In this document: piece by piece, positions 1 through 64,000 of the stretch | Numbering within the stretch: position 1 is the first letter of the stretch | Layout: every line of letters starts with the position of its first letter | Assembly: GCF_003334335.1 (NCBI RefSeq) | Contig: NZ_QOWQ01000012.1 | DNA: 64,000 bases | Reading direction: 5' to 3' (one strand) | Source of the DNA: Escherichia coli | GTDB lineage: Bacteria > Pseudomonadota > Gammaproteobacteria > Enterobacterales > Enterobacteriaceae | Program-made: the position numbers and the translations under genes | Notes under the pieces: generated by a model | Seen by the model: only the letters and a program-made list of their open reading frames with translations | Told to the model about the DNA's origin: nothing | The model's database searches: none

Positions 1-12910: not shown

Positions 12911-13089
12911 GCTGCCACTCCTGCTATACTCGTCATACTTCAAGTTGCATGTGCTGCGGCTGCATTCGTTCACCCCAGTCACTTACTTATGTAAGCTCCT
13001 GGGGCTTCACTCGTTTGCCGCCTTCCTGCAACTCGAATTATTTAGAGTCTATGAATAATTTCTTAAGCATAGCAGGAGTGGAGTAGGGA

Positions 13090-14952
13090 TTATGCCAGCC
13101 AGGCCTTGATTTTGGCTTCCATACCAGCGGCATCGAGGCCGAGTTCGGCGCGCATTTCTTCCTGAGTTCCTTGCGGAATAAAGAAGTCCGGCAGGCCAAT
13201 GTTCAGCACGGGTACTGGTTTACGATGGGCCATCAGCACTTCGTTCACGCCGCTGCCTGCGCCGCCCATAATGGCGTTTTCTTCTACGGTGACCAGCGCT
13301 TCATGGCTGGCGGCCATTTCCAGAATTAACGCTTCATCAAGCGGTTTCACAAAACGCATATCGACCAGCGTGGCGTTCAGCGATTCGGCGACTTTCGCCG
13401 CTTCTGGCATCAGCGTACCAAAGTTAAGGATCGCCAGTTTCTCGCCACGACGCTTCACAATGCCTTTGCCAATTGGTAGTTTTTCCAGCGGCGTCAGTTC
13501 CACGCCGACCGCGTTGCCACGCGGGTAGCGCACCGCTGACGGGCCATCGTTATAGTGATAGCCGGTATAGAGCATCTGGCGACATTCGTTTTCATCGCTC
13601 GGGGTCATAATGACCATTTCCGGTATGCAGCGCAGGTAAGAGAGATCAAAAGCACCCTGATGGGTTTGACCGTCAGCACCAACAATGCCCGCGCGGTCGA
13701 TGGCGAACAGGACCGGAAGCTTTTGAATCGCCACGTCATGCAGCACCTGATCATAGGCGCGTTGCAGGAAAGTGGAGTAAATCGCGACAATGGGTTTGTA
13801 CCCACCAATCGCCAGACCCGCAGCAAAGGTCACCGCGTGTTGCTCGGCAATTGCCACGTCGAAGTAGCGATCCGGGAATTTACGTGAAAACTCGACCATG
13901 CCGGAACCTTCACGCATCGCCGGAGTAATCGCCATCAGCTTGTTGTCTTTCGCTGCCGTTTCGCACAACCAGTCGCCAAAGATTTTTGAATAGCTCGGCA
14001 AACCGCCGCTACTTTTCGGCAAACAACCGCTGGAGGGATCAAATTTAGGCACGGCGTGGAAAGTGATCGGGTCTTTTTCTGCCGGTTCATAACCACGACC
14101 TTTTTTGGTCATGATATGCAGGAACTGCGGGCCTTTCAGGTCGCGCATGTTCTTTAGCGTGGTGATAAGCCCCAGCACATCGTGACCGTCCACCGGGCCG
14201 ATGTAGTTAAAGCCCAGCTCTTCAAACAACGTGCCAGGCACTACCATGCCTTTAATATGTTCTTCGGTGCGTTTGAGCAGCTCTTTAATTGGCGGCACGC
14301 CAGAGAAAACTTTTTTCCCGCCTTCGCGCAGTGAAGAGTAAAGCTTACCGGAAAGCAGCTGTGCCAGATGGTTGTTGAGCGCGCCGACATTTTCGGAAAT
14401 CGACATTTCATTGTCGTTGAGAATCACCAGCATATCAGGACGGATATCGCCCGCGTGATTCATCGCTTCAAACGCCATGCCTGCGGTAATCGCGCCATCG
14501 CCAATGACACAGACGGTGCGGCGATTTTTGCCTTCTTTTTCGGCAGCAACCGCAATACCAATTCCGGCACTGATGGAGGTTGATGAATGCCCGACGCTTA
14601 ATACGTCATATTCGCTTTCGCCGCGCCACGGGAACGGGTGCAGACCGCCTTTCTGACGGATGGTGCCGATTTTGTCGCGGCGTCCGGTCAAAATTTTATG
14701 CGGATAAGCCTGATGCCCCACATCCCAAATCAATTGGTCAAACGGGGTGTTGTAGACATAGTGCAGCGCCACGGTCAGTTCGACCGTGCCCAGCCCGGAG
14801 GCGAAGTGCCCGCTGGAACGGCTCACGCTGTCGAGTAAATAGCGGCGCAGTTCGTCGCAGAGTTTCGGTAAACTCTCTTTCGGCAACAGTCGTAACTCCT
14901 GGGTGGAGTCGACCAGTGCCAGGGTCGGGTATTTGGCAATATCAAAACTCAT
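13090..14952 (-). CDS. dxs: 1-deoxy-D-xylulose-5-phosphate synthase
   Basis: 620 aa; thiamine-diphosphate binding motif [18 protein letters not shown]; transketolase-like. Confidence 0.97.
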
Positions 14953-14976
14953 CAGGGGCCTATTAATACTTATTGT

Positions 14977-15876
14977 TTATTTATTACGCTGGATGATGTA
15001 GTCCGCTAGCGCTTCCAGTGCCGAGGTATCGAGTGACTGTTCAGCCAGTTGTTTCAGCGACTGACGGGCATCGTCGATCAGATCCCGGGCTTTCTTCCGG
15101 GCTTGCTCAAGACCCAGAAGTGCAGGGTAGGTACTTTTACCAAGTTGCTGGTCGGCACCCTGGCGTTTTCCCAACGTTGCAGTATCTCCCACCACATCCA
15201 GGATGTCATCCTGAACCTGGAAGGCAAGGCCGATGCTCTCTGCATACTTGTCGAGTACCGGCAGAGCACGACGTCCTTTATCTCCGGCGCTTAATGCACC
15301 AAGGCGAACGGCGGCGCGAATCAATGCGCCGGTTTTATGACGATGAATACGCTCAAGCGCGTCCAGAGGTACGTGTTTGCCTTCCGCGTCTAAATCTAAT
15401 GCCTGACCACCGCACATTCCGGCAATACCACTGGCGCTCGCCAGTTCAGAAATCATCGAAATTCTGTCGCGGTCCGACACTTCCGGCATATCGGCATCGC
15501 TTAAAATCGAGAACGCCAGCGTTTGTAAAGCGTCGCCAGCGAGAATCGCGTTTGCTTCGCCAAACTTCACATGGCAGGTTGGCAAACCGCGACGCAGATC
15601 GTCATCATCCATTGCCGGTAAATCATCATGAATTAATGAGTAAGCGTGGATACACTCAACGGCGGCAGCGGGTGCGTCCAGCGTGTTTGTGCTAACGCCG
15701 AACATATGACCGGTGGCATAAACCAGGAAAGGTCGCAGGCGCTTACCACCTAATAATGCGCCATACTGCATGGTTTCGACCACGGGAGTGTTCTGAAAGG
15801 GCAGTGGGGCGATAAAACGGCTCAGCGCCTGGTTGGCCTGCTTAACGCAGGCTTCGAGTTGCTGCGGAAAGTCCAT
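14977..15876 (-). CDS. ispA: farnesyl diphosphate synthase
   Basis: 299 aa; first aspartate-rich motif LIHDDLPAMDDDDLRRG and second DD-containing motif FQVQDDILD. Confidence 0.96.
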   Translation of the reverse strand: MDFPQQLEACVKQANQALSRFIAPLPFQNTPVVETMQYGALLGGKRLRPFLVYATGHMFGVSTNTLDAPAAAVECIHAYSLIHDDLPAMDDDDLRRGLPTCHVKFGEANAILAGDALQTLAFSILSDADMPEVSDRDRISMISELASASGIAGMCGGQALDLDAEGKHVPLDALERIHRHKTGALIRAAVRLGALSAGDKGRRALPVLDKYAESIGLAFQVQDDILDVVGDTATLGKRQGADQQLGKSTYPALLGLEQARKKARDLIDDARQSLKQLAEQSLDTSALEALADYIIQRNK

Positions 15877-16118
15877 TACTCATTGTCCGGTGTAAAAGGG
15901 GTTAGAGAGGCGTCTTCATTGTCAGACAGCAGAATTTGTACGCGCTGTTCGGCTTGTTGTAATTTGGCCTGCCCCTGACGTGCCAGCTGCACGCCGCGTT
16001 CGAACTCGTTCAGCGCCTCTTCCAGCGGCAGGTCGCCACTTTCCAGACGGGTTACAATCTGTTCCAGCTCGCTCAGCGCCTTTTCAAAGCTGGCGGGCGC
16101 CTCATTTTTCTTCGGCAT
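15876..16118 (-). CDS. xseB: exodeoxyribonuclease VII small subunit
   Basis: 80 aa; stop overlaps the ispA start by 1 nt; part of the xseB-ispA-dxs operon. Confidence 0.94.
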
Positions 16119-16323
16119 AATGAATGTCTGACTCTCAATATTTTTCGCCCCGTCATGGTAACGGACTCAGGGCAAATAGCAAATAACGCGCAATGGTAAG
16201 GTGATGTGCACAGCAAAGCGATGTTAGTGGTATACTTCCGCGCCTGGATGCAGCCGCAGGTGTGGGCTGCTGTATTTTTCCCTATACAAGTCGCTTAAGG
16301 CTTGCCAACGAACCATTGCCGCC

Positions 16324-17772
16324 ATGAAGTTTATCATTAAATTGTTCCCGGAAATCACCATCAAAAGCCAATCTGTGCGCTTGCGCTTTATAAAAATCCT
16401 TACCGGGAACATTCGTAACGTTTTAAAGCACTATGATGAGACGCTCGCTGTCGTCCGCCACTGGGATAACATCGAAGTTCGCGCAAAAGATGAAAACCAG
16501 CGTCTGGCTATTCGCGACGCTCTGACCCGTATTCCGGGTATCCACCATATTCTCGAAGTCGAAGACGTGCCGTTTACCGACATGCACGATATTTTCGAGA
16601 AAGCGTTGGTTCAGTATCGCGATCAGCTGGAAGGCAAAACCTTCTGCGTACGCGTGAAGCGCCGTGGCAAACATGATTTTAGCTCGATTGATGTGGAACG
16701 TTACGTCGGCGGCGGTTTAAATCAGCATATTGAATCCGCGCGCGTGAAGCTGACCAATCCGGATGTGACTGTCCATCTGGAAGTGGAAGACGATCGTCTC
16801 CTGCTGATTAAAGGCCGCTACGAAGGTATTGGCGGTTTCCCGATCGGCACCCAGGAAGATGTGCTGTCGCTCATTTCCGGTGGTTTCGACTCCGGTGTTT
16901 CCAGTTATATGTTGATGCGTCGCGGCTGCCGCGTGCATTACTGCTTCTTTAACCTCGGCGGCGCGGCGCATGAAATTGGCGTGCGTCAGGTGGCGCATTA
17001 TCTGTGGAACCGCTTTGGCAGCTCCCACCGCGTGCGTTTTGTCGCTATTAATTTCGAACCGGTCGTCGGGGAAATTCTCGAGAAAATCGACGACGGTCAG
17101 ATGGGCGTTATCCTCAAACGTATGATGGTGCGTGCCGCATCTAAAGTGGCTGAACGTTACGGCGTACAGGCGCTGGTCACCGGCGAAGCGCTCGGCCAGG
17201 TGTCCAGCCAGACGCTGACCAACCTGCGCCTGATTGATAACGTCTCCGACACGCTGATCCTGCGTCCGCTGATCTCTTACGACAAAGAGCACATCATCAA
17301 CCTGGCCCGCCAGATTGGCACCGAAGACTTTGCTCGCACGATGCCGGAATATTGTGGTGTGATCTCCAAAAGCCCGACGGTGAAAGCAGTTAAATCGAAG
17401 ATTGAAGCGGAAGAAGAGAAGTTCGACTTCAGCATTCTCGATAAAGTGGTTGAGGAAGCGAATAACGTTGATATCCGCGAAATCGCCCAGCAGACCGAGC
17501 AGGAAGTGGTGGAAGTGGAAACCGTCAATGGCTTCGGCCCGAACGACGTGATCCTCGATATCCGTTCTATCGATGAACAGGAAGATAAGCCACTGAAAGT
17601 CGAAGGGATTGATGTGGTTTCTCTGCCGTTCTATAAACTGAGCACCAAATTTGGCGATCTCGACCAGAACAAAACCTGGCTGCTGTGGTGTGAGCGCGGG
17701 GTGATGAGCCGTCTGCAGGCGCTCTATCTGCGCGAGCAGGGCTTTAACAATGTGAAGGTATATCGCCCGTAA
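16324..17772 (+). CDS. thiI: tRNA 4-thiouridine synthase / thiazole sulfur carrier ThiI
   Basis: 482 aa; THUMP region, PP-loop SGGFDSGV, C-terminal rhodanese-like domain with a Cys in CERGVMS. Confidence 0.96.
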
Positions 17773-17784
17773 TTTGTGGTTTTT

Positions 17785-17810
17785 ACGTCGCATCTGGTCA
17801 GATGCGACGT
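17785..17810. terminator. hairpin at the thiI/yajL convergent junction
   Basis: 10-bp stem ACGTCGCATC / GATGCGACGT with loop TGGTCA, flanked by T-run upstream; canonical U-tail is weak for both strands. Confidence 0.4.
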
Positions 17811-17825
17811 TTGCCGCATCCGACA

Positions 17826-19290
<1,465 letters not shown>

Positions 19291-19332
19291 TGTTCCTCCT
19301 CACCCGCAACCACTCCGGGTGTTCAATAAGGC

Positions 19333-19380
19333 TATCCCTTAATTGTGCATGCTGTTGCGACTATGCACAATTAAGGGATA
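19333..19380. repeat. 18-bp perfect inverted repeat with 12-nt spacer in the panE/yajQ divergent intergenic region
   Basis: TATCCCTTAATTGTGCAT-gctgttgcgact-ATGCACAATTAAGGGATA, read directly; not REP-like; a second short palindrome GTCCTGgtgCAGGAC follows at 19382-19396. Confidence 0.9.
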
Positions 19381-19457
19381 CGTCCTGGTGCAGGACTGTC
19401 GGTTATTTAACTTTGCGGGTATTATGCTTCGCATCAAAAATGAAGGGAGAGGAAAAG

Positions 19458-19949
19458 ATGCCATCTTTCGATATTGTCTCTGAAGTTGATCTTCAGGAAG
19501 CACGTAACGCGGTCGATAACGCGAGCCGCGAAGTGGAGTCCCGTTTTGACTTCCGTAACGTTGAAGCCTCATTTGAGCTGAACGACGCCAGCAAAACCAT
19601 CAAAGTGTTGAGCGAGTCCGATTTCCAGGTCAATCAGTTGCTGGATATTCTGCGTGCCAAGCTGCTGAAGCGCGGCATTGAAGGCAGTTCGCTGGATGTA
19701 CCGGAGAATATCGTTCATAGCGGTAAAACCTGGTTTGTGGAAGCGAAACTGAAACAGGGCATTGAGAGCGCGACCCAGAAGAAAATCGTCAAGATGATCA
19801 AAGACAGCAAACTGAAAGTGCAGGCGCAAATTCAGGGCGATGAAATCCGCGTAACGGGCAAATCTCGTGATGATTTGCAGGCTGTCATGGCGATGGTACG
19901 TGGTGGCGATCTCGGTCAGCCGTTCCAGTTCAAAAACTTCCGCGATTAA
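19458..19949 (+). CDS. yajQ: nucleotide-binding protein YajQ
   Basis: Internal ATG at 19458 gives 163 aa starting [19 protein letters not shown]; RBS GGGAGAGG at 19445-19452; the supplied ORF's 56-codon upstream extension runs through the palindrome and is rejected. Confidence 0.93.
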
Positions 19950-19977
19950 TCGCGACTATGTGCGTTTTGTTCATGTC

Positions 19978-20061
19978 AGATGCGGCATGAACGCCTGATT
20001 CGGCCTACAAAGGTTTGTAATTCAGAAACTTTGTAGGCCTGATAAGCGTAGCGCAGCAGGC
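19978..20061. repeat. BIME composed of two inverted REP elements
   Basis: GATGCGGCATGAACGCCTGATTCGGCCTACA and TGTAGGCCTGATAAGCGTAGCGCAGCAGGC flanking a short palindromic linker, between yajQ and the yajR 3' end. Confidence 0.8.
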
Positions 20062-20076
20062 AATTCGCCGCGTTTT

Positions 20077-21441
20077 TTATGCCTGACGAATTGCCTGTTC
20101 TATCTCAAAGCGATTCGTCACTTTGCTGTCGATTTTCACATAAGCTGAATGTTCTTCTTCTGCAATCAACACTTCTTTGATGCCTTCAGTTTCTAGCAAA
20201 CGCACTTTTAACGCCTCGTTTGCGGCAATGTTCGCCGGGATTTCAATGCGCAAACTGCTGACATACGGCGGTTCTTTCATGGTACTGGCGACTGTCAGCC
20301 ACACTGCGGCCAGCATTGCGCCAGCGAGAAATACCCCCTGACCGTCAAACATGCCGTTAATCCAGCCGCCCAGCGAACCGCCAATCGCCACGCCAAGAAA
20401 CTGGCTGGTGGAGTAAACACCCATCGCCGTACCTTTGTAACCTGCTGGCGACTCTTTACTGATAAGTGAGGGCAGGAGGGCTTCCATCAAATTAAACGCC
20501 ACAAAGAAAAGCTGCACGCCGACCACCAGTTGCCAGAACTGCGTTTGCGCGTTCCACAACACAATTTCCGCAACCACGATCAACCCGACGCAGAAGACAA
20601 AGACTTGCTTCATTTTGCGCTTAACTTCAGCGTAGATAATGAAAGGCACGACCGAGCCAAAGGCGATTAGCATTGTCGCCAGATAGACCTTCCAGTGTTC
20701 AGCCGCCGGGAACCCTGCATCAGCCAGTTGTCCGGGCAGGGCAACAAACGTCGACATCAGCAAAATATGCAGACACATAATGCCAAAGTTGAGTTTCAGC
20801 AGCCGCGGTTCCGCCAGCACTTTACTGAAACTGCCTTTCACCATTCCGGACTCACGATTAAGTACGTGAGTGCTACTGTTGGGCACAACCCAAATGGTCA
20901 ACGCAATGCCGGTCGTTGCCAGAATAGCGATCATCCAGAACAGCGCGTGCAGCCCAAGTTTGTGAGTGATGATCGGGCCAAGCACCATCGCAATGGCAAA
21001 GGTAATGCCAAAGCTCACGCCGATAAACGCCATCGCTTTGGTGCGGTTTTGTTCGCGCGTGAGATCGGAAAGCAGCGCCATAACGGCGGCGGCAATTGCT
21101 CCAGAGCCTTGTAGCGCCCGGCCCAGAATAATTCCCCAGATGGAGTCGGAAAGCGCAGCGATAACGCTACCGGCGGCAAACACCGCCAGCCCACCGACAA
21201 TTAATGGTTTGCGACCAATGCGGTCGGAAAGCAGGCCAAACGGAATCTGAAAAACGGCCTGAGTCAGACCATAAATACCAATGGCAATACCGATTAATGC
21301 TTCGCTGGCACCTTGCAGAGCCATGCCGTACGTGGTCAGAACCGGCAGAACCATAAACATGCCCAGCATGCGCAACGAGAATACGGTCCCTAAACCCCAG
21401 GTCGCGCGCCTCTCACCTGGCGTCATTTTATAATCGTTCAT
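20077..21441 (-). CDS. yajR: MFS transporter YajR
   Basis: Internal ATG gives 454 aa starting MNDYKMTPGERRATWGLGTVF; 12 predicted TM helices plus a C-terminal soluble domain. Confidence 0.92.
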   Translation of the reverse strand: MNDYKMTPGERRATWGLGTVFSLRMLGMFMVLPVLTTYGMALQGASEALIGIAIGIYGLTQAVFQIPFGLLSDRIGRKPLIVGGLAVFAAGSVIAALSDSIWGIILGRALQGSGAIAAAVMALLSDLTREQNRTKAMAFIGVSFGITFAIAMVLGPIITHKLGLHALFWMIAILATTGIALTIWVVPNSSTHVLNRESGMVKGSFSKVLAEPRLLKLNFGIMCLHILLMSTFVALPGQLADAGFPAAEHWKVYLATMLIAFGSVVPFIIYAEVKRKMKQVFVFCVGLIVVAEIVLWNAQTQFWQLVVGVQLFFVAFNLMEALLPSLISKESPAGYKGTAMGVYSTSQFLGVAIGGSLGGWINGMFDGQGVFLAGAMLAAVWLTVASTMKEPPYVSSLRIEIPANIAANEALKVRLLETEGIKEVLIAEEEHSAYVKIDSKVTNRFEIEQAIRQA

Positions 21442-21548
21442 TACCACCTCTGTTTTAAATTCGCGACTAGTGTAAAGCGGCAAACGAATGGGGTAAACAT
21501 GCGGATTTTTTAGTAAATATTTCGAGAGGGATATGTTTCTAATGCTAA

Positions 21549-21574
21549 GAAAAAAGGTGCCGTAGCACCTTTTT
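21549..21574 (-). terminator. intrinsic terminator of the cyoABCDE operon
   Basis: Stem AGGTGC / GCACCT with 4-nt loop; on the minus strand it is followed by a U-run (A-run at 21551-21555), 15 nt past the cyoE stop. Confidence 0.75.
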
Positions 21575-21589
21575 AATAGAGAGGTTTTG

Positions 21590-22480
21590 TTACCACACAG
21601 CAGCCAGCAGCGTATGCGAGTCCGGTACCATAAAATCAACGGACATCATCACCGAGAGGGCAGTGATGGCGATGATAGAGAAGCCGAACAGCTTGCGCGC
21701 CCAGATTCTGTCATCAGCAACTTTATAACCGCGCAGAGCCATACCTAACCACCAGACGCTAACCGCCGCGGCGACCACCAGATATTTATACCCAGCGTAA
21801 CCGCCAAGAGAGAGCATCAGCGTGGCAACGGCAAAGGCGATGATATACAGCGTGATGTGATTCTTCGCCACCGAAATGCCTTTTACCACTGGCAATACCG
21901 GAATGTTTGCCGCCTGGTAATCCTTAAAGCGGAAAATGGCGATGGCATAGGAGTGAGGCATCTGCCACAGGCTGAAGATAGCCAGCAGGATCGCTGCGCC
22001 GCTATCGAACTCACCGGTTACCGCACAGTAGCCGATCACCGGCGGCGCAGCGCCGGAGAGCGAACCAATCAACGTGCCGTAGACAGAGTGGCGTTTCATG
22101 TACAGGCTATAAACGCCGACATAAACCACAAAGCCCATCACCCCCAGCCAGCAGGCCAGCGGATTCGCGCCAAACCACAGCAGCATAAAGCCAGCAATAC
22201 CCAGCAACGTGGCGTACACCAGCGAGACAGCAGGAGAGATCAGGCCTTTCACCAGCACCCGATTCTTCGTCCTTTCCATCTTTCTGTCGATATCCCTGTC
22301 GATGTAGTTGTTAAACACACAACCCGACGCCACAACCAGTGACACCCCAACCAGCGTGTAGATAAACAGGGGATAATCAATGCTGCCCTTTGAGGCCAGC
22401 AGGAATCCCCCAATCACCGAGATCAGGTTGCCAAAGATGATGCCTGGTTTCGTTACTTGCAGGTATTGCTTAAACATCAT
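21590..22480 (-). CDS. cyoE: heme O synthase (protoheme IX farnesyltransferase)
   Basis: Internal ATG gives 296 aa starting [19 protein letters not shown]; UbiA prenyltransferase-family polytopic membrane protein. Confidence 0.95.
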
Positions 22481-22491
22481 AACCGCCGCTC

Positions 22492-25428
<2,937 letters not shown>

Positions 25429-25437
25429 TCAACCCCT

Positions 25438-26388
<951 letters not shown>

Positions 26389-26844
26389 ACGACCTCAATT
26401 CCACGGGATCTGGTGGCGTTTAAAGTGTGTGGGCATTTTACGGGAAGGTTACATTACTGTAAACATGATTAAATTCCTGTTACTTGGATTTGGCTGCCAG
26501 GTCACATATGTTGCAAAACATATCAGGTTGATTTTAAGAAGCTGTTGCAAAAGGGCGTTATAACAAAAGGGGAGTGCTGAAGGAGTCTGGGCGGGCAATT
26601 GGTATAACCAATGTGAAATAAAACAATTATTTAACAAATAATTATCATTAGAGTGACAACTGGGTGATGAGAAAATAAAGACTCATTAGCTGAATCGTGT
26701 AAGAAAAATAGAATTTATAAATGGCGCCAATAATTTCCAAACGCTAAGCCGCACAAAAGAACAAATATTAATAAGCGATACTGATGTTTATTTAGCCGTA
26801 ATAATTACGGCGAGTGATTACTACAGCTAAATAATATTTACAGA

Positions 26845-28320
26845 TTACGTCAGATGCGTTTTTCGTAGCGCCAGATAATCCAGCAAACCACCAAGCACGA
26901 CGCCAGAAAGGGCGACTAAAACCCCGACTTCCAGCAGAGCAGGCAGGAAAGAGAAGTGCGTCAAATCCAGCGCGTCCATCGTCAATAGCAGTAACCACAC
27001 GGCCAACAGGCTGACGCCCGCCGCCAGTGTCCACATGGCAAAGGCATAACCTGCCGGATATGCGGTACGGGAGATAAAGTTGTCATTTACTCGTGTATAT
27101 TCAAGCGTCTGGCGGCAAACCAGCAGCAAAATAAGCCCTGGTACGGCAGCGGCGACGGAGAATAGATAGAATGTCGACCAGCCGTGTGCTTCAACAAACC
27201 AACCCGCCACGGGGCCGACATAAACTCGCCCTACAGCAGAAAGCGCTGAGAGCAGGGCAAATTGAGTAGCGGAAAATGACTTATTACATAGCGTCATTAA
27301 CAGCGCGACAAAGGCTGATGTGCCCATCCCGCCACAGAGGTTTTCGAAAAAGACGGCTGCGCCCATGCTGTAGAGATGCTTATCAGTAATCGACAGCAGC
27401 CAGTAACCGGCGTTAGACGCACCTTGTAAAATGCCGAAAATCAGCAGTGCCCGGAACAGTGACAGGCGCTGCATCAAAATCCCACCGTACAATGCGCCAA
27501 CAATGGTCGCTAGTAAGCCAAGCGTTTTGTTAACCACGCCTACTTCACCCGCATCAAACCCGACGCCGCGAATCAAAAACGTGGTTGTCAGGCTCATGGC
27601 GAATGCGTCGCCCAGCTTATACAGCACGATAAGAAGCAAAATAAGCCAGGCATTATTGCGACCAAAGAAATCTCGCAGAGGTGCAACAACCGCTTGTTCC
27701 AGCGTTTTTGGCACAGGAATGGTGTCGGTCGGTTCTGGTGCAAGCAACGTCGCGATAATACAGGGGATCAACAGCGCCGCCATCAACCAGTACATGCCCT
27801 GCCAGCCCAGCCATTTATCTGCCAGCCACAGGGCTAGGCCGCCGGAAACCAGCATCCCTAAACGGTAACCCAGAACGCTGATTGCCGCGCCCGCACCACG
27901 TTCTTCTGCCGGGAGCACATCGGTTTTCCACGCATCGAAGACAATATCCTGGGAGGCAGAGCAAAAAGCGATCACCACCGCCAGCGCCGCCATCCAGCGG
28001 AGTTGGGTGCCTGGTTCGAGAAAACCCATCGCCGCAATGGCGACTAATAACAGGATTTGCGTGGCGAGCAGCCAACCGCGTCGCCGCCCAAAAAATGGAG
28101 GCGTGTAGCGGTCCATCAGCGGTGACCAGAGGAATTTAAAAACGTAAGCCTGGCCTACCAGAGAGAAGAAACCAATGGTTTTGAGATCAATATTCTCGAC
28201 CGTCATCCAGGCCTGTAAGGTACCGGATGTCAGGGCGAGCGGTAGCCCGGAAGCAAAACCCAGGATCAGCAATATGGCTGAACGCGGCTGTTGAAAAATA
28301 CGTAAATATTGACTGGACAT
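26845..28320 (-). CDS. ampG: muropeptide (anhydromuropeptide) permease AmpG
   Basis: 491-aa MFS permease; sequence recognised; co-oriented downstream of yajG. Confidence 0.95.
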   Translation of the reverse strand: MSSQYLRIFQQPRSAILLILGFASGLPLALTSGTLQAWMTVENIDLKTIGFFSLVGQAYVFKFLWSPLMDRYTPPFFGRRRGWLLATQILLLVAIAAMGFLEPGTQLRWMAALAVVIAFCSASQDIVFDAWKTDVLPAEERGAGAAISVLGYRLGMLVSGGLALWLADKWLGWQGMYWLMAALLIPCIIATLLAPEPTDTIPVPKTLEQAVVAPLRDFFGRNNAWLILLLIVLYKLGDAFAMSLTTTFLIRGVGFDAGEVGVVNKTLGLLATIVGALYGGILMQRLSLFRALLIFGILQGASNAGYWLLSITDKHLYSMGAAVFFENLCGGMGTSAFVALLMTLCNKSFSATQFALLSALSAVGRVYVGPVAGWFVEAHGWSTFYLFSVAAAVPGLILLLVCRQTLEYTRVNDNFISRTAYPAGYAFAMWTLAAGVSLLAVWLLLLTMDALDLTHFSFLPALLEVGVLVALSGVVLGGLLDYLALRKTHLT

Positions 28321-28363
28321 GGGCGTCTACAGGCCCGGCTTGCACCGGGCCAGAGGGCAGAAA

Positions 28364-28942
28364 TTAACGCACGTTCTGCTTGATGAATTCGTGGATGCTG
28401 GTGTCCTGAGACATATCAGCGATGGTATCGGTCAGCACACTGTTAACCGCATCGGCGATATTTTTGTTGGAGGCCTGGAACGCACCTTCAACGTTGTAGC
28501 TGGCACGATAGTTTTTGGTCATTTTGTTGCCATTCTGCGCGGTAGCGATGATGGCGATATCCGCTTTGGTCGCGATGTTGTAGCGCACGTTGCCCTGGGA
28601 CACGTCAGCATACAGTTGGCTAACGATGATTTGCAGATTAACCGGGCCATTCGGACCAACCATGTAACCACGCGCGGTCATCTGTTTTTCCAGCACTTCT
28701 TGCAGCAGGAAACGCAGATCGCGGGAGGCGGTCAGGGTAACGATTTGATTATCGCGGGTGACTTTTGCCAGCGCCTGATCGGTACGCTGATCGGCACCAT
28801 TAATGCTTACGGTGACGCCCATCAGGCTTGGATCCTGCTGTGGCAGTGTAATCGTCGGGGAAACTTCAATAGTTGTTGGCGGTTTTGCGCATCCTGCAAG
28901 CATAAACAGAGCAACTAACGGGAAGAGGATTTTTTTGAACAT
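28364..28942 (-). CDS. yajG: lipoprotein YajG, function unknown
   Basis: Internal ATG gives 192 aa starting MFKKILFPLVALFMLAGC with lipobox LAGC. Confidence 0.9.
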   Translation of the reverse strand: MFKKILFPLVALFMLAGCAKPPTTIEVSPTITLPQQDPSLMGVTVSINGADQRTDQALAKVTRDNQIVTLTASRDLRFLLQEVLEKQMTARGYMVGPNGPVNLQIIVSQLYADVSQGNVRYNIATKADIAIIATAQNGNKMTKNYRASYNVEGAFQASNKNIADAVNSVLTDTIADMSQDTSIHEFIKQNVR

Positions 28943-29170
28943 GTTCGGGCTCTCAGAGACTCTTAAGCGTGTTTGGTAAAAATTCCCGCCATCATAACAT
29001 TGCCAACGGCGAGGGGAAGTGGGTAAGGCATGTAAATTCATCATGTTGACGAAATAATCGCCCCTGGTAAAAGAAACACTGATGCGAGGCCTGTGTTTCA
29101 ATCTTTAAATCAGTAAACTTCATACGCTTGACGGAAAAACCAGGACGAAACCTAAATATTTGTTGTTAAG

Positions 29171-29200
29171 CTGCAATGGAAACGGTAAAAGCGGCTAGTA
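29171..29200 (+). promoter_or_regulatory. gearbox-type (sigmaS-dependent) promoter of bolA
   Basis: CTGCAA at 29171-29176 and CGGCTAGTA at 29192-29200, matching the gearbox consensus CTGCAA / CGGCAAGT described for bolAp1; assignment from established knowledge. Confidence 0.5.
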
Positions 29201-29246
29201 TTTAAAGGGATGGATGACATCTCAGCGTTGTCGGAGGAGATATTTC

Positions 29247-29564
29247 ATGATGATACGTGAGCGGATAGAAGAAAAATTAAGGGCGGCGTTCCAACCCGTA
29301 TTCCTCGAAGTAGTGGATGAAAGCTATCGTCACAATGTCCCAGCCGGCTCTGAAAGCCATTTTAAAGTTGTGCTGGTCAGCGATCGTTTTACGGGTGAAC
29401 GTTTTCTGAATCGTCATCGAATGATTTACAGTACTTTAGCGGAGGAACTCTCTACTACCGTTCATGCGCTGGCTCTGCATACTTACACTATTAAGGAGTG
29501 GGAAGGGTTGCAGGACACCGTCTTTGCCTCTCCTCCCTGTCGTGGAGCAGGAAGCATCGCGTAA
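29247..29564 (+). CDS. bolA: morphogene/stress regulator BolA
   Basis: ATG at 29247 gives 105 aa starting [17 protein letters not shown]; RBS GGAGGAG at 29233-29239. Confidence 0.93.
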
Positions 29565-29618
29565 AAACGCATTTGCAACTGTCGGCGCTTTTCCAGTATG
29601 TTGCTAAAGATTTTATGA

Positions 29619-29646
29619 AAAACGGCCTGCGGGCCGTTTTGTTTTG
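29619..29646 (+). terminator. intrinsic terminator of bolA
   Basis: Stem AACGGCC / GGCCGTT with loop TGCG, followed by TTTTGTTTTG. Confidence 0.8.
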
Positions 29647-29733
29647 TCTGGATTTTGCGCTTTTTGCCCAGCATTCAGACGAAAATTGCCCGGGAATTGT
29701 GAAAAAATACGCGACAGCGCGCAATAACCGTTC

Positions 29734-29762
29734 TCGACTCATAAAAGTGATGCCGCTATAAT
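29734..29762 (+). promoter_or_regulatory. candidate sigma70 promoter for tig
   Basis: Perfect -10 hexamer TATAAT at 29757-29762 with a weak -35 (TCGACT) 17 bp upstream; about 145 nt before the tig start. Confidence 0.3.
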
Positions 29763-29898
29763 GCCGCGTCCTATTTGAATGCTTTCGGGATGATTCTGGT
29801 AACAGGGAATGTGATTGATTATAAGAACATCCCGGTTCCGCGAAGCCAACAACCTGTGCTTGCGGGGTAAGAGTTGACCGAGCACTGTGATTTTTTGA

Positions 29899-31206
<1,308 letters not shown>

Positions 31207-31240
31207 TTTACGCAGCATAACGCGCTAAATTCGCACAAAG

Positions 31241-31272
31241 GCCCGTCACCGCCAGGTGGTGGGCTTTTTTTT
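31241..31272 (+). terminator. intrinsic terminator of tig
   Basis: Imperfect GC-rich stem GCCCGTCACC / GGTGGTGGGC followed by eight T residues. Confidence 0.8.
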
Positions 31273-31451
31273 GTCATGAATTTTGCATGGAACCGTGCGA
31301 AAAGCCTCTTTCGGTGTTAGCGTAACAACAAAAGATTGTTATGCTTGAAATATGGTGATGCCGTACCCATAACACAGGGACTAGCTGATAATCCGTCCAT
31401 AAGGTTACAATCGGTACAGCAGGTTTTTTCAATTTTATCCAGGAGACGGAA

Positions 31452-32075
31452 ATGTCATACAGCGGCGAACGAGATAACTTTGCACCCCATATGGCGCTGG
31501 TGCCGATGGTCATTGAACAGACCTCACGCGGTGAGCGCTCTTTTGATATCTATTCTCGTCTACTTAAGGAACGCGTCATTTTTCTGACTGGCCAGGTTGA
31601 AGACCACATGGCTAACCTGATTGTGGCGCAGATGCTGTTCCTGGAAGCGGAAAACCCAGAAAAAGATATCTATCTGTACATTAACTCCCCAGGCGGGGTG
31701 ATCACTGCCGGGATGTCTATCTATGACACCATGCAGTTTATCAAGCCTGATGTCAGCACCATCTGTATGGGCCAGGCGGCCTCGATGGGCGCTTTCTTGC
31801 TGACCGCAGGGGCAAAAGGTAAACGTTTTTGCCTGCCGAATTCGCGCGTGATGATTCACCAACCGTTGGGCGGCTACCAGGGCCAGGCGACCGATATCGA
31901 AATTCATGCCCGTGAAATTCTGAAAGTTAAAGGGCGCATGAATGAACTTATGGCGCTTCATACGGGTCAATCATTAGAACAGATTGAACGTGATACCGAG
32001 CGCGATCGCTTCCTTTCCGCCCCTGAAGCGGTGGAATACGGTCTGGTCGATTCGATTCTGACCCATCGTAATTGA
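31452..32075 (+). CDS. clpP: ATP-dependent Clp protease proteolytic subunit
   Basis: 207 aa; active-site Ser in GQAASMGA plus conserved His and Asp. Confidence 0.97.
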
Positions 32076-32200
32076 TGCCAGAGGCGCAACTGTGCCGCTA
32101 TACTTATCCAGGGCGGCACAACGCTGTAAGCGGCTTGCGCCTGAGAATGGCATTTGCGTCGTCGTGTGCGGCACAAAGAACAAAGAAGAGGTTTTGACCC

Positions 32201-33475
32201 ATGACAGATAAACGCAAAGATGGCTCAGGCAAATTGCTGTATTGCTCTTTTTGCGGCAAAAGCCAGCATGAAGTGCGCAAGCTGATTGCCGGTCCATCCG
32301 TGTATATCTGCGACGAATGTGTTGATTTATGTAACGACATCATTCGCGAAGAGATTAAAGAAGTTGCACCGCATCGTGAACGCAGTGCGCTACCGACGCC
32401 GCATGAAATTCGCAACCACCTGGACGATTACGTTATCGGCCAGGAACAGGCGAAAAAAGTGCTGGCGGTCGCGGTATACAACCATTACAAACGTCTGCGC
32501 AACGGCGATACCAGCAATGGCGTCGAGTTGGGCAAAAGTAACATTCTGCTGATCGGTCCGACCGGTTCCGGTAAAACGCTGCTGGCTGAAACGCTGGCGC
32601 GCCTGCTGGATGTTCCGTTCACCATGGCCGACGCGACTACACTGACCGAAGCCGGTTATGTGGGTGAAGACGTTGAAAACATCATTCAGAAGCTGTTGCA
32701 GAAATGCGACTACGATGTCCAGAAAGCACAGCGTGGTATTGTCTACATCGATGAAATCGACAAGATTTCTCGTAAGTCAGACAACCCGTCCATTACCCGA
32801 GACGTTTCCGGTGAAGGCGTACAGCAGGCACTGTTGAAACTGATCGAAGGTACGGTAGCTGCTGTTCCACCGCAAGGTGGGCGTAAACATCCGCAGCAGG
32901 AATTCTTGCAGGTTGATACCTCTAAGATCCTGTTTATTTGTGGCGGTGCGTTTGCCGGTCTGGATAAAGTGATTTCCCACCGTGTAGAAACCGGCTCCGG
33001 CATTGGTTTTGGCGCGACGGTAAAAGCGAAGTCCGACAAAGCAAGCGAAGGCGAGCTGCTGGCGCAGGTTGAACCGGAAGATCTGATCAAGTTTGGTCTT
33101 ATCCCTGAGTTTATTGGTCGTCTGCCGGTTGTCGCAACGTTGAATGAACTGAGCGAAGAAGCTCTGATTCAGATCCTCAAAGAGCCGAAAAACGCCCTGA
33201 CCAAGCAGTATCAGGCGCTGTTTAATCTGGAAGGCGTGGATCTGGAATTCCGTGACGAGGCGCTGGATGCTATCGCTAAGAAAGCGATGGCGCGTAAAAC
33301 CGGTGCCCGTGGCCTGCGTTCCATCGTAGAAGCCGCACTGCTCGATACCATGTACGATCTGCCGTCCATGGAAGACGTCGAAAAAGTGGTTATCGACGAG
33401 TCGGTAATTGATGGTCAAAGCAAACCGTTGCTGATTTATGGCAAGCCGGAAGCGCAACAGGCATCTGGTGAATAA
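32201..33475 (+). CDS. clpX: ATP-dependent Clp protease ATP-binding subunit ClpX
   Basis: 424 aa; N-terminal zinc-binding CSFC...CDEC, Walker A GPTGSGKT, Walker B IVYIDEID. Confidence 0.97.
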
Positions 33476-33505
33476 TTAACCATTCCCATACAATTAGTTA
33501 ACCAA

Positions 33506-33537
33506 AAAGGGGGGATTTTATCTCCCCTTTAATTTTT
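33506..33537 (+). terminator. intrinsic terminator of clpX
   Basis: Stem AAAGGGGGGA / TCTCCCCTTT with one mismatch, followed by AATTTTT. Confidence 0.75.
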
Positions 33538-33552
33538 CCTCTATTCTCGGCG

Positions 33553-33579
33553 TTGAATGTGGGGGAAACATCCCCATAT
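33553..33579 (+). promoter_or_regulatory. sigma32 heat-shock promoter of lon
   Basis: -35 TTGAAT at 33553-33558, 13-nt spacer, -10 CCCCATAT at 33572-33579, matching the sigma32 consensus CTTGAA / CCCCATNT; the -10 sits within a short palindrome GGGGAaacaTCCCC. Confidence 0.7.
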
Positions 33580-33662
33580 ACTGACGTACATGTTAATAGA
33601 TGGCGTGAAGCACAGTCGTGTCATCTGATTACCTGGCGGAAATTAAACTAAGAGAGAGCTCT

Positions 33663-36017
33663 ATGAATCCTGAGCGTTCTGAACGCATTGAAATCCCCGT
33701 ATTGCCGCTGCGCGATGTGGTGGTTTATCCGCACATGGTCATCCCCTTATTTGTCGGGCGGGAAAAATCTATCCGTTGTCTGGAAGCGGCGATGGACCAT
33801 GATAAAAAAATTATGCTGGTCGCGCAGAAAGAAGCTTCAACGGATGAGCCGGGTGTAAACGATCTTTTCACCGTCGGGACCGTGGCCTCTATATTGCAGA
33901 TGCTGAAACTGCCTGACGGCACCGTCAAAGTGCTGGTCGAGGGGTTACAGCGCGCGCGTATTTCTGCGCTCTCTGACAATGGCGAACACTTTTCTGCGAA
34001 GGCGGAGTATCTGGAGTCGCCGACCATTGATGAGCGGGAACAGGAAGTGCTGGTGCGTACTGCAATCAGCCAGTTCGAAGGCTACATCAAGCTGAACAAA
34101 AAAATCCCACCAGAAGTGCTGACGTCGCTGAATAGCATCGACGATCCGGCGCGTCTGGCGGATACCATTGCTGCACATATGCCGCTGAAACTGGCTGACA
34201 AACAGTCTGTTCTGGAGATGTCCGACGTTAACGAACGTCTGGAATATCTGATGGCAATGATGGAATCGGAAATCGATCTGCTGCAGGTTGAGAAACGCAT
34301 TCGCAACCGCGTTAAAAAGCAGATGGAGAAATCCCAGCGTGAGTACTATCTGAACGAGCAAATGAAAGCTATTCAGAAAGAACTCGGTGAAATGGACGAC
34401 GCGCCGGACGAAAACGAAGCCCTGAAGCGCAAAATCGACGCGGCGAAGATGCCGAAAGAGGCAAAAGAGAAAGCGGAAGCAGAGTTGCAGAAGCTGAAAA
34501 TGATGTCTCCGATGTCGGCAGAAGCGACCGTAGTGCGTGGTTATATCGACTGGATGGTACAGGTGCCGTGGAATGCGCGTAGCAAGGTCAAAAAAGACCT
34601 GCGTCAGGCGCAGGAAATCCTTGATACCGACCATTATGGTCTGGAGCGCGTGAAAGATCGAATCCTTGAGTATCTTGCGGTTCAAAGCCGTGTCAACAAA
34701 ATCAAGGGACCGATCCTCTGCCTGGTAGGGCCGCCGGGGGTAGGTAAAACCTCTCTTGGTCAGTCCATTGCCAAAGCCACCGGGCGTAAATATGTCCGTA
34801 TGGCGCTGGGCGGCGTGCGTGATGAAGCGGAAATCCGTGGTCACCGCCGTACTTACATCGGTTCTATGCCGGGTAAACTGATCCAGAAAATGGCGAAAGT
34901 GGGCGTGAAAAACCCGCTGTTCCTGCTCGATGAGATCGACAAAATGTCTTCTGACATGCGTGGCGATCCGGCCTCTGCACTGCTTGAAGTGCTGGATCCA
35001 GAGCAGAACGTAGCGTTCAGCGACCACTACCTGGAAGTGGATTACGATCTCAGCGACGTGATGTTTGTCGCGACGTCGAACTCCATGAACATTCCGGCAC
35101 CGCTGCTGGATCGTATGGAAGTGATTCGCCTCTCCGGTTATACCGAAGATGAAAAACTGAACATCGCCAAACGTCACCTGCTGCCGAAGCAGATTGAACG
35201 TAATGCACTGAAAAAAGGTGAGCTGACCATCGACGATAGCGCCATTATCGGCATTATTCGTTACTACACCCGTGAGGCGGGCGTGCGTGGTCTGGAGCGT
35301 GAAATCTCCAAACTGTGTCGCAAAGCGGTTAAGCAGTTACTGCTCGATAAGTCATTAAAACATATCGAAATTAACGGCGATAACCTGCATGACTATCTCG
35401 GTGTTCAGCGTTTCGACTATGGTCGCGCGGATAACGAAAACCGTGTCGGTCAGGTAACCGGTCTGGCGTGGACGGAAGTGGGCGGTGACTTGCTGACCAT
35501 TGAAACCGCATGTGTTCCGGGTAAAGGCAAACTGACCTATACCGGTTCGCTCGGCGAAGTGATGCAGGAGTCCATTCAGGCGGCGTTAACGGTGGTTCGT
35601 GCGCGTGCGGAAAAACTGGGGATCAACCCTGATTTTTACGAAAAACGTGACATCCACGTCCACGTACCGGAAGGTGCGACGCCGAAAGATGGTCCGAGTG
35701 CCGGTATTGCTATGTGCACCGCGCTGGTTTCTTGCCTGACCGGTAACCCGGTTCGTGCCGATGTGGCAATGACCGGTGAGATCACTCTGCGTGGTCAGGT
35801 ACTGCCGATCGGTGGTTTGAAAGAAAAACTCCTGGCAGCGCATCGCGGCGGGATTAAAACAGTGCTAATTCCGTTCGAAAATAAACGCGATCTGGAAGAG
35901 ATTCCTGACAACGTAATTGCCGATCTGGACATTCATCCTGTGAAGCGCATTGAGGAAGTTCTGACTCTGGCGCTGCAAAATGAACCGTCTGGTATGCAGG
36001 TTGTGACTGCAAAATAG
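33663..36017 (+). CDS. lon: ATP-dependent Lon protease
   Basis: Internal ATG at 33663 gives 784 aa starting [26 protein letters not shown]; Walker A GPPGVGKT; catalytic Ser in PKDGPSAG. Confidence 0.97.
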
Positions 36018-36048
36018 TGACCTCGCGCAAAATGCACTAATAAAAACA

Positions 36049-36087
36049 GGGCTGGCAGGCTAATTCGGGCTTGCCAGCCTTTTTTTG
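36049..36087 (+). terminator. intrinsic terminator of lon
   Basis: Stem GGCTGGCA / TGCCAGCC with about 14-nt loop, followed by seven T residues. Confidence 0.8.
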
Positions 36088-36225
36088 TCTCGCTAAGTTA
36101 GATGGCGGATCGGGCTTGCCCTTATTAAGGGGTGTTGTAAGGGGATGGCTGGCCTGATATAACTGCTGCGCGTTCGTACCTTGAAGGATTCAAGTGCGAT
36201 ATAAATTATAAAGAGGAAGAGAAGA

Positions 36226-36498
36226 GTGAATAAATCTCAATTGATCGACAAGATTGCTGCAGGGGCTGATATCTCTAAAGCTGCGGCTGGCCGTGCGTTA
36301 GATGCTATTATTGCTTCCGTAACTGAATCTCTGAAAGAAGGGGATGATGTAGCACTGGTAGGTTTTGGTACTTTTGCCGTTAAAGAGCGTGCTGCCCGTA
36401 CTGGCCGCAACCCGCAGACCGGTAAAGAGATCACCATCGCTGCTGCTAAAGTACCGAGCTTCCGTGCAGGTAAAGCACTGAAAGACGCGGTAAACTAA
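36226..36498 (+). CDS. hupB: DNA-binding protein HU-beta
   Basis: 90 aa, GTG start; HU-family signature [21 protein letters not shown]. Confidence 0.96.
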
Positions 36499-36532
36499 GC
36501 GTTGTCCCCAGTGGGGATGTGACGAAGTTCAA

Positions 36533-36560
36533 GGGCGCATCTACTGATGTGCCTTTTTTA
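36533..36560 (+). terminator. intrinsic terminator of hupB
   Basis: Stem GGCGCATC / GATGTGCC with one mismatch and loop TACT, followed by TTTTTT. Confidence 0.75.
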
Positions 36561-36689
36561 TTTGTATTCGGTGACTTTCTGCGTCTTGTGGGCTGACAAT
36601 TGCCCCCGTTTCTTGTCACAATAGGCCTTTGCGCGCATCGATACGTTGCGTGAGGTACACAGTCATCTACAGCGGAGTGTTGTTACACC

Positions 36690-39142
<2,453 letters not shown>

Positions 39143-39176
39143 TGTACTTATAACAACAACGTAAGGTTATTGCGCT

Positions 39177-39575
39177 ATGCAAACACAAATCAAAGTTCGT
39201 GGATATCATCTCGACGTTTACCAGCACGTCAACAACGCCCGCTACCTTGAATTTCTCGAAGAAGCCCGCTGGGATGGGTTGGAAAATAGCGACAGTTTTC
39301 AGTGGATGACGGCCCATAACATCGCCTTCGTCGTGGTCAATATCAATATTAACTATCGTCGCCCAGCGGTATTAAGTGACCTGTTAACTATTACCAGTCA
39401 GTTGCAGCAATTAAACGGTAAAAGCGGCATCTTAAGCCAGGTCATTACACTGGAGCCGGAAGGGCAGGTGGTAGCGGATGCGCTTATTACGTTTGTTTGT
39501 ATTGATCTTAAAACGCAGAAAGCATTAGCTCTGGAAGGGGAATTGCGCGAAAAGCTGGAGCAGATGGTTAAGTAA
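39177..39575 (+). CDS. fadM: long-chain acyl-CoA thioesterase III
   Basis: 132 aa hotdog-fold thioesterase; sequence recognised (MQTQIKVRGYHLDVYQHVNNARYLEF). Confidence 0.94.
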   Translation: MQTQIKVRGYHLDVYQHVNNARYLEFLEEARWDGLENSDSFQWMTAHNIAFVVVNININYRRPAVLSDLLTITSQLQQLNGKSGILSQVITLEPEGQVVADALITFVCIDLKTQKALALEGELREKLEQMVK

Positions 39576-39588
39576 ACGTTTTGTGGTG

Positions 39589-39612
39589 CCGGATGCTCAA
39601 GCCGCATCCGGC
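39589..39612. repeat. REP-like hairpin at the fadM/queC convergent junction
   Basis: GCCGGATGC-tcaagcc-GCATCCGGC, carrying the REP core GCCGGATG; likely also acts as a terminator. Confidence 0.7.
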
Positions 39613-39626
39613 GACACCCGGAATAA

Positions 39627-40322
39627 TTACCTCAACCCGGTTTTCTGCTTCATCGCTGCCATCACCGTCGGTTTATCGGCCAGATAATGATTCAAACCGT
39701 TGGCGCGTAAATTACATGCCGCACAATGACCGCAACCGTCGCCTTTAAAGCCGTTATAGCAGGTCAACGTTTCGTTACGGACTAAATCCAGTTTGCCGTA
39801 ATAATCTGCCAGCGCCCAGGTTTCCGCTTTATCAATCCACATCAGCGGCGTTTCAAAACGAATATCTTTCGCCATGCCCAAACTGACGGCATGGTTTAGT
39901 GCTTTCACAAACTCATCGCGGCAATCCGGGTAGCCGGAGAAATCCGTTTCGCAGACGCCAGTAATTACGGCTTCTGCTTTTACCTGATACGCATATATTG
40001 CCGCCAGCGTCAGGAACAAAATATTACGCCCTGGGACAAACGTATTCGGGATACCATCGGCTTCAGGTTCATAATCAGGCACCGGAATGCTGTCACGCGT
40101 CAGGCTACTGACCGCCAGCTCGTTGAGCAGGGTGACATCCAGCACCTTATGCGCGCGTGCCCCCAGTTTCAGCGCCAGTTCGCGTGCCACGTCGATTTCT
40201 GCGCGATGCCGCTGACCGTAATCGAACGTCACGCAATGGACTTCATCATATTGTTGTAATGCCTGCACCAGACAGGTGGTGGAATCCTGACCTCCACTGA
40301 ACACAACGACAGCACGTTTCAT
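39627..40322 (-). CDS. queC: 7-cyano-7-deazaguanine synthase
   Basis: 231 aa; PP-loop SGGQDS; C-terminal zinc-binding Cys cluster [16 protein letters not shown]. Confidence 0.96.
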
Positions 40323-40386
40323 AGATAATCCTGCTTGAACAATAAAAGCGTTATGGTAACGCCTGCGATTAACCCGGACCAGCTAT

Positions 40387-42087
40387 TCATTGCGATGGCG
40401 CGGGAAGCCAGGCTTCGGTAAATTCAAACCAGCCGCGCGGTGTCAGTCGCACACCGTTCACGCCGGGAGGGGCACTAATGCGATAGTGATAGTTGAACAG
40501 CGGCGTCAGCGTCGCATCTGTCATTAACTGGCTAAAAACCGCTTTCAGGGCATTAAATCGGTTTTCTTCATCAGGCATTATTTGCACGGCATCCAGTGTC
40601 GATTGTAGATGTGCGTATGCTGGAGCGTCGAAAACATGTGGCCACAGCGGATCGCAGCGCAGCCATTGCTCCAGAGTATATTCCGGTGCTTCGCCAATTA
40701 ATCTGTCGCCCATCATGAGGTCTGCGTGTGCCTGTAGGGTCGTGTCGTCCCAGTTTTTTGCGTTATGAAAAATAATTGTGAGTTCACAGCCTTCCGCTGC
40801 CAGTGTCGCCTGTAGGCGTTCTGCCATGGTATGAAGTTCTATCGGTAGGTGATAAACCAGCGTCAAGGTTTTCGGTAGTTTGACTTCATCCGGTACCTGC
40901 CAATGCGGAATAGTCCAGCCTGGCAGTAATGCATGACTGGCGGTGATCAGGTTTTCTCCGACTTCTAACGTTTGTAATAAACCGGATTGATGAATAATGG
41001 AGATCACTTTTCGCGCCTGCCAGAGGGAGAGTCGGGGACTTTTGCGCAACGTCAAATAGCAAAAACCTAAACTGATGCCGCTACTGACCTGGCTGACCCG
41101 TTGCAGCTCCTCCGGTTTGCCGATGGTGATTTGCACGGGATGCCGACAACTGGTTCCCAAATCTTTTTCGAAAAGCGGCGGAGTTATCCAGTACTCAACC
41201 GCTTTAAGCAGCGGATGACGTAAATGGTAATAATCATGGCTTTCCAGGCGCACCAGCTCTGCTGTGAATTGTGTTAAGCGAAAAGGACCCGTGCCGATCA
41301 GTGGGAATTGCGGATGCGCCAGATGGCTGCAATAGCTCGCCAGCCGGTGCGCAAGCCAGTAATCAGGGCGATGTAAAAAGAAGGTCAGACACTGCGGATG
41401 GGTGACTTCAATACGCTTCACGCTAATAAATAATTGATCCAGTGCTGGCAGTTGTAACAGCATCAATAATCGCTGGTGTAAGTGTGAGGCTTTTACTGCA
41501 TCGCCGTTATGCCAGTGTAGGGTTGAACGAAGATAAAAGTCCCAGCGTAACCCGTCAGTAGAGGTTTCCCAGTGATGCGCTAAATCGCCAATCGGGCGCT
41601 GAGTATTATTATCGAAGCGGGTCAGGCCGGAAAATATCTGCCCGGCGAGATGCTGCTCGGCACGGCCGGGCAAAAAGCCTGGTTGTAGCGGTTCGAGCGG
41701 GCGATAGTAGGGAATACGCAACGTGGGTGTATCGTTTTGCCATTGTCCGCCCATAAACGGCTGTAACAGAGTGCGCAGCTCACCTGGGGCCAGTTGCGCC
41801 AGCTCCAGCACATCTTGCTGCTTTCCGGTTTCCAGTGCCTGTTCCATCATCGCATTGCGTAGCGATTCCGGCGTGACCAGAAAGCGTAATTGTCCGCGCT
41901 TTCCGCGTCCTGACTGCGCCTGCCACTCCAGCCATCCCGCCTCCTGTGCCTGACGCAACAGCGTACGAACATGGCGTTCGCTGCAAAAACAGCGTTCGGC
42001 CAGTTCGCTGACGGTGACGGTTTGCGGCTTTCCGGCGGAAGGTTGCCACAGACGTTGATACTGGTTAAGACGGTTGAGCAATCGCAT
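40387..42087 (-). CDS. ybaE: SgrR-like protein: N-terminal winged-helix DNA-binding region fused to a solute-binding-protein family 5-like domain; function unknown
   Basis: 566 aa from the ATG at 42085-42087 (start choice between nearby ATGs uncertain); no signal peptide; N-terminus reads like the SgrR N-terminal domain as I recall it. Confidence 0.85.
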   Translation of the reverse strand: MRLLNRLNQYQRLWQPSAGKPQTVTVSELAERCFCSERHVRTLLRQAQEAGWLEWQAQSGRGKRGQLRFLVTPESLRNAMMEQALETGKQQDVLELAQLAPGELRTLLQPFMGGQWQNDTPTLRIPYYRPLEPLQPGFLPGRAEQHLAGQIFSGLTRFDNNTQRPIGDLAHHWETSTDGLRWDFYLRSTLHWHNGDAVKASHLHQRLLMLLQLPALDQLFISVKRIEVTHPQCLTFFLHRPDYWLAHRLASYCSHLAHPQFPLIGTGPFRLTQFTAELVRLESHDYYHLRHPLLKAVEYWITPPLFEKDLGTSCRHPVQITIGKPEELQRVSQVSSGISLGFCYLTLRKSPRLSLWQARKVISIIHQSGLLQTLEVGENLITASHALLPGWTIPHWQVPDEVKLPKTLTLVYHLPIELHTMAERLQATLAAEGCELTIIFHNAKNWDDTTLQAHADLMMGDRLIGEAPEYTLEQWLRCDPLWPHVFDAPAYAHLQSTLDAVQIMPDEENRFNALKAVFSQLMTDATLTPLFNYHYRISAPPGVNGVRLTPRGWFEFTEAWLPAPSQ

Positions 42088-42186
42088 ATAAACCCGGAAC
42101 AATATTATTTAACTATTCACTATTACTTCCGTATATATCAGGTGATACTCAATCACCATTAACCGTGTCACAGAGTGGAGAAAGAA

Positions 42187-43005
42187 ATGGCTCGTCTGGC
42201 AGCATTTGATATGGATGGCACTTTATTGATGCCTGACCATCATTTAGGTGAGAAAACCCTCTCTACTTTGGCGCGACTGCGTGAACGCGACATTACCCTC
42301 ACTTTTGCCACGGGGCGTCATGCGCTGGAGATGCAGCATATTCTCGGGGCGCTATCGCTGGATGCGTATTTGATTACCGGCAACGGAACGCGCGTGCATT
42401 CTCTGGAAGGTGAACTTTTACATCGTGATGATTTACCTGCGGATGTCGCGGAGCTGGTGCTGTATCAGCAATGGGATACCCGAGCCAGCATGCATATCTT
42501 CAATGACGACGGTTGGTTTACCGGGAAAGAGATCCCTGCGTTGTTGCAGGCATTTGTCTATAGCGGTTTTCGTTATCAGATAATCGATGTCAAAAAAATG
42601 CCACTCGGCAGCGTCACCAAGATCTGCTTCTGTGGCGATCACGACGATCTTACACGCTTGCAGATCCAGCTATACGAAGCATTAGGCGAGCGTGCACATT
42701 TGTGTTTTTCCGCCACGGATTGCCTCGAAGTGCTGCCGGTGGGCTGCAATAAAGGCGCTGCATTGACGGTGCTGACCCAACATTTAGGTTTATCGTTGCG
42801 CGATTGCATGGCCTTTGGTGATGCGATGAACGATCGCGAAATGTTAGTCAGCGTCGGTAGCGGATTTATTATGGGCAATGCGATGCCGCAACTGCGCGCG
42901 GAGCTCCCGCATTTACCGGTGATTGGACATTGCCGAAATCAGGCTGTCTCTCACTATTTGACGCACTGGCTGGACTATCCACATCTACCTTATTCCCCCG
43001 AATAA
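42187..43005 (+). CDS. cof: HAD-family phosphatase (HMP-PP phosphatase Cof)
   Basis: Internal ATG at 42187 gives 272 aa starting [14 protein letters not shown]; HAD motif I DMDGT and C-terminal GDAMND. Confidence 0.93.
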
Positions 43006-43020
43006 CGAGATCCCTTCCAG

Positions 43021-43046
43021 CACCGGGCAATTGCCCGGTTTTTTTT
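43021..43046 (+). terminator. intrinsic terminator of cof
   Basis: Perfect palindrome CCGGGCaattGCCCGG followed by eight T residues. Confidence 0.85.
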
Positions 43047-43157
43047 GCGTTGAATTTGTCATTTTGTGCCGTGGTGTTTAAACCGCACAGAATAAATTGT
43101 CGTGATTTCACCTTTAAAATAAAATTAAAAGAGAAAAAAATTCTCTGTGGAAGGGCT

Positions 43158-43616
43158 ATGTTAGATAAAATTGACCGTAAGCTGCTGGCCTTACTGCAGC
43201 AGGATTGCACCCTCTCTTTGCAGGCACTGGCTGAAGCCGTTAATCTGACAACCACCCCTTGCTGGAAGCGCCTGAAACGGCTGGAGGACGACGGTATCCT
43301 TATCGGCAAAGTCGCCCTGCTGGATCCGGAAAAAATAGGCCTCGGCCTGACCGCTTTTGTGCTGATAAAAACGCAACATCACAGCAGCGAATGGTATTGC
43401 CGCTTTGTCACGGTGGTTACCGAAATGCCAGAAGTGCTGGGGTTCTGGCGCATGGCTGGTGAATACGATTATCTGATGCGCGTCCAGGTTGCCGACATGA
43501 AACGCTACGACGAGTTTTATAAGCGTCTGGTAAACAGCGTGCCGGGGCTGTCGGACGTCACTTCCAGCTTCGCGATGGAACAGATTAAATACACCACTTC
43601 TTTACCCATCGAATAA
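43158..43616 (+). CDS. decR: Lrp/AsnC-family transcriptional regulator
   Basis: Internal ATG at 43158 gives 152 aa starting [28 protein letters not shown]; RBS GGAAGGG upstream; formerly ybaO. Confidence 0.92.
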
Positions 43617-43645
43617 ATATCCAGAATCAGGTCAGGACACAACGC

Positions 43646-47192
<3,547 letters not shown>

Positions 47193-47236
47193 ATAGCGCA
47201 ATATTTCATCGTTGGTGCAAAAATGTAACGCACTGT

Positions 47237-47251
47237 GCACTGTCATAGTGC
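47237..47251 (+). promoter_or_regulatory. candidate NtrC binding site upstream of glnK; may also act as the mdlB terminator hairpin
   Basis: GCAC-tgtcata-GTGC (GCAC-N7-GTGC, as in the NtrC consensus TGCACCnnnnnTGGTGCA) about 60 bp upstream of the sigma54 element; followed by GTTTTCATTTTC. Confidence 0.4.
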
Positions 47252-47304
47252 GTTTTCATTTTCAAACTTCTTAACTTCCTGCTCTCTTTCTCGTTTTTCA
47301 TTTC

Positions 47305-47320
47305 TGGCACACCGCTTGCA
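47305..47320 (+). promoter_or_regulatory. sigma54 (-24/-12) promoter of glnK-amtB
   Basis: TGGCACaccgcTTGCA, matching the sigma54 consensus TGGCAC-N5-TTGCA, about 50 bp upstream of the glnK start. Confidence 0.8.
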
Positions 47321-47372
47321 ATACCTTCTTCGTGTAGCAGAACCATTACCGAATTCTGACCGGAGGGGATCT

Positions 47373-47711
47373 ATGAAGCTGGTGACCGTGATAATCAAAC
47401 CATTCAAGCTGGAAGACGTTCGTGAAGCGTTATCTTCCATTGGTATTCAGGGCCTGACCGTCACCGAAGTGAAAGGTTTCGGGCGTCAGAAAGGGCATGC
47501 CGAGCTGTACCGGGGGGCGGAATACAGCGTCAATTTCCTGCCAAAAGTAAAAATTGATGTGGCGATTGCTGATGACCAACTCGATGAAGTGATCGATATC
47601 GTCAGTAAGGCGGCTTACACCGGAAAAATTGGCGACGGCAAAATCTTCGTCGCTGAATTGCAACGCGTCATTCGTATTCGTACCGGCGAAGCCGACGAAG
47701 CGGCGCTGTAA
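47373..47711 (+). CDS. glnK: nitrogen regulatory protein PII-2
   Basis: Internal ATG at 47373 gives 112 aa starting MKLVTVIIKPFKLEDVREAL; T-loop GRQKGHAELYRGAEYSV with the uridylylation Tyr; RBS GGAGGGG. Confidence 0.96.
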   Translation: MKLVTVIIKPFKLEDVREALSSIGIQGLTVTEVKGFGRQKGHAELYRGAEYSVNFLPKVKIDVAIADDQLDEVIDIVSKAAYTGKIGDGKIFVAELQRVIRIRTGEADEAAL

Positions 47712-47740
47712 TCTCTGGCACACAGCAACAGGAACGAAAA

Positions 47741-49027
47741 ATGAAGATAGCGACGATAAAAACTGGGCTTGCTTCACTGGCGATGCTTCCGGGACTGGTA
47801 ATGGCTGCACCTGCGGTGGCCGATAAAGCCGACAATGCGTTTATGATGATTTGTACTGCGCTGGTGCTGTTTATGACTATTCCGGGGATTGCCCTGTTTT
47901 ACGGTGGGTTGATTCGCGGCAAAAACGTGCTGTCGATGCTGACGCAGGTGACGGTGACATTTGCACTGGTCTGTATTCTCTGGGTGGTTTACGGTTACTC
48001 GCTGGCGTTTGGTGAGGGCAACAACTTCTTCGGCAACATTAACTGGTTGATGCTGAAAAACATCGAACTGACGGCGGTGATGGGCAGCATTTATCAGTAT
48101 ATCCACGTGGCGTTTCAGGGATCGTTTGCCTGCATTACCGTCGGCTTGATAGTTGGGGCGCTGGCGGAACGAATCCGCTTCTCAGCTGTGTTGATTTTCG
48201 TGGTGGTATGGCTGACGCTCTCTTACATTCCGATTGCGCATATGGTGTGGGGCGGTGGTTTGCTGGCTTCTCACGGTGCGCTGGATTTCGCGGGTGGCAC
48301 CGTGGTGCACATTAACGCCGCAATCGCCGGTCTGGTGGGCGCGTATCTGATAGGAAAACGCGTGGGCTTCGGTAAAGAGGCGTTTAAACCGCACAACCTG
48401 CCGATGGTCTTCACCGGGACTGCCATTCTCTATATCGGTTGGTTTGGCTTTAACGCCGGGTCAGCGGGCACGGCGAATGAAATCGCGGCACTGGCATTTG
48501 TGAATACTGTGGTCGCAACGGCGGCGGCAATTCTTGGCTGGATCTTCGGTGAATGGGCGCTGCGTGGTAAGCCTTCACTGCTGGGGGCGTGTTCTGGCGC
48601 GATTGCCGGTCTGGTCGGCGTGACGCCAGCCTGCGGCTACATTGGGGTTGGCGGCGCGTTGATTATCGGCGTGGTAGCTGGTCTGGCGGGCTTGTGGGGC
48701 GTTACCATGCTCAAACGCTTGCTGCGGGTGGATGATCCCTGCGATGTCTTCGGTGTGCACGGCGTTTGTGGCATTGTCGGCTGTATCATGACCGGGATTT
48801 TTGCCGCCAGCTCGCTGGGCGGCGTGGGCTTCGCTGAAGGTGTGACGATGGGCCATCAGTTGCTGGTACAGCTGGAAAGCATCGCCATTACGATCGTCTG
48901 GTCCGGTGTTGTGGCATTTATCGGCTACAAATTGGCGGATCTGACGGTTGGTCTGCGTGTACCGGAAGAGCAGGAGCGAGAAGGGCTGGATGTCAACAGC
49001 CACGGCGAGAATGCCTATAACGCGTAA
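47741..49027 (+). CDS. amtB: ammonium channel AmtB
   Basis: 428 aa; signal peptide, 11 TM helices, conserved pore His residues; follows glnK by 29 nt. Confidence 0.97.
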   Translation: MKIATIKTGLASLAMLPGLVMAAPAVADKADNAFMMICTALVLFMTIPGIALFYGGLIRGKNVLSMLTQVTVTFALVCILWVVYGYSLAFGEGNNFFGNINWLMLKNIELTAVMGSIYQYIHVAFQGSFACITVGLIVGALAERIRFSAVLIFVVVWLTLSYIPIAHMVWGGGLLASHGALDFAGGTVVHINAAIAGLVGAYLIGKRVGFGKEAFKPHNLPMVFTGTAILYIGWFGFNAGSAGTANEIAALAFVNTVVATAAAILGWIFGEWALRGKPSLLGACSGAIAGLVGVTPACGYIGVGGALIIGVVAGLAGLWGVTMLKRLLRVDDPCDVFGVHGVCGIVGCIMTGIFAASSLGGVGFAEGVTMGHQLLVQLESIAITIVWSGVVAFIGYKLADLTVGLRVPEEQEREGLDVNSHGENAYNA

Positions 49028-49044
49028 CAAGCACTGCAAAAAAC

Positions 49045-49077
49045 AGCCGGACGGTTTTCACCTCCGGCTATTTTTTT
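49045..49077 (+). terminator. intrinsic terminator of glnK-amtB
   Basis: Stem AGCCGGA / TCCGGCT with 11-nt loop followed by seven T residues; the T-run overlaps the tesB stop codon. Confidence 0.7.
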
Positions 49078-49936
49078 AATTGTGATTACGCATCACCCCT
49101 TCCTGAACGGTCGAGGCAACCAGTACGCCGTCTTGGGTATAAAACTCACCGCGCACAAAGCCACGTGCGCTGGACGCCGAGGTGCTCTCCACGCTATACA
49201 GCAGCCATTCATTCAAATTAAACGGGCGATGGAACCACATGGAATGGTCAATGGTGGCAATCTGAATCCCCGGTTCGAGAAAACCGATGCCGTGCGGCTG
49301 TAGAGCTACCGGCAGGAAGTTAAGATCAGAAGCGTAACCGAGCAGATACTGATGAACGCGCAGGTCATCCGGCACGCTACCATTTGCGCGGATCCACACC
49401 TGACGATGTGGTTCTGCGACGTGACCTTTCAGTGGGTTATGAAACTCCACCGGACGGACTTCCAGCGGACGATCGCAGATGAATTTATCTTTCAGCACTG
49501 GCGGCAGCAGGTGCGCCAGCGATTGGGCGATTTGCGTTTCCGAAGGTAGGCCATCAGGCGCTGGCGCGGACGGCATTGTTTTTTGATGTTCGAAACCCGC
49601 TTCTGGTGCCTGGAAAGAGGCAGTCATATAAAAAATCGGTTTGCCGTTTTGAATAGCAGCAACCCGGCGGGCGCTGAAGCTGTTACCGTCACGCAGCGTT
49701 TCGACATCATAAATAATCGGCTTCTTACTATCGCCAGGGCGAAGAAAGTAGCTGTGAAACGAATGTACCAGCCGCTCTTCAGGGACGGTCTCTTTTGCAG
49801 CATACAAGGCCTGACCCACGACCTGGCCGCCAAACACCTGGCGTAAACCTAAATCTTCACTCTGGCCGCGAAAGAGTCCTTCCTCAATTTTTTCCAGATT
49901 TAACAATGTCAGTAAATTTTTTAGCGCCTGACTCAT
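49076..49936 (-). CDS. tesB: acyl-CoA thioesterase II
   Basis: Internal ATG gives 286 aa starting [24 protein letters not shown]; double hotdog fold. Confidence 0.95.
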
Positions 49937-50153
49937 ATAACTCTCCAGTAACAAAGCTGCCGCAGCAAGCCAAAGTGAGTTGAGTATAACGCAAATTTGC
50001 TACTGGTCTGATGGGTGCAATGGTCTGAATTACGGGCTAATTACAGGCAGAAATGCGTGATGTGTGCCACACTTGTTGACGTTACTATTTTGTTAACCAC
50101 TCTTCCGGCGAGGAAAGTTAGCCCGCTGGTGCATTGATAATAAGGAGAAATGA

Positions 50154-50726
50154 ATGAAACTCGTGCACATGGCCAGTGGTTTAGCGGTTGCGATTGCGTT
50201 GGCGGCTTGCGCAGATAAAAGCGCGGATATTCAGACGCCAGCACCGGCTGCAAATACGTCTATTTCAGCAACACAACAACCAGCTATCCAGCAACCGAAT
50301 GTCTCCGGTACCGTCTGGATCCGTCAGAAAGTCGCACTGCCGCCTGATGCTGTGCTGACCGTGACACTTTCTGACGCGTCGTTAGCCGATGCACCGTCAA
50401 AAGTGCTGGCGCAGAAAGCGGTGCGTACTGAAGGTAAACAGTCACCATTCAGCTTTGTTCTGCCATTTAACCCGGCAGATGTTCAGCCGAACGCGCGTAT
50501 TCTGTTGAGTGCGGCGATTACCGTGAATGACAAACTGGTATTTATCACCGATACCGTTCAGCCGGTGATCAACCAGGGCGGAACTAAAGCCGACCTGACA
50601 TTGGTGCCGGTACAGCAAACCGCCGTGCCGGTTCAGGCCAGCGGTGGCGCAACGACTACCGTACCTTCGACTTCACCAACTCAGGTGAATCCGTCTTCGG
50701 CAGTTCCAGCTCCTACGCAATATTAA
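50154..50726 (+). CDS. ybaY: lipoprotein YbaY, function unknown
   Basis: 190 aa; signal peptide with lipobox LAAC; Ala/Pro/Thr/Gln-rich low-complexity linker regions. Confidence 0.9.
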   Translation: MKLVHMASGLAVAIALAACADKSADIQTPAPAANTSISATQQPAIQQPNVSGTVWIRQKVALPPDAVLTVTLSDASLADAPSKVLAQKAVRTEGKQSPFSFVLPFNPADVQPNARILLSAAITVNDKLVFITDTVQPVINQGGTKADLTLVPVQQTAVPVQASGGATTTVPSTSPTQVNPSSAVPAPTQY

Positions 50727-50734
50727 GCGACGTT

Positions 50735-50758
50735 AACCCTCTCCGCCCGGAGAGGGTT
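50735..50758. terminator. hairpin at the ybaY/atl convergent junction
   Basis: Near-perfect palindrome AACCCTCTCCG-cc-CGGAGAGGGTT overlapping the atl stop codon; no clear U-tail on either strand. Confidence 0.4.
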
Positions 50759-51146
50759 AGTAGTTCCAGCGATAACGCTGCAAGTCGATTTGCCCGCTTC
50801 CCGATACCATCACACCTTCTGCCAGTAATGCCTGTCGCTGACGCTGTAAATCCGGTCCGGTTAGCGAAATTGTGCCGTGGCGATTAACCACCCGGTGCCA
50901 GGGTAAGGTGCTGCCTTCAGGGAGACGCTTTAACACACCGCCCACCTGGCGCGCGGCGCGGGGCGATCCCGCCAGTTTCGCCACATCACCGTAAGTGGTG
51001 ACATAGCCTTCGGGAATAGCGGCGACGATTTGCCAGACGCGTTGGGGAAATGAATCTTCTTTTTCCATCTTTTCTTCCTGAGGTAATTTTTCAGCATAAT
51101 CTGGAAAAACGCCCGAGTGAAGTCGCATTGCGCAAGAAACCAGCAT
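50757..51146 (-). CDS. atl: alkyltransferase-like protein (inactive O6-alkylguanine-DNA alkyltransferase homologue)
   Basis: Internal ATG gives 129 aa starting MLVSCAMRLHSGVF; motif PWHRVVN has Trp where the catalytic Cys of PCHRV sits in Ogt/Ada; formerly ybaZ. Confidence 0.9.
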   Translation of the reverse strand: MLVSCAMRLHSGVFPDYAEKLPQEEKMEKEDSFPQRVWQIVAAIPEGYVTTYGDVAKLAGSPRAARQVGGVLKRLPEGSTLPWHRVVNRHGTISLTGPDLQRQRQALLAEGVMVSGSGQIDLQRYRWNY

Positions 51147-51222
51147 CTGGCACGCGATGGGTTGCAATTAGCCGGGGCAGCAGTGATAATGCGCCTGCGC
51201 GTTGGTTCTCAACGCTCTCAAT

Positions 51223-51336
51223 GGGGGCTCTGTTGGTTCTCCCGCAACGCTACTCTGTTTACCAGGTCAGGTCCGGAAGGAAGCAGCCAAGGCAGATGAC
51301 GCGTGTGCCGGGATGTAGCTGGCAGGGCCCCCACCC
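51223..51336 (+). ncRNA. ffs: 4.5S RNA, the signal recognition particle RNA
   Basis: 114-nt sequence GGGGGCTCTGTTGGTTCTCCCGCAACGC...GGCAGGGCCCCCACCC recognised in full, including the conserved SRP domain IV segment GGTCCGGAAGGAAGCAGCCAAGGCAG. Confidence 0.97.
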
Positions 51337-51446
51337 ATTTCTGCCTCCCACCGTTTCGTCAAAAAATCCCAACATGGCTAAACTTTAACCACAACTGACG
51401 TCGCAAGAATTGTCTGGCTGCGCAGTACGCTTCGGAGGTATGTCTG

Positions 51447-51800
51447 ATGAAGTATGTTGATGGTTTTGTGGTTGCCGTTCCTGCCGATAAAAAGGATGCC
51501 TATCGGGAAATGGCCGCTAAGGCTGCGCCATTGTTTAAAGAGTTTGGCGCGCTTCGTATTGTCGAATGCTGGGCCAGCGATGTACCGGATGGCAAAGTGA
51601 CCGATTTTCGTATGGCGGTGAAAGCGGAAGAGAATGAAGAGGTTGTCTTTAGCTGGATTGAATACCCTTCAAAAGAGGTCCGCGACGCTGCTAATCAAAA
51701 GATGATGTCGGACCCACGGATGAAAGAGTTCGGCGAGTCCATGCCGTTTGACGGCAAGCGAATGATCTATGGCGGATTCGAGTCAATCATCGACGAATAG
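51447..51800 (+). CDS. ybaA: DUF1428-family protein YbaA, function unknown
   Basis: 117 aa; sequence recognised (MKYVDGFVVAVPADKKDAYREMAAKAAPLFKEFGA). Confidence 0.9.
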   Translation: MKYVDGFVVAVPADKKDAYREMAAKAAPLFKEFGALRIVECWASDVPDGKVTDFRMAVKAEENEEVVFSWIEYPSKEVRDAANQKMMSDPRMKEFGESMPFDGKRMIYGGFESIIDE

Positions 51801-51841
51801 GTAGCGTGACGGGCTGTGCGGCGTGCCGTCAGCCCAAAAAT

Positions 51842-53398
51842 TCACAAATGTTGCTCGGCCCAGCGTAAGAAATCTTCTTTCGGTAATGCCTTGCTGTAGA
51901 GCCAGCCCTGACCGTAGTGCACGCCATGCTGGCGTAACCACTCTTCTTGTTTACTGGTTTCGATTCCCTCCGCTACCATTTTCAGTTTCAGTGTTTTTGC
52001 CATTTCGATGATATGCGGCGTGACATTTTTATATTCCAGCGCATCAACGAAAGATTTATCGATCTTCAGAATGTCGACATCCAGATCCTGTAAATAACTT
52101 AAACTTGAATACCCCGTACCAAAATCATCAAGATAAATTTCATGGCCCGCCTCCCGGTAGCGAGAAATTATCGGGGCGCTGGTTTTCGGATCGGCAAACT
52201 CGCGTTCAGTGAGTTCAAGCGCGATCTGTCTGGGATTAACCTGATAGTGATTGATCATGTCACGCAGCAATTGCGGGATTTTTTCCGAGGTGAGCACGGG
52301 GGATTCAAGATTGATCGAAATATGCTGCTGTGGATGCTGACGCAGCCAGTCGCCCATATCTTCAAAGACGCTTCTTATAATCAGTAGCGTCAATGGCTCA
52401 GAAAGGCCCGTTTGCTGTGCCAGCGGAATAAAACTATCTGGTGACAACCAACTACCGTCTGTCTGCGGCCAGCGCGCCAGTGCCTCAGCACCGACAATTT
52501 TGCCATTGGCTAAGGAGACAATCGGCTGATAGTGCACGCAAATATCACGATTTTCGATAGCATCCTGCAGCCGATGATGCGGTGACTGAATACGGCGCAA
52601 AATACGCAGCACAAACATCGCTGCCAGCAGGCCAATCACCAACCCGAGCGGTAACCAAATAAAGACTTGCCGATGCCAGCCTTTCTGCAACATTTTCGTT
52701 GAAGCCCATGTGATGATCGAAATATTCATCTCCGGTAAGGGCAGGATATCGTAAATGATTCCATTATTTTCGATATGCTCACCGGGTGTTTTTTGTAGCC
52801 TGGTAATAATTCCCTGAGCAATTTCATCGCTGCTGGTTATGACAACGTTATGGACATTGCCAATAATGGCGGCATCAATTTGCCATGAGCTATAGGGAAT
52901 GACATCAATAAAGGAAGCGGGGTCGATCATGACGACATAATGTGCCGTTCCCATGGCGACCATGTAACGGATAATGCCTAAATCGTTATGCGATGTTAAC
53001 CAGACACGATAACCATCTTTCGAAATTTTACCTGGCTCGGGGAAGGTATCGGGCGGACTTTCATGCTCCAGAGACGAACACTGGGGAACGTTGTTATCGA
53101 TATAAGCCACTTCCTGAATATAGCGATAACTGTAAGATACCCGACGCATTTCCATGAGATGGGCTTCGCTACAGGCAGCGCCTTGCCATCTTTCCAGCTC
53201 CTGCAGCGCATCTTTCCCTTGTGTCGCCACCTTATTGGCTCGAATAGCGACGCGGGAGGAATAGGTATCCAGCTCTTCAATAAACGATGTTTCTACCTGC
53301 TGATGGGCCAGCCAGATGCTTAAGCCGACAGGCAGCAATACTGAAAGAATCAGTACTCCCGAAATAAGGCCGACCAGATGTCGTGTTCTCACCAGCAT
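51842..53398 (-). CDS. pdeB: CSS-motif-domain c-di-GMP phosphodiesterase
   Basis: 518 aa from the ATG at 53396-53398 (the annotated start may be the GTG two codons in, giving 516 aa); N-terminal TM, periplasmic domain with CSEAH...PQCSSLEH (CSS motif), second TM, C-terminal EAL domain (GAEALARW, YLDDFGTGYSSLSYL); formerly ylaB. Confidence 0.92.
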   Translation of the reverse strand: MLVRTRHLVGLISGVLILSVLLPVGLSIWLAHQQVETSFIEELDTYSSRVAIRANKVATQGKDALQELERWQGAACSEAHLMEMRRVSYSYRYIQEVAYIDNNVPQCSSLEHESPPDTFPEPGKISKDGYRVWLTSHNDLGIIRYMVAMGTAHYVVMIDPASFIDVIPYSSWQIDAAIIGNVHNVVITSSDEIAQGIITRLQKTPGEHIENNGIIYDILPLPEMNISIITWASTKMLQKGWHRQVFIWLPLGLVIGLLAAMFVLRILRRIQSPHHRLQDAIENRDICVHYQPIVSLANGKIVGAEALARWPQTDGSWLSPDSFIPLAQQTGLSEPLTLLIIRSVFEDMGDWLRQHPQQHISINLESPVLTSEKIPQLLRDMINHYQVNPRQIALELTEREFADPKTSAPIISRYREAGHEIYLDDFGTGYSSLSYLQDLDVDILKIDKSFVDALEYKNVTPHIIEMAKTLKLKMVAEGIETSKQEEWLRQHGVHYGQGWLYSKALPKEDFLRWAEQHL

Positions 53399-53555
53399 AT
53401 CCTTATTAACACAGTGTAGGGAAAGTATATCTGATTGTGGAAAAAGGCTGGCTGGAGATAAGGAGGTAGAGCTGGTATTTCATGAAGTGATGGGTGGAAA
53501 CGATCATTGTCATTTGACCAGGCGCAGAGCTTTACGCCTGGTATGTAACCCTAAC

Positions 53556-54026
53556 TTAAGATGTTGATTCGGCGCGAGCGAGGGTAAAAATATCGTAAAA
53601 AGACAGTTCACCTTTACGGACGATCATTTTTTGCAGTTGTTCCTTATGAACATCCGCGACACGCGGAGAGTTCAAGATGGCTTCAACCAGCGCGGCAGGT
53701 ACAAAGCGCGTGTTGTACCATTCGCCGTTATAGCAAACGCGGAAATCCAGCACGTCGATATCTTCATAGCGGTAGCGTGGGTAGACATCGAAAAAGAAGA
53801 AACCATTAAGCAGGATAAATAATACAACCAGTAGCCAGACAGAGCCTGACAGCGTTTCGGACTGCAACATCACCGCCAGGGTGGCAAAAAAAGCAACGTA
53901 CATACCGATAAACAGCCCCGGATGTTTACGGATAAAACTGATACTAAAGCGGGGTTTGTTGTCGCGTTTTTCGCGGGTATTCAGAGACTCAATCGTTTCG
54001 GTCAGCAGGCGTTGTATTTCGGTCAT
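53556..54026 (-). CDS. ylaC: inner-membrane protein YlaC, function unknown
   Basis: Internal ATG gives 156 aa starting [28 protein letters not shown]; two predicted TM helices. Confidence 0.88.
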
Positions 54027-54141
54027 CGTTTGCCTTCGTGGTATCTGCAACTTTCCAGGGAACACCCTATTTTAACGTGGGAATAGTAGAGGGGAAGTAA
54101 CAGATCTACCACAATTTTGCATAACAGTTGCGAAAAACCGA

Positions 54142-54693
54142 TTACAATTTTTTAATTATTCTGGCTGGATTACCGCCCACGACAACGTTGTCCGGGACAT
54201 CTTTTGTGACAACTGCACCTGAGGCTACCACGACGTTATCACCAATGGTCACACCAGGGTTAATGACCGCGCGTCCGCCAATCCAGACGTTATTACCGAT
54301 GGTGACGGGTTTCCCCAGTTCAGCACCGCTATTACGTGCTACAGGGTCGATGGGATGTGTTGCCGTGTAGATATGAACGCCTGGTGCCAACATACAGTTA
54401 TCACCGATGCGAATAGGGCAGACATCAAGCATCACGCAATCGAAGTTGGCGAAAAAATTATTACCGAGAAAAATGTTATAGCCATAGTCACAGCGAAACG
54501 TTGGCTCAATATAAGCCTCTGTCACCTGACCGAATAGATCAGCGAGAATTTGCTGGCGTAATGTGTGCTCTTCCGCCAGGGAATGATTGTATCGGTGAAT
54601 AAGCTGACGAGCGCGCAGGCGATCGCGAGATAACGTCTCATCTGCCGAGCGATACAACTCACCAGCAATCATCTTTTCTTTTTCTGTGCTCAT
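54142..54693 (-). CDS. maa: maltose O-acetyltransferase
   Basis: 183 aa; left-handed beta-helix hexapeptide repeats ([45 protein letters not shown]). Confidence 0.95.
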
Positions 54694-54864
54694 TACTGAC
54701 CTCCGGTTGCTGAAAATGCGGCAACACAGTAAGACGAAAAGTCAGTGAAGAGAACGTTCCCATTACATCTGTGTGATAAAGATCACATAGGGTATGTCTT
54801 CATGGCGAAAAAGTATAAAATTCTTAATAAACAGCCGGTTATAGCTCCGAAAGCGAATTATTTA

Positions 54865-55083
54865 TTAGCGAATAAATTTCCATACTGAGGAAGGGATCTT
54901 GTCGTACAGTTTATTCATGGTCAATTCGGCGAGGCGGTGATCTGCGGCTGAGTAAAATACCGCCAGTTCATTATCTGATAATTCGTATTTATTTTTCTCG
55001 ATAACACGCTCCAGCGTGTCAATTGTCTGGCAACGACGTAAACGCATTAAATAATCGGTTTTCGTTAAAGGTTTTTCGGACAT
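54865..55083 (-). CDS. hha: haemolysin expression-modulating protein Hha (H-NS co-regulator)
   Basis: Internal ATG at 55081-55083 gives 72 aa starting [27 protein letters not shown]; the supplied 154-aa ORF is an artefactual 5' extension. Confidence 0.93.
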
Positions 55084-55108
55084 ACTTCTACCTATGGTTG
55101 TAATAATT

Positions 55109-55483
55109 CTAACAAGATAAACTCGCAGGATTCTCTTTCGTCGCATTGACAAAACAACGGAATAGTCGATTACCTGACTTCCGCCATTTCTGAAGATCCT
55201 GCATATTAATACCATAACTACTGAACAACATAAAGGTGTCATCCAGATATTCGTCGATCTGCTCAATGAGCTTATTGTCTTCATTATACTTAATTTTGTA
55301 ATTAAGTGCGAAGGTCGCAATATGCTCAATCAGTTCATTCAACTGGAGGTTGATCGCCGAGGTTGGGTCGTTTACCCAGCCATGATTGCTTTCTTCAAGG
55401 TTTGCAAGGCAGTCATGATACAGGGTTTCACAGAGAAACTTAAGCTGTGCGATATCATGTCTTTTGGGTGAGTATTCATCCAT
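55109..55483 (-). CDS. tomB: Hha toxicity modulator TomB
   Basis: 124 aa; sequence recognised ([31 protein letters not shown]); directly upstream of hha; formerly ybaJ. Confidence 0.93.
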
Positions 55484-55983
55484 AACGCGTCCCCTTCTTA
55501 GCGGTTGAACTAACGGACACCTTTCGGGATGGAAAAAACTTACTGACCTGGACTTGCCCTCTCGTTTGTTAGCTTAACTATAAGCCACTCTTTGCAGGTT
55601 TTCATCGCATTATTACGAAAAATTACAATTAGGAAGGAAGCGGGACAGGACTCATTTTTTCATACTAGCACTAACCCGCAGCAGGTAAAAGCAGTTTGCT
55701 CGAACTATTCATAACATTTCAGGATTATCGCCAGATGAAATTGGTGACACTAATACCAGGATTGCTCTGAATATGACGTAATAACCGAGGAATGAATAAA
55801 GAATTACCGCAAATAATTAAGAATAGCCTCTAAATGATTATGGATTATTAAATCTATTAGCGCTACTTAATATAAATTAACTAACAATCAGTATTTTTTA
55901 TGAATTTTATCCGTGGTTAATACTGGTTTTCGTATGAGATCCTGAGTTGGTGGTTCAATTACTCCTTAATGTTCGTAGGTTAT

Positions 55984-56010
55984 GCATAAAAAAGGCCGCT
56001 TACGCGGCCT
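55984..56010 (-). terminator. intrinsic terminator of acrAB
   Basis: Stem AGGCCGC / GCGGCCT with loop TTAC; on the minus strand it is followed by a U-run (A-run at 55985-55992), 19 nt past the acrB stop. Confidence 0.8.
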
Positions 56011-56028
56011 TAGTGATTACACGTTGTA

Positions 56029-59181
<3,153 letters not shown>

Positions 59182-59200
59182 TTAACGGCTCCTGTTTAAG

Positions 59201-60394
59201 TTAAGACTTGGACTGTTCAGGCTGAGCACCGCTTGCGGCTTGCTGGTTATTATCAGCGGTAACTTCTTGTGCTTTTACCTGGACACCAGGACGCACTTTC
59301 TGCAGCCCACTTATTACTACGCGATCGCCTGCTTTCAGACCTTCTGTCACCAGCCACTTATCGCCAATAGCCTGGCTTGCAACGATCGGACGGGTTTCCA
59401 CTTTGTCATCCGCGCCAACTACCAGTACGGTGGCATCGCCACGCGGCGTACGGGTTACGCCCTGTTGCGGGACTAAAATAGCGTTTGGATTAAGCCCTTC
59501 TTCCAGACGTGCGCGCACGAACATACCCGGCAGCAGAGTGTGATCCGGGTTCGGGAAGATAGCGCGTAGGGTGATAGACCCAGTGGTCTGATCAACGGTA
59601 ACGTCAGAGAATTCCAGCGTACCGTCCTGCGGGAACTTAATGCCGTCACTGGTGATCAGTGACACTTTGGCTTTGCCGTTCTCTTGTTTCAGCGTGCCAT
59701 TCGCCAGTTCCTGTTTCAGGCGCAGGAAGTCGTTGCTGGACTGGGTCACATCAACGTAGATCGGATCAAGTTGCTGCACGGTTGCCAGCGCAGTCGCCTG
59801 ACCGTTCTGTACCAATGCGCCTTCCGTCACGTTCGACTTACCAATGCGACCGCTAATCGGAGAGGTGACTTTGGTGTAAGCCAGATTGATCCGCGCAGTT
59901 TCAACGGCAGCTTTCGCCGCAGTTACCGCAGCATTCGCCTGTTGCGCATCAGCCAGAGCCTGATCGTACTCTTGCTTACTGATGTACTGAGTACCGAGCA
60001 GTTTCTGATAACGATTCACCGTCAATTGCGCGATATTGGCTGCAGCCTGGGCTTTCGCCAGATCACCTTTCGCACTGTCGTATGTCGCCTGATAGGTCGC
60101 AGGATCAATCTGATAGAGAGAGACACCTGCTTCGATGTCGCTACCTTCTTTGAAATTACGCTTCAGGATAATCCCGCTAACTTGAGGACGAACTTCTGCG
60201 ATCCGGTAGGCACTGGTGCGACCCGGAAGCTCGGTTGTGATCTGCAGAGGTTCAGTTTTGACTGTTACTACGCCAACGGCGGGCATCTGCTGGCCACCTT
60301 GTTGGGCCTGTTTGTCGTCACATCCTGTTAGGGCTAAGCTGCCTGAGAGCATCAGAACGACCGCCAGAGGCGTAAACCCTCTGTTTTTGTTCAT
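59201..60394 (-). CDS. acrA: RND efflux periplasmic adaptor lipoprotein AcrA
   Basis: Internal ATG gives 397 aa starting MNKNRGFTPLAVVLMLSGSLALTGC with lipobox LTGC. Confidence 0.97.
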   Translation of the reverse strand: MNKNRGFTPLAVVLMLSGSLALTGCDDKQAQQGGQQMPAVGVVTVKTEPLQITTELPGRTSAYRIAEVRPQVSGIILKRNFKEGSDIEAGVSLYQIDPATYQATYDSAKGDLAKAQAAANIAQLTVNRYQKLLGTQYISKQEYDQALADAQQANAAVTAAKAAVETARINLAYTKVTSPISGRIGKSNVTEGALVQNGQATALATVQQLDPIYVDVTQSSNDFLRLKQELANGTLKQENGKAKVSLITSDGIKFPQDGTLEFSDVTVDQTTGSITLRAIFPNPDHTLLPGMFVRARLEEGLNPNAILVPQQGVTRTPRGDATVLVVGADDKVETRPIVASQAIGDKWLVTEGLKAGDRVVISGLQKVRPGVQVKAQEVTADNNQQAASGAQPEQSKS

Positions 60395-60483
60395 ATGTAA
60401 ACCTCGAGTGTCCGATTTCAAATTGGTCAATGGTCAAAAGTTAATAAACCCATTGCTGCGTTTATATTATCGTCGTGCTATGG

Positions 60484-60507
60484 TACATACATTCACAAAT
60501 GTATGTA
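60484..60507. promoter_or_regulatory. AcrR operator (24-bp perfect inverted repeat) in the acrR/acrAB divergent promoter region
   Basis: TACATACATTcacaAATGTATGTA read directly; matches the known AcrR operator palindrome; 29 bp upstream of acrR. Confidence 0.8.
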
Positions 60508-60535
60508 AATCTAACGCCTGTAAATTCACGAACAT

Positions 60536-61183
60536 ATGGCACGAAAAACCAAACAAGAAGCGCAAGAAACGCGCCAACACATCCTCGATGTGGCTCTACG
60601 TCTTTTCTCACAGCAGGGGGTATCATCCACCTCGCTGGGCGAGATTGCAAAAGCAGCTGGCGTTACGCGCGGTGCAATCTACTGGCATTTTAAAGACAAG
60701 TCGGATTTGTTCAGTGAGATCTGGGAACTGTCAGAATCCAATATTGGTGAACTAGAGCTTGAGTATCAGGCAAAATTCCCTGGCGATCCACTCTCAGTAT
60801 TAAGAGAGATATTAATTCATGTTCTTGAATCCACGGTGACAGAAGAACGGCGTCGATTATTGATGGAGATTATATTCCACAAATGCGAATTTGTCGGAGA
60901 AATGGCTGTTGTGCAACAGGCACAACGTAATCTCTGTCTGGAAAGTTATGACCGTATAGAACAAACGTTAAAACATTGTATTGAAGCGAAAATGTTGCCT
61001 GCGGATTTAATGACGCGTCGCGCAGCAATTATTATGCGCGGCTATATTTCCGGCCTGATGGAAAACTGGCTCTTTGCCCCGCAATCTTTTGATCTTAAAA
61101 AAGAAGCCCGCGATTACGTTGCCATCTTACTGGAGATGTATCTCCTGTGCCCCACGCTTCGTAATCCTGCCACTAACGAATAA
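60536..61183 (+). CDS. acrR: TetR-family repressor of acrAB
   Basis: 215 aa; N-terminal TetR HTH ([23 protein letters not shown]); divergent from acrAB. Confidence 0.96.
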
Positions 61184-61310
61184 CCCTGAATCTGACTCCA
61201 GGATTTTTCCTGGACATTTTCGTCGTTGCTATTCTGGTTCACTGCGTCGTGATATTCTTGCGGTTTGACTTTTTCAGGTCGTTCTTCAGGTTCAGAAACC
61301 TTCATTCATC

Positions 61311-64000
61311 ATGACTATGTTCCAGTATTACAAACGATCACGGCATTTTGTTTTTTCAGCATTTATTGCTTTTGTTTTTGTCTTGTTATGCCAGAACACG
61401 GCGTTTGCGCGGGCGTCATCGAATGGTGATCTGCCGACAAAAGCGGACCTGCAGGCGCAACTTGACTCACTAAATAAACAAAAAGATCTTTCTGCTCAGG
61501 ACAAACTGGTGCAGCAGGATCTGACAGATACATTAGCCACCCTCGATAAAATCGATCGCATAAAAGAAGAGACAGTTCAGCTACGGCAAAAAGTCGCTGA
61601 AGCGCCGGAAAAAATGCGCCAGGCGACCGCGGCGTTAACAGCACTTAGCGATGTCGATAACGACGAAGAAACGCGCAAAATTCTGAGCACGCTGTCGTTG
61701 CGCCAGCTGGAAACTCGCGTTGCCCAGGCGCTGGACGATTTGCAAAACGCACAAAACGATCTGGCGTCTTATAACAGCCAGCTGGTTTCGTTACAGACGC
61801 AGCCCGAACGCGTGCAAAATGCGATGTATAACGCTTCGCAGCAGCTGCAACAAATTCGCAGTCGTCTGGATGGGACTGATGTCGGCGAGACAGCCTTACG
61901 TCCCAGCCAGAAAGTGTTAATGCAGGCCCAGCAGGCGTTGCTGAATGCGGAGATTGACCAGCAGCGTAAAAGCCTGGAAGGGAACACCGTCTTGCAGGAT
62001 ACCTTGCAAAAGCAACGTGATTACGTGACGGCGAACAGCGCTCGTCTGGAGCACCAGTTACAACTGTTGCAAGAAGCGGTAAACAGCAAGCGCCTGACTT
62101 TAACCGAAAAAACGGCGCAGGAAGCCGTCTCCCCGGATGAAGCCGCGCGTATTCAGGCTAATCCGCTGGTGAAGCAGGAACTGGAAATTAACCAGCAGTT
62201 AAGTCAGCGTCTGATTACCGCGACTGAAAACGGTAATCAGTTGATGCAGCAAAACATTAAAGTCAAAAACTGGCTGGAGCGGGCGCTGCAATCGGAACGC
62301 AATATTAAAGAGCAGATTGCCGTCCTGAAGGGCAGCCTGCTGTTGTCTCGTATCCTTTACCAGCAACAACAAACGCTGCCCTCGGCGGATGAACTGGAAA
62401 ACATGACCAACCGCATCGCGGATTTGCGTCTCGAACAGTTTGAAGTTAACCAGCAGCGTGATGCACTCTTCCAGAGCGATGCGTTCGTCAACAAACTGGA
62501 AGAAGGTCACACCAACGAAGTCAACAGCGAAGTTCACGATGCGTTATTGCAAGTGGTTGATATGCGTCGCGAATTGCTGGATCAACTCAACAAACAGTTG
62601 GGTAACCAGCTGATGATGGCCATTAACCTGCAAATCAACCAGCAGCAGTTAATGAGTGTGTCGAAAAACCTGAAATCCATCCTGACTCAGCAAATCTTTT
62701 GGGTGAACAGTAACCGTCCAATGGACTGGGACTGGATCAAAGCGTTCCCGCAAAGCCTGAAAGATGAATTTAAGTCGATGAAAATCACGGTGAACTGGCA
62801 AAAAGCCTGGCCCGCCGTTTTTATCGCTTTCCTCGCTGGTTTGCCGCTGCTGTTGATTGCCGGGCTGATCCACTGGCGTCTGGGCTGGCTGAAAGCGTAT
62901 CAACAAAAACTGGCTTCCGCTGTGGGTTCCCTGCGTAACGACAGCCAGCTCAACACACCAAAAGCGATCCTTATCGACCTGATCCGTGCGCTGCCGGTGT
63001 GCCTGATTATTCTCGCGGTTGGCCTGATTCTGTTGACCATGCAGCTCAACATCAGCGAACTGCTATGGTCGTTCAGCAAAAAACTGGCGATATTCTGGCT
63101 GGTGTTTGGCCTGTGCTGGAAGGTACTGGAGAAAAACGGCGTTGCCGTACGTCACTTCGGCATGCCGGAACAGCAGACCAGCCACTGGCGTCGGCAAATT
63201 GTCCGCATCAGTCTCGCATTGCTGCCTATCCATTTCTGGTCTGTGGTGGCAGAACTTTCCCCGCTGCATCTGATGGATGATGTGCTGGGGCAAGCGATGA
63301 TTTTCTTCAACCTGCTGCTGATTGCCTTCCTGGTATGGCCGATGTGCCGCGAAAGCTGGCGTGATAAAGAGTCGCACACCATGCGACTGGTCACCATTAC
63401 CGTGCTGTCGATAATCCCGATTGCGCTGATGGTGCTGACTGCTACAGGCTACTTCTACACTACGCTGCGTCTGGCAGGACGCTGGATTGAAACCGTTTAT
63501 CTGGTGATCATCTGGAACCTGCTGTACCAGACGGTACTGCGTGGCTTAAGCGTAGCGGCGCGGCGTATCGCCTGGCGTCGTGCGCTGGCGCGTCGGCAGA
63601 ATCTGGTGAAAGAGGGCGCAGAAGGTGCTGAACCGCCGGAAGAACCCACCATTGCACTGGAGCAAGTTAACCAGCAGACGCTGCGTATTACCATGTTGCT
63701 GATGTTTGCGCTGTTCGGTGTCATGTTCTGGGCAATTTGGTCCGATTTGATCACCGTGTTCAGCTATCTCGACAGCATCACGCTCTGGCATTACAACGGC
63801 ACTGAAGCTGGCGCTGCGGTGGTGAAAAACGTCACCATGGGCAGTCTGTTGTTTGCGATTATCGCCTCAATGGTGGCCTGGGCGTTGATTCGCAACCTGC
63901 CTGGTTTACTGGAAGTGCTGGTGCTCTCGCGACTGAATATGCGCCAGGGCGCGTCGTATGCCATTACTACCATCCTTAACTACATCATTATTGCTGTTGG
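61311..64000 (+). CDS. mscK: potassium-dependent mechanosensitive channel MscK, 3' end truncated by window edge
   Basis: Frame open from the ATG at 61311 (MTMFQYYKRSRHFVFSAFIAFVFVLL) to the window end (about 896 codons); signal peptide, long coiled-coil periplasmic domain, then TM helices. Absent from the supplied ORF list because no stop lies in the window. Confidence 0.93.
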   Translation, partial: MTMFQYYKRSRHFVFSAFIAFVFVLLCQNTAFARASSNGDLPTKADLQAQLDSLNKQKDLSAQDKLVQQDLTDTLATLDKIDRIKEETVQLRQKVAEAPEKMRQATAALTALSDVDNDEETRKILSTLSLRQLETRVAQALDDLQNAQNDLASYNSQLVSLQTQPERVQNAMYNASQQLQQIRSRLDGTDVGETALRPSQKVLMQAQQALLNAEIDQQRKSLEGNTVLQDTLQKQRDYVTANSARLEHQLQLLQEAVNSKRLTLTEKTAQEAVSPDEAARIQANPLVKQELEINQQLSQRLITATENGNQLMQQNIKVKNWLERALQSERNIKEQIAVLKGSLLLSRILYQQQQTLPSADELENMTNRIADLRLEQFEVNQQRDALFQSDAFVNKLEEGHTNEVNSEVHDALLQVVDMRRELLDQLNKQLGNQLMMAINLQINQQQLMSVSKNLKSILTQQIFWVNSNRPMDWDWIKAFPQSLKDEFKSMKITVNWQKAWPAVFIAFLAGLPLLLIAGLIHWRLGWLKAYQQKLASAVGSLRNDSQLNTPKAILIDLIRALPVCLIILAVGLILLTMQLNISELLWSFSKKLAIFWLVFGLCWKVLEKNGVAVRHFGMPEQQTSHWRRQIVRISLALLPIHFWSVVAELSPLHLMDDVLGQAMIFFNLLLIAFLVWPMCRESWRDKESHTMRLVTITVLSIIPIALMVLTATGYFYTTLRLAGRWIETVYLVIIWNLLYQTVLRGLSVAARRIAWRRALARRQNLVKEGAEGAEPPEEPTIALEQVNQQTLRITMLLMFALFGVMFWAIWSDLITVFSYLDSITLWHYNGTEAGAAVVKNVTMGSLLFAIIASMVAWALIRNLPGLLEVLVLSRLNMRQGASYAITTILNYIIIAV

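Follow-up and report, generated by a model that had tools for sequence, protein, structure and literature searches.

Introduction

The transcripts of pnp, rnc, adhE and phage T7 R1.1 are the classical RNase III-processed leaders, in which a long and near-perfect stem in the 5' leader is cut by the enzyme and the stability of the mRNA changes. These leaders are covered in the introduction of Gordon, Cameron and Pfleger (2017; mBio 8:e00128-17, PMC5371410; hereafter Gordon et al.), who compared RNA-seq coverage in the wild type and an rnc deletion mutant and selected stems with a minimum length of 22 nt. Their paper also deals with internal promoters located within an RNase III hairpin (aceEF, pflBA and metY-nusA-infB P2), and it lists an RNase III site 'Intergenic (panE-yajQ)' at position 444573 of NC_000913.3. 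Two other kinds of symmetric element are relevant here. Bidirectional promoters (Warman et al. 2021; NAR 2026, PMC12825309) are pseudo-symmetric and are used by RNA polymerase in two orientations; their -10 elements overlap and the distance between their start sites is 18 bp, or else 10 or 23 bp. REP/BIME and ERIC sequences are intergenic palindromes of enterobacterial genomes.

Here we analyse the perfect palindrome between panE and yajQ in a 64-kb window (the whole stretch of Escherichia coli DNA that was studied). With a probability that we put at roughly 0.7, the element has a dual use: as DNA it would be a mirror-image twin promoter, and as RNA, in transcripts that start further upstream inside panE, it would be an RNase III hairpin.

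Results

The inverted repeat and its locus

The genes around the palindrome are thiI (+), yajL (-), panE (-), yajQ (+) and yajR (-). The coding sequence of panE (2-dehydropantoate 2-reductase; 18379-19290, minus strand) is the first of its operon, for which the first-pass annotation had given the order yajL-panE; the order is panE-yajL, with panE promoter-proximal. The gene for the nucleotide-binding protein YajQ occupies positions 19458-19949 on the plus strand. Every base of the window is identical to E. coli K-12 MG1655 over the 251 aligned bases from 19250 to 19500, and published coordinates were converted accordingly (window = NC_000913.3 minus 425225; window = U00096.2 minus 424449). Among papers that name these genes, a Salmonella Dublin study that mentions panE and yajQ deals with an IS1 element inserted in panE, which is unrelated to the palindrome, and in a Hi-C study yajQ is merely a tag site.

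A repeat search of the window placed the left arm of the inverted repeat at 19333-19350 (TATCCCTTAATTGTGCAT) and the right arm at 19363-19380 (ATGCACAATTAAGGGATA); neither is assigned to a strand. The arms are 18 nt each, 100% complementary and separated by a 12-nt spacer (19351-19362), exactly as first annotated; in the RNA hairpin these 12 nt make up the loop, and in the DNA they occupy the middle of the 17-bp promoter spacers described below. The left edge is 42 nt from the start codon of panE (19290) and 77 nt separate the right arm from the ATG of yajQ (19458), and the distances in the first-pass annotation stand as well. The same holds for its statement that a perfect 18-bp dyad is improbable by chance. 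No other perfect inverted repeat in the window is as long (the runner-up has 12-nt arms), the longest perfect arm in 30 randomised windows was at most 14 nt, and the analytic expectation for arms of at least 18 nt with loops of up to 40 nt is 3.8e-5 per window. Allowing up to 3 mismatches, the arm sequence occurs only twice in the window, and at least two matches were obtained in 0 of 100 shuffles. The inverted repeat is real and far above chance.

The arms have 33% G+C. An intrinsic terminator was rejected: the stem is followed by CGUCCUGG, which contains no U-tract, and a terminator scan returned 0 sites, in keeping with the original description of the dyad as AT-rich and free of a U-tail. 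A permissive search of Rfam 15 gave only a chance-level snoRNA match (E = 4.8) elsewhere in the panE/yajQ spacer, and membership of an Rfam family was likewise rejected. A dispersed repeat, MITE or other mobile element was dismissed because each of 5425 E. coli genomes has the dyad at a single locus and no phage matched; the '2 places' counted per genome are the palindrome matching itself on both strands, and the records behind the plasmid matches are 1.2-4.9 Mb long and seem to be chromosomal sequence entered as plasmids. The dyad resembles REP/BIME and ERIC in being an intergenic palindrome of an enterobacterial genome, but it is single-copy, AT-rich and located between divergent starts, not at 3' ends, and the view that it is not a REP is sustained.

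Correspondence with a published RNase III site

The palindrome had not been recognised as a described site, and on this point the first-pass annotation has to be corrected: the panE/yajQ dyad is the RNase III site already published by Gordon et al. (Table 1 and Table S1, PMC5371410). Their position 444573 corresponds to window 19348 on the plus strand, inside the left arm and 3 bp from the loop end. The two are the same object, the same hairpin being drawn by Gordon et al., with both strands considered, cleavage reported and an effect on yajQ stability. At 444573 they counted 96 reads in the rnc mutant against 2-3 in the wild type. Purified RNase III cut in vitro transcripts of both strands (scored 'Y'), 5'RACE mapped the cuts to the predicted stem, and the panE-sense RNA had several cut sites in vitro (PMC5371410). 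The templates for these transcripts, mapped here, start at 19152(+) and 19503(-) and both span the dyad. The half-life of yajQ mRNA was ~6 min in the wild type and ~3 min in the rnc mutant; that of panE mRNA was unaltered in the mutant. Cleavage at the dyad stabilises the message, the opposite of its effect in pnp and rnc, although the palindrome shares with these two, and with adhE and T7 R1.1, the long near-perfect leader stem, the RNase III cut and the change in mRNA stability.

Gordon et al. place the structure in 'the 5' UTR of yajQ', the promoter that supplies it not being mapped, and remark that a complementary hairpin is also possible in panE-sense RNA. Their paper makes no mention of the panE-yajL and yajQ P2 starts inside the DNA of the stem, or of a restriction of the structure to Escherichia and Citrobacter (PMC5371410).

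Transcription start sites around the dyad

Start sites were taken from 5'-triphosphate maps: the plus-strand rows of Cappable-seq (Ettwiller 2016, U00096.2), SMRT-Cappable-seq (Yan 2018, NC_000913.3) and Kim et al. (2012). In the SMRT-Cappable-seq tables forward values were read as 0-based and reverse values as 1-based, because thrL is listed at 147 and a constant 1-nt offset exists relative to Cappable-seq.

The main yajQ promoter, P1 (19420-19433, plus strand), has a -10 element TATTAT at 19420-19425, a start at 19433 and a 25-nt leader; the start is the locus maximum of the Cappable-seq plus-strand rows (443882, score 63.7) and is also listed by SMRT-Cappable-seq (444657). In our alignment GGTATTATGC at P1 is invariant across Enterobacterales. 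The second yajQ start, that of P2, lies within the right arm at 19378 (443827, score 43.2 in the Cappable-seq plus-strand rows; 444602 in SMRT-Cappable-seq). The third promoter, P3 (19179-19191, plus strand), is situated inside the panE coding sequence and antisense to it, with a -10 element TACAAT at 19179-19184 and a start at G19191. P3 corresponds to 443640 in the Cappable-seq plus-strand rows (score 35.9) and to 443640(+) in Kim et al. 2012 (29 reads, 267-nt 5'UTR), where it is the sole yajQ start listed; no panE, P2 or P1 start is found among the starts of that list. On the minus strand, the SMRT-Cappable-seq operon table gives a single start for panE-yajL (b0425, b0424), at 444560 reverse, i.e. 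window 19335. This start comes from one dataset, and library preparation might create a spurious start call beside so stable a stem.

The P3 isoform, with its start in two independent datasets (Cappable-seq plus-strand rows and Kim et al.), has a 267-nt leader that contains both arms of the dyad, and among the starts in the Cappable-seq plus-strand rows, Kim et al. 2012 and SMRT-Cappable-seq it is the only one that yields a transcript with the whole hairpin. The other three of the four mRNAs of the locus are free of it: P1 and P2 begin to the right of the hairpin or in its last 3 nt, and the panE-yajL mRNA begins within the three outermost nucleotides of the left arm and extends outwards from the dyad. 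No minus-strand transcript through the dyad is listed in the three tables, Cappable-seq being represented by its plus-strand rows. The first-pass annotation had offered a transcribed leader hairpin for yajQ and/or the panE operon, with start-site mapping as the check. According to the published start tables both arms do occur in a native plus-strand transcript, and the proposal is supported for the long P3 isoform of yajQ (start at 19191, RNase III cleavage, yajQ stability); it fails for the P1, P2 and panE-yajL mRNAs, which exclude the hairpin. In this respect the locus differs from pnp, rnc, adhE and T7 R1.1, since two of the three yajQ isoforms lack the stem.

P3 is absent from the full-length operon list of SMRT-Cappable-seq. 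This would fit cutting of P3 transcripts before yajQ, because a transcript that has been cut cannot join the P3 cap to yajQ in a full-length read. The P3 isoform is the likely native substrate of RNase III. For cleavage in vivo this is an assignment that we infer, because the RNA-seq of Gordon et al. was not strand-specific and the RNAs that they transcribed in vitro carried artificial 5' ends, the native hairpin-bearing transcript not being identified by them (PMC5371410).

Mirror-image starts inside the palindrome

The starts at 19335(-) and 19378(+) occupy exact mirror positions in the palindrome (19333 + 19380 - 19378 = 19335). The minus-strand start was predicted from the symmetry and the 19378 start before the SMRT-Cappable-seq table gave 444560 reverse. 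On both strands the start lies 7 nt after CACAAT, and TTGTGC is found 17 nt upstream of CACAAT. For yajQ P2 (19343-19378, plus strand), the -35-like TTGTGC is at 19343-19348 and the -10-like CACAAT at 19366-19371, with a 17-nt spacer, a start at A19378 and an 80-nt leader. The panE-yajL promoter (19335-19370, minus strand) is the exact mirror of P2, with the -35-like TTGTGC at 19370-19365, the -10-like CACAAT at 19347-19342, a 17-nt spacer and a 45-nt leader. The basis of this arrangement is the heptamer ATTGTGC in each arm, which would supply the -35 (TTGTGC) on one strand and the -10 (CACAAT) on the other.

The 5'-triphosphate starts within the dyad are thus on both strands, that on the plus strand in the Cappable-seq rows for this strand and in SMRT-Cappable-seq, that on the minus strand in one dataset. 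The match of the hexamers to the consensus is weak (TTGTGC 3/6, CACAAT 4/6, in total 7/12) and the geometry is exact on both strands; a consensus promoter scan of the panE/yajQ spacer at a threshold of 9/12 found no promoter, the weak hexamers falling below it. The hexamers are read directly from the sequence, and their assignment as promoter elements is drawn from the geometry and the 5'-triphosphate data. The arm blocks that are invariant between Escherichia and seven Citrobacter sequences, ATTGT and ACAAT, are the cores of the hexamers. We infer that panE-yajL and yajQ P2 have overlapping divergent promoters of the sigma-70 type, with the dyad as their common core.

The arrangement would be an overlapping divergent promoter pair, which is ordinary in E. 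coli and unusual here through its perfect symmetry. Like the bidirectional promoters of Warman et al. (2021; NAR 2026, PMC12825309), it combines symmetry with two polymerase orientations, divergent mRNAs and likely competition. Unlike them, it has starts 43 bp apart, each -10 overlaps the opposite -35 and not the opposite -10, and each arm contains 18 perfect base pairs; the palindrome was therefore not assigned to that class. In the literature we found no description of the mirror-image starts, of a promoter role or of a lineage-specific origin of the palindrome, and a search by the start-site coordinates returned only unrelated papers.

The first-pass annotation considered the dyad to be the right size for the operator of a dimeric regulator. 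A dimeric or tetrameric factor, or NtrC, would then bind both arms of the palindrome and either repress or activate panE-yajL and yajQ in common, which is compatible with a promoter function of the same DNA. The perfect two-fold symmetry, placed exactly over both core promoters, speaks for such a site. The centres of the half-sites are 30 bp apart, however, and the arms are 18 bp long, dimensions quite unlike those of a typical dimer operator. An NtrC genomic-SELEX peak is present in the panE/yajQ spacer (U00096.2 443846, about window 19397), but it has 41% intensity at array resolution and lies about 17 bp to the right of the dyad. Similarly, three TGCAC/GTGCA motifs are found at 19346-19350, 19364-19368 and 19387-19391, with a spacing unlike the NtrC consensus TGCACC-N5-GGTGCA. 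To our knowledge, no motif of CRP, FNR, NsrR, PdhR or NtrC fits the spacing of the dyad, and a literature search revealed no regulator of it. Finally, the arms of the Citrobacter counterpart have diverged asymmetrically (6-9 mismatches in 25 positions, see below), which is not tolerable for a symmetric operator. With the low-resolution NtrC peak as the only hint, we regard an operator as quite improbable, a distance of 30 bp between the centres being unusual for a dimer.

RNA folding and the RNase III substrate

The 18-bp stem is the dominant structure on both strands, with folding energies of -35.7 and -35.2 kcal/mol for 76 nt and z-scores of -6.2 and -7.5 for the two strands, and it also forms when the full panE/yajQ spacer is folded. 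On both strands the 18 perfect base pairs are extended by two G-C pairs across a small internal loop. The resulting stem has the length recognised by RNase III (~20 bp, about two helical turns) and is slightly below the 22 used for selection by Gordon et al.

A small 6-bp hairpin, GUCCUG-gug-CAGGAC, is located at 19382-19396 on the plus strand, where it follows the P2 start after 4 nt and the large stem closely on the 3' side; the 'stabilising hairpin' of Gordon et al. is presumably this structure. A single-nucleotide polymorphism of E. coli at 19392 (A>G) keeps its pairing as U·G on the plus strand. On the minus strand, the 45-nt panE leader contains a conserved stem-loop (CACCCG/CGGGUG; 19301-19321) directly 5' of the Shine-Dalgarno sequence, which covaries in other genera (CACCUG/CAGGUG and other variants).

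The substrate of RNase III in vivo could in principle be a sense/antisense duplex of the P3 yajQ leader with the panE mRNA, and not the hairpin. The two RNAs, running rightwards from 19191 and leftwards from 19335, overlap by 145 nt in perfect complementarity, and with unstranded RNA-seq Gordon et al. could not exclude antisense involvement (PMC5371410). The mapped cut at 19348, however, is 13 nt outside the 19191-19335 overlap and therefore belongs to the intramolecular stem; moreover, RNase III cut single in vitro transcripts of either strand, with the 5'RACE ends in the predicted stem. As the sole substrate the duplex was rejected for the mapped site, and as the substrate in place of the hairpin we consider it rather unlikely, somewhat less so than the other alternatives discussed here; the P3/panE duplex may be cut by RNase III as well.

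Conservation of the palindrome

Of 5426 complete E. coli genomes, 5425 have one copy of the panE/yajQ spacer, and in 5384 of these 5425 the 48-bp dyad segment is identical. The variants that were sampled are point differences outside the dyad (at 19392, 19400 and 19417) and IS3-family insertions in the spacer of two strains, one of them inside the left arm. In E. albertii the dyad is identical and the flanks have 5 changes. About 7 variable sites in 119 flank bp compare with 0 in 48 dyad bp (P about 0.09), which, with so few variable sites, is suggestive of an excess conservation of the dyad.

The divergent arrangement of panE and yajQ persists across Enterobacterales, but the hairpin does not. 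It is absent from Salmonella, Enterobacter, Leclercia, Lelliottia, Pseudescherichia and Superficieibacter, which have spacers of about 121-129 bp, compared with 167 bp in Escherichia and 174 bp in Citrobacter (C. werkmanii, C. youngae, C. freundii and other isolates, with seven sequences in the stem comparison). The difference is an insertion of ~50 nt that is essentially the hairpin. Conservation within the Enterobacteriaceae, named as a check in the first-pass annotation, is therefore partial: the dyad is identical in E. coli and E. albertii, degenerate in Citrobacter and missing from Salmonella, Enterobacter, Leclercia, Lelliottia and Pseudescherichia.

In Citrobacter the stem is degenerate as DNA, with asymmetric arm divergence, but it is retained as RNA on one strand. 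Stem energies on the panE-sense versus the other strand were -32.5/-22.2, -22.7/-13.8 and -24.9/-13.7 kcal/mol. In the seven sequences, G·U pairs occupied 35 cells on the panE-sense strand and 2 on the other, or 10 stem positions versus 1 (one-sided binomial P about 0.006), and one compensatory exchange of A-U for G-C separates Escherichia and Citrobacter. A -10-like TATACT (TATAAT in the Salmonella counterpart) adjoins the Citrobacter stem upstream on the panE strand, and from its position the panE mRNA would begin with the hairpin. In Escherichia this ancestral hexamer reads TGCACC and is now part of the 19382-19396 hairpin. Conversely, the TACAAT that forms the -10 element of P3 is confined to Escherichia, the genus with the perfect plus-strand stem; its counterpart in Citrobacter and Salmonella is TGCAAT, TGCAGT or TACAGT.

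These observations bear on two other explanations. The dyad might be mainly a hairpin of the panE leader on the minus strand, acting as a 5'-terminal stabiliser or RNase III site. The Citrobacter stems, with their much better folding and their G·U pairs on the panE-sense strand and the TATACT immediately upstream, agree with this, as does the cleavage of panE-sense RNA at several sites in vitro. In E. coli an upstream minus-strand promoter would be needed, and a CATAAT is available on the minus strand at 19428-19423. Against it, the TATACT has been mutated to TGCACC in Escherichia, the sole reported panE-yajL start of E. coli is 19335, from which the mRNA carries 3 nt of the dyad, and the stability of panE mRNA was unaltered in the rnc mutant (PMC5371410). 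For E. coli a principal role in the panE leader thus appears unlikely.

An equally unlikely explanation is that a palindrome was inserted in the ancestor of Escherichia and Citrobacter, that its perfection is unselected and maintained by intrastrand template switching, and that the promoters and the RNase III cut are by-products. Quasipalindrome correction is well documented in E. coli, and template switching explains the perfect outer halves of the arms, which promoter function does not. The distribution of the ~50-nt insertion, present in Escherichia and Citrobacter and missing from the ~125-bp spacers of Salmonella, Enterobacter, Pseudescherichia and others, which lack the whole hairpin, is as this explanation predicts, and the variable sites in the flanks are too few to prove purifying selection on the arms (P about 0.09). 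The dyad, however, holds the only panE-yajL start reported by SMRT-Cappable-seq. The ancestral TATACT/TATAAT upstream of panE has been destroyed in Escherichia (TGCACC), and the dyad is therefore now needed for panE expression. Furthermore, the palindrome is single-copy in E. coli with no plasmid or phage copies, unlike an active mobile family, and the bias in Citrobacter of 10 versus 1 G·U positions argues for selection at the RNA level over neutral decay.

Discussion

In the mechanism that we propose for the mirror-image promoter and RNase III hairpin, one orientation of the bound polymerase would produce the panE-yajL mRNA from 19335 with its 45-nt leader, and the opposite orientation the yajQ P2 mRNA from 19378 with its 80-nt leader. 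The two binding modes would be mutually exclusive, because both promoters occupy the same ~45 bp. The complete dyad would be present as RNA only in read-through transcripts that start at 19191 (P3), where the 18-bp perfect stem with its two additional base pairs in the loop would be cut by RNase III around 19348 and at the partner position 19365. The cut would split the anti-panE 5' segment from the yajQ message and leave a 5'-monophosphate yajQ mRNA whose 5' end lies ~11-13 nt upstream of the P2 start and before the 19382-19396 hairpin. The published outcome of RNase III action at the dyad is the longer half-life of yajQ mRNA in the wild type (PMC5371410). Start sites, in vitro cleavage, rnc-dependent coverage and half-lives are taken from the work of others; the anatomy, symmetry, folding, population invariance and phylogenetic distribution come from the present analysis; and the hexamer assignments, the competition between polymerases and the reason for a perfect palindrome are our interpretation of both.

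The closest relatives of this arrangement are aceEF, pflBA and metY-nusA-infB P2. As in these systems, the stem exists only in upstream read-through RNA and encloses the -35, the -10 and the start of the downstream promoter, and the 5' end created by cleavage is near that of the internal-promoter transcript (here, an expected 3'-arm cut at about 19365-19367 and a P2 start at 19378). The panE/yajQ dyad differs in that its promoter is doubled, mirror-symmetric and directed at two divergent operons, and in that the upstream promoter sits inside the divergent gene and is antisense to it.

Two features are accounted for in part. The twofold change in the half-life of bulk yajQ mRNA is not fully explained by processing of the P3 isoform, since in the Cappable-seq plus-strand rows P3 has a score of 35.9 compared with 43.2 for P2 and 63.7 for P1. 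Moreover, the inner halves of the arms suffice for promoter function, which leaves the perfect complementarity over 18 bp unexplained.

As to the origin, the most economical reading of a limited number of genomes has three steps. The palindromic insertion would first have served as a hairpin in the panE leader; the old panE promoter would then have been lost in Escherichia, so that transcription now starts inside the palindrome; and the new antisense promoter P3 would finally have come to feed the plus-strand hairpin to RNase III. A more ambitious proposal is that all of this constitutes a single evolved device: a twin promoter that couples the expression of panE-yajL and YajQ, together with P3-fed trimming by RNase III to a P2-like message and release of anti-panE RNA. 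Its ancestor would have been a hairpin at the 5' terminus of panE mRNA, on which selection at the RNA level would still act in Citrobacter. We put this forward tentatively and would give it slightly less than even odds.

The site and the kind of element have been published and the start sites are public, so that the symmetry of the promoters and their lineage-specific origin represent a modest refinement. The palindrome would also lend itself to examining the suggestion of Gordon et al. that RNase III shortens read-through RNAs so that they come to look like the transcripts of an internal promoter (PMC5371410). It offers a case of promoter turnover, in which Escherichia no longer has the ancestral panE -10 and a promoter that came with a lineage-specific palindromic insertion has taken its place, and the strand-biased G·U pairs of Citrobacter illustrate a way to assign a DNA palindrome to one RNA strand. 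With two mirror-image promoters and an RNase III substrate in one 48-bp sequence, the locus would be a test bed for polymerase competition where divergent promoters overlap. If the proposal is true, the choice of orientation by RNA polymerase couples the expression of the pantothenate/deglycase operon to that of YajQ.

Conserved P1 region and the start of YajQ

The proximal yajQ promoter, P1 (start at 19433, plus strand), lies in a conserved block at 19418–19457 that runs up to the yajQ ATG and holds the P1 −10 element (TATTAT; the opposite strand reads CATAAT). Within this block GGTATTATGC is invariant from Escherichia through Lelliottia and the other 30 nt are highly conserved; the 25-nt P1 leader is nearly constant between genera. 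A mechanically called reading frame of 219 aa starts at a TTG at 19290 and continues on the plus strand to 19949, spanning the entire panE/yajQ spacer and the 18-bp palindrome (arms at 19333–19350 and 19363–19380) before entering yajQ. Correspondingly extended YajQ proteins of 219–224 aa are annotated in some public records (for example in Shigella dysenteriae; proteins P0002, P0018, P0019 and P0021). These are almost certainly mis-called start codons, because transcription starts at 19378 (P2, inside the palindrome) and 19433.

Elements flanking the palindrome

A small hairpin (GTCCTG-gtg-CAGGAC, 19382–19396) is found 4 nt downstream of the P2 start, at the position where other genera have −10-like TATACT/TATAAT sequences on the panE strand. 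The A>G SNP at 19392, common in E. coli, lets this hairpin stay paired on the yajQ-sense strand alone, through a U·G pair. In the same region, genomic-SELEX placed an NtrC peak of 41% intensity in the panE/yajQ spacer at about 19397 (U00096.2 443846; PMC8743547). TGGTGCA occurs close to this peak (19385–19391) and TGCAC/GTGCA motifs are present at the inner end of each palindrome arm, but the spacing of these motifs does not match the NtrC consensus.

On the panE side, the 5'UTR contains a stem-loop (19301–19321, minus strand) with a 6-bp stem, CACCCG...CGGGUG, the end of which is directly adjoined by the Shine-Dalgarno sequence. The stem-loop is kept in many Enterobacteriaceae with compensatory changes: the stem is CACCUG/CAGGUG in Citrobacter and Salmonella, and CAUCUGCG/CGCGGAUG-like or CAUUCGCG/CGCGAAUG-like in other genera. 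This stem-loop may affect translation or stability of panE.

Insertions in the spacer and repeats downstream of yajQ

IS3-family insertions are present in the 167-bp spacer of two E. coli strains (L086, NZ_CP019256.1; L002, NZ_LT883142.1), at sites around 19341 and 19404. One, IS1203, lies within the left arm of the palindrome; the other is about 24 bp to the right of it and cuts yajQ off from the palindrome promoters. In a further enterobacterial locus (L089, Logan ERR10017301, 510–700), with a YajQ that is 93% identical, the spacer measures 191 bp and carries an insertion that is different from, and unrelated to, the Escherichia/Citrobacter hairpin, yet in roughly the same place. Insertions may recur at the hairpin point of the spacer.

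The convergent yajQ/yajR spacer holds two more perfect inverted repeats of 11 bp, at 20002–20039 and at 20057–20097; a T-run sits inside the second. These repeats probably represent the yajQ and yajR terminators, or a REP-like unit.

Antisense promoter within panE

The distal yajQ promoter, P3, is Escherichia-specific and located within panE codons (TACAAT; 19179–19191, plus strand), where it runs antisense to the gene's first 100 nt. Its start at 19191 is present in two start-site datasets. Since the resulting transcript shares a 145-nt overlap with the panE mRNA and also crosses the panE promoter, it could act at panE as an antisense RNA or through transcriptional interference.

Follow-up and report, generated by a model that had tools for sequence, protein, structure and literature searches.

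The ybaE gene of Escherichia coli encodes a paralogue of the regulator SgrR, and the short spacer that separates it from the divergent cof gene carries a highly conserved block that we propose as its candidate operator. On balance, we favour a reading in which YbaE binds this block, activates cof in a ligand-dependent manner, and probably represses its own gene. The window, that is, the whole stretch of DNA that was analysed, is 64,000 nucleotides long and contains the gene order ppiD, ybaV, fadM, queC, ybaE, cof, decR, mdlA; the range considered here (40387–42186) comprises the ybaE coding sequence and the entire spacer up to the cof ATG. The initial annotation described YbaE as an SgrR-like regulator and named the divergent cof promoter region as its candidate target. 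Both ideas are correct and were already known. The RefSeq product name is "ybaE: SgrR family transcriptional regulator", and nearly all database relatives are named likewise. Horler and Vanderpool (2009, PMC2760817) distributed SgrR homologues over seven main clades, with YbaE as the type of Clade 2, examined their synteny, and hypothesised by analogy with sgrR-sgrS that the genes divergent from sgrR homologues are regulatory targets. To that extent the finding as it stands restates existing annotation. New here are the prediction of an operator and promoter for cof, a candidate family-wide half-site, and a symmetry between the SgrR/YigL and YbaE/Cof pairs.

A literature search found no paper defining a ligand, a binding site or a regulon of YbaE, in agreement with the initial annotation. 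A 2018 transcriptome paper lists ybaE among regulators whose effector is unknown and gives it as up-regulated when carbon is limiting; the remaining mentions of the gene are incidental matches in screens. In the available part of the supplements to a 2021 ChIP-exo survey, YbaE is absent from the factors tested, and the read counts of ybaE and cof in standard cultures are low (baseMean 53 and 75, respectively).

The ybaE coding sequence (40387..42087, minus strand) specifies 566 amino acids and a stop codon, as assigned from the open reading frame list, the RefSeq coordinates and product name, Pfam and BLASTP. The mechanically called frame (40387..42102, minus strand) opens at a TTG at 42102, five codons upstream of the RefSeq start. 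The ATG at 42087 is taken as the start; it matches the MRLLNRL N-terminus common to all orthologues. The N-terminal peptides on which the regulator assignment had been based (TVSELAERCFCSERHVRTLLRQAQEAGWLEW...GRGKRGQLRFL) are present in the translation. Of 5426 complete E. coli genomes, 5425 matched the 2-kb ybaE region, hence ybaE is a core gene; at least 80% of the region was covered in 5375 genomes.

YbaE is a member of the SgrR family with the SgrR_N plus SBP_bac_5 architecture. The Pfam search recovered both of the domains that had been proposed from the sequence, a winged-helix N-terminus similar to that of SgrR (SgrR_N, PF12793, residues 7–119, E 5.3e-39, model positions 3–115 of 115) and a fused family 5 solute-binding domain (SBP_bac_5, PF00496, residues 165–303, E 1.3e-16). 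BLASTP against K-12 SgrR aligned the two proteins over their full length (YbaE 9–565 with SgrR 9–550, 27% identity, E 9e-55). YbaE scores 231.9 bits on the NCBIfam SgrR equivalog model (NF010149), and since 232 bits falls below the cut-off of 476, it is a paralogue and not SgrR itself. The recognition-helix pattern CS.RH.R..L (CS.RH.RTLL) and the wing GRGKR are common to YbaE and SgrR. Residues C35, R38, W52, W55 and G60-R61-G62 show little or no variation among 70 family members.

An AlphaFold model of YbaE built on the 70-sequence family alignment is of high confidence, with a pLDDT of 91.9 and a pTM of 0.88, and the N-terminal 118 residues modelled alone reach a pLDDT of 86.5. The SgrR_N domain (residues 7–119, 41731..42069, minus strand; Pfam PF12793 and AlphaFold) consists in the model of a winged helix-turn-helix at residues 3–69, with a predicted helix-strand-helix-helix-strand-strand topology, and a three-helix linker at residues 73–111. 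Its nearest solved folds are those of MarR-family proteins (HcaR, MftR and others, E 4e-4 to 7e-3), CodY, and the winged helices of ROK proteins. The likeness to MarR is in fold only; Pfam MarR and MarR_2 gave no match to YbaE at an independent E-value up to 10. MarR proteins are small dimers with the ligand site within the same domain and, unlike YbaE, have no solute-binding domain. The sensor domain (residues ~120–566, 40390..41730, minus strand; Pfam and Foldseek) is modelled as a complete cluster-C (family 5) solute-binding fold. The best matches in PDB by Foldseek are NikA and DppA (E 1e-28), followed by the sialic-acid-binding protein SatA and by CntA (E 1e-28 to 1e-23 overall), with target-normalised TM-scores of ~0.58–0.71, mostly 0.66–0.71. 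A sequence search of PDB found no solved structure from the SgrR family.

The absence of a signal peptide, as claimed by the initial annotation, is borne out by a polar N-terminus: among windows starting at residues 1–60 the top Kyte-Doolittle 9-residue mean is 0.53, and over the entire protein the 19-residue mean peaks at 1.12. The sequence contains neither a lipobox nor a twin-arginine motif, and no hydrophobic N-terminal or membrane segment. Judged by its sequence, YbaE is a cytoplasmic protein without an export signal. A helix-turn-helix joined to a periplasmic-binding-protein fold that senses a cytoplasmic metabolite is also the design principle of LacI/GalR and LysR regulators. Their class of binding-protein fold and their DNA-binding domain differ from those of YbaE, however, and no sequence relationship was detected.

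The spacer between the ybaE ATG (42087) and the cof ATG (42187) occupies 42088..42186, and the length of 99 bp given for it in the initial annotation is exact. To describe its conservation we used 74 related loci, one genome per species, 64 of which have a full-length orthologue; these extend from Escherichia as far as Erwinia and Winslowiella (56% protein identity). The cof gene is divergent from ybaE in 64 of 64 orthologous loci, in most of which the spacer is 97–105 bp long, and also from a YbaE relative of 46% identity. In an alignment of 50 distinct spacers, a block of ~60 bp contains 42 positions that are at least 90% conserved, with the consensus ..AAACCCGGAACA.T.......A..TATTCA.TATTA.TTCCGTATAT..CA....ATACT. 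The block (42090–42149) is 75–100% identical in 49 other species and 75–90% identical outside Escherichia. In the same species outside Escherichia, the identity to E. coli at fourfold-degenerate sites of ybaE and cof is 0.33–0.54, which corresponds to saturation. Since the block is conserved while these sites are saturated, this non-coding element is under strong purifying selection.

Several genera (Citrobacter, Yokenella, Trabulsiella, Intestinirhabdus) have enlarged spacers of 122–374 bp. All of the added DNA lies between the ybaE ATG and CCGGAAC, so that the distance from the block to ybaE ranges from 3 to 280 nt. The spacing within the block remains constant, with TTCCGTATAT 33 nt and ATACT 51 nt on from CCGGAAC, and in most species with enlarged spacers the invariant ATACT precedes the cof ATG by 43 nt. 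Because the extra DNA is on the ybaE side and the distance to cof is kept, the block is part of the cof promoter and not a ribosome-binding site of ybaE. We assign GATACT (42144..42149, plus strand) as the putative -10 hexamer of cof; in addition to the invariant ATACT, it has the A2 and T6 expected of a -10 element. From its position the cof transcription start is predicted at ~42155–42157. A promoter scan of the spacer found no consensus sigma-70 promoter, and TATTAC, 17 bp upstream of GATACT, is unlike a -35 element. The would-be -35 position is occupied by the central conserved element TATTCACTATTAC (42114..42126), which has no -35 resemblance either. Promoters without a consensus -35 are typical of activator-dependent control. 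A sigma-E promoter was also considered, with GGAAC resembling its -35 element, and was rejected on account of the misfitting spacing to TCAAA- or TCTGA-like -10 sequences. The 99-bp spacer is too short to house a small RNA, and an Rfam scan of 38500–43700 yielded no match, which argues against a hidden small RNA or riboswitch near ybaE-cof.

The initial annotation suggested looking for a conserved dyad in the spacer, and one is present in the form of the inverted repeat CGGAAC-N25-(C/G)TTCCG. The left arm AAACCCGGAAC (42090..42100), a predicted half-site for YbaE, is at least 90% conserved at every position and mostly invariant in the 50 spacers, and occurs as a single copy in the window. The right arm TTCCGTATAT (42127..42136) reads, with the preceding base, (C/G)TTCCG and is thus the inverted partner of CGGAAC. 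The repeated cores are at 42095–42100 and 42126–42131, with 25 nt between the arms. Buttiauxella, Erwinia and related genera have a perfect dyad (GTTCCG), and in E. coli it matches at 5 of 6 positions (CTTCCG); in the 46%-identical relative the left arm has drifted to CCTGAAC. A lone 6-bp inverted repeat within 60 bp is not improbable by chance. The dyad gains weight because both arms are almost invariant, because the box is found exactly once per locus (70 of 70, with no second copy in the window or flanks), and because paralogues carry the same type of element.

Two of these paralogues have longer repeats upstream of the regulator gene. The paralogue at locus L080 (37% identical to YbaE) has the arms TAAACAGGAACA and TGTTCCTGTTTA, complementary at 12 of 12 positions and 22 nt apart, and the paralogue at locus L084 (36% identical) has AAAACCGGCAAT and ATTTCCGGTTTT, complementary at 11 of 12 positions and 24 nt apart. 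By our estimate, ~5e-4 perfect 12-nt inverted repeats within 45 nt are expected by chance in 199 bp. When the left arms are lined up, they read AAACCCGGAAC for YbaE, TAAACAGGAAC and AAAACCGGAAAT for the L080 and L084 paralogues, AAAAGGGGAAC for E. coli SgrR, and AAAAGAGGAAC for the Pantoea-type SgrR and a paralogue from Rahnella. From this comparison of sequences we propose AAAnnnGGAAC, inverted and repeated about three turns apart, as a candidate half-site for the whole family. We also considered whether the base next to GGAA covaries symmetrically (G...C in E. coli sgrS, A...T in Pantoea, C...G in YbaE), and dropped the idea because TTCCT in Pantoea is shifted by 4 nt relative to the E. coli element.

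The closest point of reference is SgrR itself (E. coli b0069), the activator of sgrS in glucose-phosphate stress, which has the same two-domain architecture as YbaE and is colinear with it over the full length. The two regulators belong to different clades (Clade 1 for SgrR and Clade 2 for YbaE; PMC2760817) and differ in genomic context, thiB/setA versus queC/cof. In both systems the target is divergent, known in the case of sgrS and predicted in the case of cof, and the ATG of the regulator lies ~68 nt from the known or predicted transcription start. The divergent gene itself differs, since cof encodes a protein and has no Rfam match, whereas sgrS/sgrT is a small-RNA gene. Both promoters follow one layout: the regulator ATG, an A-rich GGAAC, 26–27 nt, TTCC(C/G)TATAT, 7 nt, and the -10 hexamer. 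At the register of the right arm of cof, the sgrS promoter reads TTCCCTATAT. The SgrR-type spacers begin with AAAAG(G/A)GGAAC beside the regulator ATG, which the left arm adjoins in most YbaE loci as well, and the half-site flanks differ, CCCGGAAC in YbaE versus GGGGAAC in SgrR.

Four SgrR-type spacers match the conserved cof-block positions at 23–24 of 42 sites in one shared register, compared with a mean of 16–18 for dinucleotide shuffles given the same freedom, of which 0–20 in 3000 reach the observed values; this register-matched likeness had been noticed before it was tested. Needleman-Wunsch alignment of the whole sgrR-sgrS and ybaE-cof spacers is no better than that of shuffles (z 0.2–0.8). 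A search of 802 kb of sequence with an nhmmer profile of the cof block recovered neither the sgrS promoter nor a second box in the window. Since both of these comparisons are negative, the likeness to the SgrR operator is limited to register-matched positions. We regard the resemblance of the sgrS and cof promoters as modest, that is, as a consistent layout and not as proven homology. The promoter of alaC, a known SgrR target, has a core like that of sgrS (TTCCTCATTTAACGTCATTAAT versus TTCCCTATATTAAGTCAATAAT, 16 of 22), and is of no help in defining the operator because it has no upstream GGAAC at a matching spacing.

The other SgrR-family clades (Clades 3–7, PMC2760817; our P0123, P0124, P0125, P0127 and P0130) share the SgrR_N plus SBP_bac_5 architecture with YbaE, to which they are 31–39% identical, and have, upstream of the regulator gene, inverted repeats with a GGAA core whose arms are 22–25 nt apart. 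In place of cof they are flanked by genes for oxidoreductases, a PTS permease or a TetR protein, or by chaperone-usher fimbrial operons. Because the more distant family members are not located beside cof, the ybaE-cof module is specific to the YbaE clade.

The conserved operator-like block beside ybaE points, indirectly, to DNA binding and transcriptional control by YbaE, and its position makes cof the likely target. In the mechanism that we propose, YbaE would be a cytoplasmic one-component regulator whose N-terminal winged helix binds DNA and whose C-terminal solute-binding fold senses a small molecule. It would contact 42090–42136 via two CGGAA(C) half-sites that are inverted and separated by about three helical turns. 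The ligand-bound form would activate the adjacent -35-less cof promoter, and YbaE would probably also repress its own transcription. The predicted output is an increased amount of Cof, a HAD-IIB phosphatase that dephosphorylates HMP-PP and other phosphorylated metabolites.

The same block could also be occupied by YbaE acting as a ligand-released repressor of the MarR type, which would silence both cof and ybaE until an inducer appears. The fold of the winged helix, closest to MarR-family repressors, would agree with this, as would the right arm, whose location between the -35 position and the -10 hexamer would suit repression, and the low basal expression of both genes noted above in the available part of the ChIP-exo supplements. 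SgrR, too, reportedly represses its own gene. Repression fits less well with a cof promoter that has no recognisable -35 and for that reason should be weak unless aided by an activator. It also fits less well with the precedent of SgrR, as the homologous sgrS layout is that of an activated promoter (PMC4021124). We consider this repressor reading unlikely. Somewhat less probable still, in our view, is that the block is a cof promoter run by another factor, with YbaE acting elsewhere, on the downstream queC or on distant genes. The queC gene follows ybaE after 62–90 bp in nearly all loci, the adjacency of ybaE and cof could merely reflect a conserved order of core genes, and the unbiased tests show little similarity to the sgrS promoter. 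The ybaE-queC spacer, however, has its own conserved block, unlike the one between ybaE and cof, and no box of the YbaE type. Moreover, cof is still ~100 bp from ybaE in Erwinia persicina, where queC is displaced by 3.4 kb, and independent paralogues bear the same kind of GGAA-core dyad beside their own genes.

An older annotation, which persists in some database entries and papers, treats YbaE as a periplasmic substrate-binding protein of an ABC transporter. Its C-terminal 450 residues indeed have the NikA/DppA fold. Against this label stand the 119-residue DNA-binding domain at the N-terminus, the absence of both a signal peptide and a hydrophobic stretch, and a neighbourhood (queC, cof, fadM, decR) in which no ABC permease or ATPase genes are adjacent to ybaE, as is also the case in its relatives. 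With these observations the periplasmic reading is effectively refuted, and we attach hardly any probability to it.

The predicted target under the favoured reading, ligand-dependent activation by YbaE, is cof (42187..43005, plus strand), which encodes an HMP-PP phosphatase (Cof-type HAD-IIB hydrolase). The protein scores 554 bits on the NCBIfam equivalog NF011705 (cut-off 336), and the named family that ranks second is YigL (222 bits). In glucose-phosphate stress, SgrS stabilises the mRNA of the HAD phosphatase YigL, upon which sugars are dephosphorylated and exported (PMC4021124). A HAD-IIB phosphatase is thus linked to both systems, YigL to SgrR via SgrS and Cof to YbaE directly, the latter by prediction. 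The tie of paralogous regulators to paralogous phosphatases suggests that YbaE-Cof may counteract the accumulation of some phosphate ester, and more generally that enteric bacteria run more than one response for phosphate-ester detoxification. We speculate, as a doubtful extension, that YbaE-Cof constitutes a second, protein-only stress circuit for phospho-metabolites, parallel to SgrR-SgrS-YigL. In such a circuit YbaE might sense the accumulation of a phosphorylated or pyrophosphorylated metabolite, for example HMP-PP, a toxic HMP analogue such as the pyrophosphate derived from bacimethrin, or a sugar or vitamin phosphate, and directly induce the HAD-IIB paralogue Cof through two inverted AAAnnnGGAAC half-sites ~three helical turns apart. 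If this operator were common to the entire SgrR family, cross-talk with SgrR would be possible.

To our knowledge, YbaE is among the E. coli K-12 transcription factors with no known ligand, regulon or phenotype, and Cof has no known regulator. If real, the predicted operator would offer a short route to assigning the regulation of both, and would be the first consensus operator for the SgrR family.

Both genes are followed by hairpins of different strength. Between ybaE and queC the terminator-like hairpin is weak (consensus -2 kcal/mol, 6 pairs, several of them broken). Downstream of cof, a hairpin resembling an intrinsic terminator is followed by a T-run (43022..43049, plus strand), with a strong stem at 43022–43039, which suggests that cof forms a transcription unit on its own.

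The promoter region of cof contains a perfect palindrome, GGTGAT-N5-ATCACC, at positions 42141–42157, across the putative −10 element and start site. It is retained in Escherichia and in part in Citrobacter and Salmonella; it is not kept in the cof promoters of Kluyvera, Buttiauxella or Erwinia. The palindrome could be a second, lineage-specific operator, or else it could have arisen by chance. The ybaE–cof spacer itself varies in length. Four Citrobacter loci (L007, L010, L018 and L048) carry repeat-like insertions, about 100–280 bp upstream of the ybaE ATG, that have common sequence, e.g. CACTTGCCGCCTCGATGC...TTGTGTAA. The insertions separate the ybaE start codon from the conserved block with the predicted YbaE operator, so that the spacer grows to 217–374 bp and the block keeps its distance to cof.

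The alaC gene is a known target of SgrR, the E. coli paralogue of YbaE. The alaC promoter of K-12 contains TTCCTCATTTAACGTCATTAAT (about 20400–20445 of the fetched region L077, minus strand), which matches the core promoter of sgrS, TTCCCTATATTAAGTCAATAAT, at 16 of 22 positions; GGAAC at the matching spacing is absent upstream of it.

Comparison of about 55 species revealed a separate conserved block on the other side of ybaE, within the 64-bp ybaE–queC spacer (40323–40386, minus strand). The block includes AAGCTGGTC, located directly past the ybaE stop codon at about 40377–40385, and an invariant TACCATA at 40352–40358. These two elements look like a −35/−10 pair serving queC. They are overlapped by a weak hairpin (40346–40364) with a T-run after it; the consensus fold of the hairpin reaches only −2 kcal/mol, and compensatory changes occur in two of its six pairs.

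The neighborhood of cof also differs between genera. In Salmonella enterica subsp. arizonae, cof and decR are separated by a gene for a 351-aa PLP enzyme (L037:1975–3030) that is oriented convergently to cof; Citrobacter, Enterobacter and related genera have it at the equivalent place. This gene is probably the cysteine desulfhydrase gene cdsH. It is missing from Escherichia, where the cof–decR gap is about 150 bp.

The ybaE gene seems to be dispensable in some lineages. In one E. coli strain (NZ_OW968288.1, hit H1) an IS4-like ISVsa5 element splits the gene, and it is apparently truncated or frameshifted at five loci (L020, L045, L060, L061 and L069), the genomes being those of an E. coli strain, C. 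koseri NCTC10786, Enterobacter sp. EA-1, Kluyvera genomosp. 3 and Candidatus Pantoea persica. A 444-aa form of YbaE without the N-terminal domain (protein entry P0023) is recorded on 21 contigs.

Among other SgrR-family genes, a tandem pair encoding proteins of 558 and 554 aa, with 31–34% identity to YbaE, was found on a metagenome contig and also on a Logan contig (L082:3501–7295 and L085:1371–5165). The pair is flanked by chaperone-usher fimbrial operons, a setting that is unexpected for the SgrR family, and adjoins a GerE/LuxR-type regulator. Two further family members have inverted repeats of 12 nt upstream (L080:3902–3947 and L084:3433–3480), with GGAA or CCGG as the core and arms 22–24 nt apart; these are candidate operators of the two paralogues.

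An 818-aa protein from one Logan contig (P0002) combines QueC, SgrR_N and SBP_bac_5 domains in a single gene call, most likely because ybaE and queC were joined by read-through or an assembly artefact. Entries L075 and L067 are a 245-bp contig filed as Methylobacterium organophilum, with 99% identity to E. coli ybaE, and a contig filed as Chryseobacterium sp. 18061 that has an enterobacterial cof–ybaE–queC locus; both assemblies are probably contaminated or mislabelled.

Follow-up and report, generated by a model that had tools for sequence, protein, structure and literature searches.

The 180-bp spacer between the co-directional mdlAB operon and glnK of Escherichia coli raises the question of whether a dyad upstream of the glnK promoter is a binding site for NtrC, a terminator for transcripts arriving from mdlB, or both. 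These possibilities were put forward in a sequence-only reading of the window, by which we mean the whole stretch of 64,000 nucleotides that was analysed. The segment 46700-47900 is 100% identical to mdlB-glnK-amtB of E. coli K-12 MG1655, and genes are named as in RefSeq; positions in NC_000913.3 were converted to window positions by subtracting 425,225. The mdlB open reading frame (45297-47192, plus strand) closes with the TGA codon at 47190-47192, in agreement with the RefSeq end of mdlB at NC_000913.3 472417 (window 47192). The glnK coding sequence (47373-47711, plus strand, 112 aa plus stop) opens with the ATG at 47373-47375, position 47373 being NC_000913.3 472598, as for glnK in RefSeq, and a protein search matched its translation to PII/GlnK proteins at 100% identity. 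Read directly from stop codon to ATG, the spacer covers 47193-47372 and measures exactly 180 bp; these limits, as well as the positions given earlier for the sigma54 motif and for the dyad, all proved correct when read off the sequence. RefSeq annotates no feature inside the spacer, an Rfam scan of 46500-48000 (E <= 1) left it empty and returned only a chance snoRNA match within mdlB, and a scan for sigma70 promoters gave zero sites. The sigma54 promoter and the NtrC control of glnK are already known and belong to textbook knowledge, and the overlap of the NtrC enhancer with a terminator of the upstream operon appears to be the only possibly undescribed detail. Taken jointly, the spacer is very probably the characterised glnK-amtB control region, comprising a sigma54 promoter, a two-site NtrC enhancer, a putative mdlAB terminator and a published anti-Shine-Dalgarno (SD) insulator.

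The promoter glnKp is an exact TGGCAC-N5-TTGCA element (TGGCACACCGCTTGCA) at 47305-47320 on the plus strand. Its GG (47306-47307) and GC (47318-47319) doublets show a spacing of exactly 10 bp in a TGGCAC-N5-TTGCW context, and the exact motif occurs as a single copy in the 64 kb when both strands are scanned. We take this element to be the sigma54- and NtrC-dependent promoter of glnK-amtB described by van Heeswijk (1996) and Atkinson et al. (2002) and held in EcoCyc and RegulonDB. Sigma54 ChIP-seq by Bonocora et al. yielded the intergenic peak OS03 with the motif CTGGCACACCGCTTGCA, centred at 471761 of U00096.2 (window 47312) and marked as a promoter of glnK already known from EcoCyc; with the glnK start 42 away, as tabulated there, +1 falls at 47331. 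The same +1 is predicted if 12 is added to position 47319, the C of the -12 GC doublet. In gSELEX experiments (Shimada et al.) an RpoN peak with the same motif was also found in the mdlB/glnK spacer. The description as a textbook sigma54 element is therefore borne out by a ChIP-seq motif on the very same bases and by the gSELEX peak, and the comparison with the mapped glnK promoter, proposed earlier as a check, identifies the motif as the known EcoCyc promoter with a predicted start that agrees with the published one. The predicted 5' UTR extends from about 47331 to 47372 on the plus strand and holds the SD sequence GGAGGGG at 47362-47368. All Enterobacterales loci examined carried a sigma54-like -24/-12 element 59-104 nt ahead of the glnK ATG. 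The locus is thus that of the strictly NtrC-dependent E. coli glnKp, with the K-12 sequence and without any difference in promoter or enhancer, while a reading of the enhancer as a terminator was not found in searchable papers.

Upstream of glnKp, the dyad GCAC-N7-GTGC (47237-47251) is held within a 17-bp sequence, TGCACTGTCATAGTGCG (47236-47252, centre at -87), that agrees with the NtrC consensus TGCACCAnnnTGGTGCA, as quoted in PMC8743547, at 11 of 14 positions. It is followed by a G and then by TTTTCATTTTC (47253-47263). A second, weaker NtrC-like site, TGCAAAAATGTAACGCA (47216-47232, centre at about -107), starts exactly 20 bp upstream of the start of this strong site 1 and on direct reading fits 10 of the 14 specified consensus positions. 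With their spacing of 20 bp and centres at -87 and -107, the two sites agree with the arrangement of NtrC enhancers, in which two or more sites share one helical face some 70-150 bp ahead of a sigma54 promoter. The sequence-only reading had proposed the dyad as a possible NtrC site, which is supported, and had missed site 2. The motif itself is common: exact GCAC-N7-GTGC was observed twice in the window where base composition predicts 1.1 occurrences, and TGCAC-N7-GTGCA with at most one mismatch gave four matches against 4.06 expected. Counts so close to expectation ruled out any claim to significance from motif counts alone. Since the dyad is not rare by itself, its meaning has to rest on context and conservation.

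Conservation was followed in mdlB-glnK spacers from 40 Enterobacterales loci, of which 15 were among the matches listed in the contig scan and 25 came from exact-protein look-ups, together giving 35 distinct sequences. A perfect GCAC-N7-GTGC is found exactly once in each of them (35/35). The TGCA...ACGC pattern of site 2 occupies the same alignment columns from Escherichia to Yersinia, Serratia, Rahnella and Acerihabitans, so that the 20-bp offset is fixed across families. Between E. coli and E. albertii 31 of the 180 spacer positions differ, only two of them within the 39 bp at 47216-47254 that contain both sites and the hairpin discussed below.

It is extremely unlikely that the dyad serves mdlB as a terminator only, with NtrC acting from another site. 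The observation that speaks for this reading is the NtrC ChIP-seq peak at 471741-471821 (window 47292-47372), a bin which is assigned to glnK-amtB at locus resolution, does not include the dyad and is centred about 98 bp closer to the promoter than the centre of the enhancer. However, the ChIP-seq bin of glnHPQ is displaced in the same direction by a similar distance, about 91 bp, from the well-known NtrC sites of glnHp2, and we therefore regard the offset as systematic and not as contradictory. A further NtrC peak, from gSELEX (Shimada et al.), likewise falls into the mdlB/glnK spacer at locus resolution. A scan of the spacer for NtrC-like sites found none besides sites 1 and 2, the dyad of site 1 being the only consensus-like one, and GCAC-N7-GTGC is kept in genera that have no T-run after it (Yersinia, Serratia, Rahnella and Photorhabdus). 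Dependence on NtrC is strict, as glnKp transcription was reported to depend exclusively on NtrC activation, and glnK mRNA was not readily detected in a glnG deletion strain.

A terminator without an NtrC function is also at odds with the position of the dyad, which is helically phased with the promoter. The distances from the dyad centre to the -12 C in the 35 distinct spacers fall into six classes (75, 85, 96, 105-106, 117-119 and 128-131 bp), separated by steps of 9.5-12.5 bp. The best period is 10.9 bp with a Rayleigh R of 0.91, and the probability under a null of six uniform distances subjected to the same period scan is about 0.012. The looping spacer between enhancer and promoter, which is C/T-rich on the plus strand and covers 47264-47304 in the window, thus varies in length with the genus by steps of about one helical turn. 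No match to the IHF consensus with two or fewer mismatches lies between enhancer and promoter. A short, protein-free loop would be expected to produce such steps of about 10.9 bp, since it requires the enhancer to sit on the correct face of the helix, towards the promoter. By comparison among genera, the natural spacing steps illustrate neatly how a short sigma54 loop without IHF depends on the face of the helix. The proposal of the dyad as an NtrC site is upheld by its being the sole consensus-like site, by its conservation in all 35 spacers, by its phasing, and by the ChIP-seq and gSELEX peaks on the spacer, and the sequence evidence supports it as the predicted core of the 17-bp site 1. The segment 47236-47252 is presumably also the one on which Atkinson et al. 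(2002) reported an NtrC footprint. The confirmed promoter and NtrC control mainly show that the earlier motif reading was sound.

As RNA read through from mdlB, the same DNA may form a hairpin at 47227-47254 on the plus strand, which we regard as a putative intrinsic terminator of mdlAB. Its 11-bp stem begins 35 nt past the mdlB stop codon on the same strand, is built from the arms AACGCACUGUG (47227-47237) and CAUAGUGCGUU (47244-47254) with one G.U pair, and encloses a loop of 6 nt (47238-47243). The 5' arm consists of the right half of site 2, the three nucleotides that separate the sites and the first two bases of site 1, and the 3' arm of the centre and right half of site 1 and two T. Folding assigns this hairpin -14.4 kcal/mol (z = -3.9), with none of 200 shuffles as stable, and a simple terminator scan reports it as well. 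The T-tract at 47253-47263 adjoins the stem on the plus strand and would provide the U-tail. The hairpin and the T-rich run named by the sequence-only reading are thus real, only that the hairpin is not short as it had been described, because its 11-bp stem spans two NtrC sites. Two other folds were considered and rejected. The palindrome of site 1 taken alone as terminator stem reaches -6.4 kcal/mol (z = -1.8) and shows no informative covariation, and the minus-strand fold of a 51-nt piece is weaker than that of the plus strand (-14.2 vs -18.2 kcal/mol), with no convergent gene that would need a terminator.

The quality of the tail differs among relatives. In K-12 the tail UUUUCAUUUUC is borderline (T score 3.83, d score 0.1), compared to tails of T5-T8 with d scores of 19-36 in relatives; these d'Aubenton-Carafa-type scores serve for ranking only. 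The U-tract of K-12 is interrupted (TTTTCATTTT), and in some E. coli strains and in E. albertii the tail reads TTTTTGTTTT. Weak versions of the element are found in C. koseri (-6.6 kcal/mol) and S. bongori.

For the stem and the T-run, 16 sequences of Enterobacteriaceae and Erwinia were aligned. The T residues at 47253-47256 are invariant in 16/16, a conservation equal to that of the NtrC core. Of all cells of the 11-bp stem in this alignment 83.5% are paired, a value that none of 500 shuffles attains, although these sequences are related and related sequences can beat all shuffles without any structure. The pair 47234-47247 is U-A in four sequences and C-G in nine and is hence compensatory, and position 47234 belongs to the inter-site gap, on which NtrC places no obvious constraint; the covariation rests essentially on this one pair and perhaps goes back to a single evolutionary event. 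Klebsiella sp. BIGb0407 carries matching 1-nt insertions in both arms, which results in a longer stem of -17.8 kcal/mol. Hairpins at site 1 are more stable where a T-run follows (-10 to -18 kcal/mol) than where it is missing (-6 to -10 kcal/mol; Mann-Whitney P = 0.0007).

Terminators at other places of the spacer show a complementary distribution. In most of Escherichia, Citrobacter, Enterobacter, Superficieibacter, Klebsiella sp., S. enterica and Erwinia rhapontici, nothing in the spacer other than the element at site 1 resembles a terminator; its scores range from about 0 to 36. A separate canonical G+C-rich terminator follows right after the mdlB stop codon in Serratia (6/6), Hafnia (3/3) and Y. 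artesiana, where the NtrC site lacks a good tail, and in Klebsiella a terminator-like element lies just upstream of the -24 element. Counted by lineage, a separate terminator accompanies 1 of 10 with a terminator at the site and 5 of 8 without one (Fisher P = 0.043).

These data have to be weighed against the possibility that the spacer holds an enhancer only. According to this reading the NtrC sites act alone, the hairpin is a by-product of adjacent palindromes, the T-run works as DNA, as a flexible or bent A/T tract that aids the loop, and mdlAB transcription ends by Rho or as low-level run-on. We consider this possible, if rather unlikely. It gains from the borderline tail of K-12 and from the site-1 palindrome, whose pairs covary in no informative way when taken by themselves. 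Intrinsic properties of the DNA could also matter in a spacer without an IHF-like site, and the C-rich, G-poor composition of the spacer is compatible with Rho loading. Moreover, the hairpin/T-tail scan found six spacers without any terminator-like element, and because of these a terminator after mdlB is not universally required. On the other hand, the T-run is seen at every enhancer-promoter distance class from 75 to 131 bp and is absent in Serratia and Yersinia at 129-130 bp, where three Enterobacter species and Erwinia keep it at 128-131 bp. Loop length therefore does not explain the T-run. Equally difficult to reconcile with an enhancer alone are the absence of the T-run where a separate terminator follows mdlB, the covariation of 47234 in the inter-site gap with 47247, and the matching insertions in both arms of BIGb0407. 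Furthermore, the NtrC sites of glnAp2 and glnHp2 are enhancers without a T-tail, their terminator scores being -27 or lower.

Term-seq 3' ends at hairpins often arise where exonucleases stop after Rho termination further downstream, a point discussed in PMC6061677. The main role of the hairpin could accordingly be to stabilise the 3' end of mdlAB mRNA or to halt its processing, by blocking 3'-to-5' exonucleases after Rho-dependent termination beyond it, with polymerase released elsewhere than at the hairpin. The stable stem followed by a stretch with 14 C and 2 G in 52 nt (47253-47304), a possible rut site, would suit such a function. We regard it nonetheless as improbable, because a protective hairpin would not need the invariant T-run directly after the stem, and because other genera with both the hairpin and the T-run do not share the C-rich stretch.

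The search for mapped transcript ends also bears on termination at the hairpin. The sequence-only reading had pointed to Term-seq 3' ends after mdlB as a check, and none was found: the tables of Adams et al. (2021) that were examined list no plus-strand 3' end between 470398 (inside mdlA) and 476561 (ffs). This result favours the enhancer acting without a terminator, with low power, since mdlAB is only weakly expressed. A terminator after mdlB is not mentioned in the searchable literature that we found. Dar and Sorek (2018, PLoS Genet) give 'mdlA-mdlB' as an operon, in a list that appears to be filtered from pre-defined operons and not from mapped ends.

Taking these observations together, we think it probable, with moderate confidence, that in E. 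coli a substantial part of the mdlAB transcripts ends at the hairpin and that the enhancer thus doubles as the mdlAB terminator. The suggestion that the dyad might terminate mdlAB read-through receives support from the folding energy, from the T-run and its invariance, from one compensatory pair and from the complementary occurrence of separate terminators in other genera, all of which make termination likely by inference. The earlier view that an NtrC role and a terminator role are not mutually exclusive is likewise supported, as both are indicated for the same DNA. With slightly less assurance, and at little better than even chances, we extend this to Escherichia, Citrobacter, Enterobacter, Salmonella and relatives, in which the same approximately 40 bp would be both NtrC-binding DNA and mdlAB-terminating RNA, the stem being formed from half-sites of two NtrC boxes. 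In these genera the merged element would have taken the place of the separate terminator that still follows mdlB in Serratia, Hafnia and Yersinia.

Such an arrangement resembles known systems in part. Like glnAp2, the glnK control region has tandem 17-bp sites of the TGCACC-N5-GGTGCA type about 100 bp upstream of a sigma54 promoter that is reached by looping. At glnAp2, however, the sites are located at -108/-140 and are 32 bp apart, while those of glnK at -87/-107 are 20 bp apart, closer to the promoter and include one weak site. In addition, the glnAp2 sites have neither a T-tail nor a terminator-like score, unlike site 1 of glnK with its T-tail; since the neighbouring bipA is divergent, there is nothing to terminate upstream of glnA. 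With canonical Rho-independent terminators of Enterobacteria the hairpin shares a G+C-containing stem of 9-11 bp, a 6-nt loop and a U-rich tract that follows on the same strand after a stop codon. It differs from them in that its stem is composed of transcription-factor half-sites, in the interrupted U-tract of K-12 and in the negative 3' end mapping.

A second barrier against expression from upstream has been described for the same promoter. Levy et al. (bioRxiv 10.1101/086108) observed that, under transcription arriving from upstream, a reporter behind the 50-bp glnKp core is silenced by that core, and they located this insulator in a CT-rich region of 7 nt, with its centre at -4, which pairs with the SD sequence. 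In the window the CT-rich anti-SD motif CCTTCTTC is located at 47324-47331 on the plus strand. Only its last base reaches +1, so that complete copies of the motif arise in read-through RNA alone. In folded native read-through RNA, GGAGGGG at 47362-47368 is predicted to pair with CCUUCUUC (47324-47331) with a probability of 0.8-1.0, whereas RNA initiated by sigma54 RNA polymerase at 47331 lacks the motif and its SD has a mean paired probability of 0.54. The native SD thus pairs with the -4 CT motif as in the published insulator (Levy/Amit), and both elements would protect glnK from read-through at the same promoter. The insulator acts on translation from within the 50-bp core promoter, while the hairpin, which is absent from the published constructs, is situated some 70-100 bp farther upstream and would affect transcription. 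There seem to be two layers against glnK expression from upstream, the putative terminator and the published translational insulator.

We propose that sigma54 RNA polymerase waits as a closed complex at 47305-47320, with +1 near 47331. Upon nitrogen limitation phosphorylated NtrC would bind to the strong (-87) and the weak (-107) site, oligomerise, loop across the short IHF-free spacer and open the promoter with ATP. In RNA reading through from mdlB, the right half of site 2 and the gap would pair with the centre and right half of site 1 to form the 11-bp hairpin ahead of the U-tail. This hairpin would act as a Rho-independent terminator of mdlAB, probably with only partial efficiency in K-12; that it does so in vivo is what we infer. 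Read-through transcripts that escape would be kept from translating glnK by the CT-rich anti-SD element, so that promoter, enhancer, terminator and insulator together may render glnK expression strictly NtrC-dependent.

If the dual use holds true, several consequences would follow. 'UAS parts' taken from glnK for synthetic biology would carry a hidden terminator, mutations in the enhancer may also alter read-through, and mdlAB and glnK-amtB would be annotated as separate units. During nitrogen starvation, bound phosphorylated NtrC and the hairpin would constitute two independent blocks to read-through. The region would represent a compact case of one sequence selected twice, for protein binding on DNA and for a hairpin in RNA. 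Acting beside the anti-SD insulator, the merged element would explain how glnK stays silent without NtrC despite a co-directional operon only 180 bp upstream.

The mdlB-glnK spacer (47193–47372) is shared by 5424 of the 5426 complete genomes of E. coli and is unannotated. Some strains (locus L108, from NZ_AP022221.1) carry a CA to TG change at the positions equivalent to 47257–47258, in the T-tract (47253–47263) of the putative mdlAB terminator. This change results in the tail TTTTTGTTTT, the same as in E. albertii, which would be a better U-tract than the tail of K-12.

In the native sequence, the Shine-Dalgarno sequence of glnK (47362–47368) base-pairs with a CT-rich motif (47324–47331), consistent with the insulator that was described by Levy et al. 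using reporters. Since all but the last base of this motif precedes the sigma54 start site, occlusion is limited to read-through RNA. The spacer between enhancer and promoter (47253–47304) contains 14 C but only 2 G within its 52 nt on the transcribed strand, a rut-like composition by which read-through RNA that is not being translated could attract Rho. This bias is not kept in other genera.

Within NtrC site 1, a GTG at 47235 is in frame with glnK and opens an ORF of 158 aa (47235–47711). The N-termini of many database GlnK entries (P0001 with 158 aa, others with 141–193 aa) appear to be over-extended likewise. The window holds only one other exact GCAC-N7-GTGC, at 33919–33933 (about position 459144 of NC_000913.3, as calculated by coordinate offset), which is probably a match by chance. 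The 80-bp NtrC ChIP-seq bins (Brown et al. 2014), compared at 47292–47372 for glnK and at 249–290 of locus L107 for glnH, are displaced from the NtrC sites by ∼90–100 bp towards the promoter at both genes alike. This shared displacement suggests either a systematic offset in the coordinates as reported or the capture of a looped complex.

Among Enterobacterales genera, NtrC site 1 (47236–47252) and the −12 element of the sigma54 promoter (47305–47320) are separated by only six distances, namely 75, 85, 96, ∼105, ∼118, and ∼129 bp. The comparison took in 47236–47320 of the window and the equivalent interval of loci L002–L018 and L081–L105. These classes are spaced by about one helical turn, with a best period of 10.9 bp (P ∼0.012).

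In Klebsiella (L086–L092, ∼604–648 of each locus) there is a separate strong hairpin, CGGGCCGATTCACGGCCCG, whose T-tail TTTTCATTTT leads directly into the −24 element TGGCA of the sigma54 promoter; in this genus a terminator adjoins the promoter instead of overlapping the enhancer. In the Salmonella loci L081 and L083 (∼500–550), NtrC site 2 is not recognisable, the sequence there being GGGGCGAAATCTCATCC, and the hairpin consists of the perfect site-1 palindrome ATGCACC/GGTGCAT alone, followed by TTTTTCTTTT. The long stem of Escherichia, Citrobacter, and Enterobacter (47227–47254 in the window) is therefore not family-wide.

Follow-up and report, generated by a model that had tools for sequence, protein, structure and literature searches.

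The window, a 64,000-nucleotide stretch of Escherichia coli DNA, encodes on its minus strand the alkyltransferase-like protein (ATL) Atl, also named YbaZ, in which a tryptophan stands at the position of the catalytic cysteine of O6-alkylguanine-DNA alkyltransferases (AGTs). Its translation very probably starts 78 bases downstream of the start annotated in the reference genome, which would give a protein of 103 rather than 129 amino acids. Taken together, the ATL identity, the functional role and the short start form the best explanation of this locus, and we hold this combined reading with high confidence. The original prediction had presented atl as known biology that can be read directly from the sequence, and this is borne out: the gene is already well characterised, and the link that ATL proteins form between direct-reversal-type damage recognition and nucleotide excision repair (NER) has been established since 2005–2010 for several of them, E. 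coli Atl and S. pombe Atl1 included. The only additions here are the probably misplaced reference start, already put right by PGAP, and, by the promoter of the neighbouring gene ffs, a conserved block of non-coding DNA.

Tryptophan in place of the acceptor cysteine

The 801-bp stretch around atl shares 100% DNA identity with E. coli K-12 MG1655, and the atl region was found in 5425 of 5426 complete E. coli genomes. The ybaZ gene (b0454, "DNA base-flipping protein") lies at 475982..476371 of NC_000913.3, which corresponds exactly to 50757..51146 (minus strand) of the window; this interval is E. coli K-12 ybaZ/atl. The neighbours lie in the order tesB (−), ybaY (+), atl/ybaZ (−), ffs 4.5S RNA (+), ybaA (+) and pdeB (−), and 76 nt separate the annotated atl start (51146) from ffs, for which an Rfam match (RF00169, 68.1 bits) was obtained at 51231..51327. 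The minus-strand open reading frame 50757..51146 translates into 129 amino acids plus a stop, and residue numbers below refer to this form unless 103-aa numbering is named. The coding features and the RNA neighbour are as follows:

50811..51050, minus strand: PF01035 domain (AGT C-terminal DNA-binding; 6-O-methylguanine DNA methyltransferase DNA-binding domain), residues 33–112 of the 129-aa form
50991..50993, minus strand: codon of Tyr52 (Tyr26 in 103-aa numbering), equivalent to Atl1 Tyr25 in the alignment with 3gva
50949..50951, minus strand: codon of Arg66 (Arg40 in 103-aa numbering), equivalent to Atl1 Arg39 in the alignment with 3gva
50883..50903, minus strand: PWHRVVN motif, residues 82–88, standing where AGTs carry PCHRV
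50898..50900, minus strand: TGG codon of Trp83 (Trp57 in 103-aa numbering), replacing the acceptor Cys of PCHRV
51223..51336, plus strand: ffs, 4.5S SRP RNA (NC_000913.3 annotation), a neighbour outside atl

The original prediction had noted PWHRVVN in the place of PCHRV, which is read directly at residues 82–88, and had taken the tryptophan to replace the catalytic cysteine. Alignment with Ogt (sequence from NC_000913.3) and the C-terminal part of Ada agrees with this, as the acceptor column of Atl holds Trp and the Cys that would have contradicted the claim is absent. By BLASTP, Atl is 37% identical to E. coli Ogt over 82 gapless residues (E 6e-15), with Trp83 opposite Cys139, and 37% identical to Ada over 63 gapless residues (E 2e-11), with Trp83 opposite Cys321. 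A three-way MAFFT alignment of Atl, Ogt and Ada recovered the same Trp/Cys column, flanked by invariant P82, H84, R85 and V86, and in a phmmer comparison with the PDB 'lPWHRVv' paired with 'vPCHRVi' of M. tuberculosis OGT, so that Trp83 again lies opposite the cysteine. Judged from these alignments and the Pfam domain match, PWHRVVN is far beyond a chance motif. The conserved 103-aa core of Atl contains zero cysteines.

PF01035 was the sole domain detected in Atl by Pfam (E 5.1e-27, model positions 2–81 of 81), and Atl is a single small domain of 103–129 aa; the N-terminal domain of AGTs was not found by Pfam, and the pairwise alignments begin only at Ogt residue 89 and Ada residue 270. Among the NCBIfam models, only the superfamily model TIGR00589 (ogt) was passed (53.2 bits against a cutoff of 46.4), and the scores stayed far below the cutoffs of the Ogt equivalog NF007626 (44.3 vs 192) and the Ada equivalog NF011964 (37.1 vs 345). 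The phmmer ranking was headed by ATLs (2kif, 102 bits; 3gva, 67 bits), with any AGT at 42 bits or less and the true AGTs in the PDB at E 6e-10 or worse. The helix-turn-helix region is kept, Tyr52 and Arg66 are invariant with Ogt and Ada, and of the AGT Glu-His-water-Cys network Atl still has Glu110 and His84; Leu75 aligns with the Asn hinge of Ogt 'GSNP' and Ada 'AANK' in the three-way alignment. In PMC10779285, Tyr25 of Atl1 is described as the tyrosine that flips the base, Arg39 as the arginine finger and Trp56 as the residue standing in for the active-site Cys. At every feature that can be tested from sequence, Atl thus has the character of an ATL and lacks what defines an active AGT. Because the acceptor Cys, the Asn hinge, the N-terminal domain and the core cysteines are all missing, Atl is not expected to accept alkyl groups by the AGT mechanism. 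Matches of 50% identity to solved ATL structures already fix the fold.

Two readings at odds with a functional ATL were weighed, and both have next to no chance of being right. One takes atl for a catalytically active O6-alkylguanine alkyltransferase, the third AGT of E. coli, as its membership of the TIGR00589 superfamily, the retention of His84, Arg85 and Glu110 of the active-site network and the name "methyltransferase" in some database records could suggest. However, the alignments place Trp at the acceptor site of a Cys-free core, on which ground this reading was rejected; Leu75 replaces the Asn hinge, the N-terminal domain is missing, and transferase activity is absent from E. coli ATL even after the W→C change that turns PWHRV into PCHRV (PMC10779285). 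The missing Asn hinge seen here is consistent with the reported insufficiency of that change. The other reading, in which atl is a decaying AGT relic without function, could appeal to the loss of the catalytic Cys and the N-terminal domain, but it is contradicted by strong purifying selection on the core. Between E. coli and Salmonella, the differences in core codons 27–129 fall 11:6:53 on codon positions 1:2:3, with 13 of 103 residues changed, and further comparisons with Salmonella or Citrobacter gave 13:4:47 and 10:2:51 (8–13 of 103 residues changed overall). Orthologues of 80–90% identity, flanked by ybaY and tesB, occur in eight other genera of Enterobacteriaceae (Salmonella, Citrobacter, Enterobacter, Klebsiella, Kluyvera, Buttiauxella, Lelliottia and Leclercia), which together with the near-universal presence of the region in E. 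coli genomes and published phenotypes (PMC6449902) also speaks against a relic. The pseudogene reading was rejected on the codon-position substitution pattern and the conservation; by the same pattern, atl is a functional gene, with its core under purifying selection. There is no counter-argument to the ATL identity of atl.

The motif is conserved with limited variation among the 120 closest homologues, in which PWHRV occurs in 99, PWYRV in 10, PWFRV in 7 and PRHRV in 2; the last two are P0056, with PWHRVM, and P0063, apparently an assembly error. Phe or Tyr therefore takes the place of the motif His in 17 of the 120, including P0078 (Kluyvera), P0117 (Lelliottia) and P0049, and Phe does so in vpAtl (2kif, PWFRV); His84 is thus dispensable in orthologues, in keeping with a non-catalytic pocket. 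Arg in place of Trp was seen in two Logan-derived sequences, P0081 and P0084, the latter also with apparent assembly errors.

The translation start of atl

The annotations of the start conflict on an identical K-12 sequence: RefSeq/PGAP gives a gene of 312 nt and 103 aa at 50757..51068, and NC_000913.3 gives 129 aa starting at 51146. The original prediction had placed the gene at 50757–51146; the gene itself and its stop end stand, and the start at 51146 probably does not, the ATG at 51068 being the likelier one. The features that bear on this choice are:

50757..51068, minus strand: most probable extent of the atl/ybaZ CDS, 103 aa plus stop with ATG at 51066..51068 (PGAP; conserved ATG with GGA(G); pattern 11:6:53)
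51069..51146, minus strand: 26-codon N-terminal extension of the 129-aa form (NC_000913.3), probably untranslated 5′ UTR/promoter DNA
51074..51079, minus strand: Shine–Dalgarno-like AGGAAG, 5 nt upstream of the 51068 ATG, with its AGGA core 7 nt away
51129..51145: conserved non-coding block, TGCTGGTTTCTTGCGCA on the minus strand, 17–33 nt upstream of the ffs −35
51162..51190, plus strand: ffs promoter-like site, −35 TTGCAA at 51162..51167, 17 nt spacer, −10 GATAAT at 51185..51190, divergent from atl

Several lines of evidence point to the ATG at 51068. The modal length of the homologues is 103 aa (47 of 120), and in the homologue alignment the residues before Met27 align poorly with indels, whereas those after it are ~85–90% identical. 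The anti-Shine–Dalgarno duplex before the 51068 ATG (−4.3 kcal/mol) is the best of the four candidate starts, though only moderate, and the Met27-equivalent ATG with its preceding GGA(G) is conserved in nine genera, the GGA being invariant in seven genera. Upstream of it, Enterobacter hormaechei and Lelliottia carry in-frame stops six codons and one codon away, respectively, Kluyvera has CTG where E. coli has the 51146 ATG, and an in-frame start was not found in the upstream frame of Klebsiella. Both vpAtl and Atl1 begin at the Met27 position in the phmmer alignment. On these comparisons, atl translation very probably starts at the 51068 ATG and yields 103 aa. The longer starts TTG 51167 (136 aa), ATG 51146 (129 aa) and ATG 51128 were considered and rejected, being without a Shine–Dalgarno sequence and unconserved.

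It is unlikely, with only a slim chance by our estimate, that the 129-aa form starting at 51146 is the true product, or that Escherichia, Salmonella and Citrobacter produce both the 129-aa and the 103-aa form. The NC_000913.3 annotation uses this start, the frame is open for 33 codons, with equal length and an ATG at the same position in these three genera, and the first six codons look conserved. However, in the E. coli–Salmonella comparison the substitutions in the extension fall 11:6:7 on the codon positions and 13 of 26 residues (~50%) differ, compared with 11:6:53 and 13% for the core; further comparisons of the extension gave 7:5:6 and 10:7:7 (9–13 of 26 residues changed overall). Such an even spread over codon positions within the 26-codon extension is typical of non-coding DNA. 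The first codons, 'MLxSCA', look conserved because they coincide with the block 51129..51145, which is kept even where it is non-coding: 13 of its 17 columns are invariant across seven enterobacterial genera, including genera in which it cannot form part of the atl reading frame. Furthermore, no Shine–Dalgarno sequence precedes the 51146 ATG (duplex +0.6 kcal/mol), and this codon is so close to the ffs −35 (16 nt) that an atl promoter could not fit in without overlapping ffs. The stops in Enterobacter and Lelliottia, the CTG in Kluyvera, the starts of the Vibrio and S. pombe ATLs and the PGAP call of 103 aa all weigh against the longer form as well.

With the short start preferred, the reference K-12 annotation (129 aa) probably over-extends atl by 26 codons into the atl–ffs intergenic/promoter region, and the 78 nt between 51068 and 51146 would be leader/promoter DNA common to the divergent ffs promoter. 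The shift affects residue numbering (Trp57, not Trp83), construct design and the way in which variants upstream of ffs are interpreted.

The flanking DNA of atl

The hexamers of the ffs promoter-like site are well conserved across genera, with 5 of 6 bases invariant in TTGCAA and 6 of 6 in GATAAT. The position of the site and the mature 5′ end at 51223 would give a leader of ~24 nt, consistent with RNase P processing; 4.5S RNA has a leader of ~24 nt that is processed by RNase P. On the minus strand, a promoter scan found no sigma-70 promoter for atl above threshold. A weak candidate could be picked out by eye at ~51089..51117 (TTCACT, 17 nt spacer, TATGCT), which is only partly conserved and is not claimed as the atl promoter.

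We consider it a doubtful though specific possibility, with a small chance of being correct, that the block 51129..51145 is a regulatory element common to the divergent promoters of atl and ffs, such as a UP-type or activator site that acts on the 4.5S RNA promoter and also governs transcription of atl; as a still less likely variant, a lineage-specific 129-aa isoform could also be made in Escherichia, Salmonella and Citrobacter. If the block were such a regulatory element, expression of the DNA-damage sensor would be coupled to expression of the SRP RNA.

In a Salmonella ChIP study, a peak of MarA/RamA/SoxS was attributed to 'ybaZ' and its marbox given as GCCCTGCCAGCTACA (PMC10268841). This marbox corresponds to 51304..51318 of the window, inside ffs itself, and is identical in E. 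coli. The 'ybaZ' peak may stem from the high transcription of ffs and not from regulation of atl. The adjacency of atl and ffs is broken in two of the compared genomes, by a 135-aa ORF without a Pfam match in Klebsiella (L009 1028..1435) and by a gene for a 146-aa GNAT acetyltransferase in Lelliottia (L012 1057..1497), so that ffs lies ~600–700 nt further off in both.

At the other end, the gene runs into a hairpin that lies between it and the convergent ybaY:

50734..50759: perfect 11-bp hairpin, TAACCCTCTCC GGGC GGAGAGGGTTA, between the convergent ybaY and atl, including the atl stop TAA at 50757..50759

This hairpin (−19.7 kcal/mol, z −3.0) fills the 30-nt gap between ybaY and atl. It has no U-tract, and a consensus scan detected no intrinsic terminator downstream of atl. 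In PMC12288877, ybaY-ybaZ is given among the convergent excludons of E. coli. In some E. coli database entries the protein is eight residues longer at its C-terminus (YPSPGGEG in P0003, SPSPGGEG in P0027), as loss of the stop codon and read-through into the hairpin would produce.

Damage recognition and comparison with known systems

What is said here about the function of Atl draws on a review of 2023 and on secondary citations of earlier work (Pearson 2005, Tubbs 2009, Rill 2020, Mazon 2010, Aramini 2010). Alkyltransferase, glycosylase and endonuclease activities are all absent from E. coli ATL in vitro, the affinity of ATLs for O6-alkylguanine DNA is nanomolar or better, ATLs bend DNA by ~45 degrees, and E. 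coli ATL binds UvrA (KD ~100 nM) and UvrC and co-translocates with UvrA (PMC10779285). In the citing passages of PMC7835731 and PMC6449902, Mazon et al. 2009 and 2010 are credited with showing that the ybaZ product boosts NER of O6-alkylG adducts and prevents toxicity mediated by mismatch repair (MMR); PMC6449902 specifies, from Mazon et al., that eATL promotes NER and, at larger O6-alkylG adducts, prevents MMR from cycling futilely. Atl would accordingly bind O6-alkylguanine in DNA tightly, flip the base into its pocket, bend the DNA and leave the alkyl group in place, and it would then recruit UvrA, together with UvrC, for removal of the lesion by NER, while larger adducts would be shielded from futile mismatch repair. 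Binding without repair followed by hand-off to NER is supported as the accepted mechanism by literature on this same protein.

It is conceivable, though distinctly the less probable view, that the main role of Atl in vivo is to shield O6-alkylG:T/C sites from MMR, or to compete with Ogt and Ada, and not to deliver lesions to NER. The protection from MMR-mediated toxicity for which PMC6449902 cites Mazon et al. 2010 would accord with shielding, and inhibition of a methyltransferase by E. coli ATL, as worded in the title of Pearson et al. 2005 in the reference list of PMC10779285, would accord with competition. The direct binding of UvrA, the co-translocation with it and the reported enhancement of NER (PMC10779285) nevertheless argue against either as the main role. 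Sequence analysis does not discriminate between NER delivery and shielding, and the two roles would complement each other more than strictly exclude one another. Delivery to NER remains the preferred reading of the main role.

Compared with known systems, the gene described here is that of E. coli Atl/YbaZ (eATL, b0454) itself, with sequence and coordinates identical to the reference and the likely start codon (103 aa vs 129 aa in NC_000913.3) as the sole difference. The best match among solved structures is vpAtl of Vibrio parahaemolyticus (2kif/2kim; E 1.8e-28), which aligns end to end with residues 31–128 and has the same one-domain architecture with Trp at the Cys position, but differs in its PWFRV motif, where Phe replaces His, a change to Phe or Tyr also seen in some enterobacterial orthologues. 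S. pombe Atl1 (3gva, 3gx4, 3gyh; E 1.7e-17) has the PWHRV motif in common with E. coli Atl, and its Tyr25, Arg39 and Trp56 correspond to Tyr52, Arg66 and Trp83, only one off from the 103-aa numbering. It differs from the E. coli protein by short insertions around the C-terminal loop; its Arg69 pairs with Thr96 and its Pro50 is offset by one residue from Pro76, and as a eukaryotic protein it feeds eukaryotic NER. Ogt and the Ada C-terminal domain are homologous through PF01035 (37% identity over 63–82 residues) and have the Tyr, the Arg finger, P-x-HRV and Glu110 in common with Atl. They possess the acceptor Cys, the Asn hinge and the N-terminal domain, whereas Atl has Trp and Leu at the first two and no counterpart of the third; Ogt and Ada perform stoichiometric repair, whereas Atl would sense damage without repairing it in this way.

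Follow-up and report, generated by a model that had tools for sequence, protein, structure and literature searches.

Hha joins H-NS as a co-repressor of virulence genes and of genes acquired horizontally, and its toxicity and biofilm effects are modulated by TomB. For the tomB-hha genes of Escherichia coli K-12, genomic SELEX has assigned the hexamers ATGAAA and TATAGT to a constitutive sigma-70 promoter and placed an HNS flag on the spacer upstream (PMC3946193). SMRT-Cappable-seq maps the transcription start site (TSS) to MG1655 480795 and finds tomB in a single transcriptional context, in M9 and rich medium alike (PMC6131387). A promoter fragment reaching from -198 to -1 drives GFP and is repressed by Hha, which was found bound to its own promoter in vivo in a nickel-enrichment array (PMC2408971). 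Both tomB and hha are CpxR targets in RegulonDB, and tomB lies within the CpxR iModulon (PMC7657598); E. coli ChIP-exo does not place tomB among the direct CpxR targets. In the orthologous ymoBA promoter of Yersinia, CpxR~P binds in an electrophoretic mobility shift assay (EMSA) and raises promoter activity, with the motif 56 bp upstream of TSS2 (PMC13353760).

The stretch of E. coli DNA analysed here, called the window, is 64,000 nucleotides long and corresponds to MG1655 425226-489225 with 23 mismatches over 64 kb, a window position being the MG1655 position minus 425225. On its minus strand lie acrB (56029-59178), tomB (55109-55483), and hha (54865-55083). RefSeq annotates no feature between the end of acrB at 56029 and the start of tomB at 55483, and this spacer (55484-56028; MG1655 480709-481253) is our subject. 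The window has 38 annotated gaps of 50 bp or more, and this one, at 545 bp, surpasses all the others, as the original prediction had stated; the cyoA-ampG gap comes second with 459 bp. The very AT-rich tracts claimed for it are equally evident: its GC content is 37.8%, whereas the window has 51.5% and its gaps of 50 bp or more, taken together, 43.7%; a value of 23% is reached at 55800-55899, and no 100-nt stretch anywhere in the window is poorer in GC than one inside this spacer (19%). The spacer is 99.9% identical to MG1655, with one single-nucleotide polymorphism (SNP) at 55655; of 5426 complete E. coli genomes, 5424 contain it, with an identity of 98-100%. Elsewhere in the window, 12 of the 23 differences from MG1655 crowd into 663 bp (27709-28371, ampG/yajG), which points to recombination of this patch, the rest of the sequence being K-12-like.

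Related loci were collected by a TomB scan, which returned 80 loci from different Enterobacteriaceae species; the 72 species with complete flanks were compared together with the window (73 sequences). The order acrB-spacer-tomB-hha is kept in 73 of 73, and the spacer ranges from 435 to 559 bp with 35-40% GC. Since length and GC content are kept in all of these sequences, the long AT-rich gap is no accident of E. coli. As the neutral yardstick, four-fold degenerate sites were compared with E. coli; their identity is 0.35 in hha, 0.47 in tomB, and 0.61 at the 3' end of acrB. Far above these values stand a block at 55626-55612 resembling a CpxR site (0.985), the -10 hexamer (1.00), and the -35 hexamer (0.93), and the acrB terminator (0.83), the Shine-Dalgarno (SD) sequence of tomB (0.86), and the tomB leader as a whole (0.65) are also well above them. 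Near or below the yardstick are 55915-55800 (0.48), 55799-55641 (0.35), and 55984-55916 (0.025). The original prediction had named two observations that together would count against it, a single promoter close to tomB and conservation no higher than neutral. TSS mapping does give a single promoter near tomB, but conservation is not neutral, since the promoter, the CpxR-type box, the leader, and the terminator all exceed the four-fold sites. A repeat search of the spacer found no direct repeats, and its inverted repeats are chance pairs in AT-rich DNA, apart from a T-tract/A-tract pair that flanks a segment present only in Escherichia.

Very probably, the spacer carries the tail of the acrAB unit and, after it, the regulatory DNA upstream of tomB-hha together with the promoter and a short leader of that operon, with no separate RNA or protein gene. 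Published mapping shows that acrB transcripts end at an intrinsic terminator with a 3' end at 55987 and that tomB-hha transcription begins at 55570 from ATGAAA-17-TATAGT. According to the published fragment data, the proximal 198 bp are enough for promoter activity, and Hha binds this promoter in vivo and represses it. Under envelope stress, CpxR~P on a box at -49 would activate the promoter, and the approximately 350 bp of AT-rich DNA upstream would be a loading platform for H-NS/Hha, leading to negative autoregulation and conserved in length and base composition rather than in sequence. The 87-nt leader of the mRNA has a strong SD. The principal features, from acrB toward tomB, are as follows.

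55986-56011, minus strand: acrB intrinsic terminator from a consensus scan, with stem-loop 56011-55992 AAGGCCGCGTAAGCGGCCTT and then a U-tract
55916-55985, minus strand: variable spacer found in Escherichia only, 70 bp, containing AAGGAG and a 13-codon TTG open reading frame (ORF)
55958-55917, minus strand: the 13-codon TTG ORF itself, behind AAGGAG with 3 nt from SD to start, in Escherichia-only DNA and outside the mapped transcripts
55800-55915, minus strand: distal tract rich in A and T, where GC drops to 19-23% and short islands are conserved
55612-55626, minus strand: tandem box of CpxR type, GTAAT-TTTTC-GTAAT, with its centre at -49 relative to the TSS
55577-55605, minus strand: core promoter, with -35 ATGAAA (55605-55600), a 17-bp spacer, and -10 TATAGT (55582-55577)
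55484-55570, minus strand: 5' untranslated region (UTR) of tomB, 87 nt from the published TSS to the start codon

At the acrB end, the terminator has the form of an intrinsic one, an 8-bp stem with six GC pairs followed by TTTTTT, and is 83% identical across non-Escherichia species. The acrB transcript 3' end at MG1655 481212 is window 55987, at the close of the U-tract; of 19 reads, 12 terminate at this point and none continues past it (SMRT-Cappable-seq, PMC6131387). The core promoter scores 9 of 12 matches in a scan for sigma-70 hexamers 16-18 bp apart and has A2 and T6 in its -10, and in non-Escherichia species its -10 is 100% and its -35 is 93% conserved. The published TSS is window 55570, which is the seventh base after TATAGT and within a start distance of 5-9 nt, and the active -198 to -1 fragment is window 55681-55484. 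The original prediction placed the tomB-hha promoter in this gap, and the agreement of the hexamers with SELEX, the TSS at 55570, and the activity of the fragment support this; the long leader that it also expected did not materialize, the mapped 5' UTR being 87 nt. Approximately 415 bp separate the acrB 3' end from the tomB TSS. For coordinates published on U00096.2 we assume an offset of +778, derived via the hha coordinates of U00096.2. Converted in this way, a sigma-S ChIP-seq peak assigned to tomB spans window 55473-55668 and covers the promoter (PMC4447067). A PdhR site in the gap was considered and rejected, as the published SELEX peak and box convert, with the same +778 offset, to positions inside acrB. 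Downstream, SMRT-Cappable-seq reports a second TSS inside tomB, at window 55199 (MG1655 480424) on the minus strand, for a "novel" hha-maa transcript (PMC6131387), and genomic SELEX reports RNA polymerase binding upstream of hha, inside tomB (PMC3946193); hha may be expressed independently of tomB.

The most conserved block of the gap is GTAAT-N5-GTAAT, which in non-Escherichia species is 98.5% identical to the E. coli copy. The block at 55626-55612 is assigned by means of GTAAA-N5-GTAAA, which we take to be the CpxR consensus; when this was checked, a perfect copy was found in the cpxP/cpxR spacer. The tomB box is a tandem box that matches the consensus at 8 of 10 positions. GTAA-N6-GTAA occurs just twice in 64 kb, but consensus matches with up to 2 mismatches number 61 against 46 expected, such that a motif match alone is not above chance; the 98.5% conservation is. 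The assignment is credible because the near-invariance of the block is joined by its position, the RegulonDB and iModulon entries, and the Yersinia data. From the sequence, its conservation, and the RegulonDB and Yersinia records, we infer that CpxR~P binds GTAAT-N5-GTAAT. Another perfect CpxR consensus, GTAAATCTTCGTAAA, is present inside the tgt coding sequence (window 1480-1494, minus strand), upstream of yajC-secDF.

With 37.8% GC overall and a minimum of 19%, the gap has the AT-rich character of an H-NS/Hha silencing region. The suggestion that its composition suits H-NS/Hha binding is supported by the SELEX HNS flag and by repression and in vivo binding of the hha promoter by Hha itself. 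Lang et al. reportedly described, in 2007, TCGATAAATT as the high-affinity nucleation 10-mer of H-NS. This 10-mer is not enriched in the gap, which holds one match with 2 mismatches out of 87 across the window, so the case for H-NS binding here is built from base composition together with the SELEX flag and the Hha data.

In the distal half, mean identity is 0.35-0.48, no higher than at the four-fold sites, yet conserved islands lie within it. These were located by a search of 45 non-redundant sequences and are listed here together with a palindrome that overlaps one of them.

55891-55884, minus strand: island CTTATTGT, conserved among the 45 non-redundant sequences
55877-55869, minus strand: island aTTTATTTT, conserved among the same 45
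55771-55758, minus strand: island tTAaGAaTATTCCT, conserved among the same 45
55707-55720, minus strand: island cTAActtaATGAAt, conserved among the same 45
55757-55770, minus strand: degenerate palindrome copy TCAGAGCAATCCTG, where other genera read TAAGAATATTCCTg, which resembles an RcsAB box

Sites for IHF, PhoP, or ArcA were tried by eye on CTTATTGT and aTTTATTTT and were rejected because spacing or sequence did not fit. Wehland and Bernhard are said to have given, in 2000, the 14-bp RcsAB box consensus as TaAGaatatTCctA; T1, A3, G4, T10, C11, and A14 were scored as its core, and as a check of the consensus the upstream regions of E. coli rcsA and wza were found to hold core-conforming sites (10/14 and 9/14, respectively). 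Of the 80 related loci, 54 have the palindrome TAAGAATATTCCTA at the same place with up to 2 mismatches; the copy in Kluyvera ascorbata is exact, and just three such matches are found elsewhere in those 5-kb loci. It lies approximately 300-330 bp upstream of tomB in the related loci (L006-L081; for example, positions 2189-2202 of L072). The E. coli copy TCAGAGCAATCCTG does not pass as an RcsAB box, with 9/14 matches and five of six core bases, A14 being replaced by G. Nearby, two more half-sites of the ATTCTTA type recur (55830-55817 and 55806-55797 in E. coli).

On the basis of these sequence patterns, the distal half might form a second regulatory module, although we regard this as a speculative and rather unlikely proposal. 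An RcsB-type site (RcsAB or RcsB-BglJ-like) and a conserved upstream -10 would normally be covered by H-NS/Hha, and Rcs would drive or de-silence tomB-hha in most Enterobacteriaceae, with Escherichia having partly lost the input. If true, an Rcs input would add to the known Cpx envelope-stress input at tomB-hha, and the islands would suggest a second envelope-stress pathway into H-NS/Hha silencing, in which E. coli is unlike its relatives.

A different use of the distal DNA would be a promoter of its own, at the hexamer near 55850-55845 or at an extended -10, TGcTAGTAT, at 55670-55662, giving a tomB-hha mRNA with a long leader of approximately 170-355 nt that is silenced by H-NS in laboratory culture. 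This seems quite improbable. A strong -10-like hexamer does recur at aligned positions 55854-55843 in 36 of 45 species (E. coli near 55850-55845) and at 55668-55657 in 18 of 45, but such hexamers are common in AT-rich DNA, and a scan found no convincing -35 at 16-18 bp from either one. In Yersinia, TSSs of ymoBA have been mapped at both -188 and -106 (PMC13353760), whereas in E. coli the data from M9 and rich medium assign tomB a single TSS and a single context of transcription (PMC6131387). With bicyclomycin, Term-seq reads downstream of 481133 (window 55908) double from 281 to 589 while those upstream are unchanged at 99 versus 100, and the site is flagged as a Rho region (PMC7815308). The simple single-promoter picture does not explain this doubling; however, the 800-nt window used for it spans all of tomB, so that it locates neither a terminator nor a new promoter, and the effect may arise 3' of the known TSS. 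Far more improbable still is an unannotated gene here for a small protein or a small RNA, a possibility that had been raised from the sequence. Fifteen ORFs of 8 codons or more begin in the gap, and a strong SD precedes just one of them, the 13-codon TTG ORF (55958-55917) after AAGGAG; a second point in favor of a hidden gene is the conserved ATG at 55712, within the island at 55720-55707. But the AAGGAG ORF has only 3 nt between SD and start, starts beyond the mapped 3' end of acrB and stops short of the tomB TSS, and belongs to the Escherichia-only segment, which has 2.5% identity to non-Escherichia species and varies even from one Escherichia species to another. The ORF from the island ATG varies from 3 to 46 codons with zero peptide conservation, and the ORF from the ATG of the -35 hexamer, which starts upstream of the TSS, has 21 codons in E. 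coli and 3-6 codons in most species; across species, the two together span 3-62 codons, and neither peptide is conserved. NCBIfam has no match for the gap's four ORFs of at least 20 amino acids, and Rfam at permissive thresholds gives chance-level matches only (Trp_leader and isrK over the terminator, E ≥ 1.5), none of which clears E = 1. Within the gap, the published SMRT-Cappable-seq (PMC6131387) and Term-seq (PMC7815308) tables list no inner TSS and no curated 3' end, with zero Term-seq 3' ends. The earlier statement that no ORF here has a ribosome binding site thus essentially holds, the sole SD-preceded ORF being unconserved and untranscribed, and the suggested small RNA or small protein is not borne out by Rfam, inner TSSs, curated 3' ends, or conserved ORFs.

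The leader raises a further alternative, which involves three short elements.

55496-55491, minus strand: SD AAGGGG, 86% conserved
55531-55526, minus strand: C-rich CAUCCC, complementary to the SD in nearly all species
approximately 55513-55498, minus strand: small hairpin just before the SD

Pairing of CAUCCC with GGGAUG/GGGGAC would sequester the SD and regulate translation; when translation is poor, Rho would gain access to the early ORF and produce a 3' end 72 nt into tomB. Term-seq does show strong minus-strand 3' ends at window 55411 (MG1655 480636; 72 nt into tomB) and 55082 (480307; hha start codon) (PMC7815308), and the former, whose intrinsic terminator score is 2.73, falls inside a region scored as significant for Rho. 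The CAUCCC:SD helix can pair in 95% of cells over 68 sequences, many single-sequence folds pair the two segments, and one pair of the inner hairpin switches from U-A (24 sequences) to G-C (20 sequences). Against this, the SD helix is nearly invariant and has zero covariation, the RNAalifold consensus is weak (4 pairs, -5.7 kcal/mol), shuffled versions of the E. coli leader are as stable as the leader itself (z = 0.02), and the helix of Escherichia contains an A-C mismatch. We consider SD sequestration with Rho exposure unlikely; translation-coupled attenuation at the tomB leader is possible. An RNA from the TSS at 55570 to the 3' end at 55411 would be a 160-nt leader-plus-early-ORF species. 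At the 5' end of the leader, +2 to +8 (aligned to window 55570-55564), non-Escherichia species share AtCAGGA where E. coli has AACAAAC; AtCAGGA holds a GGA motif, of the kind bound by CsrA.

Some natural and engineered variants alter the spacer. Its coverage is below 80% in 34 of the 5424 E. coli genomes. In E. coli TUM13773 (locus L084, 1642-2405), IS1 replaces 380 bp, corresponding to window 55541-55920; it removes the tomB TSS, the -10, the -35, the CpxR box, and all of the distal islands and leaves just 57 nt upstream of tomB. A mini-transposon carrying DARS1 in the tomB-acrB spacer was among the clones selected in a 700-generation competition, for which its authors had no explanation (PMC5010248).

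For the reading we prefer, an acrAB 3' end followed by the regulatory region, promoter, and short leader of tomB-hha, the promoter, TSS, Cpx input, Hha autorepression, and acrB terminator are already published, and confirming them brings no new biology. Given the roles of Hha and TomB, the control of tomB-hha is of real but specialist interest, and the distal islands are the sole part of the gap able to yield something new.

The locus is the same as tomB-hha of E. coli K-12 (ybaJ-hha; RegulonDB/EcoCyc, Garcia-Contreras et al. 2008), with the same hexamers, TSS, and Hha autorepression; in the promoter region nothing material differs, and there is one SNP, at 55655. Compared with known RcsAB boxes, the predicted site scores 12-14 of 14 in most non-Escherichia genera, better than the E. 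coli rcsA (10) and wza (9) sites, but its position approximately 200 bp upstream of the TSS is unusual. As at cpxP and other Cpx-activated promoters, the CpxR-type box has tandem GTAA cores at 5-bp spacing immediately upstream of the -35; unlike in cpxP (GTAAA-N5-GTAAA), both tomB pentamers end in T rather than A, and no E. coli ChIP-exo peak is reported. The ymoB-ymoA operon of Yersinia is orthologous and differs in having a second mapped TSS at -188 (PMC13353760), where E. coli has one reported, at -87; in both, a CpxR motif stands approximately 50-56 bp upstream of a TSS.

What the first reader, a model, noticed from the sequence alone, without database searches (positions are those of the whole stretch)
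60395..60535. acrR/acrAB divergent region contains a 24-bp perfect dyad matching the AcrR operator
TACATACATTcacaAATGTATGTA (60484-60507) sits 29 bp upstream of acrR and about 113 bp upstream of acrA. It is the expected local repressor site for this efflux locus. Activator (MarA/SoxS/Rob) marbox sequences should lie nearby but I cannot place them confidently by eye.
Basis: partly seen in the sequence, partly recalled or inferred. Interest (0 to 1): 0.25.

Follow-up and report, generated by a model that had tools for sequence, protein, structure and literature searches.

The report
Known AcrR operator at acrAB promoter
The 24-bp inverted repeat between acrR and acrA is the already published binding site of the AcrR repressor of the main E. 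coli multidrug efflux pump, so the finding is correct but ordinary.

Summary
Window 60484-60507 reads TACATACATT-CACA-AATGTATGTA: two perfectly complementary 10-nt arms around a non-palindromic 4-nt spacer. It is unique in the window and absent from all shuffles.

This part of the window is identical to E. coli K-12 MG1655, where the dyad lies at 485709-485732. The sequence is letter for letter the published 24-bp AcrR-binding site of the acrAB promoter.

The dyad fills the gap between the -35 (TTTACA) and -10 (TACCAT) of the acrA promoter. It also covers the shared -10 and the start site of the divergent acrR promoter. This explains why AcrR represses both transcripts.

In 88 AcrR loci from other Enterobacterales species, found through an anchor outside the site, the arms are nearly invariant, the spacer varies, and the position relative to the acrR ATG is fixed.

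It is the only perfect consensus match in 64 kb, its synonymous sites are frozen across species, and published genetics shows it is required.

Everything here is already described. Novelty: already known. Interest: low.

The parts
60484..60507 (.). AcrR operator: 10-nt arms TACATACATT (60484-60493) and AATGTATGTA (60498-60507) around the spacer CACA. MG1655 coordinates 485709-485732.
   Evidence: sequence, symmetry, uniqueness. (identical to the published 24-bp AcrR site). (arms perfect in 62 of 88 orthologous loci and one mismatch in 23; arm entropy 0.088 bit against 0.70 for the spacer). (exact in at least 5364 of 5426 complete E. coli genomes).
60504..60509 (-). acrA promoter -35 hexamer TTTACA. 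Four of its six bases lie inside the right arm of the dyad.
   Evidence: Promoter scan. The 'acrA down' mutation of Warman et al. 2026 changes exactly these bases and abolishes SoxS activation.
60479..60485 (.). Shared -10 region of the bidirectional promoter: TACCAT on the minus strand (60485-60480, acrA) and TATGGT on the plus strand (60479-60484, acrR). It overlaps the first one or two bases of the left arm of the dyad.
   Evidence: minus-strand hexamer, 18-nt spacer. (bidirectional promoter with shared -10, sequence in Table S2). (85-100% conserved). (the shared -10 region is retained in the 12 species displayed, and reads TATAAT in Budvicia and Leminorella).
60456..60461 (+). acrR promoter -35 hexamer CTGCGT, a weak element 17 nt upstream of TATGGT.
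   Evidence: The 'acrR up' mutant of Warman et al. replaces these six bases with TTGACA.
60473..60473 (-). acrA transcription start (MG1655 485698). The dyad then spans -34 to -11.
   Evidence: Inferred from the formatting marks in Table S2 of Warman et al., whose start sites come from cappable-seq, and from lying 7 nt after the -10. It matches my recollection of RegulonDB, which I did not check here.
60491..60491 (+). acrR transcription start, 18 bp from the acrA start. The dyad then spans about -8 to +17.
   Evidence: Inferred from the same Table S2 marks and from lying 7 nt after TATGGT. The paper states that divergent starts at its five promoters are 10-23 bp apart.
60536..60555 (+). Marbox (MarA/SoxS/Rob site) ATGGCACGAAAAACCAAACA, which is acrR codons 1-7. 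It lies at -63 to -82 of the acrA promoter and reads opposite to acrA transcription.
   Evidence: Only perfect match to AYNGCACNNWNNRYYAAAYN in the window, 0.10 expected. It also fits the revised consensus quoted. The literature places it in the first 20 nt of acrR and shows it is genetically required. SoxS and MarA activate acrA from this promoter in vitro. Third codon positions of codons 2-6 have entropy 0.21 bit against 1.49 bit for codons 8-30 in 84 sequences.
60536..61183 (+). acrR coding sequence (215 aa, TetR-family repressor).
   Evidence: NCBIfam AcrR equivalog 419 bits against a cutoff of 271. Full-length match to PDB 2qop/3bcg AcrR. MG1655 b0464.
59201..60394 (-). acrA coding sequence (397 aa). 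acrB follows at 56029-59178 on the minus strand.
   Evidence: NCBIfam AcrA equivalog 885 bits. MG1655 b0463.

Best explanation
This is the operator of AcrR, the local TetR-family repressor of the acrAB multidrug efflux operon of E. coli.

AcrR dimers recognise the two 10-bp half-sites. The literature proposes two dimers on opposite faces of the DNA. The site occupies the spacer between the -35 and -10 of the acrA promoter, clipping both hexamers. It also covers the shared -10 and the start point of the divergent acrR promoter. Bound AcrR therefore keeps RNA polymerase off in both orientations and represses acrAB and its own gene.

Ligands such as ethidium and polyamines bind the C-terminal domain and release AcrR from the DNA. 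Independently, MarA, SoxS or Rob bind the marbox 28 bp further upstream, inside the first 20 nt of acrR, and activate acrA. Strong activation lowers acrR transcription through polymerase competition.

Shown here: sequence identity to the published site, its geometry relative to the promoter elements, and its conservation. Taken from papers: binding, repression of both RNAs, and ligand release. Inferred: the exact protein-DNA contacts and the stoichiometry.
For: - The sequence is identical to the published 24-bp AcrR site.
- The neighbouring genes are AcrR and AcrA by equivalog models, and this stretch of the window equals MG1655 exactly.
- The dyad spans -34 to -11 of the acrA promoter and about -8 to +17 of the acrR promoter.
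- Purified AcrR shifts the acrAB promoter fragment but not gapA. Ethidium, putrescine and cadaverine prevent the shift and induce acrABp-lacZ only when acrR is present.
- AcrR represses both divergent RNAs in vitro.
- In 88 orthologous loci found through an anchor in acrR codons 11-19, not through the site itself, the arms are perfect in 62 and have one mismatch in 23. The spacer takes 10 different forms. The dyad ends 27-29 nt before the ATG in 86 loci.
- The dyad is exact and single-copy in at least 5364 of 5426 complete E. coli genomes.
Against: - The primary binding study (Su et al. 2007) and the AcrR structure paper could not be read. Binding to the dyad itself, rather than to a promoter fragment containing it, rests on secondary citations and on my memory of that paper.
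- The PDB holds only DNA-free AcrR (2qop, 3bcg, 3lhq), so the two-dimer model is unverified.
- Both arms overlap promoter hexamers, so part of their conservation could come from promoter function.
- Deleting acrR left the chloramphenicol and novobiocin MICs unchanged, and the tetracycline MIC was 0.25 against 0.5 ug/ml. This fits a modulating repressor rather than a tight one.
Confidence: 0.95

Rival explanations
1. The symmetry and conservation come from the bidirectional promoter itself, since such promoters are pseudo-symmetric. On this view the dyad is promoter core rather than a repressor site.
For: PacrA/acrR is a bidirectional promoter with a shared -10. The dyad arms overlap the acrA -35 and the shared -10.
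Against: The symmetry centre of the promoter is the shared -10, around 60482. The dyad centre is 60495.5, about 13 bp away, so it lies inside the acrA spacer and is not mirrored on the acrR side. The dyad arms fill most of the 18-bp stretch between the acrA hexamers, yet the arm bases are nearly invariant, at 0.088 bit. AcrR represses both RNAs in vitro, and purified AcrR shifts this promoter.
Confidence: 0.03
2. The inverted repeat acts as a nucleic-acid structure, either an RNA hairpin (terminator, attenuator or stability element) or a DNA cruciform, rather than as a protein site.
For: As single-stranded DNA it folds to -7.4 kcal/mol with a z-score of -4.8 against shuffles.
Against: Neither transcript contains the whole dyad. 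The acrA start (60473) is downstream of it, and the acrR start (60491) lies inside the left arm. No T-run follows it, and the terminator scan did not call it. In all 26 loci with arm changes, every change breaks complementarity and none is compensated. This is the opposite of what a selected stem shows.
Confidence: 0.01
3. The dyad is mainly the site of a different regulator. A candidate is the paralogue EnvR (AcrS), which I recall being reported to repress acrAB. On this view AcrR would be secondary.
For: AcrR scores 179 bits against the EnvR family model, so the DNA-binding domains are related. The report that AcrS represses acrAB is from my memory; the paper was not held.
Against: Every paper read attributes the site to AcrR and shows AcrR-dependent shifts and induction. 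The site co-occurs with acrR in 88 species at a fixed distance. The envR-acrE intergenic region of MG1655 has no similar dyad, with 7 arm mismatches at best.
Confidence: 0.01

Closest known systems
[quoted passage not shown]
   Same: Identical 24-bp sequence, the same locus, the same 141-bp divergent region, and the same 10-4-10 architecture.
   Different: Nothing; this is the site itself.
QacR operator IR1 of Staphylococcus aureus qacA (TetR family; comparison from my own knowledge)
   Same: A long inverted repeat overlapping the promoter of an efflux gene. It is bound by two dimers of a TetR-family repressor and released by cationic drugs. This is the model proposed for AcrR.
   Different: The sequence and half-site spacing are unrelated. 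qacR is not autoregulated through a shared bidirectional -10. QacR has a co-crystal with DNA, whereas AcrR has none in the PDB.
TetR/tetO in the tetR-tetA divergent region (comparison from my own knowledge)
   Same: A TetR-family repressor encoded divergently from the efflux gene. Palindromic operators overlap both promoters, so one protein controls both directions, with release by ligand.
   Different: tetO is a 15-bp palindrome bound by one dimer, and there are two operators. Here there is a single 24-bp site, and an activator site (the marbox) is layered on top.
Operators of TtgR (Pseudomonas putida) and MtrR (Neisseria), the closest AcrR homologues among solved structures
   Same: These are the closest solved AcrR homologues: local repressors of RND efflux operons, with E-values of 1e-44 and 1e-32 to AcrR.
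   Different: Their operator sequences were not compared here. They come from different genera and have no embedded marbox.
Marboxes of the mar/sox/rob regulon placed upstream of the -35 ('class I', Martin et al. 1999; class definitions from memory)
   Same: The 20-bp asymmetric consensus is matched perfectly. The site lies upstream of the -35, reads opposite to transcription, and is activated by MarA, SoxS and Rob.
   Different: It lies inside the coding sequence of the divergent repressor gene, so acrR deletions that remove it change the phenotype.

Membership tests
AcrR operator of the acrAB promoter | Sequence equals the published 24-bp site TACATACATTTGTGAATGTATGTA or its reverse complement | tested here: met
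   Exact match at 60484-60507. The published sequences are quoted.
AcrR operator of the acrAB promoter | Lies in the divergent region between a gene for AcrR (TetR family) and acrAB | tested here: met
   NCBIfam equivalogs for AcrR (419 bits, cutoff 271) and AcrA (885 bits, cutoff 765). MG1655 annotation b0463/b0464 and exact identity of the window stretch to MG1655.
AcrR operator of the acrAB promoter | Overlaps the core promoter(s) it represses | tested here: met
   The dyad spans -34 to -11 of acrA and about -8 to +17 of acrR, using the promoter elements and the coordinates. The start-site positions are my reading of marks in a supplementary table.
AcrR operator of the acrAB promoter | Bound directly by purified AcrR, with repression of transcription | not testable with these tools
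   From the literature only. Gel shifts on acrAB promoter fragments and repression of both RNAs in vitro. The paper testing the short duplex was not held.
AcrR operator of the acrAB promoter | Binding relieved by AcrR ligands | not testable with these tools
   From the literature only. Ethidium, putrescine and cadaverine prevent the shift and induce acrABp only in acrR+ cells.
AcrR operator of the acrAB promoter | Conserved with orthologous acrR-acrA loci: half-sites constrained, spacer free | tested here: met
   88 loci found by an anchor outside the site. Arms perfect in 62 and one mismatch in 23; 10 spacer variants; entropy 0.088 bit for the arms against 0.70 for the spacer.
Marbox (MarA/SoxS/Rob binding site) | Matches the 20-bp consensus AYNGCACNNWNNRYYAAAYN | tested here: met
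   60536-60554(55) has 0 mismatches. It is the only match in 64 kb, with 0.10 expected. By my position-by-position comparison it also fits the revised consensus quoted.
Marbox (MarA/SoxS/Rob binding site) | Placed upstream of the -35 in the orientation opposite to transcription (class I geometry) | tested here: met
   It lies at -63 to -82 of acrA, 26 bp beyond the -35, and the consensus reads on the strand opposite to acrA. The definition of the class is from memory of Martin et al. 1999, which I did not read.
Marbox (MarA/SoxS/Rob binding site) | [quoted passage not shown] | not testable with these tools
   From the literature. Keeping only the first 21 nt of acrR restores psoralen resistance to an acrR deletion, and the resistance needs one of the three activators. 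SoxS and MarA activate acrA in vitro.
Marbox (MarA/SoxS/Rob binding site) | Constraint beyond the protein code where it overlaps a gene | tested here: met
   Third codon positions of acrR codons 2-6 have entropy 0.21 bit against 1.49 bit for codons 8-30 in 84 non-identical sequences.
Bidirectional promoter with shared -10 (Warman/Grainger) | Overlapping -10 hexamers on opposite strands with divergent start sites about 18 bp apart | tested here: met
   TATGGT (+, 60479-60484) and TACCAT (-, 60485-60480). The inferred starts 60491 and 60473 are 18 bp apart.

The most novel reading that the evidence does not exclude
The length of the linker between the dyad and the marbox is conserved: 28 nt in 76 of 88 species, 27-29 nt in 86, and 38 nt (one helical turn more) in the two Budviciaceae. 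Its sequence, however, includes the least conserved intergenic positions. It also holds a degenerate repeat of the operator (60517-60540, 10 mismatches) reaching into the marbox.

One reading not excluded is that a second, weak AcrR contact there lets AcrR and MarA/SoxS/Rob compete or communicate directly, beyond the polymerase competition already described. The simpler explanation is the known need for a fixed helical phase between a marbox and the -35. In addition, sites with 10 mismatches occur 44 times in this window by chance.
Probability: 0.04. Interest if true: 0.3.

Novelty: already known. Interest (0 to 1): 0.07.

Why it matters
AcrAB-TolC is the main multidrug efflux pump of E. coli and its relatives, and this roughly 100-bp control region sets its expression. 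Mutations in acrR or in this region are a common route to clinical resistance.

Nothing new is learned about the operator itself. The useful by-products are:
- A precise map in window coordinates of how the operator, the bidirectional promoter and the coding-embedded marbox interlock.
- A cross-species confirmation, independent of the site, that each element is under selection.
- A reminder that acrR deletions which remove the first 20 nt also remove the activator site.

Tried and rejected
1. Four primary papers were not held: Su et al. 2007 (PMC2104644), Li et al. 2007 (PMC2254304), Martin & Rosner 2011 (PMC3019838) and Hirakawa et al. 2008. The details of the original binding assay and of the marbox classes therefore rest on secondary citations or memory.

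2. The promoter scan gave plus-strand candidates TTAATA-16/18-TATATT/TATTAT at 60441-60470. I first took these for the acrR promoter. I rejected them in favour of CTGCGT/TATGGT, which mutational and in vitro transcription data support. The TTAATA hexamer is also poorly conserved, at 6-73%.

3. I tested whether the acrA 5' leader (60380-60473, minus strand) has a significant RNA structure. The energy was -11.5 kcal/mol with a z-score of -0.49, which is not distinguishable from shuffles.

4. I looked for an AcrR-like dyad in the paralogous envR-acrE region of MG1655. There is none with 3 mismatches or fewer, and the best has 7 arm mismatches.

5. I looked for further AcrR sites in the window. 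There are none with 3 mismatches or fewer. At the looser thresholds used in some papers (9-12 mismatches of 24), such hits are at chance level: 44 sites at 10 or fewer and 191 at 11 or fewer in 64 kb.

6. I checked the PDB for an AcrR-DNA complex and found none.

Full report
**1. What is in the sequence**

Window 60484-60507 reads TACATACATTCACAAATGTATGTA. The repeat finder reports two 10-nt arms, 60484-60493 and 60498-60507, that are 100% complementary and separated by 4 nt.

The spacer CACA is not self-complementary, so the symmetry covers 20 of the 24 positions. The pattern with a free 4-nt spacer occurs once in the 64-kb window even with three mismatches allowed, and in none of 100 dinucleotide-preserving shuffles.

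Perfect inverted repeats with 10-nt arms and a spacer of 10 nt or less are expected 0.71 times per shuffled window. The window has seven such loci. The other six are much more G+C-rich stems, and this is the only A+T-rich one.

- 28 nt lie between the dyad and the acrR ATG at 60536.
- 89 nt lie between the acrA ATG at 60394 and the near edge of the dyad, and 113 to the far edge.
- The ORF listing extends acrA to an upstream TTG at 60430. The annotated start is the ATG at 60394.

**2. Where the window comes from**

Window 60175-60775 is identical to E. coli K-12 MG1655 485400-486000, an offset of 425225. The dyad is therefore MG1655 485709-485732.

The flanking genes are acrA (b0463) with acrB on the minus strand, and acrR (b0464) on the plus strand. 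NCBIfam equivalog models confirm this: AcrR scores 419 bits against a cutoff of 271, and AcrA 885 bits against 765. AcrR also matches the full length of the PDB entries 2qop and 3bcg.

A 351-bp stretch around the site is present at 99% identity or more in 5419 records, out of the 5424 of 5426 complete E. coli genomes that have a match. The 44-bp core containing the dyad is exact and single-copy in at least 5364 of them.

**3. What the literature says about the dyad**

[quoted passage not shown] One of them also gives its reverse complement, 5'-TACATACATTCACAAATGTATGTA. They describe it as two 10-bp inverted repeats separated by 4 bp and cite Su, Rutherford & Yu 2007. The window's plus strand is the second form, letter for letter.

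These papers report the following:
- Purified AcrR shifts the acrAB promoter fragment but not gapA.
- Ethidium, putrescine and cadaverine prevent the shift.
- These ligands induce an acrABp-lacZ fusion only when acrR is present.
- acrR lies 141 bp from acrAB and is transcribed divergently.

AcrR is suggested to bind as a dimer of dimers. I could not read the primary paper. The PDB holds only DNA-free AcrR. The stoichiometry and the contacts therefore remain a model.

**4. Geometry relative to the promoters**

The consensus scan finds one minus-strand promoter: TTTACA (60509-60504), an 18-nt spacer, then TACCAT (60485-60480).

Warman et al. (NAR 2026, PMC12825309) treat PacrA/acrR as a bidirectional promoter with a shared -10 and divergent start sites mapped by cappable-seq. 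Their Table S2 prints window 60456-60509:
- The 'acrA down' mutant replaces TGTAAA at 60504-60509.
- The 'acrR up' mutant replaces CTGCGT at 60456-60461 with TTGACA.

This fixes the acrA -35 at 60509-60504 and the acrR -35 at 60456-60461. The shared -10 is TATGGT on the plus strand (60479-60484) and TACCAT on the minus strand (60485-60480).

I read the formatting marks in that table as start sites: 60473 for acrA and 60491 for acrR, 18 bp apart. Each lies 7 nt beyond its -10. This reading is an inference.

On it, the dyad spans -34 to -11 of the acrA promoter. It fills the spacer and clips 4 bp of the -35 and 2 bp of the -10. It also spans about -8 to +17 of the acrR promoter.

One operator therefore blocks polymerase in both orientations. 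This agrees with the in vitro result that AcrR represses both RNAs.

**5. Independent evidence from other species**

To avoid circularity, I scanned one genome per species with a degenerate DNA pattern for acrR codons 11-19 (ETRQHILD), which lies outside both sites. Of 120 loci, 90 begin with an AcrR-like N-terminus, and 88 have enough upstream sequence. They span genera including Escherichia, Salmonella, Klebsiella, Enterobacter, Citrobacter, Serratia, Yersinia, Rahnella, Sodalis, Budvicia and Leminorella.

Results for the dyad:
- The arms are identical to those of E. coli in 62 loci, differ at one base in 23, and at two or more in 3.
- The spacer takes ten different forms (CACA 36, CATA 32, CGCG 7, and others).
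- The dyad ends 27-29 nt before the acrR ATG in 86 loci.
- Mean column entropy is 0.088 bit in the arms, 0.70 in the spacer, and 0.57 in the rest of the intergenic region.
- Every arm change breaks the symmetry, and none is compensated.

This is the pattern expected of protein-contacted half-sites rather than of a selected stem. One caveat is that both arms overlap promoter hexamers, so some of the constraint may be promoter constraint.

**6. The marbox**

The only perfect match to AYNGCACNNWNNRYYAAAYN in the window is ATGGCACGAAAAACCAAAC at 60536-60554, with 0.10 matches expected by chance. By my position-by-position comparison it also fits the revised consensus quoted.

Worley et al. (PMC11642870) state that the first 20 nt of acrR are the marbox for MarA, SoxS and Rob. 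They show that an acrR deletion gives psoralen resistance only if these nucleotides are kept, and only if one of the three activators is present. Warman et al. show that SoxS, and more weakly MarA, activates acrA in vitro. Strong activation shuts off acrR through polymerase competition rather than by a roadblock.

Relative to the acrA start, the marbox lies at -63 to -82 and reads opposite to acrA transcription. From my memory of Martin et al. 1999, this is the class I arrangement.

Because it is coding sequence, plain conservation says little, but the synonymous positions are informative. In 84 non-identical sequences, the third positions of codons 2-6 have a mean entropy of 0.21 bit, against 1.49 bit for codons 8-30. 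The 20-mer meets the consensus without mismatch in 78 of 88 loci.

**7. Rival explanations**

- *A structure-forming hairpin.* The DNA fold is -7.4 kcal/mol with a z-score of -4.8. However, neither transcript contains both arms, no T-run follows, and no covariation is seen.
- *Promoter symmetry alone.* The centre of the dyad (60495.5) is about 13 bp from the centre of the shared -10, and AcrR-dependent effects are documented.
- *A different regulator such as EnvR.* No paper I read supports this. The envR-acrE region has no similar dyad.

**8. Verdict**

The element is the already described AcrR operator, embedded in an already described bidirectional promoter, with an already described marbox 28 bp away inside acrR.

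Novelty is 'already known' and interest is low. The only residual openings are the lack of an AcrR-DNA structure and the conserved length but free sequence of the linker between the two sites. The known phase requirement of marbox activation probably explains the linker.

Noticed in passing
window about 60514-60515 (query position 215); hit H12, NZ_CP148461.1: In E. coli strain Z1323CEC0008 the match to this region stops about 7 bp beyond the dyad, next to an IS481-family transposase. An insertion there would separate the acrA promoter from the marbox and acrR from its promoter.
   Followed up: no
window 60395-60434 (acrA 5' leader, minus strand): The 40 nt just upstream of the acrA ATG are mostly 90-100% conserved across 84 Enterobacterales sequences. 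They contain TCGGA (60416-60412 on the minus strand), the motif reported as a secondary CsrA site in the Salmonella acrAB leader. The predicted leader structure is no better than shuffles.
   Followed up: partly
window 60517-60540 (+), and window-wide: A degenerate copy of the operator lies 33 bp from the real one and reaches into the marbox (direct repeat D1; 10 of 24 mismatches). The window holds 44 sites with 10 mismatches or fewer and 191 with 11 or fewer. 'Predicted AcrR sites' with 9-12 mismatches, as used in some papers, are therefore at chance frequency.
   Followed up: partly
L041 (Budvicia aquatica) and L067 (Leminorella grimontii), upstream of acrR: In these two Budviciaceae the dyad ends 38 nt before the ATG, one helical turn more than the usual 28. 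The shared -10 reads TATAAT. No marbox with 2 mismatches or fewer is found at or near the ATG. By my own count, a GCAC...AAA sequence with 3 mismatches lies in the longer linker.
   Followed up: partly
L122 (MG1655 3412600-3414100) 986-1005: The envR-acrE intergenic region, paralogous to acrR-acrA, has no AcrR-like dyad. It carries its own perfect A+T-rich palindrome TAAATAATATATATTATTTA.
   Followed up: partly
window 5871-5897, 17785-17810, 21551-21574, 39119-39143, 50734-50759, 62211-62240: These are the six other perfect inverted repeats with 10-nt or longer arms. They are much more G+C-rich than the acrR-acrA dyad, and some are flanked by A or T runs, so they may be terminator hairpins.
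   Followed up: no
window 60394 vs 60430 (minus strand): The mechanical ORF list starts acrA at an upstream in-frame TTG (409 aa). The annotated start is the ATG at 60394 (397 aa). Anyone using the ORF list would wrongly shrink the intergenic region to 105 bp.
   Followed up: yes
window 54865-55483 (minus strand): Downstream of acrB are two small ORFs whose translations I recognise from memory as Hha and TomB. They were not checked with any tool.
   Followed up: no
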